NCBI GenBank assembly: GCA_002189035.1
Contig: CM007989.1
Span: forward strand, 4,278,001 to 4,342,000
Direction: 5' to 3'
Length of the DNA: 64,000 nucleotides
Source of the DNA: Utricularia gibba
Lineage: Eukaryota > Plantae > Magnoliophyta
This document shows positions 1 through 64,000 of the stretch, piece by piece (the first letter of the stretch is position 1; each line of letters starts with the position of its first letter). The position numbers and the translations under genes were made by a program. The notes under the pieces are model-generated. The model searched no databases. It was not told the origin of the DNA and saw only the letters and a program-made list of their open reading frames with translations.

Positions 1-46
1 AAGAACTACGTTAAGAAAGTTAGAAAAGCAGAAGCCTATGAAAGAC

Positions 47-808
47 CTCATATGCATCTCTAATCTCTTGGAATTTCCTCTTTGCAGAAACGTTGTTCTT
101 GTTTGCATCAGGATGGTACTTCTTTGCAAGCTACATTGCCAAGCATAGAAAGTAAAAAATAACATTAGAAATCATATAAAAAAGAATGGTACTTATTTGC
201 ACGCTACATCCACTTTTCTTTTCTTACATTTTGAAAAGCCTTTTTAATATCCTGCGCAGTTGCATCTTTTGAAATTCCAAGAATATCATAGTAGTCACGT
301 TCTGCAGAACGACAGACTCCTGTTCGAATTGAGTATTATGCATAAAATCATCAAAATCAAACCACTTATTCAAGCGCAAAACCTGTGGCATGGATATAAC
401 GCAGTGCCCAAGGCAACCGGGATGGTGAAAAATCATGGAATATTCTGCTGGAGAAGCACCATTGTGCGCAAGCTAAGCATTAAAAAGATTCATTTTTCAG
501 TTACATCAGGAATAGAATGATCCAAACATTACCCAGTTGAGCATGTAAGCATTTAAAAAAACAAGAGCAAACCTGCAGAACGGAACATAGCTCGTTGAAA
601 AAACGACGGATTACTGAATAAGAGGACAGTGGGTGATCTTACGGAAACCTCGCACCAATACTGGAAACAAAGGCAACATAATTGGCGAATGACTACGTCC
701 AAATAGAGAGGAAACAAAATCTGCGAAGACCAAAAAAAAAAAAGAATCTACCAGAAACTTCCGCACAAGTGATCCTCGTGGGAGAGGCAGCCGTCTCAGG
801 CGCACCAT
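47..808 (-). CDS. ATJ1: Mitochondrial DnaJ/Hsp40 (ATJ1-like), 5' exons; gene continues off the left edge. Exons 643-808, 383-472, 228-319, 47-130
   Basis: Manual splicing with GT-AG introns and consistent phases gives [19 protein letters not shown]...RYIHATG|[30 protein letters not shown]|[28 protein letters not shown]. This is a J-domain with an intact HPD, matching Arabidopsis ATJ1 motifs ([26 protein letters not shown]). The Arg-rich N-terminus resembles a transit peptide. Confidence 0.85.
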
Positions 809-2077
809 TCCGCAGACTATCCAAATCGGAAATCAAAGGCGTTTGTCCAAACAACCAGCCGCACTTTCGCCGCAAGGACAACTCTTCTCATTTCATCGAG
901 CGGTGCTACTGGCTCTGGCTTCTACCTTGGGGAACAAGACAGTGCTCAACATTCAACCCTGGCAACGGCTCGCGACCCGCGAACCCGGTTCAAAAATGGT
1001 TGTCAGAATTGAGAGAGACATCGTTGGCTCTCATCGAACCGGGTCTTGTCAAATCCACGATAACAAGACCCGAAAGCCGTTATTTGACCCATTTGGTTAC
1101 GCATCCACCAATTTGTACCACATTCAATTTGCATAAATTCATTTCTAATGAGTTTGGTATGCTATATTAAGTAGAAAATATTCATAAATATATACAAATT
1201 TTGGGGTTAGAATTGGAATTTGACATCTATTCTAGGATATACCAATCTCATTTTTCTTATAATTCATTTTACATTAAAAATAATGAATAAATAATTATAT
1301 TTTCATTTAATGAAATGTTCCGCATCCATATATTCTTAATCCATTTACGTATACCAATCAAAAAATTTCCCAAATATATATTTAAATCTCACAATATAAC
1401 GGGCCGTGATGGTTACTGGGCCGTGATCATGGGCTTGAATTAGTGAGCAAACAGCCCAACCAAAATTAGGATGCTACAACTTGAAGACGTGTGACTTTTA
1501 ATTTTAATTTGGATTTAATGTATGATTTCTTTTAATTTACTATTAAATTAATATTTTTTAATGCGAAAAACATTAATTAATAATATCAAGTGTAACAATC
1601 GAAAAAAATGTTTGATATGTAAAAATAGAAATAGAAACAATTTTTTTAAATAGATATAAATGAGAAAAAATATTTTAATATAGATATATTTAACTTTTAT
1701 CATCCACATACTTAAAAAATAAGTATGTGAGTGGTATATTCATACAAAATTGGCCTACATATACTATAATTAATATGTAAGTGATATTATCATGTAAACT
1801 AGTTAATTAAATAATGATTTATATATAAATTTGAATATAAATCTTATATACTATATATTACCAAACAACACTGCGAAACCCTCCATTTGAGCTACTAAGT
1901 GAGTGTGTAAATTGCTATAGAAACCAATAGTGTGGTTGTAGGAAGAGCATGAGTGAAACACGCAGGAGAATAGAGCAGTCTCATTATTGCCATTTGAGAT
2001 TTATTTTACATTACCACATATTACATCACAGATTACAGACAACGGCATCGGGGAGACTGGAGAGCGTTCCTCGTAAT

Positions 2078-2798
2078 CTAGGGCTTGGTTTGAGCTTCAG
2101 TGTCCTTCTGTCCATCTGCTCCTAGCCACCCATGGCCGCCGTGTCTGTGCCCGTGTCCGTATCTAGGCCAGTAGTGATCCTCAGCAGCGTCTCCGGCATC
2201 TTCTTGAGGTCCATCTGCTCCTAGCCACCCATGGCCGCCGTGTCTGTGCCCGTGTCCGTATCTAGGCCAGTAGTGATCCTCAGCAGCGTCTCCGGCATCT
2301 TCTTGAGGTCCATCTGCTCCTAGCCACCCATGGCCGCCGTGTCTGTGCCCGTGTCCGTATCTAGGCCAGTAGTGATCCTCAGCAGCGTCTCCGGCATCTT
2401 CTTGAGGTCCATCTGCTCCTAGCCACCCATGGCCGCCGTGTCTGTGCCCGTGTCCGTATCTAGGCCAGTAGTGATCCTCAACAGTATCTCCGGCATCTTC
2501 TTGAGGTCCATGTCCTCCATGCCACCCATGGCCACCGTGTCCGTACCGGGGTCTACGCCAGTAGAGATCCTCACCCACGCCTTGTGTGGCAGCTAGTAAA
2601 AACACCCCACAGAAAATAAATACACAATCCAGACGATGAGTTTAAGCACAAACTAGTTTCTCAGCAAGGAGGAAGCACAAGCATCCACTTACATGCATCG
2701 TCGCTCTTCTCAGCAAGATCTCTCGCAGCCACCTGCGAAGAAAGGAGAACCAGCGCAGCTAAGAAGAAACCGCACAAGAGAAGTGACTTAGAAGCCAT
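2078..2798 (-). CDS. Secreted Gly/His-rich repeat protein GRP-1 (206 aa), GRP-family signal peptide; exons 2693-2798 and 2078-2592
   Basis: Exon 1 encodes MASKSLLLCGFFLAALVLLSSQVAARDLAEKSDDA, a typical GRP (PF07172-type) leader. A 100-bp phase-1 GT-AG intron joins it in frame to the repeat ORF. TATAAATAG lies ~35 bp upstream of the ATG. Confidence 0.9.
2110..2510 (-). repeat. Coding tandem repeat, 99-bp unit x ~4 (33 aa: PQEDAGDAAEDHYWPRYGHGHRHGGHGWLGADG)
   Basis: Unit starts at 2110, 2209, 2308 and 2407 (exact 99-bp period); units are essentially identical in DNA. Confidence 0.95.
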
Positions 2799-2832
2799 TT
2801 TGGGGATGAAGATGGAGGAGAAACCCCTCACC

Positions 2833-2840
2833 TATTTATA
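2833..2840 (-). promoter_or_regulatory. TATA box of GRP-1
   Basis: TATAAATA on the minus strand, 35 nt upstream of the ATG at 2798; identical in GRP-2. Confidence 0.7.
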
Positions 2841-5339
2841 GGAGAACAACAGGGCATAAGTGTTGTTAATAGGGTATATTATTTAAACGTTGTTTTTAAA
2901 TACAAAATGTGTTTTAAAATTATTTGATATGAGAGTTTAAAATAAGTGGATTAAATTTTATTTGGAATAATTTTTTATTCTAAATAAGTATTACGAAATT
3001 AGTTTTATTGTAAAAAAAAAAACGATTGAATTTTATTTTAGAAACAAAATTAAAAATTAAAAATATTTTTTAATGATAAATTATTGACCACTATTTAAAT
3101 CGGTATACCAAATTTTGTTATTTTTAATTTTTATAAGAATTAAAAAGTGATTTTAATAACATATAAAATATGGATATGTATTAAATTTCTATTTTTTCTT
3201 GAAATATAAATAACTTCTTTTTTAAACAAAATTGTTTCATTCAAACAGTATATTGTTTATTATGTATAAATATCGGCTTGCTTGACATTTGGTATCAAAT
3301 CTTGATAATAATTTGGTTTGAATTTTCGAGAATGCATTTTCGCATCGTTTCGAATGTTACAAATCAAAGATTCATGAATTATCGTTGTCATAAGAAACAT
3401 ATTTAATTTATAGCTTACTACAAATTACATCTAATGAGACGTTTGATAGACGTGTTTAGATGTTTAAACATATGTGTATTGATAATAATGAATATTTAAT
3501 AATAATGATTTTTAATATATGAATGCTTTGTAAAACAATTGCAAAGTATTCCAAACTAAGTATTTCGAAATTCAACTTCTATATTAGTTCTGTCAATCAA
3601 ACCAAGTTTAATAAAAAGTTATAAATTGTCTTTTATCATCAATGTTTATAAACTATATATTTTATAAACACATATAGTAAGCTTAATAAAAGTTTGGGTA
3701 CATATGTTCAAAACCTATGTATCAACAATATATACTTATGTAAATATAAATAATTAAAATATATTATTAGTTAGATTATTGTACGGAACACCCCGTTACT
3801 ATGATTCGAATTGGTACTGATATCTCCCATATTCATTGCACCTGGACGCTTTCTAAGGTACTGCTTCTCATGATTGGCGCTCCGATTTCCTACGGTTCAT
3901 CGCACCCGGACGATTTCAGGAATCAACAAGCGTCCCATTTTTAACCGCATTCGGTATATAGTTTTATCTGCATTTTATTTTTCACAAAAGTAATATTATT
4001 GAATGATGTAGTAAGGCTGCTTTGACGTGTATTACATTAGATAAGATTTACATTTCCGCCCCAATCATATCATTTCGAGCTTGAAAGAACTTATAATTTT
4101 AGGCTGTAATTAATTTTATTGCATCAATGCAAGAATAAGAGAATACTCATAAGAAAATACAATGGCATGAAAATCTTTTACTTTGAAGAATTAAAAGATG
4201 AAATAAAATGATATTAATATAATAACATATTATCAATTTATAATTGAATATGAATGCAATCTATAATATAACTCAAATAATTCTAATTTTTAATTTAATC
4301 AAAATTTAATATAAACATTAATAATCATTTAGGAAATCATGGAATATAGAAATAATTGGAAGATAAAGATTAAAAAATCAGAAATAACATCTAGTATAAA
4401 AAAGTATACATTATTTTCTTTACTATATACTATATTGATTCTCTAGATAAAATTTTATCCATTAATCAGTACTTACTATAACTTTAATTTTTCATTACAC
4501 ATAACTAGGGTGGAGTGATGGAACATATTGTAGATCAAAAGGGGCTCAGCCCCCCCCCCCCCCCCTCTAATAATAGTTAATTTAAAAAACAGATGTATTT
4601 TTTAAAAAAATCATTAACAGTTGATTATAGCGATTGGATTAAATTGGAATCACTTCAAAATAAAATAAAATAATTATGATTTGATATTTTAGTTAAGAAA
4701 TTATTTTTTTACACTTTTATTTATTGATTTATTTATTTCGGGTGAATTTGGGATAACTATGCATGCATTAGTCAAAGAAGGCTGCCTCCATAGGAATGAA
4801 AGGGGCTGCTGAGCTACTCCACTAACCGAGTGGCTGCTGTTTTTTTTAAAAAAATTCAAGTAATAAATTCAAACTCAGGAATAGTTGTTGTCTGTCTGAT
4901 TGATAAGTCGAAAGGGAATATAAATTAATAGATAAATAATACTGTATTCTATTTCTGATTAAATCAAAAGCTCAACCGGTTCAAACCGTCCATTTTTTTT
5001 AAACCTTTGAATAATGTGAATAAATTTTCTAGAATGATCTTAAATAATTTCTATAAGATTATATTGTAAATTAAATATATATATTTTTTAAAAATAGAAG
5101 TAAATAGTGAGTTGAGTTAATTCTATTTAAATGTGGATGCTATATTTTTAGACAATAATATCCTTAAATTTAAAACTCAATTATTTTTATGCCCTTTTAA
5201 TTTTTTAATTATAATTAAAAAGTAAAATTAGTATTTTCTTTATTTCATCAATTTTCCTTAATTTAATGAAATATAATAATCAACAATCATTTTTCTTATA
5301 AAGACAAGTGTTAATTCTGTAAATGCATAGATCGGCTAG

Positions 5340-6145
5340 TTATTCACATGGCAAATCTGCTTCACACGATAAATGCCTTGTGCATCCTTCAGCAGCTTCA
5401 GCAAATGTAAGCATGAGTTCCACCTATTTTCAAAATAATTAAAACTTAAAAATTCTCTAATTGAAGAGATAAAACAAGGTATTTACAGAAATAACTCAAA
5501 TGTATATCACTATCCATACTTTCAGCTCCATTTTCAAATATCTGCAACATTCACAAAGAAACAAGGATGTCGGTATTTGGGAACAATTTATAGAAAGCAG
5601 CCAAACTTTCCAAGAAACATGGAAGCAGCAAAGGAAGTACCTCAGAGAATATTTCATGGAAGGAATCAGAAAACCTTGTCCTATGCTCAAATCTAGCACC
5701 ATCCTCATCCCTTGTTGAATGCATAGGATCCTGGTACCATCCAGAATAGTTTTTCATCTGTTTTATATCAGCATTTCCAAGAATAAATAATCAGAAGTTT
5801 TTCAAACTGCGATTGGAAATCAGTATGAAGGTGGATTCCATAATAATCTAAGGAAAGAAGTTAAAAAAAAAAACCTTATCATATTGAGATTTCTTGTCAG
5901 GATCTCGCAGAGTCTGCAGTTACTACCATAAAAAAAGCAAAGTTTAGAAAAGAACTACGTCAAGAATGTTAGAAAAGCAGAAGCCTATGAAAGACCTCAT
6001 ATGCATCTCTAATCTCTTGGAATTTCCTCTTTGCAGAAACATTGTTCTTGTTTGCATCAGGATGTTACTTCTTTGCGAGCTACATTGACAAGCATAGAAA
6101 GTAAAAAATACCATTAGAAATCATATAAAAAAGAATGGTACTTAT
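5340..6145 (-). pseudogene. ATJ1: Truncated ATJ1 pseudogene (duplicate copy): exon remnants ~5997-6080, 5875-5913, 5641-5757, ~5500-5541, 5340-5423
   Basis: Exons encode LAKK*HPD (TAC>TAA stop), TLRDPDKKSQYDK, ...RFSDSFHEIFSE, IFENGAESMDSDIH (expected donor reads TTGAGT) and VELMLTFAEAAEGCTRHLSCEADLPCE*. The sequence ends at the first Zn-finger Cys, at the duplication breakpoint. Confidence 0.85.
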
Positions 6146-6859
6146 TGTTGGTGTGTGTGTTTAGAAAGCAAGCTTGTACGCATGTGGTTGCCTGATGTAC
6201 TTGACGGTTATCACCCTCAAGTAAAGAATAGGCTCACCTATATTAATTGGATCGATGTGTGTTTTTTGCTTTCAATGAAATCGACTATGATTTCAGTTCT
6301 CCTTTGTTTTTCCATCTCGATTAGATTGCCGACACATTTTCATACATGGTGCGGTGAGCATGGAGACAACCTCCGATTGTCAGATATTTGCTGCTGGCCG
6401 CGACGATGAATGATCCTTCTGTTGAACCCGCTTCCGATAGATCCGATCCGCTGATGTTGAGCGGATCCGATCATCCAAATATCGCATTGGTAAACGCTCC
6501 ACTCACTACACTTAATTACTTTGAGTGGAGGTGTAACGTGCGTTTAGCCCTTGGTTCGAAAAACAAGCTCGGCTTCATTGATGGAGAAGTTTCATGTCCA
6601 CTTATTGGTGATCCCACTTATAACCTCTGGATGCGTAATGATTACATGATCATGTCGTGGTTGTTGAACTCCATTTCTAAGAGCCTGGTTTCTAGTTTCA
6701 GTCATGCATCGAATTCATGCAACTTGTGGGTCTCTCTGCAAAATCACTACGGCAGGTAGAATCATAGCCAATTTTACTAGATTCAGCATGATCTATATCA
6801 TCTTAAACAGGGAAATCTCTCTATCATTGAATATTATACTACGCTTAGTGGTCTGTGGA

Positions 6860-7245
6860 TGATGAACTTATCAGAAGCCATTGATGAGAAAATCATGTTC
6901 GGGAGATGCAACGCATAAATTGGGGAAGGAGTAGGGATTGAAGACATAATTCATGGGCCAAGAAATAAGATCAATGGGCCATGAAATGAGACCCAACAAG
7001 ATCTCTTAATTATGTAACAGCATGACCTGACCCAACACAAATGAGAGAGGAAGAGCAGTGCAACGGTCACCTGCAAGGAAGAATTAACGTTCATATGAAC
7101 GTTGGAGCACTACTGAAACCAATATAAATAGATGCAGGAACACTCATTTGTTTTTGGTTGATGTACCCCATATTTTCACACACCTTTAGATAATTCTATA
7201 TAACAACCATATGCACTTCATGCAATTTTTGATTCAAAACTCTTC
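6860..7245. mobile_element. 386-bp unclassified insertion in the gag of element A
   Basis: Flanked by an 11-bp direct repeat TGGTCTGTGGA (6849-6859/7246-7256). Removing it restores gag ...TTLSGLW|KDLETITPD. Confidence 0.6.
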
Positions 7246-9375
7246 TGGTCTGTGGAAAGACTTGGAGACCATCACACCTGATATAAAATGTTGCAACTGC
7301 TCAACTCTCGTTTCCACAGTAGATATTTTCGGCCCTACCAAGCTGACTCAATTTTTGCGTGGACTGAGTGATCGCTATGAGTCCATTAAAAATCATATTA
7401 TTGTAATGGACAACCTTACTGTGGACAAAGCTTACTCTATTCTGCTTAATGTGGAACAGAAGAAGAGTAGAATATCCACTACCTCTGTTGAGATTTTCAC
7501 TCATGTGGCGATGAACACATAGTTCCCTGAGGTTCCACTGGATGGGAATTTTGCATGTCAAGTCTCTCATAATAATTCATTCACTGGCAATGCTGAGAAA
7601 TGGGATGGTCATTATTGTGATTATTGTAGGTAACAAGGACACACTCGAGATACTTGTTTTGTGCTTATTGGGAATTATCCTTCATGGTGGAAGAAGAGGC
7701 CTTCCTTCATGGGTTCTGGGGGCCATCCTAATCTTCCCGTGCATGGGCAACCATCAGGCCTGCCCCCTGGAGGTAACACTAGACCAATGCATTTGTGAAA
7801 AGAGAGAAAAACTACTGCATTTTTCCATCAGTCTTTAGAGTACAAGGCAACCGATATTTATTACACCATTGCTCTTTCGTGTCTGATCACACATTCTGTC
7901 TCCTACATCTCAGTTTCTCGAGCCAACTGTTTGTCTCTGCCTCCTGCATTCTCATGGATTTAGGCTTGATGACTCATCATGAAATGGGACTTGCGACTTG
8001 GGCTCGTGCATGTGCTATCATTCAACAGCATTCTGCCCATCCTAACATACCTTATTCGTGCTAGGTGGTGCACTTAGCCAATACACCTGTGGACAATCTT
8101 TACTCCGAACTAGCTGTCACCTCCCCAGAGGTCAGCATCCAGTCTCTGCAGCTAGAACTTCCTGCTTTGCAATCTGAATTTCGAAAGCTACATTCCACTG
8201 GATAGCCTGTAAACCAAGTCCAACATTGTGCAGATATCGTACCTGTTGAGCTCTCTATGCATAGTCAATTGGCTGAAGGTTTTATTTGTAAGCCTTGGGA
8301 ATGGGTCATCGATCTGGCGCTACCACCCATATTTGTTTCACTAAGCACAATCTTCAGCTATCTGTGAGCGTTGGCAGAGTCGATGTTGCTTTACCTGATG
8401 GATCTCTGGCCAATGTTGCTGGTCGTGGCACTGTGACTTTGTAGAACAATGTGCTCCTGCACTGAGCTCTCTATATCCCTACCTTTAAATTCAACTTGCT
8501 GTCCGTTCATAGATTGGCCACTGACTTGGGAGTCATTTTTCGATTCTTGGCTAATGGATGCATTCTGCAGGCCCAAGACTCCGGTAAAGTCCTTGCTGTT
8601 GGGCAACTTCGTGATGGTCTCTACATCTTAGACAGCAAATCCTGACTACCACATTTCACTGTTGCGGCATACAAGGCCATCACCCATGGTGACATTGCCT
8701 TATGTCATTTACTTGATGCTCTGTGGAAAAAAGTTTTGTTGTTTTGTGGCTCTGTTTCACCTGCTGATAACTCCTTGTTATGACATTGCCATTTGAGCCA
8801 TATCTCTGATTCCAAGGCACATCATATGAACGTTTCCTATGGTCTCCACGGCCATCTGTGTGATATTTGTGAGCTCGCAAAGTTTCAGCGCCCCTGTTTT
8901 CCCTCAAGTGATTCGGTAGCCCCTGATAAATTCTCCCTCATTCACTGCGATTTATGAGGTCCTTACAAGGTTGCAACCATCCATGGGACATGGTATTTCC
9001 TCTCGGTTCTTGATGATTATACACGCAGCACATGGACTTTTCTATTAAAATACAAGTTGGACGCTATTGGTCACATCGCCCGGCTTCTCCCTTACTTTCA
9101 ACGACAGTTTGGGGCTGAGGTGAAACAGATTCGGAGTGATAAAGGTGGTGAGTTTCTTAATGCACAAATGCCACAATTTTGTGCTGATCATGGTCTTTTG
9201 CATCAGTTTACTTGCACTAATAGAGCACAACAGAATGGACGCGTAGAACGAAAACACAAACTTATCTCCTTGAGGTCACACGTGCCTTGTTGCTCCAATC
9301 CGGGGCTCCTGATGCCTTTTTAAGGTGATGCTGTAATGGCTGCCACTTATCTAATTAACCATCTTCCTAGTGCTC

Positions 9376-12300
9376 TGGTAAACAAAAATTTCCTAATGTC
9401 GTTGCAAAAATAGAAATTTCGTATCAAATAAATTTATAGGCACTAATCTACACAAAATACAAATTTAGAAAACTTGTATAGTGGATTTCAGGGTCGATCA
9501 CAAGAAGCTTGTGCTTGTTAAGTGTTTTAGCAGATACAGAATTCCAAACAGCAGTAGGTCTTAGTCTAGGCTCAAACTAACAGTGGTAAACAAGTTCAGT
9601 AAACAAGATCAGGTCTCAACACGTAAGGTAACAAATAATGGTTCTAACTCAGAGTAATACTAATATGCTAAAATTCCTAATTTAATTTACCATATTCCTA
9701 CACTCACAACTTCAAATAACCTAAGTCTACCCAGATCATTCATCACATTTTCGACTAAGCTAGTCCCTATTATAATCACCAACATTGCAATTAGATCTTC
9801 CCATATGCAAAGCATATAAAACTAGGTCTTCTCACATGCAAAGCATATAAAACTAGGTCTACCTGGTTCTACCACGGACTAACACCTACTACTTCTGTCT
9901 TGATTGTTGGTCTACCTCTAAATCAAGTATCTTAGTTGTGAAGCTACTTATTCTTCTCCTTAGGTCTACCCATGGAATAATAGAAAAAATAGTTAATAAA
10001 CAATGATGAATTTTATTATGAATCATAGATCCACATCACCATGCTTTACTTAAGGCATCCCTAAGGTTCTTGTTACTCATACTTCTAAGGTAAAATATGA
10101 TAACATTAACATGAAACAACGAAAATGTCAAGAACATCGTGAAAGAGTTGGTTGCAGAAACTAAAAATGTCAACAAACGAAAGTAAAGAAGTGATAGTTC
10201 TGGTTTCCATCGACTACTGTTCACAGGCCGGAACAGTATTGCTGGACTGGGTCTTGATCTTCTTCCTTCACGTTGGAGGTTCTTCTACAGAAAAAATCGC
10301 CCTTCTCATCCTTCTGGTTCAGTATTCGTCGTGATGGAGTTGGAGGGGAGAAACCCTCGTGTGTGTGCTGCAAACTGCTGCTCAAATCCCTTTGCGATTC
10401 TCTCTCCTCCTCATCTTTCTCTTGCCTCTTACTTTCCAAGACAAGTACAATCTCTGACAACTCTGATACTCTTGCCCCTGACTTGCAAACTACCGCCGCG
10501 ATAGTATACTCATTGCTCCCTGCTGCATGGTAACTTGCACGAAATCCTTGTTTCTTCCATGATCTTGGGGTTGATGCTAGACTCAAAATTGGATTAGAAC
10601 ATGGGATGGCCTAAATCCTTTGATTTAGCCCACTAACACACCAAAAATCACATTTTCCTAAGTTATATAAAAATACTTAAAACTATAAAATAAACAATTA
10701 AATATATTTAAAACTTGAAAAATTTGTTTGCTATCACACTATGCTACAATGACACTAGACTTGTCCCCAATTCTTACCTAAGACTAACAGAGAACTGGTT
10801 CCTAAAACATCAGTGATGAACATAAATAACTGAAAGTAATTTTCGGTGCATGAGCTACAGAAGTGCAAGTGTGCATATCATTTCATCACTCAAATGTGCA
10901 TGAGTAGATTCCTCTTGAGGAGTGTTTTTGAAGATCATGTCTTATAGAGATGATCCCTCCAAAGTCACTTAAGATCACGGTTGCCAACTCATTTTTTCTC
11001 TCTTTTTTTTTAAGCAATGAAGGGTTAGCTTGTTCTAGACTAATCCGGGCACACTGTCAATACCTTTTCTTTATCAGAGTGTTGGGCAAGCACTCACACC
11101 TTATAACCCTAGGCTTCTTCATACTCCTCTGGATTATTCTATCCTCGCTCACCCTTGCACTACTTATTGAGTCCGTACATGCTCTTTTGATATGTGCTGC
11201 TTTTTAGGATTTGAGTGCCATGTTTTTTTCTCTCTCTCTTTTTTTTGACCCTTTATTCACCTTTCTGTTTTTTTCGTGGTTGGCAACCAGTTCCATAGCC
11301 ACTATGAAGTTCAACAACTCATATAAAGATAATCTAAATCACACTCCTTAGATTCCTCTAGTCACTCACATGCTCTCATAAAATAAAAAGATAAAAACAT
11401 GCTCATGGGTATCAGAAAGGTCTACAAAGCTCATGCAACAGAATTTATCTAGCAGCTGTAATGTTCAATTACATAGTTACCGGAAACAATTTACTACTAC
11501 TAAACAAAACATGTAGTAAACACAACTCTAAGTCTGGACTTAAACTAATAGATACCACTCTTTCCCGACGTAAACAAGATCCTAAACATGAAAATAAAAT
11601 AAAAAAAATAAAAAACTACTATACTAAATCATTCTAGCAGCAGATTACTTGTTTAGGGAGGCGTTGGCCACTCATTGTTTCAACTATGTGATCACCCGAA
11701 TAAGGTCAGAAATTTTGTCACTCATCACTTTTAATATTTTTGGGCAGCAGAAGCATTTTTCTCCTTGAGCTGGGGTTGAGGTTGATGGAGGAGCAATGTC
11801 TTCCTTCTTCTTCCTTGGAATAACCCTTGCTTCCAGTCCTGCCAAGGATTTGAAAACAAACCCACTTCTTTGGGCTTTGATTAGTCCAGCAACTTTCAAC
11901 GAATATGCATCCAGAGGCACTCTCTTCATCTCCATGGAAGAATTCAAGTTCAGACAGCTTTTCAAGACAAAGAGTGTGAACCAGACACAATATGACCAAA
12001 GCTTAAATGGTGAATTTTCGTGCGCCTAAAATCCCTATTCATTTGTTCAGCAAGTATTGCACCTAAATTCACAGACCGCTTATGCATAATGCACCACAAC
12101 ACAAATAATTCACGTTTGTAAAGAGCATTAAATCCTACATTTCTACCGAAAAGAGTTGTAGTGATTAACATATAAACATAACGCATGAACGGATCAACAA
12201 ACAATTCAGATTTTGTTCCTTTTGCCTTAAATTCAATCACATGGTGATCAGTCAAAATTCCATAAAATTCTTTAGCATCAAAGTTTGCTAAATAATCGAA

Positions 12301-15144
12301 TAAGGAAGTAGCGAAATCATGTGAATCTACTTGCTATTTTGAACAAATGGACACATGAAGGTTGTCTTATCTTGGTTCTGCCCTGAAATAGGAACTTAAT
12401 TATATCCAGAATATCCATCAAAAAAACAATAAAATGATTTTTCAGCCAATTTTTCCAACATCTGATCAATAAAAGGTAAAGGATAATGGTCTTTTTTTGT
12501 CACTTCATTTAGTTTTTGATAATCAATGCAAACGCACCATCCATTCTACACCCTTTGTGGAACAAGCTCGCCTTTCTCATTTTTCACCACAGTCATCCTA
12601 GTCTTCTTTTGCACAATGTGAATGGGGCTCACCCATTCATTATCTGTGATAGAGTAAATAATCCTTGTATCATGAAGTTTAACAATTTCTTTTCTTACCA
12701 CCTCCATCATGTTTGGGTTGAGGCGTCTTTGAGGTTGGTGAACGGGTTTGGCTCCATCCTCTAGGAAAATTCTATGCATGCATATGGATGTGCAGATCCC
12801 TTCAATGTCATCAAGCATCCAACCTATCGCCTTCTTGTTTCTGTTCAAGACTTCGAGAAGTCGCGATTCTTGGTGTGAGCTCAGACCAATGGAGATGATG
12901 ACAGGATTCCTAAACTCCGCGTCAAGAAAAACATATTTTAAATGATTAGGCAATGGTTTCAATTCAGCTAACCTCTCTTCCCGAGTCTTGGCTTGCACCA
13001 TATTTAATTGCTCAAATTTTTCCTCAGCTTCAAATTTTGAAAATAAAGATTCTTCATGAGCCTCTTCTTTTTCTTGAATTTCTTTCTTCAAATACTCCTC
13101 AATTAGTCCATCCATGACATCCACAGCACAAATGCTCTTAAAATCACTGCATCCTTCATGTCGAGAAAGCTCAATGGTCCCCATCTTCGTTGATGATAGC
13201 ATTTGAAGTGCTCAAGAATGGTCTCCCTAAAATTATTGTCATGTCCTTTGATCCTCCAGTGAGCATGTTCACCATATAAAAATCAACTGGGAATACTAGA
13301 TGGTCAATATTCACCAAAACATCCTCAACCAAGCCTTTGGGAGAAATCACTCTCCTATTCACTAGCTCAATTAGTACACCCGATGCCTGCAAAGGTTTCA
13401 ACCTAAGTGCTTCATAAACAGAATTTGGCATGACATTTATAGAAGCTCCCAGGTCTGCCATAGCTCTGCTGCTGCACAAATCTCCTATTTTGCATGGGAT
13501 AAAAAACATACCTAGATCCTTATGCTTTTCGGGTAATTTCCATGTTAAAAGTGTTGAACAGCTTTCACTCAACTTCACCTTGCCCTTCTCATTCAGCTTG
13601 GGTTTAGACATACACAGCTACTTCAAATATTTGACACTCTTTGGCACAAGATCGATATACTCTAAGAGAGTTAAATTCAATTGAGTGTTCCTCAATGTTT
13701 TTAACATTTTTTCTTTCTCCGTTTGCTCGTCTTTTAGCTTCAGCCTTCGTGGAAAGGAGGTTGGGTCACCTTCACCGTGACAGGTTCTGGTAGTACTTCA
13801 ATTTCGTCTTCACTTTGCACAACAACTTCATACTCTTCTGTCTCATTCTTCTTAGTCCTAGTCTGGACTAGTTCTCGCCTAGGCTTCTCTTTTTCACTCC
13901 TCAAAGTCATAGCGCTTATGTTCGACCCTCCACTAGAATTTGGGTTTGACCTAGGTTGAGATGGCAAGGAGAATGTGCTTGCTAAGTGTTTTAGCAGATG
14001 CAGAATTCGAAACAACAGTAGCTCTTAATCTAGGCTCAAACTAACAGTGGTAAACAAGTTCAGTAAACAAGATCAGGTCTCAATGCGGAAGGTAACAAAT
14101 ACTTGTTCTAAATCAGAGTAATACTAAGATGCCTTAAGGGTCTGTAGGTGGGGTGATGCTAAAATTCATCATTTAATTTACCATGTTCCTACACTAACAA
14201 CTTCAAATAACCTAAGTCTACCTAGCTCATTCATCGCATTTTCGGCTAAGCTAGTCCCCAATATCATCACCAACATTGCAATTAGGTCTACTCGCATGCA
14301 AAGCATATAGAACTAGGTCTACCCGGTTCTACTGGTTCTACTCCGGACTAACACCTACTGCTTCCGTCTTGATTTGTTGATCTACCTCTAAATGAAGCAT
14401 CTTAAATGTGAAGCTACTTGTTTTCCTCCCTAGGTCTACCCATGGAATTATAGAAATAATGATGAATTTTATTATGAATCCTAGATCCACACCATCATGC
14501 TTTACTTAAGACATCCCTAAAGTTCTAGTTAGTCATACTTGTAAGATAAAATATGATAACATTAACATGAAACAACGAAAATATCAAGAACAGAGTCGGC
14601 TAATGTTCACAGGCCGGAATAGTAGCGTTGGACTAGGTCTTGATCTTCTTCCTTCATGTTGGAGGTTCTTCTTCAGAAAAAATCGCCCTTCTCCTCCTTC
14701 TGGTTCAGTATTCGTCATGTTGGAGTTGGAGGGGAGAACCCCTTATGTGTGCGCTGCAAACTACTGCTCGAACCCCTTTGCGATTCTCTCTCCTCCTCAT
14801 CTTTCTCTCGCCTCTCACTTCCCAAGACAAGTACAATTTCTGACAACTCTAATGCTTCTGCCCCTGACTTGCAAACTGCCGCTACGACAGTGAACTCATT
14901 GCTCCTTTCTGTATGGTGGCTTGCACGAAATCCTTCTTTCTTCCATGATCTTGGGGTTGGTGCTAGACTCAAAATCGGATTAGAACATGGGGTGGGTTAA
15001 ATCAATGGATTTAGCCCACTAACACACCAAAAATCACATTTTCCTAAGTTATATAAAATACTTAAAACTATAAAATAAACAATTCAACATAATTAAAAAC
15101 TTGTGATTTTCATATCTTAAAACCTAAAAATTTGTGTGCTATCA
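9376..15144 (-). mobile_element. Internally deleted Ty3/Gypsy (Athila-like) element C; LTRs 9376-10736 and ~13974-15144 (partial)
   Basis: TSD TGCTC (9371-9375/15145-15149) and TG...CA-like ends. Minus-strand protease (AMADLGASINVMP), RT start (KPVHQPQRRLNPNMMEVVRKE) and an env-like/ORF2 fragment (11962-12255). Confidence 0.88.
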
Positions 15145-16107
15145 TGCTCTCTTAAATTGGGATTCTCCCTTAAGCTTATGGGCAAGTCACTCACTTTGGC
15201 TCATTTGAGAGTTTTTCGGTTGCCTCTATTTTATTGGAGTCTCAGACCCTCAAGCCGACAAATTGCCACCTTGTGCGCGGAAGTGTGTCTGCCTCGGTTA
15301 TCCAATGGACCATAAGGGTTACAAATGTTATGATTTGACCTCACAGGAAGTGTTGATGAATCCCCTAATGAACCCTCGGTTCTAGTTCCTAATTAACGGC
15401 GGAGTTCACGGACTATTCAGCTGCCTCAATGGATGCAGTATTATGTCGCTCTCCAACTTCATATCCCTGATGCAGTCATCCCTGAGCTGATTTTCTTATT
15501 CGGTGAGCCTCCCACTTATGAACATGCTAAGGGGATCTCTGTTTGGGAAACTTCCATGTCTCAAGAATTGCAGGCCCTCTTGCAAAGTTGCACCTGGACA
15601 CTTGTGCATCTACCTCTTGGTAAACGGCCTATAGGCTGCCAATGGATCTTCAAAGTTTAGCGGAATGCGGATGATTCTGTTGCATGACATAAAGCATGCT
15701 TTGTAGCCAAGGGATACACACAGGTGGAGGGAGTGGACTTCACGGATCGATTTGCACCAGTGACGAAGGTCACTACGGTGCGCATTTTGTTGACCGTTTG
15801 CGCACATCACAATTGTTATGTTCACCAGGTAGATGTCAACAATGCATTTTTGTCACAAATGGATTGGTCTGTAAACTACATCATTCCCTCTACAGCCTAA
15901 AGCAGGAATCTTTATAGTGGAATCTGGAGTTGACTCGATTTCTGCAAACTCTTGGGTTTGCTCAATCCCTGTTCAACCCGTGTCTATTTGTCAAGGCCTC
16001 CTCCGACCACTTCTTGGCCTTATTAGGACATTTTGGTGGTTGGACCCAATCTTGGTCTTATTACACTATTGAAGCATCAATCACACCTTCAATTCACTAT
16101 TAAGGAC

Positions 16108-17456
16108 TGTTAAGTGTCATTTTCTTATTATTTCTTAGGTTGTTTTTATGTTTAAATGTGATTCGAAGTGTCTAATTAGGAGTCTATAATGTGAGATTTG
16201 GGTTTTTATCTAGTTTAGGGTAATTATCCTAAATCTTGTATTTTATCTATTAATTTTACTAGTTTTAATTGAGATTTTTCTAGAGGCGCACACGTGGCAG
16301 GAAGTGAGAGAAAGAGGGCATCAGATGGCGATAAATTGGATCTTCCTGAGCTGACATTCCCTTGATTTCCGGAAGACTGCAGATGCCTAATCATGAGCCT
16401 TGACGTGCGGAACACGAAAGTCTCTGGCAGGCGGCATCATTAGCGTACCAGTGTCAGACAGTGCTTGCAAGTCATCCCAAGTTCAACAGAATCATAGGGA
16501 CACGAAAGCTCAGACTCTCAATGAAGTTCAGTTTTGTTCAGACAAGTTTAGTTTTTTTTTCAGTTTAGTTTTCCCTTTTGTTTCTCTCTCTAGAGGAATT
16601 TTCCTCTAGCTTCTCTCTAGAACCTTGTTTGCGTTTCCTTTAGTTTGTATGACCGTTCGTGGCTAGAAGCTTCCGTTTCTGGGTTGGAACACCCCCAGAT
16701 CTATGTATCGTTAGCTTATCTTCACATTTTGTCTGAATCCGAACGGGTTTCGTATGTCTTCGCGCGACTATGTTGCAGTCTTTCTGTAACAGTCCCCTTG
16801 TTCAAGGTTCATGGTTAGCTGATCACTACCCACGGATTTTGGAGAGGAGCAAGGTGGAAAACACCAACTCGAGCCCTTTTGGCAGGAAGAAGACAACGTT
16901 TTGTCTGTAGCCATACTTCAGGATTAATGGACAGGTAGTGACCTCGTATATGAACTCATTGGGTCATTGGCAACACTCGGGCACACGCGCGCAATTCGGC
17001 CGTGAGGGTACGCTGGCAGGACCTCTTATTCTCACGTTCGTCCAAGGAGGAGCAACATCGGGCTATTCCTGTGCCTTCTTGCAAGAGAGTGTAAGGGAGG
17101 GTAGGCTATTCCTTACTCATATAACTGAGTACTCGAGAGGACCAGAGAAGAGTGAAGACGCAACGAACATAGCTGGACAGGATTCCAAACCCAGGAACAT
17201 TTACTTTATTTAAGGTTCATCGCTTACGCTTATTTCAGTTCTCTCTTCAAAACCCTCTAATTCCCTTACTCAAGCTTCATCACCAACGTTTCTCACACCT
17301 TTTACCTTCAAAACCGTTTACAAATCGTGACAGTTGTATTCGGGGTGCCTCACCTTTCACTCAAAAACAACTCCCTATGTTTGACACCCGTACTACGCTT
17401 TTGTGTTTTACGAGTTTTAAAGGTATTAAAATTTGTTGTGGAAACGACACGCATCA
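16108..17456 (+). mobile_element. Solo LTR, family D (Gypsy-type), in the RT of element A
   Basis: TGTTAAG...GCATCA ends with TSD AGGAC (16103-16107/17457-17461). The RT frame TIKD|LGPAHFFLG resumes after it. Confidence 0.9.
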
Positions 17457-18068
17457 AGGACCTCGGACCTGCACATTTTTTCCTTGGTGTTGTACTTATG
17501 TGCACTGATACAGGGTTGCATCCTTCTCAACAAAAGTACACACTGGACATTATACAAGGTGCTAAGTTGAGTGATTTGTAGGAGTACGAGGTCCTTGCAC
17601 TCTTGCCTTGTAACTTTAAATTTGCTGATGATAGTCTTCCCCTTCCTAGTCCTGAAGCTTATCGTGCCCTGATTGAGCAGTTACTATATCTCAGTTTTAC
17701 ATGCCCTGACATTGCCTTTCCGATTCAACAGCTTTCACAGTTCTTGCAACATCCCACTGAGGAACACATGTGCACTACCAAGTGTATTCTCGGCTATCTA
17801 TCATGTACCGCCTCTCATGGCCTTTTTTATCCTCTGAATGGGAATCTCACCCTCTCTGGATATTGTGATGCTGACTAGGGAGCATGCAATCTCACTCACA
17901 AGTCCGTCACTGGGTATTGCATGTTTCTGAGGGATCGACTGATTTCTTGAAAGACCAAGAAACAAGCCATGGCTTCTAAATCCTCCACAAAGGCAAAGTA
18001 TCAGAGCCTAGCTTCTGCCACCATTGAATTATTATGGATTTCCTATATATTGAAGGATCTGCAACAAC

Positions 18069-19010
18069 TAGTGGTTTAAAAGACAGACCATGTCGCACGG
18101 TCTGATCGGAAAAAATGGGAACCGGTGTCTGGATCGGTTCTGTTTCAATAATAGCTAGCAAATTAGGGCTTTTGTGACCATGTGGCAAAAAAGAAGTGGG
18201 ATTCTCTATTTCTACTCCTCTTTCTTTGGATTTGTGTAATCTTTGGTCCAATTCTTTTTTTGTGGTTTTCAACGAACAATCACAATGAATATTGATGCTT
18301 CTACAACTAGTATGAATTTTTTGGGTACTTCTTTTCGAATTTTTGTTTAAATGGTTGAACTTGAACCTTGTTAAGCTTTTGTTTATTTTAAGTAAATTAA
18401 TGTAAATACATTTCAGTTGTAGTTCCAATCTTGCGTTATTCCACTTTACATTAGCAATTTAGCATTAAATTTAGATTGCATCTGATTACTCTATGCGGTA
18501 TTTTTATTGATGATGGTTTAGTTATTTTTTTTTATTATTATTGTTGCAGAATGATTTTTTTGTTTGTGTATTTATGTTGGATGATTTTACTTAAGATTAT
18601 TGAATATGCTATAAGTTTATGTTTGGTGAAAAATTTTTGGACAAGTGAAGTAGTAGTGAGAAAGGTAAAACTTGAAATCGATAAGTTTTTATATGATTCA
18701 TGCATACCATTGAGTGTGGTCAAATTACGTTGTTTTCATACTATAATTGAAGATGCAATTAAACTAGGTCATGATTTCACAATGCCAAGTTATTATGAGG
18801 TATGGATTCCTTTTCTTAGAGATGCTAAGAGACAAATTGGATTAAGGATAGATAGTATTAAAACTTTGTGGGCAGAAACTAGTTGCACAATAATGGTAGA
18901 TGGATGTACTGATATGTCTCATAGAACTTTGATTAGCATTTTGATTTATTGTCGTCGTGGAACTGTCTTTTATCGCTCAATTGATGCTTTTAGCATTTCT
19001 AAGACTGCCT
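18069..19010 (+). mobile_element. hAT transposase fragment (DUF659-like) inside the RNaseH of element A
   Basis: Translation [43 protein letters not shown]. The left end TAGTGGTTTAAAAGAC...CCGG-rich resembles a hAT terminus; the right end and TSD were not found. Confidence 0.65.
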
Positions 19011-21063
19011 GCAAGTTGTTTTTCTTATTCGTGGGCAGAAACTGGTTGCTGCCAGCAACCCCTCACCACTCTGATCCCACTATTCTGTGACATCAAGTCA
19101 GCTATCTATCTCATCTCTAATCTTGTGTTTCACAAGCGCACGAAGCATATCGAAATAGACTGCCACCTCGTCCATGACCAGTACAAGAAGGGGTTCGTCA
19201 TGCCTTGCCCTATCTCTTCCTCCCAGCAATTGGCAGATGTCTTCACCAAATCTCTTAACATTATTCCTTTCCGAACCATCATGGAGAAGCTCAATTTGAG
19301 TCCTGCCCCTGTTTTGTCGCACCAGCCCAGCTCTTCAGACTTGGAACCAGACATGCAGCCGACAGTCCTCTGAGACTTGGGAGGGGTGGTAGGATGTTAA
19401 GAAAGCAGACTTGTATGCAGGTGCGTGCTTGATGTACTTGACGGTTATCACTGTCAAATACAGGTATAAGCTCAGCTATATTATCTGGACCGATGTATCT
19501 TTTTTGCTTTCAACGGAATCAATTACGATTTTAGTTCTCCTTTGTTTTCCCTTCTCGATTAGATTGTCGGTGCACTTTCGTATAGTGTGAAGAAGGAATT
19601 GATCCTAGCTCCACCCAAAATGATGAAGAAATGTGCAGAATTGAAGAATTGAGGAAGAAGGTGCGAGAGTCCGTGAAGCCGCTTAAGAAGAAGAAAGATG
19701 ATGGAGTTAAACCTCAACGTGTAGTGTTGGGTGTCTGTCAATACAAGTCTTTCTGGTGTGCGGCTAGCATCTATAGAGGCCCATTGGAGGAATAGCTCGA
19801 TGACAAACAAGTGTAGGTAACGTGAGGAAACAAGTCCTGAGAGATAAATTGCGTCTCTCCTCAATAATGAAGCAATTGAATTTCCCAACGGTAACTCCTC
19901 CAACAATCATAAGTTGAGTCTATAAATATTAGCATTCAACATACCTGTATGCAAGTTGAGAGACATAAAAGTTCTCATATTTTTTACAACCAGTCCTTAC
20001 ACTCACAAAAGATCTTCTTCCTCCCACTTACACTCGAAATGTATTTTCCAACATGGTGAATCCGATGTGAATCCAAAAAACCCCTATGCAACAAGTCTGA
20101 AACACTCACTCTGATCTACATTGCTTGGTTCTGACTTCATCTCTTACGTCCGCCTTGCAATCACCACTTTCGCTGACATGAGTGCATCAGAAGTTCCACT
20201 CGTGTTCGATGATCAAAACTACAGAGCGTGGGCCAAGCTCATGGAGGACTTCTTAGACCTCCATGATCTATGGTGTCTTCCAAGGAACCTACTACAACGA
20301 GCCAGAATCTGGTGAGTCCAAGAAATTGATCAACAGGGCCATGGTGATGCTAGGCAGAGCTGTTAGTGCTGAAATACACAAAAGAATATTCTTAAGCTCT
20401 GGACCCAGAGAAGCATGGAAAAAACACAAAGAAATCTATGGGAAGGACAAAAAATAAAGATCTCTAGGCTCTAGTGTTACTTCAAAAATCTCTCCTCTTC
20501 ATCAGGTATGTCTATCTCGCAATTTTAAGAACTAACCAACACTGTCTTGTAGCTGTAGCTCATGGGGGAAAAGATAGAAGATGACGGATCAAACGGAAAC
20601 TCATTAGTGAGGTACCTCTGCATATGCGGAGGTCATCTTCAACCTTCAAGCCAACAGAACATTGCACTCCATGTCCTTTGCAGAACTTCTAGACAGCCTG
20701 CAAAAAGAAGAGATAGAAAATCCAAATCCACTTGGACAACTAGTATCGCAAGATTTGGCATTTCAAGCCTCAGGGAATATGACCACTATGGGAACCGAGA
20801 GTGGATCAGTGACAACCAAGTCCGATCTAGCGGAATCCATATTTCAACAAAGCAGGCTAGAGAAATAGGGATCACTACCACACTGCACCTAATGTAAACA
20901 AAAGAATCACATCCCTTCGAAATGGTGCTGGCATTTAGAGGCCCTGTGTGGATATTGCAAGCTCATTGGGCATCTTCACAAAGTGTGTCCCTTGAGAAAA
21001 TATCACCAACTAGGAAGGAAATGAATTGAAGGGATTGAAAATGTAGTGCTCATGATCAACAAT

Positions 21064-22373
21064 TGATGCGTGTCGTTTCCACAACAAATTTTAATACTTT
21101 TAAAACTCGTAAAACACAAAAGTGTAGTACGGGTGTCGAACACAGGGAGTTTTTTTTGAGTGAAATGTGAGGTACCCCGAATACAACTGTCACGATTTGT
21201 AAACGGCTTTGAAAGTAAAAGGTGAGAGAAACGTTGATGATGAAACTTGAGTAAGGGAATAAGAGGGGTTTTGAACAGAAAACAGAAATAAACGTAAGCG
21301 ATGAACCTTAAATAAAGTAAATGTTCCTGGGTTTGAAATCCTGTCCAGCTATGTTCGTTGCATCTTCACTCTTCTCTAGTCCTCTCGAGTACTCGGTTAT
21401 ATGAGTAAGGAATTGCCTACCCTCCCGTACACTCTCTTGCAAGAAGGCACGGGAATAGCCCGATATTGCTCCTCCTTGGACGAACGTGAGAATAAGAGGT
21501 CTTGCCAGTGTACTCTCGCGGCTGAATTGCGCGTGTGTGCCTGAGTGTTGCCAATGATCCAATGAGTCCAAATACGAGGTCACTACCTGTCCATTGATCC
21601 TGAGGTACGACCACAGACAAAACGTTGTCTTCCTCCTGCCAAAAGGGCTCGAGTTGGTGCTTTCCAACTTGCTCCTCTCCAAAATCCACGGATAGTGATC
21701 AGCTAATCATGAACCTTGAATAAGGGGACTGTTACAGAAAGACTACAACATAGTCGCGCGAAGACATACGAAACTCGTTCGGATTCAGAGAAGAGATGAA
21801 GATAAGCTAACGAAACATAGATCTGGGGGTGTTCCAACCCAGAAATGGAGGTTTCTAACCACGAACGGTCATACAAACTAAAGGAAACGCAAACAAGGTT
21901 CTAGAGAGAAGCTAGAGGAAAAATCCTCTAGAGAGAGAAAAACAAAAGGGATAACTAAATTTAACTAATACCTAAGGTCTAAATAGAATGGAACTTCAAT
22001 GAGAGTCTGAGAATTCGTGTTCCTGTGATTCTGCTGAACTTGGGATGACTTGCATGACATTAGTACGCTAATGATGTTGCCTGTCAGAGACTCCCGTATT
22101 CTTTACGTCAAGGCTCATGATTAGGTGTCAGCTCGGGAAGATCCAATTTGTCGCCATCTGATGCCCTCTTTCTCTCACTTCCTAACACGTGTGTACCTCT
22201 AGAAAAACTCAATTAAAACTAGTAAAATTAATAGATAAAATACAAGATTTAATATAATTACCCTAAACTAGATAAAAACCTAAATCTCATATTATAGACT
22301 CCTAATTACACACTTCTAATCACATTTAAACATAAAAACAACCTAAGAAATAATAAGAAAATGACACTTAACA
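21064..22373 (-). mobile_element. Solo LTR, family D, inverted relative to 16108-17456, in element B
   Basis: Reverse-complement match to 16108-17456 along its length; TSD ACAAT (21059-21063/22374-22378). Confidence 0.9.
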
Positions 22374-25300
22374 ACAATGTAAAAGCCTCTGAGGACTGAA
22401 ACAAGCAGAATATCAAACTTTATTCTATGTGTCGCAACACACTGCTTACCTCATTCACCGATCTGAGGAAGAGTGGCATCTGACTAATTGATAGTGGCTG
22501 TAGTCACCACTTGTCAAAAGACAGGAACACGTTCACCTCCTTTGTGGACATCTATGACAAAACAATAGAAGTAGTGAATGGACAACATATCTTTGTAAAA
22601 GGATGAGGAAACTTCTGTTTGGAGACAACCCAAAAAATCATCAAAATAGCAGATGTGTATTATGTTCCAGAAGTATCACATAATCTCATCAGTACAAGGC
22701 AACTGATCGAGAAGGGACTTAAGGTGATACCACTTTGTTTTTGGGGAGAGGCCGTAAACACGGTAGTTTACCTACTCAATCGCTTGCCATCTAAAGGTGC
22801 CAAGGACGGATGATCACCTTATGAAATTTGGAACAACAAGGTGCCTGACATGACTCACATCAAAGTCTCCACTCCCTGTGATATATCCACATTCCAAAAG
22901 AAAAAAGGATCAAACTAGACATGAAATTTGACCTAGGAATTCTGTTGAGATATGGGGACACCAGCAAAGCTTATCGAGTCTTAAACCTGAAAATGAATAG
23001 AGTAGAGCTGACCCAAGGTGTAATTTTAGATGAAAGCAAAAACTATGATTGGAAAAAATCAGCTCTTGTCTCAACGGACTCTAACTACTATTCTGATCTC
23101 TCGGCTCTATTTCCTAACATTGAGGAGGAAAACCAATCAATATCCTCCAGGCAACACCATATAGTTGACTCCTCTGATTCCACTCAAACTCGCATCCTTG
23201 AGCTGTCACCTTTGAGATTAGAAAGTGGAAGAGACTCCGAGAGTATTCAAGATGATTGTCTCTCTCAGAGCCTGAAAGCAACAGAGTGCATGAACCTAAT
23301 GAAGAAGAATATTTATAGTACCTCACTAATGAATCCAATGAAGACGATCTCTCTTATCAAAATGACAACTCTGGTTTCGTCCCAAGACTACTGCAAGAAA
23401 TTTCAAACTCTAAGACACATGATCATGAAAGAGACGAAGAAAAAAAATCTCTATGCCCGATATGTTCCCCATTTCACTAAAATGAGCCCTGAAGATAATG
23501 AAGACTATCATGAGAACAGTGATCCACCTCTCCTACCCAAATACAGAAATATTGGAGATATCCTTGACAAGTGTCTTCTGATCTACAAACCTATCAGTAA
23601 TCAAGAAGCATTAAAAGATCCAGAGTGGAGCAAATCAATGTATGAGGAACTAACCTCTATTGAGAAGCATGATGTATGGGAAGTAATCAATAAACTTGCA
23701 AATGCCAAAGTCCTTGGTCTCAAATGGATTTGAAAACCGAATCTGAACTTGGACTACACCATAAATAAGCTGAAATCGAGATTAGTAGCTCTAGAGTACC
23801 TTCAAAGGGCAGGGGTGGACTATGTCGAGACCTTTGCTCCAGTAGCTCGACTTGATACTATAAAACTGGTGTTTGCAATGGCAGCAAGTTTTCGCTGGAA
23901 GTTGTATCACTTGGTCATTAAATGTGCCTTCCTCAATGGAGAACGCCACGAAGACATTTATGTCTATCTGCCACCTAGTTTCAAAATCAAAGTAGGCAAA
24001 AACAAAGTGATGAAACTGAAAAAGGCCTTGTACGATTTAAAGCAAGCACCCAAGGAATGGTATGGGACTATAGATGCTTACTTTATTGAACTAGACTTCA
24101 TGAAAAGCAAGAGCGACACTACATTGTATATCCTAGAGAATTCCAGAGGCAAAGTTATAACTCTGTATGTCGATGATATTCTCATTATGGGAAGCAATAC
24201 TGAGCAGATTGAAAAGCAAAAGGAGCTTCTGAAGACATATTTCTAAATCAGAAGAAATACACAGAAGACATCATATCCAGATTAGGGCAATAAAATGCAA
24301 GAGACTGTTTCGTACCTTTTCCTCCAGAAATGAAACATAAGATGAAGCAACTGGATAATGAGTGGTATATGCAAAAACCACACACCATGCACATGGATAT
24401 TGCCAAGAAAATAATCCATTATCTGAAGTCTATGCTAAACTTTGGCTTATATTTTAAAAAGGTAACTGAAGCTAACCGGCAAAGGTTTGTAGACTCAGAC
24501 TTTGCAGGGGATGATTTTACATCGCTAAGCCTATTGTGCTGAAAATAGATAATAAATTGGTGATCAGCATAGCTCAAAACCCAATGATATTTGGAAGGAC
24601 AAAACATGTCAAAATCAAGTACCATGTTCTCAGGGATTATATCAAAGAAGGATCATTCAGGCTGGACTACATACTTTCAGAAGAACAGGCTGCAGACATC
24701 CTTACGAAATGTGTATTTCCAAAATACTTCAACAAAATCAACATCATGCTAGGGTTGAGGTCGAATTCACTGGATGCTAAGCTAGAATCCAAATTCCTTC
24801 ATCAAGGATGAATGTTGGTGTGTGAAGAAGTCATCGATCCTAGCTCCACCCAAAACGAGGAAGCTGTGTGTAGAATTGAAGATTTGAGGAAGAAGGCATG
24901 AGAGGGCCAATTTAGTTAAATACCAATGTCAGAAAAAGTTTTTGTTAAAATACATGTTGTTTTAACATTATTATAATTTTAATAACCTTGATTAATTAGA
25001 TACTACGAAAGAAAAAATAAACATGTACTATTTTGTTAAAATAAAATTACATCATGTCACTCCAATAATGTAGGAGTTGGATAGCTTTATTAATATGACC
25101 GTGTAATATCCAAAAAATTATCAAAATACCTTCTATTTGTTTAAAATTATTAAAATTATTAATATGACCGTGTAATAAAATTAGCTTTTTATTATATTAA
25201 ATATGATATACAAAAAGTAATATTGTTTAACCAATATATATATATATATATATAAGAAAATTATTTGACCAATGTTTAATTATAATTTTTATTTAAATCA

Positions 25301-25599
25301 ATTAACACAATTTAAATAATTAAAACACCAGTAATTTGTTTTTGTATATTTAATTCATAAGAATTTACAATTATACATTTATATGTGTTTTTTTCTATAT
25401 TAATGAACATCTATGTAAAAAAAAACTAATGGTAAATTGTAAAATTCAAAAATAATTTCAAAAATCCATGAAACAAATATTCTGAATAATAGAGAACAAA
25501 TAACAAATTATTTGTTATTAACTAAAAGATTGATGCAACATGAAAACATAAATCTGAAAATGCAATTATTTATTTAAATGAACACACTTTACTTTGAAA

Positions 25600-28500
25600 T
25601 AAAGATCATACACATAATTTTATCTTTTCTTTGGTGGAATCAAGTTCCAAACAAGTCTACAAACCAATGATTTTGATTTGTTTCCTTGTTGTCTTGGTTG
25701 GTGTATATCCATTGACGAGAAGGGTTCTTGTGATGATTGAGAATGTGAAAGTGAATACCTTGGAGTTATATATGTTGAATTTTCATCTAGATTCCAAGAG
25801 TTTTCCCTTATACGATGAGTGTCTTAACCTTGAATTTGAAGCAGTGGTCAATTGTTGAGACAACATAGTTGAATCTCTTCTTGATGGTGGCTCTGGTGTA
25901 GAAGAGACATCAAGTCATTCATCTAATGTGGATATATTGAAGTTAGCCTCAATAGAATTTGGATCTTACCTTGTTTGTTGATAATGATGATGTCTTCCTC
26001 TTCTTTGAAAATCATTTGTGTCCTTCAATCGTGTTTTTTGGGTCGGTCCTCTTTTCTTTGCTCTACGTCGTGATGGATCAACCAATAGCCAAAAAGGTGC
26101 TGGTCCCCATTTCCGCTCATCTCGAATAGGATAAACCTAACTACTATATGTATTAACAAGATAATGAGATCGATAGTAGTCACTTACTTTATCATTTGGA
26201 TTCACTTGAAAGTGATGAAATGCCTACAAAAAAAATGATAATTAGTTGTAAAATCATAATAGTGTAACATATATATTTCATTTTAATTTGCCTTTTCAGC
26301 ATGACAGTAGGAGTAGTGGTCACATTGCCAAACTCCACAATCCCATACTTGTTTTTTCACATTAATCTTGCAAGACTCTATCCCATCTCTTGTCTTGAAT
26401 GTGATTTCCACCTCTTGCTCAAAGGAATTGTAAACAGTTTTCACGCAATGCACTACTGAGTGCCTCCACATGATTTGTAGTGATGATAGTATGCATGTTT
26501 TCAATTGTTGAGTAAGGTTTGTACTCCATAAGAAAACGAAATAGAAGAACATAAATGTAACTTACTGATGGCCACCGTCATATAATAAAGTCCGCTGATT
26601 CAATGGAATTGCTTTCATATACTCAAATGCCTTTAAATTTTCACTGTTTAATGCTTTCATGGTATCTTCAAAATCTCTTCGTGTTTTTGCATATGATGCT
26701 CTTCAAAAAATCTCATCTAAATCTTTTGTTTTGCATCCAACATGAACCATGCAATTTTTCCGTATATGAAATGCGCAAAATATGTGCACTTCATGAGGTG
26801 GTGAAAAAGACTTATAGAGCTTATAAGCTGGTAAGAGTCTTGATCCTCGATCAGTCATTAGGCATACTTCTTGCATCCCACGTATCACATATATATCTAA
26901 TTGTTTCATAAAAAAATGTCCAATCTTCCCCTCCTTTACTTGATACAAAAGTATATGCAATTGGGCATACACAATAATTATCATTTATTGCAACAACACC
27001 AACAACTTGTAACCATAACGACCATATAAATGCGTAGCATCAATGCATAATATTGGTCTACAATGAAAGAAATCATCAATAGTGACTCCGATGGCCCATA
27101 ATACTCTGCAAAATATATAATTTTCATTCTCGTCTACCTCAATGTTATCCCATGTCATTATTGTTCCAGGATTCGTTCGACAAACCTCCTCTATATACCT
27201 CACCCCATACCGTAGCTCATATGTTTATACAACGTTGCAATAATAAGGACAATCAGAATGTTGTTTGTATTTTTGCCAACACATCACATGATACTGGATT
27301 TTATCATTGTGCATCACATAGTATTATAATGCAATATAGCATTGATGATCTCTTGTTCCTTCATTAAATGCATCCCAATTTGTAGTTGTTGATGATTTCT
27401 ACGATAATAATTAAGTTGAGGACCTTAGTCATTGGCATCAGCAAAACAATAGTCAATCTCTATATTATTCTCATATAATGATAAATTATGTTGTTTGTCT
27501 TCTTCAGGTAGTGGTTTGTCAGGAAATTTAACCTCTTCATCTGCGTAAAGAATATCTGCTACATGATCTTGTTCTTCAACATGACATTCATTTTCATAAA
27601 CACCACCTCTATTTATATCATAGAAATAAGTAGGTTCGGTATAATGTATACCTGAAAAATTTAGATTTATAAATATCAATGAATGATTCAAGAACTTAAA
27701 TTAATAAACATTTAACTTATGTAATCTCAAAAAAAAATAATATAAGTGATTACATAAATTAAAAAATAAATAAATGAATAATAAGATAATTCTAATAAAT
27801 AAAAAAATTCATTAAAATGAACATGAAAAATCTACTAAATAATTTAATTGGTAATAATTTAAACTTGCATATTAAATATAATATGTAACAAAATTATTAA
27901 ACCAAGTATATCGAAATGTTGGAAGCCTGCATCATCAATATTTTGTGTATAACTGGTTTTTTACTTGAATGCATTGGCGGATTGTTAGTATATATGTTCT
28001 AGAGACAATCAGCTTATTGACAAATCTTATCTTTTGATATTTATTTTGAATTGTGAACAAATTTATATCATTGATAAAATCCTCGATCTATGTGCTAGAA
28101 ATTATGATGAGATCATAATGTGAGATTCTTCAAACACTCATAATCAAGTTAAAACTCCCTGGCTAGAGTATTTGTGAAATGAGGATATCACAAATATAGA
28201 TAAGCTGGCACACATTGAGTTCCCTAAACTGTTTAGGCAATGGTTCTCACAATTGATGTAATGACATTACTAGAACCTATGTGTGGGTGTCGATTAGAGA
28301 ATCGATTCACTAGATGACTCATCTTCGAGATGCTACTATGGGAAGCTAACCAAGTGTCAATAGCAAGATCTCGAATATGACAACCGTGCAAGTAAACTTA
28401 GAGTTGAGGTCAACAAAGTTATTTTGATCTTAAGCTCACATTTTCACTCATTACTAATGAGAGTCTAACCATGGCTTTCATAGTATGGATGAATAGGGAT

Positions 28501-29900
28501 GTGACTCCTTAACGTTGGAGATAGTTGATTGATCAATAAAGGATTCATCACTCATGTTAGCGATGAGATCATATCTCAAGTAATTGCATCAAAACCTAAC
28601 ATTAAGTCCTAGGCCCAGGGTAATGACACTCGAATTGTTTGAGTAAGTCATTAAATGTTAGTACTTAAATGCAATTATAAGTTCGATACATCAGAAAGGC
28701 ACACACCCATGTTCTGGTATCGAATGAGATATAAGTATGATGAAAGCTTTTCATTGCATGGTGGCTAGTCATGGAAAGGCTCAATCAGTTCACCTGATTA
28801 TTCATTAATCTTCTGGATCATGATATATTGTTAGACATCACTCATGATCGATAATGATGGATTTGATTAATTAAGAGTTAATTAATAAATACATTATTAC
28901 GGTCTTGATTGAAGAAGCCTATAGGATCACAAACAACAGTGGAGTCATTCATTGATATAAAATAGAACGACACAATTACATGAGATGTAATTGGTAAAGT
29001 AGATAAATTAAATAGAGAGTTTGAAACATATACATATCTTCACAAGATGAGATCTTTGTGGAGATTTGATTTGATATGTCACCAAATATCTATCAAAAGA
29101 TTTAGATCAAAAAGATCCGTTTCTAGGTCTTCGTGCTCTCTGAGATTGATCCAGAAGGAGGCGTTTTTCTCTACTAATACCTGAGGAATTCGACCAGCAT
29201 TCAACAACCTTGAGAAGGTTATCGATAGAGTGCTCCATGTCTGGATATCATAGAGGCCGTCTGCTATTGGCGATTGATGAACAACGGAGTCCTCTAAAAG
29301 ATATTTTCAGCATCCCTTTGTCTGATTTATACCGTATTCCAAGATCTGTGTCGGGGGTTTCTCAAAATTTTTAAAATTTCGCTGCTTTTGTGACATACGA
29401 TGTCTACGAGAAACCCAACACAGATTTGTAAATACGTCAACAAAATCATCGAGTGTAGGATATTATGTAAATCATTTACATGAATATTGTAAAATTAACT
29501 TGAAGATTATCGAAAAAAAGTTTTAAAAAAAATTACTCACCTGTGTAGCTGGTAGTGACTTTAACATTCTTCGATTTTTTTGAAATATAAAAGTCAACAT
29601 CAAAAACTAAGTTATTTGAATTGAATACATAGCGAATTGTTGATAAATCATTGATTATAACTTCATTCATTATTCCAACTGCTTTATCAATAAACTTGGC
29701 CATAATTTCATAGTTATTTGGATGAATAACAATATCAAGCTCAATCTCAAATAATTTCTTAACACTTTCTTGAATAATATAAAACGCTTAACTTCAATAA
29801 AACCACATGAATCTTTATCATAGTAGGAGATACCATTAATATCTCTTCAAATTTGACCACCATAATACAATTTCAAACAAACTTTGAACATTGGAAGAGA
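25600..29900 (-). mobile_element. Degenerate Mutator-like (MULE/MuDR) transposase remnant
   Basis: MULE domain HCRPILCIDATHLYGRYGYKLL and SWIM finger CGVWQCDHYSYCHA, with many stops. TIRs were not identified, so boundaries are approximate. Confidence 0.75.
27917..29420 (+). mobile_element. Probable solo LTR (Copia-type) within the MULE remnant
   Basis: TGTTGG...CCAACA inverted termini, non-coding, GC shift relative to flanks. Flanking 5-mers do not match (CGAAA/CAGAT). Confidence 0.55.
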
Positions 29901-31129
29901 AATGAAAAATGAGAATTGTTAAAAAAAATACTTGTTTGTTATCATTAATTTATCATCATTCTTTTATAGAAATTTTTTTAGATATTTTCTTACTTGTGAA
30001 TTCATTTTAGATCACATATTAAATATCAATAACATTTGTGGTTATAAATCAATAACATTTTGATTTAATTAGATATTTTTAGTGCAAATGCTTTTTAGTC
30101 ACAAATTCTTGTTTTTAAAAAATATAACTTTTAATAATACGAATTTTTATATTATTGATATTCAATGAGTATAAATATGATCAAATTTATATTGATAAGT
30201 ACTTATTATTGATACTAAATTAGGTTTATATTAAAGTTTATGATATAGCTATAATATTAAATTTTTGATTCATTTTATATGAATTCATTATTATTAAAAT
30301 ACCTAAAGTTTTGTTTAAATTGAAATATTTTAATTGAAAGCAAATGTGAAATATTTTTTGTTAATATTTGTATTTTATTCATAAAATTTTAAAAATTTTA
30401 CTAAATATTATAATTATATATTTATGTTTGTTGTTTGTTTATTAAAAAATGTATTAAAAACATGGCAAGTAAATTGTAATATTATAAAATTTGTGGCATA
30501 TGGACTTCATTGTTCATTGGATTTGTTAATATTTTGATTTATAAAAATGTTTTGAATGTGAATAATTTTTATCTTATTAAAGTATAAAATTTAAAAAAAT
30601 TTAACTTTTTTATTCTATCGGTATCTATTGAACATAAATATTATCAGATTGAGAAAGACAAATGTTTATAATCTCAATTCATGACTTATATTATAAATGT
30701 TGATATTTATTTTTTAATCATTATTTTTTCTTTGTCAATAATGTGATATCATTGAGAAAATCAATGATATCACATTCTTTGAACAAAAATGTGATATGAT
30801 TGAGAAAATCAAATCTTTTGTATTAATATCAATTCATGATTTATATTATAATTCTATATTGTTAGTTTTTAATCATCATTTTTTTCTTTGTCAATAAAAT
30901 TAATATGTTTCAATATTTTTTTAATAGTAATAATTCATAGTATTAGAGATAAACTAATATATTTAATATATCATATTATATATTTCAATAAAATAAAAAC
31001 AACTTCAATTTTAATGAAGTAAAAATAACACAATTACGGTAGTTATGCGCAAAAATATAAAAATAGGCAGTAAAACTAAATTTTTGTAGCACAATATGAA
31101 TATTTTCTATGTACTTAATCACTCAAAAA

Positions 31130-32420
31130 TATGTGTTATAAGAAGCCAATGGTGAAGAACACAAAATACTAAGAATGAAAAAAGCCTTGTATGGCTTAAA
31201 ACAGGCTCCAAGAGCTTGGAATGAAAGAATTATCAAATTCCTTGAATCTGAAGGCTTCATCCAAACGCACAATGAGCAAACCCCATTTTATAAAGAGGAA
31301 AACGGCCAGAAACTATTGGTGAGCATATATATGTAGATGATCTGCTCATCACTTCAAGCAACAGTTTTTTTTGTAGACGATTTGAAAGCAAAACTGAAGG
31401 GGGAGTTCGAAATGACATACCTAGGATTGATGCGTTTCTATTTGGGACTTGAAATTATGCAGGTACCGACAAAAGGCACTTTCTTGTGCCAAAGAAATTA
31501 TTCACATGAGTTACTCACGAAATTAGAGATGGACGAGGCAAATGGAAGCCTCACTCCTATGCTGCCAAAAATATCTCTTGATCACTCACCTGATGAGACA
31601 GATGTAGATCCCATGTTTTACAGAAGCTTGATCACTCACCTAATTTATCTCAACCACTCCAGACTTGATTTATGCTACTCTGTGAACATTCTTTCCAGAT
31701 TTATGAAGGCCCCTAAAGTCTCTCACCTCATTGCAACCAAACAGATCCTACGTTTCATCAAGAAAACGCTAGACTATGGCATTTTTTTATCCCTGCTCAA
31801 AGAATGAACCACCAAAAATCTCAGGCTTCTGTAACAGTGATTATGCTCGGAGCACGAATTGCAAAAGCACATCTGGATATATTTTTTACCTAAACAACAG
31901 TCCCTTCTCCTGGAACACAAAGAGACAATTTGTAGTGGCTCAGTCCATGGTGGACACAGAATACACCTCTGCATCTTCAGCCTCAAATAAGGCAATGTGG
32001 GTTAGGCATATGCTTGAGAGAATTGGAATGATTCAATCAAAACCTACAGTTCTATATATGGATAACATGACCGCTATATAGATTGCAAACAATTCATCTC
32101 AATTCAGCAAAGCCAAACACATCCAGGTATGCTTTCATGCAATTCGAGATGCAATCAAGAAAAACAGACTTATAGTTCAATATGTTGAGAGCAGTGGGCA
32201 ACGTGCGGACATTCTCATAAAGCCCCTTGGAAAAACTCTTTTTGAGAAGTTCAAATCTGAAATTAGCATAGGAAACATCACTAGTGTGGTGAAAATTGAG
32301 TCCGAGGAAGATCAGGGGAGTGTTGAAAGCCTTCCTCAGCTGAAGAACCAGAAGGGGCAATGTAGTTATGAGGAAACAGACAATGGGTGCGAGTCTAATG
32401 TGCTCAAGAAGAACTAAAGA
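31130..32420 (+). mobile_element. Ty1/Copia RT-RNaseH fragment
   Basis: KKALYGLKQAPRAW, SIYVDDL, GFCNSDYA...KSTSGYIF, KAKHIQVCFHAIRD; frameshifted. Confidence 0.85.
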
Positions 32421-34034
32421 ATTCGCCTACTGAAAAATCTGGTCACCTTCTGACTTTATTTTGTTTTTGGGGCTTCAATGGGTCAGCAGACACAATTCTA
32501 CATGAATTATGGGACATATTTAAATTGTATCAAAAAAACCCTAGCTTGCAAGCTGTTGCACAAACTGGTTTTTGGTGAAATGTCTGCCGTTCTCATTCTC
32601 TCATTACTATTTCATCAAATTAGATCTAAACCCAAAATTCATCATACGTGTTCATCTTCTTCACAGCGCTGAGTTAGTAGAAAAACTGTAAGTTCATCGT
32701 TGATTGCCTCTAGTGAACAACGTTCCCTTGCCCGTGGTTTTTTCCTTTCGGGTTCGAAGTAAATTCTGTGTTGTTTTTACTTTCTTCGTCAAAACACACG
32801 AAACAGATTAAAAAATGGGAATGAAAACTAGCGCTCAGTTTATAACAAATGGTATCGAAGCTGTGGTTTGACCTCGTGTATAAGAGATTTCAGCTATTCA
32901 AACTATTGTTAACCTCTCTGTATTTTCTGGTTTTCTGGTCTTCTGGATTTTCTGGTTTTCTTAGACTTCTGGACTTGTAATCTTTATATTTATCTCTTTG
33001 GATTTCTCAAGCGTTATTTGCTACTTTGTTGTGAAAATATCATTCAGACAGCACACTATGGCAACCATAACATGTGTGTTGTGTGTCGTTTCCTCAATAA
33101 ATTTTGAATATTTAAAACATAAAACAGAAAAGAGCGTAGTACGAGCATCGATTTGAGAGAGTTGTTTTTCGTGAAAAGTGTTTTGTAGAAAGCTTTTACA
33201 AAATGTCACGGTTTTGCAAATGTGAGTTTTTGAGATGCAGAAATAAAATTTACAACCTAAGTGATGGGCATTAACTACGGGACGTAATTCCTGGAAATGA
33301 GATTCCGTCTCCTTCCTTTTTCTATTCTCGCCTCGGTTTTCACTCATTCCTTCTGAATAGCTGATTATAGAAGCAAAGAATAGCTTACTCTCTCTTACAC
33401 TCTGATTGACAAGGAGACAAGGGAATAGCCTCATGTGATTCCCCCCTTGGACAATCAAGAAGACAAGAGGATTGTCATCGATTGCCTTCAAAACCAAATT
33501 GCACGCATGTGCCCAACTGTTGCCAATGGCCAATGGCAGGTTCAAGGTCACAACATGTCCATTGTCGCGGTACCTAGGCCACAAACAATCTGCTACTTCC
33601 CTCGAATCGGTAGGGTTGGAGTTGGTGCTCTTCACCTTGATCTTCATCAAAATCCGCGAGGAGTGCCTACTACTCATGAACCTTGAGTAGGTGTCGTTAC
33701 AGAAAGACTGCAACAAGATGCGTGGAAGTATGCAAAATCCAAAATGAATTCAGCGAAGAACTGAGTGTATTACTTAGGACTTGGAAGGAAACTTCATCTT
33801 CTCCCAGAAACTAAAAGGTTTTAGCCACAAAGGGCTATAAAAACATAAACGAAACCCTTCCAAAAGATCCGAAAATAAGTATTTCAAGTTGCTTTTATCT
33901 CACGCCTCACATGCATTAACTCCTTTGAGTTCCCTTCCCATCATTCCTTCTGTCTTGTGCGCCACCAGCTTTTCTTTACATGCAAGTTAGTGCCCAATCA
34001 TTTATGTAGACTCTGACATACCGTAAGTCAAGGG

Positions 34035-37000
34035 TAGAGATGTCAATGGGTCGTGGTCTACCCAAACCCGAACCGAAACCAACCCGAACTGGTTCAGTTT
34101 CGGGCCAAGAAATGCTAACTATTTTTCGGGTTCGGGTTGTTTGACATGGACCCAACAAGCTATCGGGTTGGGTTCGGGTTTAGCTTTCTAAAACCCGTAG
34201 ATCCGGATCCGAACCGATGCACAAATATTTTTAAAATATTAATAAAATTTAATTTCTTAATGGTCTTAATAAGTAATATATCCTTAACCCTAATTCATCT
34301 TTTCAACTTTTAAAATCATCACAGTGGTAACTTGAAGAGTATATACTGCATCATTTTCGAATTTCTGTTTTGCAACGCTTTGAATTGTGGTTGAATATTT
34401 TTTTTGCTTTTTTTGTTCAATAGTTCTGTGATTATTTTTTATTGTTTTTTTTATTGATTAACTTTTTTCCCATTTTTGACTTGCATGCTCCAATCGATAG
34501 ATGGGTCTCTTATTGTGCATTTTTTATTTTTTAGTTTTAGGGTTTAGCGAGCAATAGATGGGTTTCTTAATGGCTAGTACCACTAGCTAGTAAGCACACC
34601 ACACACACCATTTGAATATGGAACTAAAATTATTATTTTTTAGAAAAAAGTTTCTTATTTTTTAGAAACTTTGAATTTTGAAATAACCAAGTTTTAGATA
34701 TTACTTTTTGTTCCTTTTTTTACCATTTCATATAAAATCTAAATTCCTAATTCCAACCTTATGTTTGTATTTTTAATTTCTATAGATGACATCTCAGCAA
34801 GACAGTTCACAAGCATGCATTCCGTTATTGGGATCTCTAGATCAAGGTAGCGGTGGAGTTGATGATGATAATGATCAAGTGAAGGAAGCTGTTGAAATTT
34901 CAGATGATGACGGTAGAATCTCTAAAAAAAGAAAACTAAAATCTCATATATGGGAGCACTTCAAGCGATTCCATGATGATAAGACAAATGAATGGAAAGC
35001 TCAATGCACAAAAAAGTCATGAGTGGAGATACAAAAAATGGTGCGAAATCTTTTAAAAGACATTTCAAAGATACTATGAATATTAAGCAAGCTATTTTGA
35101 AGATGGGAAACTCTGGAAATATTGAAAAATTTGTGTTTGATCAAGATCAATCAAGAGAAAACTTTGCAAAACTGATTATATTGCATGATTATCCACTAAG
35201 TATGGTAGATCGTGTTGGTTTTAGGAATTTTTGTGCTAGTTTGAATATAAGTTTTAAAGCTATTACCAGAAATACATTGAGGTGTGATGTTCTTACTCTA
35301 TATGCCAAGTATAAATCCATGTAATACAAAGAGTTAAAAAAGGTAAAAAGTTGAATTGCTGTAACAACTGATATGTGGACATCTCAGAATAACAATAAAG
35401 GATTTATGGCAATTACGGCTCATTAAATTGATGAGAATTGGTCATTGAAAAGTTTTATTCTAAGGTATATTTTATTTGATGAATATGATCTTGATAGTGA
35501 TTATTGGCTATTGCACTTTAAATTTAATGCAGTATTTTTTTTTTCCAAATTTGTATTTGTTCTTGCACCACATACCGGAGAAGCAATTTCTGGAGCTTTG
35601 GTAGAAACTTTTGTTGAATGGAATATGGATCGTAAATTATGTATAATTACAGTGGACAATTGTTCAACAAAATGACAAAGTTCTAGGTTTACTTCTACAT
35701 AAACTTATGAGAAAGGATTTGATCTTAAATGGGAAGATACTTCATGTACGCTGCAATGCTCACATTCTTAATTTGATTGTGCAAGTAGGTTTGACAGAGA
35801 TTGAAGGTGTGATTGATAAAATGCGTGCTGGTGTAGTGTATTGGACAACTTCAGCGAACAGAGTTGAAAAATTTGAGCATGCATGTCGCCAATGCAATAT
35901 TCCTTATGAGAAGAAGTTATCTTATGATTGTAAGATTTTTTGGAACTGATAAACGGAAATTTCCAAATATCGTTGCAAAAATAGAAATTTTGTTATCAAA
36001 TAAATTTATAATCCCTAATCTACACAAAATACAAATTTAGAAAACTTGTATAGTGGATATCGGGGTCGATCATGAAGAGCTTGTGCTTGCTAAGTGTTTT
36101 AGTAAATGCATAATTTGGGATAACATGAAGTCTTAGTCTAAGCTCGGACCAACAATGGTAAACAAGTTCGGTAAATAAGATAAGTAAACAATATCATGTC
36201 TTAATGCTAAGGTAACAAATACTGGTTCTAACTTAGAATAATACTAAAATGCCTTAAGGGTCTGCAGGTGGTGTAGTGTCAAAATCCCTAATTTAATCTA
36301 TCATGTTCCCACATTAACAACTTCAAATAACCTAAGTCTACCCAAGTCATTCACCATGTTTTCGGCTAAGCTAGTCCCCCATATTATCACAAACATTGCA
36401 ATTAGGTCTACCCGCATGCAAAGCATATATAACTAGGTCTACCCGGTTCTACTAGTTCCACCCCGAACTAACACCTACTGCTCACGTCTTCATTTGTTAG
36501 TCTACCTATAAATCAAGCATCTATGTTGTGAATCTATTTGTTCCTCTCCTTAGGTCTACCCATGGTTTGATAGAAACAAGAGCTAAAGAACAATGGTAAA
36601 TTTTATTAAGATTCCTAGATCCACACCACCATGCTTCACCTCAAGGCACTCATAGGGTTTAGCTACTCATGCTTTGAAGGTAAAATATGATAACATTAAC
36701 ATAAAGCAATGAAACTGTCAAGAACATTGTGAAAGAGTTGGCTGCAGAAACTGAAAACATCAACAAACGAAAATAAAGCAGTAAGAGTGCTGGTTTCCGT
36801 CTGCTACTGTTCTCTAGCCGGAACAGTAGCTCTAGATTGGGCTCTTATGCTGTTCTTGAGTATGAAGATCTTCTTCTCCTCTCCTGATTCAGTACTCGTC
36901 GTGTTGAGGGAGAAGCCCCCTCCTCGGGTCTGCCTATCTTCTCTTCCTTCTTCCTTCTCCAAAAATAACTTCACATTTTTTTTCCATTTTTCAAAATCAT

Positions 37001-38706
37001 TCCACTGTTCCTAACATCTATACTGTTCCTGGCGTAAACCTGCAGACTGTAGGCGGCTGAATAGTGCATTATGTCTCCTCTTTTAATGCTGTTCATTCCT
37101 CCAAATCTCTACATGCACGAAATTCATGTCTCCTCCCTAATTTTATAACTTTTCTACTGGACTAGAAAAAATGTTAATAACATGGGATGGGTTAAATTAA
37201 AGGATTTAACCCATTAACACATAAAATCACATTATGTCCTAAAATTTTGTAAAAATATTAAAAACTATAAGATAAACACTTAAAACATGATTCAAAAGCA
37301 TAATTTTCTTACTCTAATAATAGAAAAATTTGTGTGTTATCAGGAACTCTACTTATTTAATGCTGAAATCTGTCTTCCCTTATAAAGATGTATTTCCAAG
37401 ACTTTCTCAAATGGATAAGGGGTACAAAAACCCTCCTAATGATGAAAATTGGATAGAGGCAATGAAAGTAGCTGAGCACTTGCAAGTATTCCACCATGCA
37501 ACTTTAGTTTTCTCTGGTACACAATATCCTACTTCAAATCTTTTTTTTTCATACAGTATGTGATATGAAAATCAAGCTTCATAATTGGGAGAAAAGCTCA
37601 GATGAAATAGTTTGTAAGATGGCAAGTAAAATGATAGTGAAGTTCTCTAAATATTAGGATACATGCTATTTATTATTGGGAGTAGCTGCTGTTCTTGATC
37701 CGAGGTATAAAATGAAAGTGGTGGAGTTTTATTTTCCCTTGATTTATGGATATGATTCTGCAAAAAAAATTAAAGAATTCTGGAAAAATGTTGAAGATTT
37801 ATATGATGAGTACAAATCTCGGTTTGATTCTGATATTCTCTCAAACAATTTTGGTGCTTCTAGAAAAAATATGACTTCATCTTGCTCCATTATTTATGAT
37901 TATGATGATCAAAATATTTCAATGTTTGATCAATATATGGCTCAAGGGATTGAGAATTTCAGTGATTCTAATGTCTCAAAACTAGACTCTTACATAATGG
38001 AACCAATAGTATCAAAAAAGGATAACTTTAATATACTTTCTTGGTGGCAACTATATGGAAATTCATATCCTATTTTGAAGAAGATTGCCATGGACATTTT
38101 AGCTATTCCTATTTCCACCGTTGCTTCGGAGTCTGTATTTAGCATGAGTGGAAATATTGTTACGGATATTCGAAGTAGACTTGATGATGATATTTTGGAA
38201 GCTTTGATGGTTGGCCGTCATTGGGCTTGGAATGACATTAATGGTAAGTACAAGTTTAATAAGATTATTTGTGTGTTTATGTTATTGATTTACTTTTTGT
38301 GTTATTGCTTTTATTGTTTCAGGAGCATGTTCTACAAGAGAGTCTTCTGCATGGGTGCAAAAACATGAAGTTGAAGATAAAAAAGAAGAACCGTATATTC
38401 ATGGATTTAGAGAGTAAAATAATTTACATTTTTTTATAACCTTATTTAATTTAAATTGTTGAATTGAATTTATTTTTCGTATTAATTTTGATATCATATT
38501 ATTTTAAGATAAAACATAAAAAAAAATTTGATATAGTTTTAAGTAGGTTAGAACCAAAACTGAAACCAAACCCATTGGGTCTTCTTTTTCAGGTTTGGGT
38601 TTGGGTCCTGCTAGGTCTGGTTTGGGTTGAGACTCAGTAAGGGGTTCCTTGGGTCGGGTTCGATTTTGAGGATACCCGAACCGAACCCGGACCATTGACA
38701 TCTCTA
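34035..38706 (+). mobile_element. hAT (Ac/Sleeper-like) DNA transposon, pseudogenised transposase
   Basis: 15-bp TIR TAGAGATGTCAATGG at both ends and 8-bp TSD GTCAAGGG/GTCAGGGG (7/8). BED finger (KSHIWEHFK), HVRCNAHILNLIVQ, WNSTYLML and dimerisation domain (ILAIPISTVASESVFS). AACCCG subterminal repeats. Confidence 0.92.
35947..37342 (-). mobile_element. Solo LTR of family C, inside the hAT transposase
   Basis: TGATAAAC...TTATCA ends with TSD GGAAC (35942-35946/37343-37347). Homologous to 9376-10736. Removing it restores FWN|STYLML. Confidence 0.9.
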
Positions 38707-41700
38707 GTCAGGGGCCTTGACCAGTGTCAGTCTTCTGCTCATAATTGTTCCAAGTCGCATGCAAGATACGAAAAGTCAGAGTCTGACCTTCTGCAAACTC
38801 CATGACTACTTCCTGACATATCTCGATCAAAGGGCATGATAAAAGACAAAGAAAATATATACAAAATAGGAAAATAGGATTTTTTTAGGAAAATCAATTA
38901 CTTATCAATATAATTCCTAAATGGAAACTTAACACTAGATTAACACATAATAATGCTTAATAATAAACTAGAAAATAACACTTAACATATTCCCCCACAC
39001 TTAAATCATGCTTGTCCTTAAGTATGAAAATCATAGCAATCCACGAAAAAGGACAGAACCTAAGTCATGATGTATTACTAAAGCATATTCTTCCTACAGC
39101 AAGTATTTACTCCAATTCTTTTCTTATCCTTCAATCAAATTAAGGCAGGCCACTCAAGTTCGCATACATCAGGTAAAGACTTAACCAATAACTACTTATA
39201 ACTAGCATCATCAAGTTAAAAACAAGTGGAAGATTATAAAACTACAAAAGATCTTTGAGATGCTTTGAAAGCTATCTGTTTGACTAAGTCACTCTCCAAA
39301 AAATTGAGTCTCAAAAAGAAACTATATTCTCACAAATTAGTTGAGGGAGGCTATCTTGAAACTCACTCAAGGTCTTTAAGGAACTTGTTGCTGATTTGAA
39401 TGCAATGGGAGCTAAATATGAAGAAGAGGATCTGAGTATCTTACTGTTATGCTCACTCTCTACTTCATATGAGCACTTTGGAGACACTATTGTGCACAAG
39501 GACCACCTATACATTGAAAGAGGTGTATGAGAAGCTCTAATCCATAGAGACATCTGAGAAGCTCTATTACTACAGCATCAGACACACATGATGAGAGTCT
39601 GCTGGTTCGTGGGAGGACATCTGAGAAACAAAATGCTGATGAGAAAAAGACAGCTCGATCAAAGTTCAGACACAGGAATAAAATATGCAACTTCTGCAAG
39701 AAAAAGGGCCATATAAAAAAGGATTGTCATAAATGGCAGAACTCACAAAAGAAAGAAGAAGAAAAGAAAAAGGATGAGAAGAAAGTTTGGAAACCTGTCA
39801 ATGGTGAAGCTAGCTATGTAGTCAGAGACAATGACAGTGGCCTGTTAATACTTGAAGCGGAACAGGAGGCTGGTGTATTATCTATGACACAGAAGTAAGA
39901 GCGGTTTAAAGACTGATGGTTCATGGATAGTGCATGTACATTCCATGTTTGTCTGAAAAAGGATTGGTTCACCACTTATGACCCTCATATTGAAGATTCA
40001 GTGTTTATGGGAGATAATTCTGCAAAAGAAGTAGTTGGTATTGGAACCATTTGGATAAAGATGCATGATGGAGTAACTCGAACACTCATGGGTGTTAGAC
40101 ATATTCCTGAGATAAAAAAAAATCTTATCTCCTTGTGCAGCTTAGAGGAGAAAGGCTTCACTTTCACTGGTAGTAATGGTGTACTTAAAGTGAGCAATGG
40201 CTCACCTATTGCAATGAAAGGAGTATAGGGGCCTTCTAAATTATACATCTTGCAAGGCATTACTCAAGCAAGTGAAATAAATATAGTGACAAGTAGTACA
40301 TCAAGCGACGCAAGAAATGCTTTACTCTGGCACTTGAGACTTGATCATATGAGTGAATAAGGGCTGAAGACCTTAAGCGAATGTGGTTTGCTCAATGGAC
40401 AGAATATTAGTAATCTAGAATTTTGTGAGTCATGCATCATGGGAAAGAGAAAAAGAGTCAGATTTAAGAAGGGAATACACAACATATCAAGTCCACTCGC
40501 CTATGTCCACTCGGACTTGTGGGGTCCTACTTCTACTCCCTCATCTTCGGGAGCAACTTTCTTCATGAGCATAATAGACACCTACTCAAGGAAGGTGTGG
40601 ATTTTCTTCTTAAGACATAAATAAGATGCTTTACAAACCTTTAAGGACTGGAAGAACATGATCGAAAAACAAACCGACCTGCAAGTAAAGAAGCTTTGGA
40701 CAGACAACAGTCAAGAGTTTTGCTCCTCTAAATTTGAGCAATATTGCAAGAAAGAAGGGATCCTTAGAGACAAGACGAACCGACATACGCCATAGCAGAA
40801 CGAAGTAGCAGAGAGGATGAATAGAATAGTTATGGAGAAAGTAAGGTGCGTGCTCTTTATTGCAAAATTTTGGACAGAAGCTAGAAACTATGAGAACATT
40901 AAAATATTTAGCTCCCTAGCTTATGCTCTTGTTGACAATGGCAAAGTCAAGCCACATGCCCTCAAGTGTGTATTCATTGGCTTCAAACCAGAAGTGAAAA
41001 GATACAAGTTGTGGTGTCCTACATTACATAGAGTCATAACTAGCAGCGATGTAATATTTAATGAAGAAAATATGATGATAGAAAAATTCAAGACGACTTA
41101 TGAAGAATCAAGCAACCTGAATTTTGAGAGTCAATCGCATAATAAAGTTGAGTTGACTGCTGATAGCAATCAACAACAGCTAGAAACCAGTCAACAATCA
41201 TCTTCAAGTGTTCAAGAAACAAATCAATCCACCATAGGTTAGAATCCATTGCAACTGGTAGACCAAGAAGAACAATACATCCGCCAAGTCGCAATGCTGA
41301 GGCAGACTGTTTGGCTTTTGCATTCAGTGCAGCTGATGCAACATAGCATAATGATAAACCAAGCAGCTTTCAGGCTGCTATAAAATGCAAGGATGCTAAT
41401 AAGTGGTGGACTGCAATGGAAGATGAGATTGACTCAATGAAAAAAAATAATACATGGACTTTGATGATGCTACCAGAGGGCAAAAAGGCCATAAAAAATA
41501 AATGGATTTACAGAGTTAAGCCTAGAATCCCTGGAATCAAAGATGTGAGATTCAAGGCACGCGTCATTGCCAAAGGATTCAATCAGATACCAGGGATAGA
41601 TTTCAGTGATGTCTATGCGCCGATGGTTAAACTCACTACGATTCAATGTGTTTTAAGTATAGTTGCGGTGATGGATCTCGAACTGCATCAAATGAACGTT

Positions 41701-44097
41701 AAGAAAGCCTTCTTTAATAGCAACCTTGATGAAGATATTTATATGGAACAGCCAGATGGCTTCATTGCCAAGGGGAAGGAACACATGGTGTGCATGTTAA
41801 ACCGAGCTCTATATGGTTTAAAGCAGTCTCCCCGATAGTGGTATAAAAGGTTTGCTATGTTCATGTTAAATCTTGGTTTCCAAAGAAGTGAGTATGACTT
41901 CTATCTATTTATTAAGGGCAACGTAAAGACTGTCTTCATTTTTCTAATGATTTACGTTGATGATATGCTCATAGTGTCAAATGATCTGAAATTGATTCAA
42001 AATCTAAAACAGCAACTAGCCAGTGAATTTGAAATGAAAGATCTGGGGGAAGCAAACAGAATGTTGGGAATAGATATATGTAGAGACAGGGTGAAGAAGA
42101 CTCTTCACCTCAATCAAGCAGCATATATCCAAAAGCTACTCGACGGGTTCAATATGAACAACAAAAAACCATTCATGATACCCCTAGCACAACATTTCAA
42201 ACTGACTATGGAGCAAACACCAAAAACTGATGAAGAGAGAAGACTGATGGAAGGTATACCTTAATCGAATGTTATGGGATCACTCATGTACTGTACGGTG
42301 TGCACCAAGCCAAAACTGTCTTATACAGTGAGTGTGATCAGTAGATTTATGGCTAACCCGGGAAAAACTCATTAGCAGGCTGTTAAATGAGTGCTACGTT
42401 ATCTAAGTGGAACTAGATTTCTTGGACTCAATTTTGGCTCTAAGACTTTAGAGGTGATTGGATTTTGTGATGCAGATTTTACAAGTGATATTGATCGCAG
42501 GAGATCCCTCACAGGTTATTTGTTTACATCAGCTGAAAGTGCCATTTCTTGGAAGGCGATGCAATAGCCAACAATCGCACTCTCAACCACTAAAGCTGAG
42601 TTTATGTCTTTAATCGAAGCTCTCAAGGAAGCCACGTGGCTGAAAGGTTTATTCACAAAAATTGGTTTATCAGAAGCAGTTACAAAAATAAGGTGTGATA
42701 GCCAGAGTGCCATTTTCTTGGCAAAAGAACCTTTCTTTCATAACAGAGTAAAGCATATCGACGTTTGTTACCACTTCATCAGAGAAATAGTGGAAAGCGG
42801 ATTTGTTATAGTGGAAAAGGTATCGTCTAAAAAAAATGTGACTGATAGTTTGATCAAGTCGTTGAGGTGTACTAGGTTCACAACTTTAATGAACCTAGTT
42901 GAATTGTGCAGGAAATAATGCATGGCAAGAACATGGAATGTGATCACTAAAGGAGAATACCCTTGAGAGCGAAGATGTTTTGACAACGGGATGAACTCCA
43001 GTCACAAGGAGAAGTTTGTTAATTATGACATGTGTTCTCATGTCTTATGGTTGAGCCAGTTACATCTATCTCTTGGGCTTAGGTAGAGATAGCCACCAGG
43101 CAGCCCAGTTGCGCATAGGGATGCACCTCAGTAAAGTCTAAACAGTAGGACTCTTATAGTAGGCAGTTGATGGTGTTGGACGGTGATGTTGAAACTGAGA
43201 AAAATCAGAAGCACCAGGGACCTGAGGCAGAACAGCGTGAGCCGAAGGGAAACGATGCGAGGGAGGAAAACTGTCGCAGAAAGCCCCTCACCAGAAATCA
43301 GAGGGAAAATACAGATACTGGACTTATTGTTATGGGCCCAATAAACAGTATACCAGATCACATATGGAAGCAGAAGTTCGTTGAGCCCTGCAATGTCCCA
43401 AGCCCAATCCAGTAGAGAGCATCCTCTCCCAGGAGATGACCGTTCTGCTGAAGGAGAACTGAAACAGAAATTCTCAAAGGATAAGATATCGCGAATCACA
43501 CAGCCTAACGGCTATTTTTCTGCTCTATAAATATGGCTTCGTTGTAAAGGAAAAATATGCTATTTTGTAGCTGAAAAACCTCAATACAATATCCAAAAAT
43601 CTCCAACAACAACATCCATTCCCAAACAGCAACATCAGCAAAAATATCCTGTCAACCTTCATTACCACATTGGAAATCATCTATTCTACCACTGACCCCA
43701 TTCAGACTTCCAATAGATGGAAGAAAGCAAGACGAAAAGGCAGAAGCCTTATCCCCTATATATATGCATACGTGTTCATCTTCTTCGCAGGGCTGAGCTA
43801 GCAGAAAAACTGTAACCTCATCGTTGATTTCCTCTAGTAAACAACGTTCCATTGCCCGCGGTTTTTCCCTTTGGGTTTCCACATAAATTCTATGTTGTTT
43901 TTACTTTCTTGCTCAAAACACACAAAACAGATTAAGAAACAGGAATGCAAACTAACGGTCAGTTTATAACACTTTCCAAATCGGAAATCAAAGGCGTTTG
44001 TCCAAACACGTGGCCGCACTTTCATCGCAATTATGACTCGTCTCATTTCATCGGGCGGTGCTACTAGCTTTGGCTTCTGCCTTGAGGAACAAGACAG

Positions 44098-44462
44098 CTA
44101 TGTTTTCAACCCAGAATTTTTCCATCACCCGGAAATCTTCTGGGTTCGGGTCAGCCTGGCTCAAACCGGTCAAACCCGATCAAATCCAGTCAAACACAAT
44201 CTACACAGTACAATAAGTAGTTTGGAATAGAAATGGAATGTTTAAGAAATTCATATTTGTTAAAATTATAGCTATTTCAAGAACCCATAGAACATGATTA
44301 TTTGATGTAATGAAGAGAGAAGAGAGGTAATTGAAAATTTGAAAGGAAAATAGATAATTAAATTTGAAGGATATCTAGTTTAGGGTTAACCGCCCCAGAA
44401 ATCTTCCGGGTGCGGGTAACCCGGGTCAACCTGGCCGATTCCCGGCTGTGTTGAAAACATAG
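44098..44462. mobile_element. 365-bp non-autonomous hAT-type MITE
   Basis: TIR CTATGTTTTCAAC(C/A)CAG and perfect 8-bp TSD CAAGACAG (44090-44097/44463-44470). The empty site, with a single CAAGACAG, is present in the paralogous copy at ~935-942. Confidence 0.92.
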
Positions 44463-45568
44463 CAAGACAGTGCTCAACATTCAACCCTAGCAATGGCTTG
44501 CGACCCACGAACCCGATTCAAAACTGGTTGTCAAACTTGAGACATCGTTGGCTCTCATCGACCCAGGCCTTGTCAAAAATACGAGAACAAGACCTGAAAG
44601 CCGTTATGTGACCCATTTGGTGATGCATCCACCAATTTGTACCACATGCAATTTGCATAAATTCATTTCTAATGTGTTTGATAGGTTATATTAAGTAGAA
44701 AATATAAATGAATATATAAAAAGTTTGGGGCTAGAATTGGAATTTGGCATCTATTCTAGGATATACCAATCTCATTTTCCTTATAATTCATTTTACATTA
44801 AAGATAATGAATAAATAATTATATTTTCATTTGATGTAATGTTCCGCATCCATACATTCTTAATCCATTTATGTATACCAATCAAAAAATTTCCCAAATA
44901 TATATTTAAATCTCAAAATCAAGCATATTAATTCATAGAAAAGAAATTAAATTAATATAACGGGCCGGGATGATTATTGGGCCGGGATCATGGGCTTGAA
45001 TTAGTGAGCAAACAGCCCAAAATGCGTCTAGGCATTCATTATACCCAATGAACACATTTGTTTATTGCCAACCAAAATTAGGATGCTACAACTTGAAGAT
45101 GTGTGACTTTAAATTTTAATTTGGATTTAACGTATGATTTTTTTAAGTTAGTATTAAATTAATATTTTTAATGCGAAAAACATTAATTAATTATAAAACA
45201 GAAAATGATGTCGTGAATTTAAATATGATTTTTCCCACTTGGTTTATCTTTATGGGTATGTCTGCTTTGGGAAAATTGCGACAAATGTTTTAATACGAAT
45301 ATTAGATTGGAAATAGATATATTTTAATGAAAAGTGTTCTAAAAATATGTTTTTTTGGTAAATTGAAATTAGGATAGGAAATATGTTGAATTCGACTATT
45401 GTTTTTTTAAAAAGAAATGATTATACCCTTTTTCAGAAAATATTGCAAACATCTATGTCTGATTTATTCAAATAACATGGATGGAAATTTACACGAGCAT
45501 ACCACGCATTCGAAACATGGATAAATTATTAAGCACAACTTGTGATGGAGACTGCTGTTCCGTACACT

Positions 45569-45962
45569 CTAGGGATCGACATCACGGCTCCCAAATCCGC
45601 CGCCGCGCCCATCTTCCCTGAGGATCTCAGTAGCGGCGGCAACAAGGGGGCCATGCCCACCACCATGCCCGCCGTGTCCGTACTTACCGTGTCCGTACCC
45701 GTACCTCCGCTCCGGCCCGCTGCCCTTTCCAAGGATGGCTAGCAAACCACAAAACCCAATCGTGAGTACTGAATTTTAGAGGAGCGGAGGCGCCACCCCG
45801 ATTACAACAACACTAATCTGAAACAGAGACATCACAGAAGTGCTTACACGCATCAGCCTCGCCGAGGAGTCCTCTGCCGGCAGCCATTTGTGAAGAAAAG
45901 AGAACCAGAGCAGCCAAGACGACGCCACGGAAGAGAAGCAGTAGTTTGGAGGAAGAACCCAT
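45569..45962 (-). CDS. Small secreted Gly/His-rich protein GRP-3 (94 aa), not in the ORF track; exons 45848-45962 and 45569-45738
   Basis: MGSSSKLLLLFRGVVLAALVLFSSQMAAGRGLLGEADA|SILGKGSGPERRYGYGHGKYGHGGHGGGHGPLVAAATEILREDGRGGGFGSRDVDP*. The 109-bp phase-1 intron (GTAAG...GCTAG) is at the same position as in GRP-1/2, and the 3' UTR shares the GGAAC..CAGTCTCC motif. Confidence 0.8.
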
Positions 45963-46829
45963 CCCGGGATTGGGATTGCCTGCCAGTCAATGGTTGCGGC
46001 TACGATTTTTATCCACGGAAAATCTGTCGTGGGGTGTGTGGCGGCTGGTCGTCGTCTCTTGTCCTTATCGGAATCATGACAATTACGTTTCGCCAAACCA
46101 AATAATTGCCGGATGTTGTCGGAATCGTGGATATACGAAACTTGGTCAAGCTTTGCGACTCGTCTTCTTTCTTTCTATTTATTTGCACGGTTATGATAAG
46201 TCCATACCACTGGAAACTTCAACAGGCATATTCCTATTTAAATATATTTGCACGGTTAGTATACTTAAATATATTGTAATTTGACATGTATATATTTAAT
46301 TATAAAGTATATAACAAATTACGTATTTGTTATACAAGAATAGAATGATGAGATGTAACAGTAAAAAAAGGTTTGATATATAAAAATAGAAATAGGAATA
46401 ATTTTTTAAATAGATATAAATAAAAAAATACATCTTGATATAGATATAATTAATCTGTCTCCTATTTGTTTATATCATACACAAAGTTAAAAAATGAGTA
46501 TGTGATTAGTATATTCATACAAAATTGACATATATATATACTATAATAAGTATGTAGGTGGTATAGTCATACAAGCTAGTTAATCAAATAATGATTTATA
46601 TATACTATTTTTAAACAACACTGCGGAAACCCTCCATTTGAGCTACTAAGTGAGTGTGTAAATTGCTGTAGAAACCAAATAGTGTGGTTGTAAGAGGAGC
46701 ATGAGTGAAACACGCGGGAGAATAGAGCAGTCTCATTATTGCCATTCGAGATTTATTTTACATTACCACATAGTACATCACAGTTTACAGACAATGGCAT
46801 CGGGGAGACTGGAGAGCGTTCCTCGTAAT

Positions 46830-47502
46830 CTAGGGCTTGGTTTGAGCTTCAGTGTCCCTCGGTCCGTGCCCTCCATGCCCACCGTGTCCGTACCAGGGTC
46901 TACGCCAGTAGTGATCCTCAACAGCATCTCCGGCATCTTCTTGAGCTCCATGTCCTCCACCCCACCCATGGTCGCGCCGGTGCTGGTATCTGGTGTAGTA
47001 ATTCTCAGCAGCATCTCCGGCATCTTCTTGAGCTCCATCTGCTACACGCCACCCACTGCCAGGGCGCCGCCGGTGGTATCCACCGGTGTAGTAATTCTCA
47101 ACAGTATCTCCGGCATCTTCTTGAGGTCCGTGTCCTCCATGGCCACCGTGCCCGCGCCAGTATCCACGGCGGTAGTAATCCTCAACAGCATCTCCGGCGT
47201 CTTCAGCATCTTCGTGAGGCCCGTGTCCTCCATGGCCACCGTGTCCGTACCGGGGTCTACGCCAGTAGAGATCCTCACCCACGCCTTGTGTGGCAGCTAG
47301 TAAAAGCACCCCACAGAAAATAAATATACATTCCAGACGATGAGTTTAAGCACAAACTAGTTTCTCAGCAAGGAGGAAGCACAAGCATCCACTTACATGC
47401 ATCGTCGCTCTTCTCAGCAAGATCTCTCGCAGCCACCTGCGAAGAAAGGAGAACCAGCGCAGCTAAGAAGAAACCGCACAAGAGAAGTGACTTAGAAGCC
47501 AT
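46830..47502 (-). CDS. Secreted Gly/His-rich repeat protein GRP-2 (190 aa); exons 47397-47502 and 46830-47296
   Basis: Exon 1 is identical to GRP-1, with a 100-bp phase-1 intron. Exon 2 has five different cores separated by G[PA][QH]EDAGD[AT][VA]E[DN]-type spacers and the same C-terminus DTEAQTKP. Confidence 0.9.
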
Positions 47503-47536
47503 TTTGGGGATGAAGATGGAGGAGAAACCCCTCACC

Positions 47537-47544
47537 TATTTATA
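47537..47544 (-). promoter_or_regulatory. TATA box of GRP-2
   Basis: TATAAATA on the minus strand, 35 nt upstream of the ATG at 47502. Confidence 0.7.
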
Positions 47545-50500
47545 GGAGAACAACAGGGCATAAGTGTTGTTAATAGGGTATATTATTTAAACGTTGTTTT
47601 TAAATACAAAATGTGTATTTTAAAATTATTTGATATCTGAGTTTAAAATAAGTGGATTTAAATTTTATTTGAACAATTTTTTATTCTAAATAAGTACTAC
47701 AAAATTACTTTTATTATTAAATATGATTGAATTTTATTTTAGAAAAAAAATAAATATTTAAAATATTTTGTAATGATACATTATTGACCACTTTTTAAAT
47801 CACTGTACCAAATTTTGTTATTTTTAATTTTATAAGAATTAAAAAGTGATTTTGATAACATATAAAATATGGATATGTATTGAATTTCTATTTTTTTCTT
47901 GAAATACAAATAACTTCTCTTTTAAACAAATTTTTTTCATTCAAACAGTATTGATTATTACATATAAATATTGGCTTGTTTGACATTTGGTATCAAATCT
48001 TCATAATAATTTGGTTTGAAATTTTGAGAATGCGTTTTCACATCATTTCGAATGTTACAAATCGGAGATTCATGAATTGTAGTCATCATAGGAAACATAT
48101 CTCATCTAGACCTTACTATAAATTATATCTAATGAGATGTTTGATAGATGTGTTTAGATTTTTAAACACATGCGTATTGATAATAATGAATACTTAATAA
48201 TAATGATTTTTAATGTATGAATATTTCGTAAAACAATTGTAAAGTATTCCAAACTAAGTATTTCGAAATTCAACTTCTATATTAGTTCTGTTAATCAAAC
48301 CAAGTTTAATAAGAAGTGATAAATTGTCTTTTATTATCAATGTTTATAAACTATATATTATAAACACACATACTAAGCTTAATAAAATTTTGGCTACATA
48401 TGTACAAAGCCTATGTATTAACAATATATAGTTATCTAAATATAAATAATTAAAATCCATTATTAGTTAAATTATAGTACGAACACCCCGTTACTACAAT
48501 TCCAATTGGTGATATCTTTTATGTTCATTGCACCTGGACGCTATCTAAGGTATTGCTTCTCATGATTGTCGTCCGATTTCCTACGGTTCATCGCACCTGG
48601 ACGATTTCAGGAATCAACAAGCGTCCTATTTATAACCGCATTCGGTATATAATTTTATCTGCATTTTTTTTCACAAAAGTAATATGTTTATCCATTTTTA
48701 TGACATAATTTTTTTTTAAGAATATACTTATTGAATGATCTAGTAAGACTGTTTTGTCGTGTATTGCATTAGATAAGAATGTCATTTTCACTCAAATCAT
48801 ATCATTTCGAGCTTGAAACAACTTATAATTTTAGCTTGTAATTAATTTTATTATCAAATATGATCGATTTTTATTATTAAAATGCTTATTATTTTTTAAA
48901 AACTATAAACCTATTTTCATCCATAATTAACTTAATTGAATCAATACAAGAATAAGAGAATACTCATAAAAAAGAAAATACAATGGCATGAAAATCTTTT
49001 ACTTTGAAGCAGTAAAAGATGAAATAAAACGGTATTAACATAATAATATATTATCAATTTATAATGGAATATGAATGCAATCTATAATATAAGTACTTAC
49101 TATAACTTTAATTTTGCATTCTAGGGTGGAGTGATGGAACATACTGTAGATCAAAAGGGGCTCAGCCCCCCCCCTAATAATTAATAGTTAATTAAAAAAA
49201 CAGATATACTTTTTAAAAAAATCATTAATAGTTGATTTATAGCGATTGGATTAAATTGGAATCACTTTAAAATAAAAATAAATGAATATGATTTAATTAC
49301 GATTTGATATTTTTAGTTTAAAAAATTACTTTTTTTTACTTTTATTTATTGATTTATTTATTTCGGTTGAATTTAGGATAACTATGCATGCATTAGTCAA
49401 AGAAGGCTGCCTCCAGAGGATTGAAAGGGGCAGCTGAACCACTCACCGTCCGAATGCATGTTGTTTTTTTAAAATTCAAGTAATAAATTCCAATTCAGGA
49501 ATCGTTACTGTCTGTCTGATTGATAAGTCGAAAGGGAATATAAATAAATAAATAATGATGTATTCTATTTCTGATTAAATCAAAAGCTCAAGAGGTTCAA
49601 ACCGTCCATTTTTCTAAACCTTTAAATAATTTTTATAAATTTTCTAGAATGGTTTTAAATAATTTCTATAAGAACATATTGTAAATTAAATATATTTTTT
49701 TAAAAAATAAAAGTAAATAGTGAGTTGAGTTGATTCGATTTAAATGTGGATGCTATATTTTTAGACAATATTATCCTTTAATTTAAAACTCAATTACTTT
49801 TATGCCCTTTAAATTTTTTAATTATAATTAAAAAGTAAAATTAGTATTTTCTTTTTTTCATCAATTTTCCTTAATTTAATGAAATATAATAGTCAACAAT
49901 CTACAAAGAAAGACCAAGAAAGTTGATGGTTGCTCTAGCTGTCAAGAGAGAAGTCCAAATGAGTAAATCTTGGTCCTAGGGTTTTGAAAAAGGAAAAAAA
50001 CATATATTTTTTAAGTTTAGATTAAAATAGTCTTTTTTAAATGATACAATTTTAAAACCATACAAGTAATTTACTAAATAAAATACATATAAAAATGAAA
50101 CATAATATTTAAATTCAGTAAAATACTATATTTAGCTATGTTAACTAATAAATAAGATAGATGAATATGTAATTATTAAAATAATATTTAATTAAAATAA
50201 TGTATTGTAATTAAATAAAAAAACATTTATTAAATCAGATTTTTTTTTTGCTTAAAGTAAATTCTAAATAAAAACGCACTTTATTAAAATGAAAACTCTT
50301 ATTAAAACCTATTAACGGGAATAGCAATAACACCGCAATGCACGGACACATGGGTGTAAAAATGTTAACTTGACCTGAAAAATGGACAGAAGTAAATCAG
50401 CCTGCACTGCATTGATAATAATATTAGTAGTAGGAGGAGATCAAAATAATAGATACTTGACGACCGCCGTTGTTGTCCGGCCACCGGAAACCAACGGTGG

Positions 50501-50587
50501 TCTGCAGAGGCGGGGAACTGTTTCCCATTTGAAAAATGAAGCACATTTACATAAGCAGCACAGCACAGCACACCAGGAGCTGCCAGA

Positions 50588-53322
50588 TCAGGCTCGAGGC
50601 ACTGATCTTGGCTTCCAAACTTGCCCCCCATGGCCTGATGGTGCCTGCTGAGACATAAATGCTGCCCCATTTGAACGTTCGTCGCTCCTAATTTGAGAAA
50701 TGGGCTGCCTTTTCAAGAAGGGAGGCTTCCTGTGCTGCCCAGTTGTCCCAACAGGTGTTCTTGCCAGATGCCGTGCTGTTGCGGCAACTGCTGGTTGGGG
50801 TATAACTGAGCGTGAAACTCGGGGCGCAAAAAGTGCAGGCAGGAGAGAAGCCTGAGTTGCGTTTGATGAGAAGAGTGCTGCTTGAGTTGCCCGGATTGCT
50901 TCCTGGACTTTCACCAGTTGATTGCTGGTAACCGCCTTGGCTGTATTGGCTGGCTGCTCAAATGGATCTTCTATCTAGTGTTGGTTAACAAGGAAAGCGG
51001 ATGAGTGATTCAACTTCAGCTTTGACATCAAAAGAAAGAGGAACTAAGGAAGCATGTAAACCTGGAATACATCCTTCAATCATGCTGCCTCACATACACA
51101 TGCAAATAAAAAGCAAAGAGATAGAGGAAGTGGGGATTACTAATAGTGCGTATGTTTTGGGTAGCCATGACATGTTGCTGCTGATGTCCTCCAACTCCCC
51201 ATCAAAAAGGCTGACGCCTTTGGTGGAAGCTTGGGAGAAGATGTGCGAGAGCTGCATGTAGAACAAGGCTATCTGTTGATAACATGTAAGAAGATTGAAA
51301 TAAACTTAGGGAATTCTCCCCCTTGGTTACTTACTAATCACAAGAACCTATTTATACAATGAAAGGCAAAAAGCAAAAAACAAATCTGCCACCCTAAATT
51401 TAGGCTACAAGAACAAGTAGTAACCCAGTACAAAGTTTGTCAACAAAAACAAAATATTTAATTCATTTGTCTTTTCCGGTAGTTGCTCAATTATTTCTTC
51501 AACATAACATATAGAAAAATTTAACTCCAGAATGACACGCAACAGTCGCACAAAGTACTGGAGAAAAACCTTTGGCAAAAAGGAGAGGAATAGTTCAGAT
51601 AAACTGTTTCTGTTCACCCTTCTAGGCTTATCCAACTTTATTCTCTTTATGTTTTCTGCGCAAACATCTTCAATGTGTTTTACAGCAACAGCCTTCACAC
51701 CTATAAGAATAACATACCACGGAAGATTGCGATTAACTGTAACAGGGTAAACACAATTTAATAAAAGAATATATGAAAAATCGCTATGTGATGAGCGACA
51801 CTCCATGCTTGAATCCTTCAATGCTTCAGATAAATATAGAGAAAAGTTCTATTGAGTACCTACGAGGGTCTCACACATGTTGAATGGAAATATATCCTTA
51901 AGAGGCGGAAGTATTGCAGGGACCAAAGTCTGAAAAAAGTATGCAAAACATACAAAGAAGACTTCAGTCTCCAAAGCGTTTGAAGAAGGAAATTGGTGTG
52001 ATACCCGAAATGTGTTATATCATCCTGAATTAAAGAGGTTCGGTTTAAAAACATAAACTATTACTTTTACATCCGCATTAAAGATATTCTAAACACCCCT
52101 GATCTTCCATATACTTGATCCTGTTCTCCTACCTCCTTTTAAATGAATATTTTCTCAGTTTTTTGTACTTCATCCTTGTCGGAACTGTTCTACACAAATT
52201 TCAATGAATCTATATGGAGATAGATGAAAAAAAAATCCTCAGACGAATAAAGAATAATGAATGACCCCACAAAAACATGCGATAAATTGATTTTAGGAGA
52301 GAAAAATGAATCAAATTTACCTGAAAATGGAAGATAACCAGAAGAGTAAGGGAGTACGAGTTGAAGCTTCCATTCTTCGGGTCATTTATTTTGTGAGCTT
52401 TAGCCCAATGTTTAACCTACGAAAAGAGGATCAAAGGATGAGTTTTTGTCATTTCATTTCAAAATTACTCGAACAAATTGTATAAACTTGCCAGTAAAAC
52501 GAGATCTCGAAAGCGTCCATCAATATCGTTGATCCAGTATAAAACAATAGACTTCATTTGACCAACCAAATTGTTTATTGATATGTCACAAGAAATGCTG
52601 TTGCACTGGAGCTTCAAAATGGGTACCCTAGCATTTAGAATTAACATAAACCTGTGAAATACTCCTGCCAGATGAAAATAGAAGAAAAAAAAAATATCAA
52701 AGCCAAAATCTAACAGATTCATATCCCTAATTGCCAACACCTTCATGTTGTAAAATCGGGAAAAAATAATAGAATCTGCGTGTAGTTTAAAGCAAAATCA
52801 GATTTCCATCTTATGCAAAAGAAAATATTGACTGCATGTACTCAGTAAGAAAATAAGAGAGACACGATCAAGATAACAGCTGAATAAGAACATTCTTGCC
52901 AACTGTTACCGTTAAGACAACCTTTTTTTCTCATAACCCTTTGTAGTTCTGCCAGCGAGCTTTGCTTGTGCTTTTTCCCTGGACACAAAATATATTCACC
53001 GTTTTTCAAATCGATGGATATATCCAAATCCCCGTCTTCTGAGAAAAGATTAGACACAAATGATCCAAATGGTTCCACCGTAGCACCTATTACAAAGTAA
53101 CTCTTCAATATGGATAAAACTATGAGCTCTGAACAGCATTTAATAAACACAAGAAGGATGCAACAAACCTCTCAAACTTTCCATAGACTCCACAACTGTA
53201 CGAATTTCCTGAATAACATGAAATCTCATGGCCCAATCATCTTTTGATGGATTGATGACACGAAGGACATCCTTTATGGTGATCTCTAAAAGCTGGTATC
53301 TATTACTCTCAGTGGTGGCCAT
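50588..53322 (-). CDS. HESO1: HEN1 suppressor 1, terminal uridylyltransferase (428 aa); exons 53169-53322, 52922-53086, 52492-52664, 52321-52416, 51860-51929, 51570-51700, 51141-51251, 50588-50974
   Basis: Phase-consistent splicing gives PFGSFVSNLFSEDGDLDIS, ARVPILK, SCDISINN, VKHWAKAHKINDPKNGSFNSYSL, WLPKTYALL|IEDPFEQPANTA and QVWKPR, all HESO1-family motifs. Confidence 0.92.
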
Positions 53323-54649
53323 AAAGCTGACTGGTAGTAGAAGCGACCACTACAAATAAGGAAGGAAACATTTGACAACACATTTTACTCAACCAAATCT
53401 ACTTAAAATCTAGCTCATCCAAAAGAAAGCTTTATCACACCAATATAACCCACACATTCCAGAGGACGGGCGGCCCATTAAACATGAACACTACTGATTG
53501 GATGCCAGCCACGTTTCTCCTACGGCACATTGCCTCAGATCGACACCCACACAAAATCCCAATTCAAAACGACCATCCAAATCCGTATAATGCACTCGGA
53601 AGAAAGCATAATCAATAAACAGAAATGCGCTACGAAATACAGACCTCAGAGCAATGGCCAGCAAGCCTTTCTGAAAGTTGACACAGAATGAATACGTGCA
53701 CGCCCCTCACTGTACCATCGCTTGTTTACGGAACCAACGGAGGAAGTATTGCTCACTTCAAAGTCCTCCGCCACACGTTTGAGGGACTAGGCGGCCTCCG
53801 GCTGGGGAAGAACGAAGCTCCGTCACTCGCATGAAGAGGAAGAGTGCCTAATACGCTCCATTTAACATTTTACGAACGTTGAATTAGGTCATGTTCTATT
53901 TCCCTGTCCCCCCCTTTTTTAAATGATTCGCATCGGAATGCACCAAAATGCCGTGCCGGCATCTTCCATTGGGTGATATTTCTTTTCAAAACTATTCGTT
54001 TTTCATAATATGTAATATTGTCATAATTTTAAGGTATATTTAAAGTTTTTAATGCAATTTTATCCTATTCTAAATTGAATGGAAAGTGGAGTATAAGAAT
54101 TTTGTAATCTATGTTCACTTACTAGCTTTCAATTTTGAACATGTGTTATACGTGTGTGTGATGGATGAATCAATCTTATATTTTCGTGGTTAATAAAATA
54201 TATTCTTGGTGCTTATGTGATGAGTTAGAGCATGTATTGCAAAATGAGTTGACTTAGGATCTTTACATTAATCTAATGCCTCAGCACATACGGGCCAATT
54301 AATGATCACAATATCCATGAGAGAATGGATAATCCGGTATGTGCATTCATGAACATGTTCCTAATCCTGTCTCCTATGAGGATTGAACACCTGAAACATG
54401 GAAAGAGTATCTATAACAATTTAGCGTCTAAGCATGAAGGTCGCGGATTGTCACCAATGGGTGAAGTATGAGAGTTTTTGTAATCATCTTTGTGTTCACG
54501 CAAGAAAAAAAAGGGAAAATGGTGGCTACAAATCAGTAACATGAAAGTGCTCATGAATCTCATTTCATCCAGCAAGTTGAATCACACAGCGGCAAGTAGA
54601 GTTAAATGAAAAGCTACTCACTTTGGCTTCCAAGGCAGAATTCCAGTGG

Positions 54650-54856
54650 TCACTTGTTGTCAGATTCATCTTCGTTGTTGCCATATTTGCGCTTGAACTT
54701 GGCTATCGCCCCAACGCTCTCAGCCATCTGCCTCTTAGCCCGGAAATGGTAGACTTTGCCAACAGGATGAATCTTGGTCATCATCATGTTCATCAGACGC
54801 CCGCTTTGGGTCACGTATGATATCCATTGCAGTTGGGGATGAATCCCTTTCTTCAT
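54650..54856 (-). CDS. RPL31: Organellar (mitochondrial-type) 50S ribosomal protein L31, 68 aa; probable non-coding first exon ~55260-55330
   Basis: MKKGIHPQLQWISYVTQSGRL...RAKRQMAESVGAIAKFKRKY matches the bL31 signature (MKKGIHP...G.IAKF.R.Y). An acceptor TTCTAG lies just upstream of the ATG. Confidence 0.88.
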   Translation of the reverse strand: MKKGIHPQLQWISYVTQSGRLMNMMMTKIHPVGKVYHFRAKRQMAESVGAIAKFKRKYGNNEDESDNK

Positions 54857-55355
54857 GCTTCAGACAACAAGAGTCCTAGAAGAGAAATTGTGGTGAGTGC
54901 TCTACACTTACATCTATGCAAAAGGACTTTCAATTAGCACACAAATTTAAACTAGCATTTCATCGAACACATTGTAGTCATCAACGTTTGATGCACAGGA
55001 AACCAAACAAAAAGACTGCACCTTACAAGACACAGTCTACCGATCCATACCCAAAAAAACAGCGTAAACAGATCAAAAGTAGGATTCAACAGCGGACTCA
55101 GATCAATGCAAACCACGTTGCCCAGGAAAGCTCAACTTTCAAGAACAAATAGTAGGATCGCATGTTCCACAACGTACCCATTAATCATGAAATCACAACC
55201 AATAGTTCCTTTCAAACGTTCAAAGACATAAGCTGCAAAAAAAAAAAAAAAAAAAGCTCACCTCAGTAAGACTCCTTGAAACCAGACGAATGAACATAGC
55301 ACAAGAAAGGGGGAGCTGCCAGGTTTTGTTAAGGGAGAAATGGCCTGGGATAAAC

Positions 55356-55434
55356 GGCCCAGATTAATATGTCCATCATCTATTCATCTTCTAATTAAAG
55401 GTCGACAGGGGCCGACACTGGGCCTTGAGGCCCA
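55356..55434. promoter_or_regulatory. Site II (TGGGCY/GGCCCA) motifs upstream of RPL31
   Basis: GGCCCA at 55356 and 55429 and TGGGCC at 55419. Site II elements are typical of plant ribosomal-protein and mitochondrial gene promoters. Confidence 0.6.
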
Positions 55435-58205
55435 TAAAGCTCACAATGTTTTTAAAACATTAAATAGGGCTGAAAAAAAATCGATACGCGATCTAAGTTA
55501 TCTGATACATGAGGATTGGATTCTCGTTTTATTTTAATGTTTTGAAATTGTCTAATGCCAAACATAATGATTTATGCACTTTGGATGAGTCCTTAAATTT
55601 ATCATATGAAATAATGATTATGTAAACGATGATGATGAGTAATAGCTAAAGTAACAAATTATTTCAAGCAACGCTCGTACAAATGTTCTATTAATATTCA
55701 GACACCAAAATATGTAAAAATGCAGACAAAAAACAACTAATTATATATCTTAAGTCATTTTCTATAACATAACCTAGATAATAAAAGATAAAATCACAAC
55801 TTTATAAATTGAAACTAAAGATATATTAATATTCATATTTGAAAACAAAACTAATAATACTGAGTATTCAAAAAATATAAAAAAATAAAAATTAACAATT
55901 TTTTTCATTAACTATTATTTCCGACTTGTAATAATAACGGTGAAAGTAGGTTTAGCCATAAAAAAAATTTCAGATGAATAGCTTCTTCTAAAATCGTCCC
56001 CTATTTTTTTTCTGGTTGAAGTTGCTTCTAGCATAAACCTAGAGACTAGCCTAAACCTAGAGACTAATGGCAAGTAGAATGATCTCTCATGTCAATTCCA
56101 TGTTTAATGTGCTCCATGGACTTTTTGTATGCAACTTAGGTTTGATTTGTTGTACAACACTACTATTAGGGTGTGTTTGGTATGTGGGTTTGCGTAGATT
56201 TTCAGATGAGCTTGATAGCCAAACGTAGGTTACAGACGATTAAACATAAACCTACATACTGATCATATACTGATCAAATTTGTAGCAAATCTATAGAATA
56301 CAACTTCATTTTTGCAACCATTTGTTCACAAAGTGTCGTGAGTAAACTGTGTCGCGGTGCTAGCAGTTAAATAAAGGTTATGTTTACAGCATTTGTGGAA
56401 TGTGGTGCACAAGGAATTCACGAAGGAGCATCTTTTCCATTATTTACAGAGTTCCTCAAGAAAGTGTAACACTTCTATGAAAGAGGGAGCAAAATCGAAG
56501 AGAAGAATGCAGTGGATTGAAACTTAAATTTGAGAAAATAGTAAAAAACAAATTATGTATAATATTTTTATTTTAGATGAGATGTATATTTAATATTTTG
56601 TATATAAAATTATCAAATACTTAATTTTTATCTCTTATATCAAACATGTTTTTATCTATAACTCAGATAAATTATATCCATTCATTAAATAAGAATTATT
56701 TTTTAAATTAAAAAAATGTATTTATCTAAATTCAAATAAACTAAATTTAGTTTAACACAGTACATAGCAACCGAATGTGTCCTTAATATAAATATTAGAA
56801 AACATAAGTTGTACTAAATTATTGATTTAATCTATTTTAATGCATAAAAACCCAAATAATAATGAATTACCAAAAAATTAAAAATCATATATAAAAACAC
56901 CTAAATTCACTATTAAACATATTTATTTTACAACCTAAAAACATAAACAAAATGCGTGTTATTACTATGCCTCCAGCATATATTATTGATGTAAGATGTT
57001 GAGATGGAGTTGAGGAGGGAGAGTAGAGTGGGGCAGCAAGAGAAGGGTTAGGTTGGATTGGATTAGATGGTGTGGGGCAACCAAAATGCAAAAGCGATCA
57101 TGGACGACAAGACTGCAATATTTGGATTATGATTTATTCATGATATGATGCTTTTTTATTAAAAAAATTCTATAAAAAATGAGCGATTCAATCTCAATTG
57201 ATTTCACGATTTATAGCAATAGATATGGTGCATATGTGTTTACAAGCATATTTTAAATTGTTATATTTTAATAAATACGCTTAGAATATATATATATATA
57301 AAAAAAAAAAAAAAAAAAAGAGGGAGCGGGGACTGGGACTGGGAGGGAGGGGAGTTTCACCCCCGACATGTAACTCTTTTCCGATGGCACATTAAAGGGG
57401 AAATCTACGTTGTAAGACGACAAAGGAGGCATGGCCATGGAAGTCATCCAGGACCACCCCTCGATTCTCTGCTTCGCAATTACCATGGGCCGCCCGCCCA
57501 TCCATTTTTCTCCTACCCAAATCTGACCTCGGACCGGGCGGAATCCTTTCCGACCGCCCGCCCGCCCGCCCGCCCGGCCTCTTCGCTTCTCTTTTTTTAA
57601 TCTCATAAAATAGGGATTGGGTCAAAATTAATATAAATAGAAAAAAAGGCAGGGGGACCAACTTCATTGTGTCATCATCATATGTTGTTGAATATCATTC
57701 CACCCACGAGTGCCAATTGCTTTTTTTTTTCTTTTTTTTTTAAAAAGAAAATATTTATTCCAAATAATTATAAAAATGTTTTTTTTTTCTCTTCTTAAAA
57801 GCATATCACCACCGCAGAAAGTAGAACTTGTACTTGCGCTAGTAACAGGGGTACATGTGGGGCCTACCCCCTAGTGTTTTTTTTATTATTTTTATTTTGA
57901 ATTTTCTTTTTTTAGTTTGGATATTGAAAAATAAATTTATTATTTAGTAAATGAAATAAATAGGGATTTGAGGGTTAGTTTATTTGAATAAATATTTTTT
58001 CATATTGTTATATGGGGGGTAATGAGAGAGGAAACGGCGTCGTTTTGGGATAACGATCTCAGGAGCAGCGGAGAGAATCAAATGTCAAATCAGTAGAAAG
58101 AGAGTTCCCTCTTCTTCTTCTTCCTCGTGCTGTTGTTCGCTAAAAAATGGAACTTCTTTTTCTGCTTATTTAATTCTCATTTTTCTTGTTCGGAGGGCTA
58201 ATTCA

Positions 58206-60065
58206 ATGGCGAGCGGGTCCTCTACGCCCCATGTCCTCATCTTCCCTCTGCCTCTCCAGGGTCCCGTCAACTCTATGCTCAAACTCGCGGAAATCTTCTG
58301 CCTTAACCAAATCAATATCACGTTCCTCAACACCGACTACATTCAAAATCGCCTCACTTCTTGCACTGCCCCAGAAAAGTACTCCAACTTCCGCTTCCGT
58401 ACGCTTCCCGACGGCTTGCCGGAGAACACCCCAAGAACTGTTGAGCAAATTGGGGCGGTCATAAACTCACTTGCAGCAACTGGGGTTCCGCTTTTACGCC
58501 AGATTTTGAGCTGCACTGATTCGGGTGAAGGGATAACTTGCCTGATAGTGGATGGTGCATTCGCATTCGTAGCGGATGTTGCTAGAGAAATGGGTGTTCC
58601 TTTGTTGTTTTTCGATACGGTGAGTCCCTGTGCGTTTTGGACATATATGTGTCTGCCTAAGCTCATTGAATCTGGAGAGATTCCTTTCAAAGGTATTTTC
58701 TTGTTGTTTTTTTCATTCTTCATGTTATATGAAAGTTCTGTGATTGACATGGTTAACGGCAGAAATTGCCCTCCGGCTAAAGGGTTTTCGGAAAAACCAC
58801 TTGTTGAAGGAACCAAACACTACACCCTGTTTTCATTGAATTTTTTGCGTATGTTTGATTAGTAGAAGAATAGTAAGTGAATAGGAGGAGCAATATTGCC
58901 ATTCTTTCTCGCAATGTCAATAGAAAGATGTCCCCCTAATCCCTATGTAAATAGTAAGTGAATAGGAGGAGCAATATGATTTCTCCAACATGTGTTTTGG
59001 TTGTTTCAGATGACAATTTGGATGAGGTTTTAACAAGCATCACCGGAACCGGAGGCATCATTCGTCGTCGTGATCTGCCCGGCCTCTGTCGAACCGAGGA
59101 CCTGAATGATCCAACACTCCAACTGTTGCTCAAGGAAGTGAAGAGCATTCCTCTGGCTCAAGGGCTTATTTTCAACACATTTGAACAGCTTGAAGCTCCC
59201 ATCTTATCTGAAATACTCAGCATCAGTCCCAACATCTATGCCGTAGGACCTCTGCACACTCTCCTGAAAGCCCAGTTATCATCTCAGACCACCTCCTCGA
59301 ATAGCTTGTGGGAAGAAGATGAGAGCTGCGTGACTTGGCTGGATGCACAGCCTCCAAAATCTGTGGTCTACGTTAGCATTGGAAGCCTGGCTGTGATGAC
59401 CAAGGACCAGATGCTGGAAATTTGGCATGGTTTGGTGAACAGTGGCTCTAGATTTCTTTGGGCTCAGAGGCTCGATTCGATCATCGGATTCGACTATAGC
59501 TACGAGGGTCTGCCTGAATTGTTGGATAGCACGAAAGAGAGAGGGTATATCGTGAACTGGGTTCCTCAAGAAGAGGTCTTGGCTCATCCCTCCATTGCTT
59601 GCTTTCTCACACACAGCGGATGGAACTCCACACTGGAGAGCATTGCTGAAGGGAAACCAATGATCTGCTGGCCTCATCACTTCGATCAACAGGTTTTCTT
59701 TTTCCTCAAGCTGCTCATGTATACATATTCATGATCAAATCCGGTTTAGAACTTTGATCTTGCACAACGCCCCTCAAGAGCAGGTAACCAGCAGGTTCGT
59801 CGAAAAGGCGTGGAGACTTGGGGTAGACATGAAAGACACCTGTGACAGAGCCGTGGTTGAGAAGATGATCAGGGAGATGATGGATCCAAGCAATGAAGCC
59901 TACACCAAACGAGCCGACGAGATCGCCAAATGGGCCAAAGCAAGCATTACCAACGGCGGTTCCTCCTCCAACGACATGGCCCGCCTTATTGACGACATCA
60001 AGCTAATGAAGCTGAATGCAAAAGCAGACAATGCTTCACCCTCCGGTATGCAAACTCAGGCCTGA
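58206..60065 (+). CDS. UDP-glycosyltransferase, UGT709/7-deoxyloganetic acid glucosyltransferase-like (483 aa if spliced); exons 58206-58692, 59010-59692, 59784-60065
   Basis: N-terminus PHVLIFPLPLQGPVNSMLKLAE and complete PSPG box WVPQEEVLAHPSIACFLTHSGWNSTLESIAEGKPMICWPHHFDQ. Intron phases are consistent. Confidence 0.88.
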
Positions 60066-60759
60066 GCGCCTCATGTGGGAATTTTTGACTCTGGAAGTGC
60101 ATCTTTTACCATCTCAGATTCATGGGAAGTTGTGGGGTTTGTGCGAGAAGGATCTTTTTGACTCCGTTTCATTCAATATACGCAAAGGCGGTCCCTTTGT
60201 GATAATGCTTTCCGATAACATGTTGGTTGGAGGGCGGAGAGTGGAGGTGGTCCGATGGTCAGCAGCCGTGGCGTGGGGGAATATCATCTCAAATGTGGTG
60301 CAGTGGTCCACTCGGTGTTGGAAAACTGCTTTTAACTTAGCCGTGAATTTGCAATTTTAATTATTTAATGGATGCTGATTGAAACACAGTGGACTAACTC
60401 TCTAACACCACATGATTTTGCTTTTTTCTAACAAAAAGGTGGTTGGGTAGTCCCCACCCTAGTTTTTTTTTTCTTTTTTATAATATTTTGTTAGAAGTGA
60501 TTTTTATAATACTCGAATAATTCTTTGAAGCAAGTATTTTAAAAATTTTCTTTCATAATAATAATAATTTTTATTTAAATATAATATATTATTAATTAAA
60601 CATCTCAACATACTATAGAAAATCAAGTTCAAAATGATAAACAAAAACATGTGAAAGCTTAAAGACAAACAATGAAAAAAAACCTAGGTTGAAGAAATGG
60701 TAATTAAATTCAAAAATAATCTAAAAAGAGATAAGTTTATCTAGTGAAGATGAAATAAC

Positions 60760-61506
60760 TTATTCTTATAAGACTTTTCATGAGCAAGAAAAAGATTTTT
60801 AGAAAGTTATGAAATCTCATGGTTCTTAGTGGATGCTCATAGATTTTGCCTCTTCCTCATTCATACAACCCCTTGGAAATAGTTGCATTGATGAAACTAC
60901 CTTAACACATCACAAACAGATGTCAAAATTGGAGGAATGACATAAAAATAAGTAGAAAATTCCCAACACAATAAGCTAGGGTTTGCAAAGTAAAATGATC
61001 TGATGGGCCAAACATAAGTTGCTCTAATACCAATTGTAGGAAAATTAAGCTAAAAATGATTGTGAAAAATCAGCTAAGAATAACTATTGAATGTCTTTTT
61101 GTTTAACAAACTAAAATAAAAATAAAATATATAACACTTTGAAAACATAATATAAGTATCAATTATAGAGAGTTATTTTTGAAGAGAAAAGTATAATTAA
61201 AAATTAAGTGTAAACTATCATGATTTTGTAAAAGATATTATTAATATAAATAATAAAAATAAACTTTAAATGATAGATATTAAATAAGAAAATTATTTTT
61301 GATTGGCATACTTTTCAATTATACTTCTTGTAAACCTCATGCCTCTTCAATTATTTCAGATGATTGATTATATTAACAAGAAATCACTTATGGTCTTTTA
61401 TATTCTATTATAAGAAGAGGCAAGAATTGCCTCACAATATTATCCTTTAGACAATCACGAAAACAAGATAAATTCTCATTGATTGACTTAAGATCAAATT
61501 ATGACA
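60760..61506 (-). mobile_element. Copia remnant: LTR-like ~61035-61506, PBS 61021-61032, decayed gag start
   Basis: Minus-strand TGGTATTAGAGC (tRNAiMet PBS) directly after ...TCCTACA AT; otherwise AT-rich and decayed. Confidence 0.45.
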
Positions 61507-62794
61507 TGTACATGAATGTTGTCAATAATCAAATAGTCCATATATGAGGTCTTATTTGTCTATTGATGTAGGGTAACACTTGCGAATAAATTACTATTTT
61601 TTTTTAATAAAGAAAGTTATAAATTAGTACTTTTCATCTTGCTCCCCTCCCCCTATCAAAAGTCAACCAGTAGTATACAATTAATTTACTGAATAAGAGA
61701 CGTTATAAAAATAATATAACATATATATGTGTAGATATATAAAATTTGAAATAAGTCTAAAGAGAAAGACAAAGATTATTTACAAAATATAAAAATATAA
61801 TATTTTTTCGTACATAAATCATAAGTTTAATTATAAGCTGTCATTACAATATTGGAAATGAAAAGTAAACAAAAAATCTTCTTAAAGACAAATAAGATGA
61901 ACATTAAAAGTAAAAAATGAAATTAACGTATAAAATAATTAAAAAATCACAATTATCAATGAAACTAATAACATGTGAAAATTTGAAGGAAAATAGGAAA
62001 AAAAAAACTAGTTTGAAAAAATGGTAATTAAACTAAAAAATAAGTTAACGGTAGATACTCAAATTCATTTACTTTTGGAGACTTTGTAAAACTGAATAAA
62101 CAAACTAGATCTCTTAATATTTGATTGTGAAAAATTTAGTATGAATCAAATATAAAATATACATGTATATTTATCACAAAACACAAAATCAAAAATCTTA
62201 AAGAAAGAATCAAGCCAGTAAACTAACTCTAATAGCCTTAGAAATAATTCATCATTGACCTAACATCTTTGAATTGATCCAAAGGAGACCCAACATCACC
62301 ATAGCCAACCTCAGCCAGCACATACCTATTCCAAGTGTTTTAAAGTAAATCATCACGACTTTTAGAGCATTTTATATTAGTATGAATAATTTAAAAAAAA
62401 AACAGAATGACTCATCTATCAACAATATTTTTAGAGCATGTTAGTAGTAGCGGCTGGAAATTCATCCATATCACTTGAAATTTCACTCGTCTGATCCATG
62501 CTACACAATACTTAGATACTTCCATCTTCTTTGGTATTTCGGTGATCGATTGTGGCATCCAGCACGCAGGTTGTGAGGTAAAATAGGGATAATCCTGAAG
62601 TCAAAGCGAAGCTCCACCTATACAAAACAGAAAAGAAAACAAAGTGGCACACACTCCTGAAGAATAGGGGAGAGAAAGTATCAGCCATGGAAGTCCCAAT
62701 CCCCCCCCTACCTAAGGGGCGGGAGAGCATCCAACACAAGCACAGAGACTATGAAATGTGGTCAGCCCCCACCTAAGCGTAATGTACATGTCTC

Positions 62795-63601
62795 TCATGG
62801 ACATCCGTAAGGCCTAACTGTTGCAGGGAAGTCTGCTCGTGGTCCAGCCAGTGAATAGTAAGCCAGGATGTGGGCGGGGTGCTCCACCTGGACTTCATTG
62901 CCGTTGCCGTCGGAGATGCTGTCTCGCCTCGCAGGGATGAGCTCGATGTTCCAAAAGGGTCGAATCATGGGTGACAGATCTCGGCCGTCTCCTGATGCTA
63001 GGTATCCTTGCACCCACAAGTACCTCATGGAGGTGAGCTGCAGTGCGGCCATTGCTATTGCACGTTCACTGAAACAGCATCCTCTCATCTCTAGCTTCTG
63101 CAGCCTGGGGCACCCTCTGGAGAATTCCAGTAGCCCTTTATCTGATTCTCCCACGAACCCAAGAAGCATCCATTTAATGTTATTGCTATACTGACCGATG
63201 TAACTAAGGCCTAAATCTGTCAATCCCCCAGGTCGGAGATACAAGGCGAACCTCTCAAGTTTATGGCAGCCGGTTAGAAGTGCTCGGACACCCTTGTCAA
63301 GAGGCAAGTCTGTGATTCTTTCTTGTCTTTCAAGTAGAACTAACCGAAAATCATTGAGTTCCTTGGAGTGACTACCAATGCATGCCAAGGATTCGTTGGT
63401 GACGTCCGACACATATACGGCAAAGTATTCAAGTTTAAGGCATCCTTGTGCCACAGCCATCAATCCTCTCTGCGTTACTATGCCCTCTAAATCTTCAATA
63501 TCATCATTTTCATCAGCTCCACGCTCGATCCTCAGTCTTGTAATCCTCTTACAGAATGAAGCAACAATCTCCAACCCTCTATCTCCTATGACATTTCTAG
63601 C
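62795..63601 (-). CDS. COI1: Coronatine-insensitive 1 (jasmonate receptor F-box/LRR protein), last exon; upstream exons lie beyond the right edge
   Basis: Acceptor CAG|GCT then ARNVIGDRGLEIVASFCKRITRLRIERGADE...VTQRGLMAVAQGC...FRLVLL...FALYLRPGGLTD...YLWVQGY...EHPAHILAYYSLAGPRADFP. Confidence 0.96.
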   Translation of the reverse strand, partial: ARNVIGDRGLEIVASFCKRITRLRIERGADENDDIEDLEGIVTQRGLMAVAQGCLKLEYFAVYVSDVTNESLACIGSHSKELNDFRLVLLERQERITDLPLDKGVRALLTGCHKLERFALYLRPGGLTDLGLSYIGQYSNNIKWMLLGFVGESDKGLLEFSRGCPRLQKLEMRGCCFSERAIAMAALQLTSMRYLWVQGYLASGDGRDLSPMIRPFWNIELIPARRDSISDGNGNEVQVEHPAHILAYYSLAGPRADFPATVRPYGCP

Positions 63602-64000
63602 CTGTTACATGTGAAGAGGGAGAAAGGTTATGATAATATAAAGCAACAAAAGAAAGTCTGTTCATGACATGTAGAAGAGGGTCTTAGTGATGGATTCCAG
63701 TAATATTAGTGGCAATTCACTATACTAATCAGCAAACCAGGTCCTAGGAAACCTCGGACCTCAATGTGACTGCTACACAAACTCTACGCCAATGTACTTA
63801 GGAATGTGTCATTCATGTAACTCATAACGAGGCAGCCCAAAAACCAAAATACCTTCAAATTAACAGCTAGATGAAATCATCACACACCGGATGGATATCA
63901 ATAAATAAAACTGCATCTTGCGTCAATAGCATTCAAAATATTCTGCATCATCAAAACTGAATCATGATACAAATTTTACCTCAAGATTTTCAAGGTTAGG

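Follow-up and report, generated by a model that had tools for sequence, protein, structure and literature searches.

The GRP-1 gene and its modular product

GRP-1 is an intact two-exon nuclear plant gene for a secreted, disordered, modular protein. It is located on the minus strand of the window (the whole stretch of 64,000 nucleotides from Utricularia gibba that was analysed), where it extends from ATG to stop over positions 2078..2798 and gives 206 codons once spliced; the start ATG is at 2798-2796 and the stop codon at 2080-2078, these window coordinates being exact. Exon 1 (2693..2798, minus strand) encodes a signal peptide and the first part of an acidic N-terminal pro-piece. It is separated by a phase 1 intron of 100 nt (2593..2692, minus strand, GTAAGT...TACTAG) from exon 2 (2078..2592, minus strand), which encodes the remaining pro-piece, five cores, four spacers, a tail and the stop. 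Splicing is needed because the exon 1 ORF meets a stop after ten intron codons and exon 2 lacks an ATG, and upon local translation and a frame check the exons were found to join in frame into 621 nt without an internal stop. A TATA-like box, CCTATAAATAGG, is present upstream of the ATG (2831..2842, minus strand) and an AATAAA poly(A) signal is found 73-78 nt past the stop (2000..2005, minus strand); the first is identical and the second conserved in the paralog GRP-2. Long plus-strand ORFs overlie the repeat regions, at 46701-47300 (199 residues, over GRP-2) and at 1949-2125. They were rejected as genes and are most likely antisense by-products of biased sequence and codon content; such antisense ORFs at GRP repeats could mislead prokaryote-style gene callers.

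The product begins with a hydrophobic leader of 25 residues, followed by an acidic pro-piece of 19 residues, five cores with four spacers between them and a tail of 10 residues. In the translation, the leader is the predicted signal peptide (2724..2798, minus strand), which ends Val-Ala-Ala and whose cleavage site was placed by the (-3,-1) rule. The cores are basic, rich in Gly, His, Trp and Tyr, and 20-22 residues long; the spacers are acidic and 11 residues long. Core 1 (2507..2566, 20 residues, LYWRRPRY...) is as in GRP-2 except for a 9-bp insertion, and the 11 acidic residues of spacer 1 (2474..2506) end Val-Glu-Asp, with three bases that are unlike those of spacers 2-4. Core 2 (2408..2473, 22 residues, HYWPRY...GADG) has the same DNA as core 3 (2309..2374), core 4 (2210..2275) and core 5 (2111..2176), and spacer 2 (2375..2407, PQEDAGDAAED) the same DNA as spacer 3 (2276-2308) and spacer 4 (2177-2209), all on the minus strand. 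The start of the 10-residue C-terminal tail (2081..2110, minus strand) resembles a degenerate spacer. The tails of the two genes (2081-2110 and 46833-46862) open Gln-Lys-Asp-Thr-Glu-Ala or Pro-Arg-Asp-Thr-Glu-Ala, compared to Pro-Gln-Glu-Asp-Ala-Gly in the spacer, and the tail of GRP-1 and GRP-2 is probably a decayed last spacer.

Over 2110-2541, Tandem Repeats Finder returned 4.4 copies of a unit with period 99, at 97% matches and free of indels. The units at 2110-2208, 2209-2307 and 2308-2406 are identical, and the unit at 2407-2505 departs at 3 bases, every one of them inside spacer 1; the perfect 99-bp periodic tract measures 371 bp, or 3.75 units (2110..2480, minus strand). The initial annotation had counted five cores in GRP-1, as in GRP-2, and had described cores 2-5 as DNA-identical at a 99-bp period. 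Both statements hold: five cores were counted in each translation, and the four 66-nt cores are one DNA sequence.

The exon-2 product contains 24% Gly, 14% His, 6% Trp and 6% Tyr and no Cys. The layout of secreted GRPs is present in GRP-1, with a hydrophobic leader and then a Gly-rich mature part (24% Gly), and so is the shepherin-type layout, with Cys-free Gly/His-rich segments behind a signal peptide. The computed charge of the amplified core is +5.7 at pH 5 and +1.2 at pH 7, and that of the spacers -4 to -5; the exon-2 product has a pI of 5.8, and its net charge, about +11 at pH 5, is reversed to about -13 at pH 7. Single-sequence AlphaFold2 gave the exon-2 product a mean pLDDT of 42.5 and no secondary structure; the product is predicted to be disordered, although on its own this is weak evidence. 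Tyrosine sulfation of GRP-1 was considered and rejected: the Asp-Tyr pair, which is the classic motif for this modification, is found in one GRP-2 core only and nowhere in GRP-1.

The window as a whole is rich in Copia and hAT debris and is plant nuclear DNA with a G+C content of 36%. When 40 window ORFs of at least 90 residues were searched against Pfam, only transposon domains, one UGT, a nucleotidyltransferase and DUF659 were found, and no BURP domain, legumain/AEP or other processing enzyme was seen among them. The UGT85-like glycosyltransferase (58206-59734, plus strand) consists of two ORFs separated by about 95 bp, either an intron or a break; the best matches of the second ORF come from Lamiales, at 64-70% identity, and carry the annotation 7-deoxyloganetic acid glucosyltransferase-like. 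At 52465-53150 (minus strand), two adjacent ORFs have matches to a nucleotidyltransferase domain and to the central palm domain of non-canonical poly(A) polymerases; they are probably parts of a multi-exon gene. An inverted repeat pair of 1.35 kb with 88.7% identity (16108-17457 and 22373-21063) flanks the DUF659 ORF at 18476-19090 and may represent the termini of a large DNA transposon.

The GRP-2 paralog and the history of the array

A block of about 5 kb is present in the window as a direct duplicate (about 816-5288 and about 43971-49901, with 86-94% identity), and about 40 kb of transposon remains separate the two copies. The paralog GRP-2 (46830..47502, minus strand) has the same leader as GRP-1 and five cores that differ from each other. 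The right-hand duplicate carries an extra 1.16 kb (45196-46353) that the left copy lacks (junction at about 1585-1591). A single-core relative, GRP-3 (45569..45962, minus strand), is found in the right-hand duplicate only, and its intron has the position and the phase (1) of the intron in GRP-1.

The identity between GRP-1 and GRP-2 varies along the gene. It is 89% in the distal upstream region, 100% over the proximal promoter and 5'UTR (114 bp), 100% in exon 1, 97% in the intron, 100% between the beginning of exon 2 and the end of core 1, and 96% in the 3'UTR; the repeat region reaches only 76.5% and contains 48 gap columns. The initial annotation had treated leader, first core and C-terminus as common to both genes; this is correct for the leader, encoded by an exon 1 of identical DNA, and for the 8-residue C-terminus, but the first core of GRP-1 contains an insertion of 9 bp (3 residues). 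An uninterrupted stretch of 285 bp is identical in the two genes; it opens 114 bp ahead of the ATG and closes after two thirds of the intron. Next come three mismatches, still within the intron, and then 76 identical bases (2524-2912 compared with 47228-47612); beyond the identical stretch the genes differ by 4% in the 3'UTR and by 11% in the distal flanks. The 285-bp identity looks like a gene-conversion tract, or else like the result of very strong constraint that would include the intron and synonymous sites.

Compared within and between the two genes, the DNA of the 11-residue spacers shows 88-97% identity and that of the cores 56-90%. This combination of conserved spacers and variable cores, as read from the two genes, is the one seen in multi-core precursors, where the recognition sequences are constant and the cores vary. 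The amplified core of GRP-1 has no close counterpart among the GRP-2 cores (at most 67% DNA identity), and its source unit would either have been lost from GRP-2 or be fast-changing.

The age of the amplified array was estimated relative to the gene duplication. At intron and 3'UTR sites, GRP-1 and GRP-2 differ at 12 of 318 positions (about 3.8%), so about 10 differences would be expected among the amplified units if these were as old as the gene duplication. None was found in 272 lag-99 comparisons, which places the origin, or the last homogenisation, of the array at a time well after the duplication. The view of a recent homogenisation, for which unequal crossing-over or slippage had been suggested, is supported by these figures as regards its age. 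The accompanying view of GRP-2 as a diversified set is likewise upheld: its cores, with pairwise DNA identities of 56-90%, are too divergent to post-date the duplication, and it follows that the diversified core set is probably ancestral and the GRP-1 state derived. The present configuration fits the amplification or replacement of one block-plus-spacer unit by unequal crossing-over or replication slippage.

The beginning of the array was also considered. An origin of GRP-1 core 1 by simple merging of the ancestral cores 1 and 2 was rejected, as the DNA shows a simple 9-bp insertion. The spacer after core 1 in GRP-1 is 97% identical to the second spacer of GRP-2 and 74% identical to the first. 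These values hint at the possible loss of one ancestral unit from GRP-1, and because of this match it may be a coincidence that both genes have five cores.

Relatives and proposed processing of the product

Searches were made exon by exon. The Pfam GRP family PF07172 matched exon 1 over model positions 1-34 (E 6e-6, 27.2 bits), the score being under the 30-bit gathering cut-off because the query was the 35-residue exon only. Exon 2 gave no Pfam match, and word searches of protein databases gave no relatives of exon 2 of GRP-1; word searches with exon 2 of GRP-3 gave none either. An exhaustive profile search of 1.84 billion protein representatives with the alignment of the GRP-1 and GRP-2 second exons retrieved no true relative, and in the same set the mature region showed no sequence kinship to shepherin-type precursors. 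The sole profile match, a bacterial repeat protein of 1994 residues with a similar period, was set aside as spurious and without kinship. The repeat part found nothing in a metagenome contig scan, in the ESM Atlas or among PDB sequences, and NCBIfam returned sub-threshold collagen-like noise only. That relatives had been hidden by the HMMER composition filter was discounted by a local control, in which the query itself and its paralog were recovered with E below 1e-75 at the same database size. Full-text literature contained no occurrence of four short core motifs, and nothing relevant was found in the literature on Utricularia together with glycine-rich or secreted peptides. These blank searches say little on close relatives, as the GRP-1 and GRP-2 proteins themselves are absent from the databases and the lineage is poorly sampled.

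Which product leaves the gene was assessed from its architecture and from analogy with described precursors. The reading that we favour, and to which we give about an even chance, is that GRP-1 is a shepherin-like polyprotein that would be cut after Asx before each core into linear peptides. In an acidic compartment, a VPE/legumain-type Asx-specific protease would cut after the Asp or Asn directly before every block, and the same protease would probably also cut at other Asp residues of the spacers. The linear His-rich peptides so released would carry about +6 at pH 5 and be nearly neutral at pH 7; they could be ligands of Zn, Cu or Ni and have a role in defence similar to that of shepherins, the acidic spacers serving to neutralise the basic blocks before release. 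GRP-1 would then deliver four copies of one peptide and GRP-2 five different peptides.

Support for release of linear peptides comes from the N-terminal boundary of the cores. In GRP-1 and GRP-2 all 10 cores begin with [L/H/Y]-Tyr, and all are directly preceded by Glu-Asp (8 cores) or Glu-Asn (2 cores), which makes plain Asx-specific cleavage at this boundary plausible and, on the evidence of these residues, better supported than the initial annotation had stated. At P1, VPE/legumain accepts Asn and Asp, and pumpkin PV100 is a single precursor that is cut by VPE into several products (PMC4390986). Shepherins are Gly/His-rich, Cys-free peptides released from one GRP-type precursor (PMC4695807), and the antifungal activity of shepherin I is switched on by Zn(II) (PMC10698721). 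Multi-core plant precursors are well documented, with three cores in Oak4 and five to eight in TIPTOP (PMC11253845).

Several observations count against cleavage into linear peptides. At the C-terminal boundary no conserved Asx is found among the seven distinct cores of the two genes; five of the seven end Gly-His-Gly, and most then continue with Pro/Ala-Gln. For this reason clean excision would need a second protease, or else a four-residue acidic tail would remain. The exchange of Asp for Asn, seen at 2 of the 10 sites, is a common conservative substitution, and at neutral pH the amplified core has only a small positive charge. VPE is found mainly in the vacuole, and GRP-1 showed no identifiable signal for sorting to that compartment. 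As the repeat part gave no relatives in the searches above, cross-species conservation is unusable as evidence for processing.

The closest competitor, a serious possibility that we nevertheless consider the less probable of the two, is that GRP-1 remains uncut as an intact secreted or wall GRP, a pH- and metal-responsive polyampholyte in which the repeat number would tune valency and not dose. The His/aromatic blocks and acidic linkers would drive self-association, cross-linking of the wall through Tyr, or metal buffering. The leader agrees with such a role, since it matches, just below the cut-off, PF07172, whose GRPs are classically wall or secreted proteins, as do the predicted disorder of the product, its change of charge between pH 5 and pH 7 at a pI of 5.8, its content of Tyr and Trp, and the lack of a conserved C-terminal cleavage motif. 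In contrast, strict spacers with Asx placed exactly before freely varying blocks are more typical of processed precursors, and structural GRPs usually consist of homogeneous Gly-X repeats.

It seems improbable that the repeat number and its perfect identity are an artefact of assembly or polishing, or that GRP-1 is a silent, recently rearranged and decaying copy. Perfectly identical tandem units do belong to a class of sequence that is prone to assembler and polishing errors. However, the array is shorter than 400 bp, far shorter than long reads, and we take this U. gibba assembly to be a long-read one; moreover, the frame is open across all copies, and from promoter and leader to splice sites and poly(A) signal each element is intact and agrees exactly or almost exactly with its GRP-2 counterpart.

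The initial annotation had also raised the possibility of cyclisation, in which the amplified core ending Ala-Asp would be excised and joined head-to-tail by a ligase-type AEP into a cyclic peptide of 21 residues. There is an Asp-Gly bond near the end of this core and an Asp before its N-terminus, and AEPs accept Asp at P1; the proposal nevertheless fared badly and is now very hard to credit. The residue at P2', after Asp-Gly, is Pro, and OaAEP1b was seen to cyclise substrates in which P2' was Leu or Phe but not those in which it was His or Ala (PMC8209628). The incoming N-terminus is His-Tyr, which places Tyr at P2'', where butelase 1 favours Leu, Ile or Val (PMC8209628). Furthermore, of the 7 distinct cores just 2, the amplified one of GRP-1 and core 3 of GRP-2, contain Ala-Asp-Gly, which is therefore not a family feature; the ends would have to meet without the help of cysteines or of any predicted structure, and no AEP gene is present in the window ORFs scanned. 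Burpitide-like side-chain cross-linking at the starting Tyr/Trp of the blocks, by an enzyme that would be encoded elsewhere in the genome, is equally far-fetched: a conserved aromatic pair does start each block right after Asx, and split burpitide precursors have repeated cores between recognition sequences (PMC11253845), but the blocks are unlike known burpitide cores, and the 40 largest window ORFs include no gene for a BURP protein or another modifying enzyme.

If the favoured reading is right and the blocks are released, GRP-1 would represent a Cys-free plant defence or metal-binding peptide system of unusual architecture. The pair would then constitute a natural experiment in which identical promoters and leaders drive four copies of one peptide or five different peptides; with it, dose and diversity in peptide defence could be compared directly, and the rate of turnover of tandem core arrays could be examined as well. 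If the protein stays uncut, GRP-1 would be a glycine-rich wall protein of an unusual, pH-switchable kind. A wider proposal, put forward tentatively and which we think somewhat doubtful, is that GRP-1, GRP-2 and GRP-3 form an undescribed family restricted to bladderworts or Lentibulariaceae, whose members would be Asx-processed multi-core precursors of linear, pH-switchable, metal-binding peptides rich in His, Trp and Tyr for the acidic trap or apoplast, amplification and diversification being two routes taken in one genome.

Comparison with known precursors

Among AEP-cyclised multi-core precursors, Oak4/TIPTOP resemble GRP-1 in having repeated cores between conserved recognition sequences (PMC11253845). 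GRP-1 differs from them in that it lacks a conserved C-terminal Asx with small and hydrophobic residues behind it, an N-terminus of the Gly-Leu/Ile/Val type and a cystine knot. In pumpkin PV100, VPE cuts one precursor at several Asx bonds (PMC4390986), as would be the case in GRP-1, but PV100 is a seed vicilin that is unrelated to GRP-1 in sequence. The Ib-AMP polyprotein of Impatiens balsamina invites the same comparison because it yields several small basic peptides per transcript; the Ib-AMPs are Cys-stabilised, unlike the GRP-1 blocks, and the two are not related in sequence.

Two further comparisons are with shepherins and with the GRPs themselves. Like GRP-1, shep-GRP of Capsella bursa-pastoris has a signal peptide and then Cys-free Gly/His-rich peptides in one precursor (PMC4695807). 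Shepherins are two peptides linked by a dipeptide, whereas GRP-1 has five blocks with acidic spacers of 11 residues; shepherins are also without the Trp and Arg content of GRP-1, and no sequence similarity between them was detected. GRPs of the PF07172 type share with GRP-1 the type of leader, judged by a match just below the Pfam cut-off, a single intron after the leader and a Gly-rich mature part (24% in GRP-1). They differ from it in their Gly-X runs, the place of which is taken in GRP-1 by basic His/Trp/Tyr blocks that alternate with acidic spacers. GRP-1 is a new architectural variant within the secreted GRPs and shepherin-like proteins.
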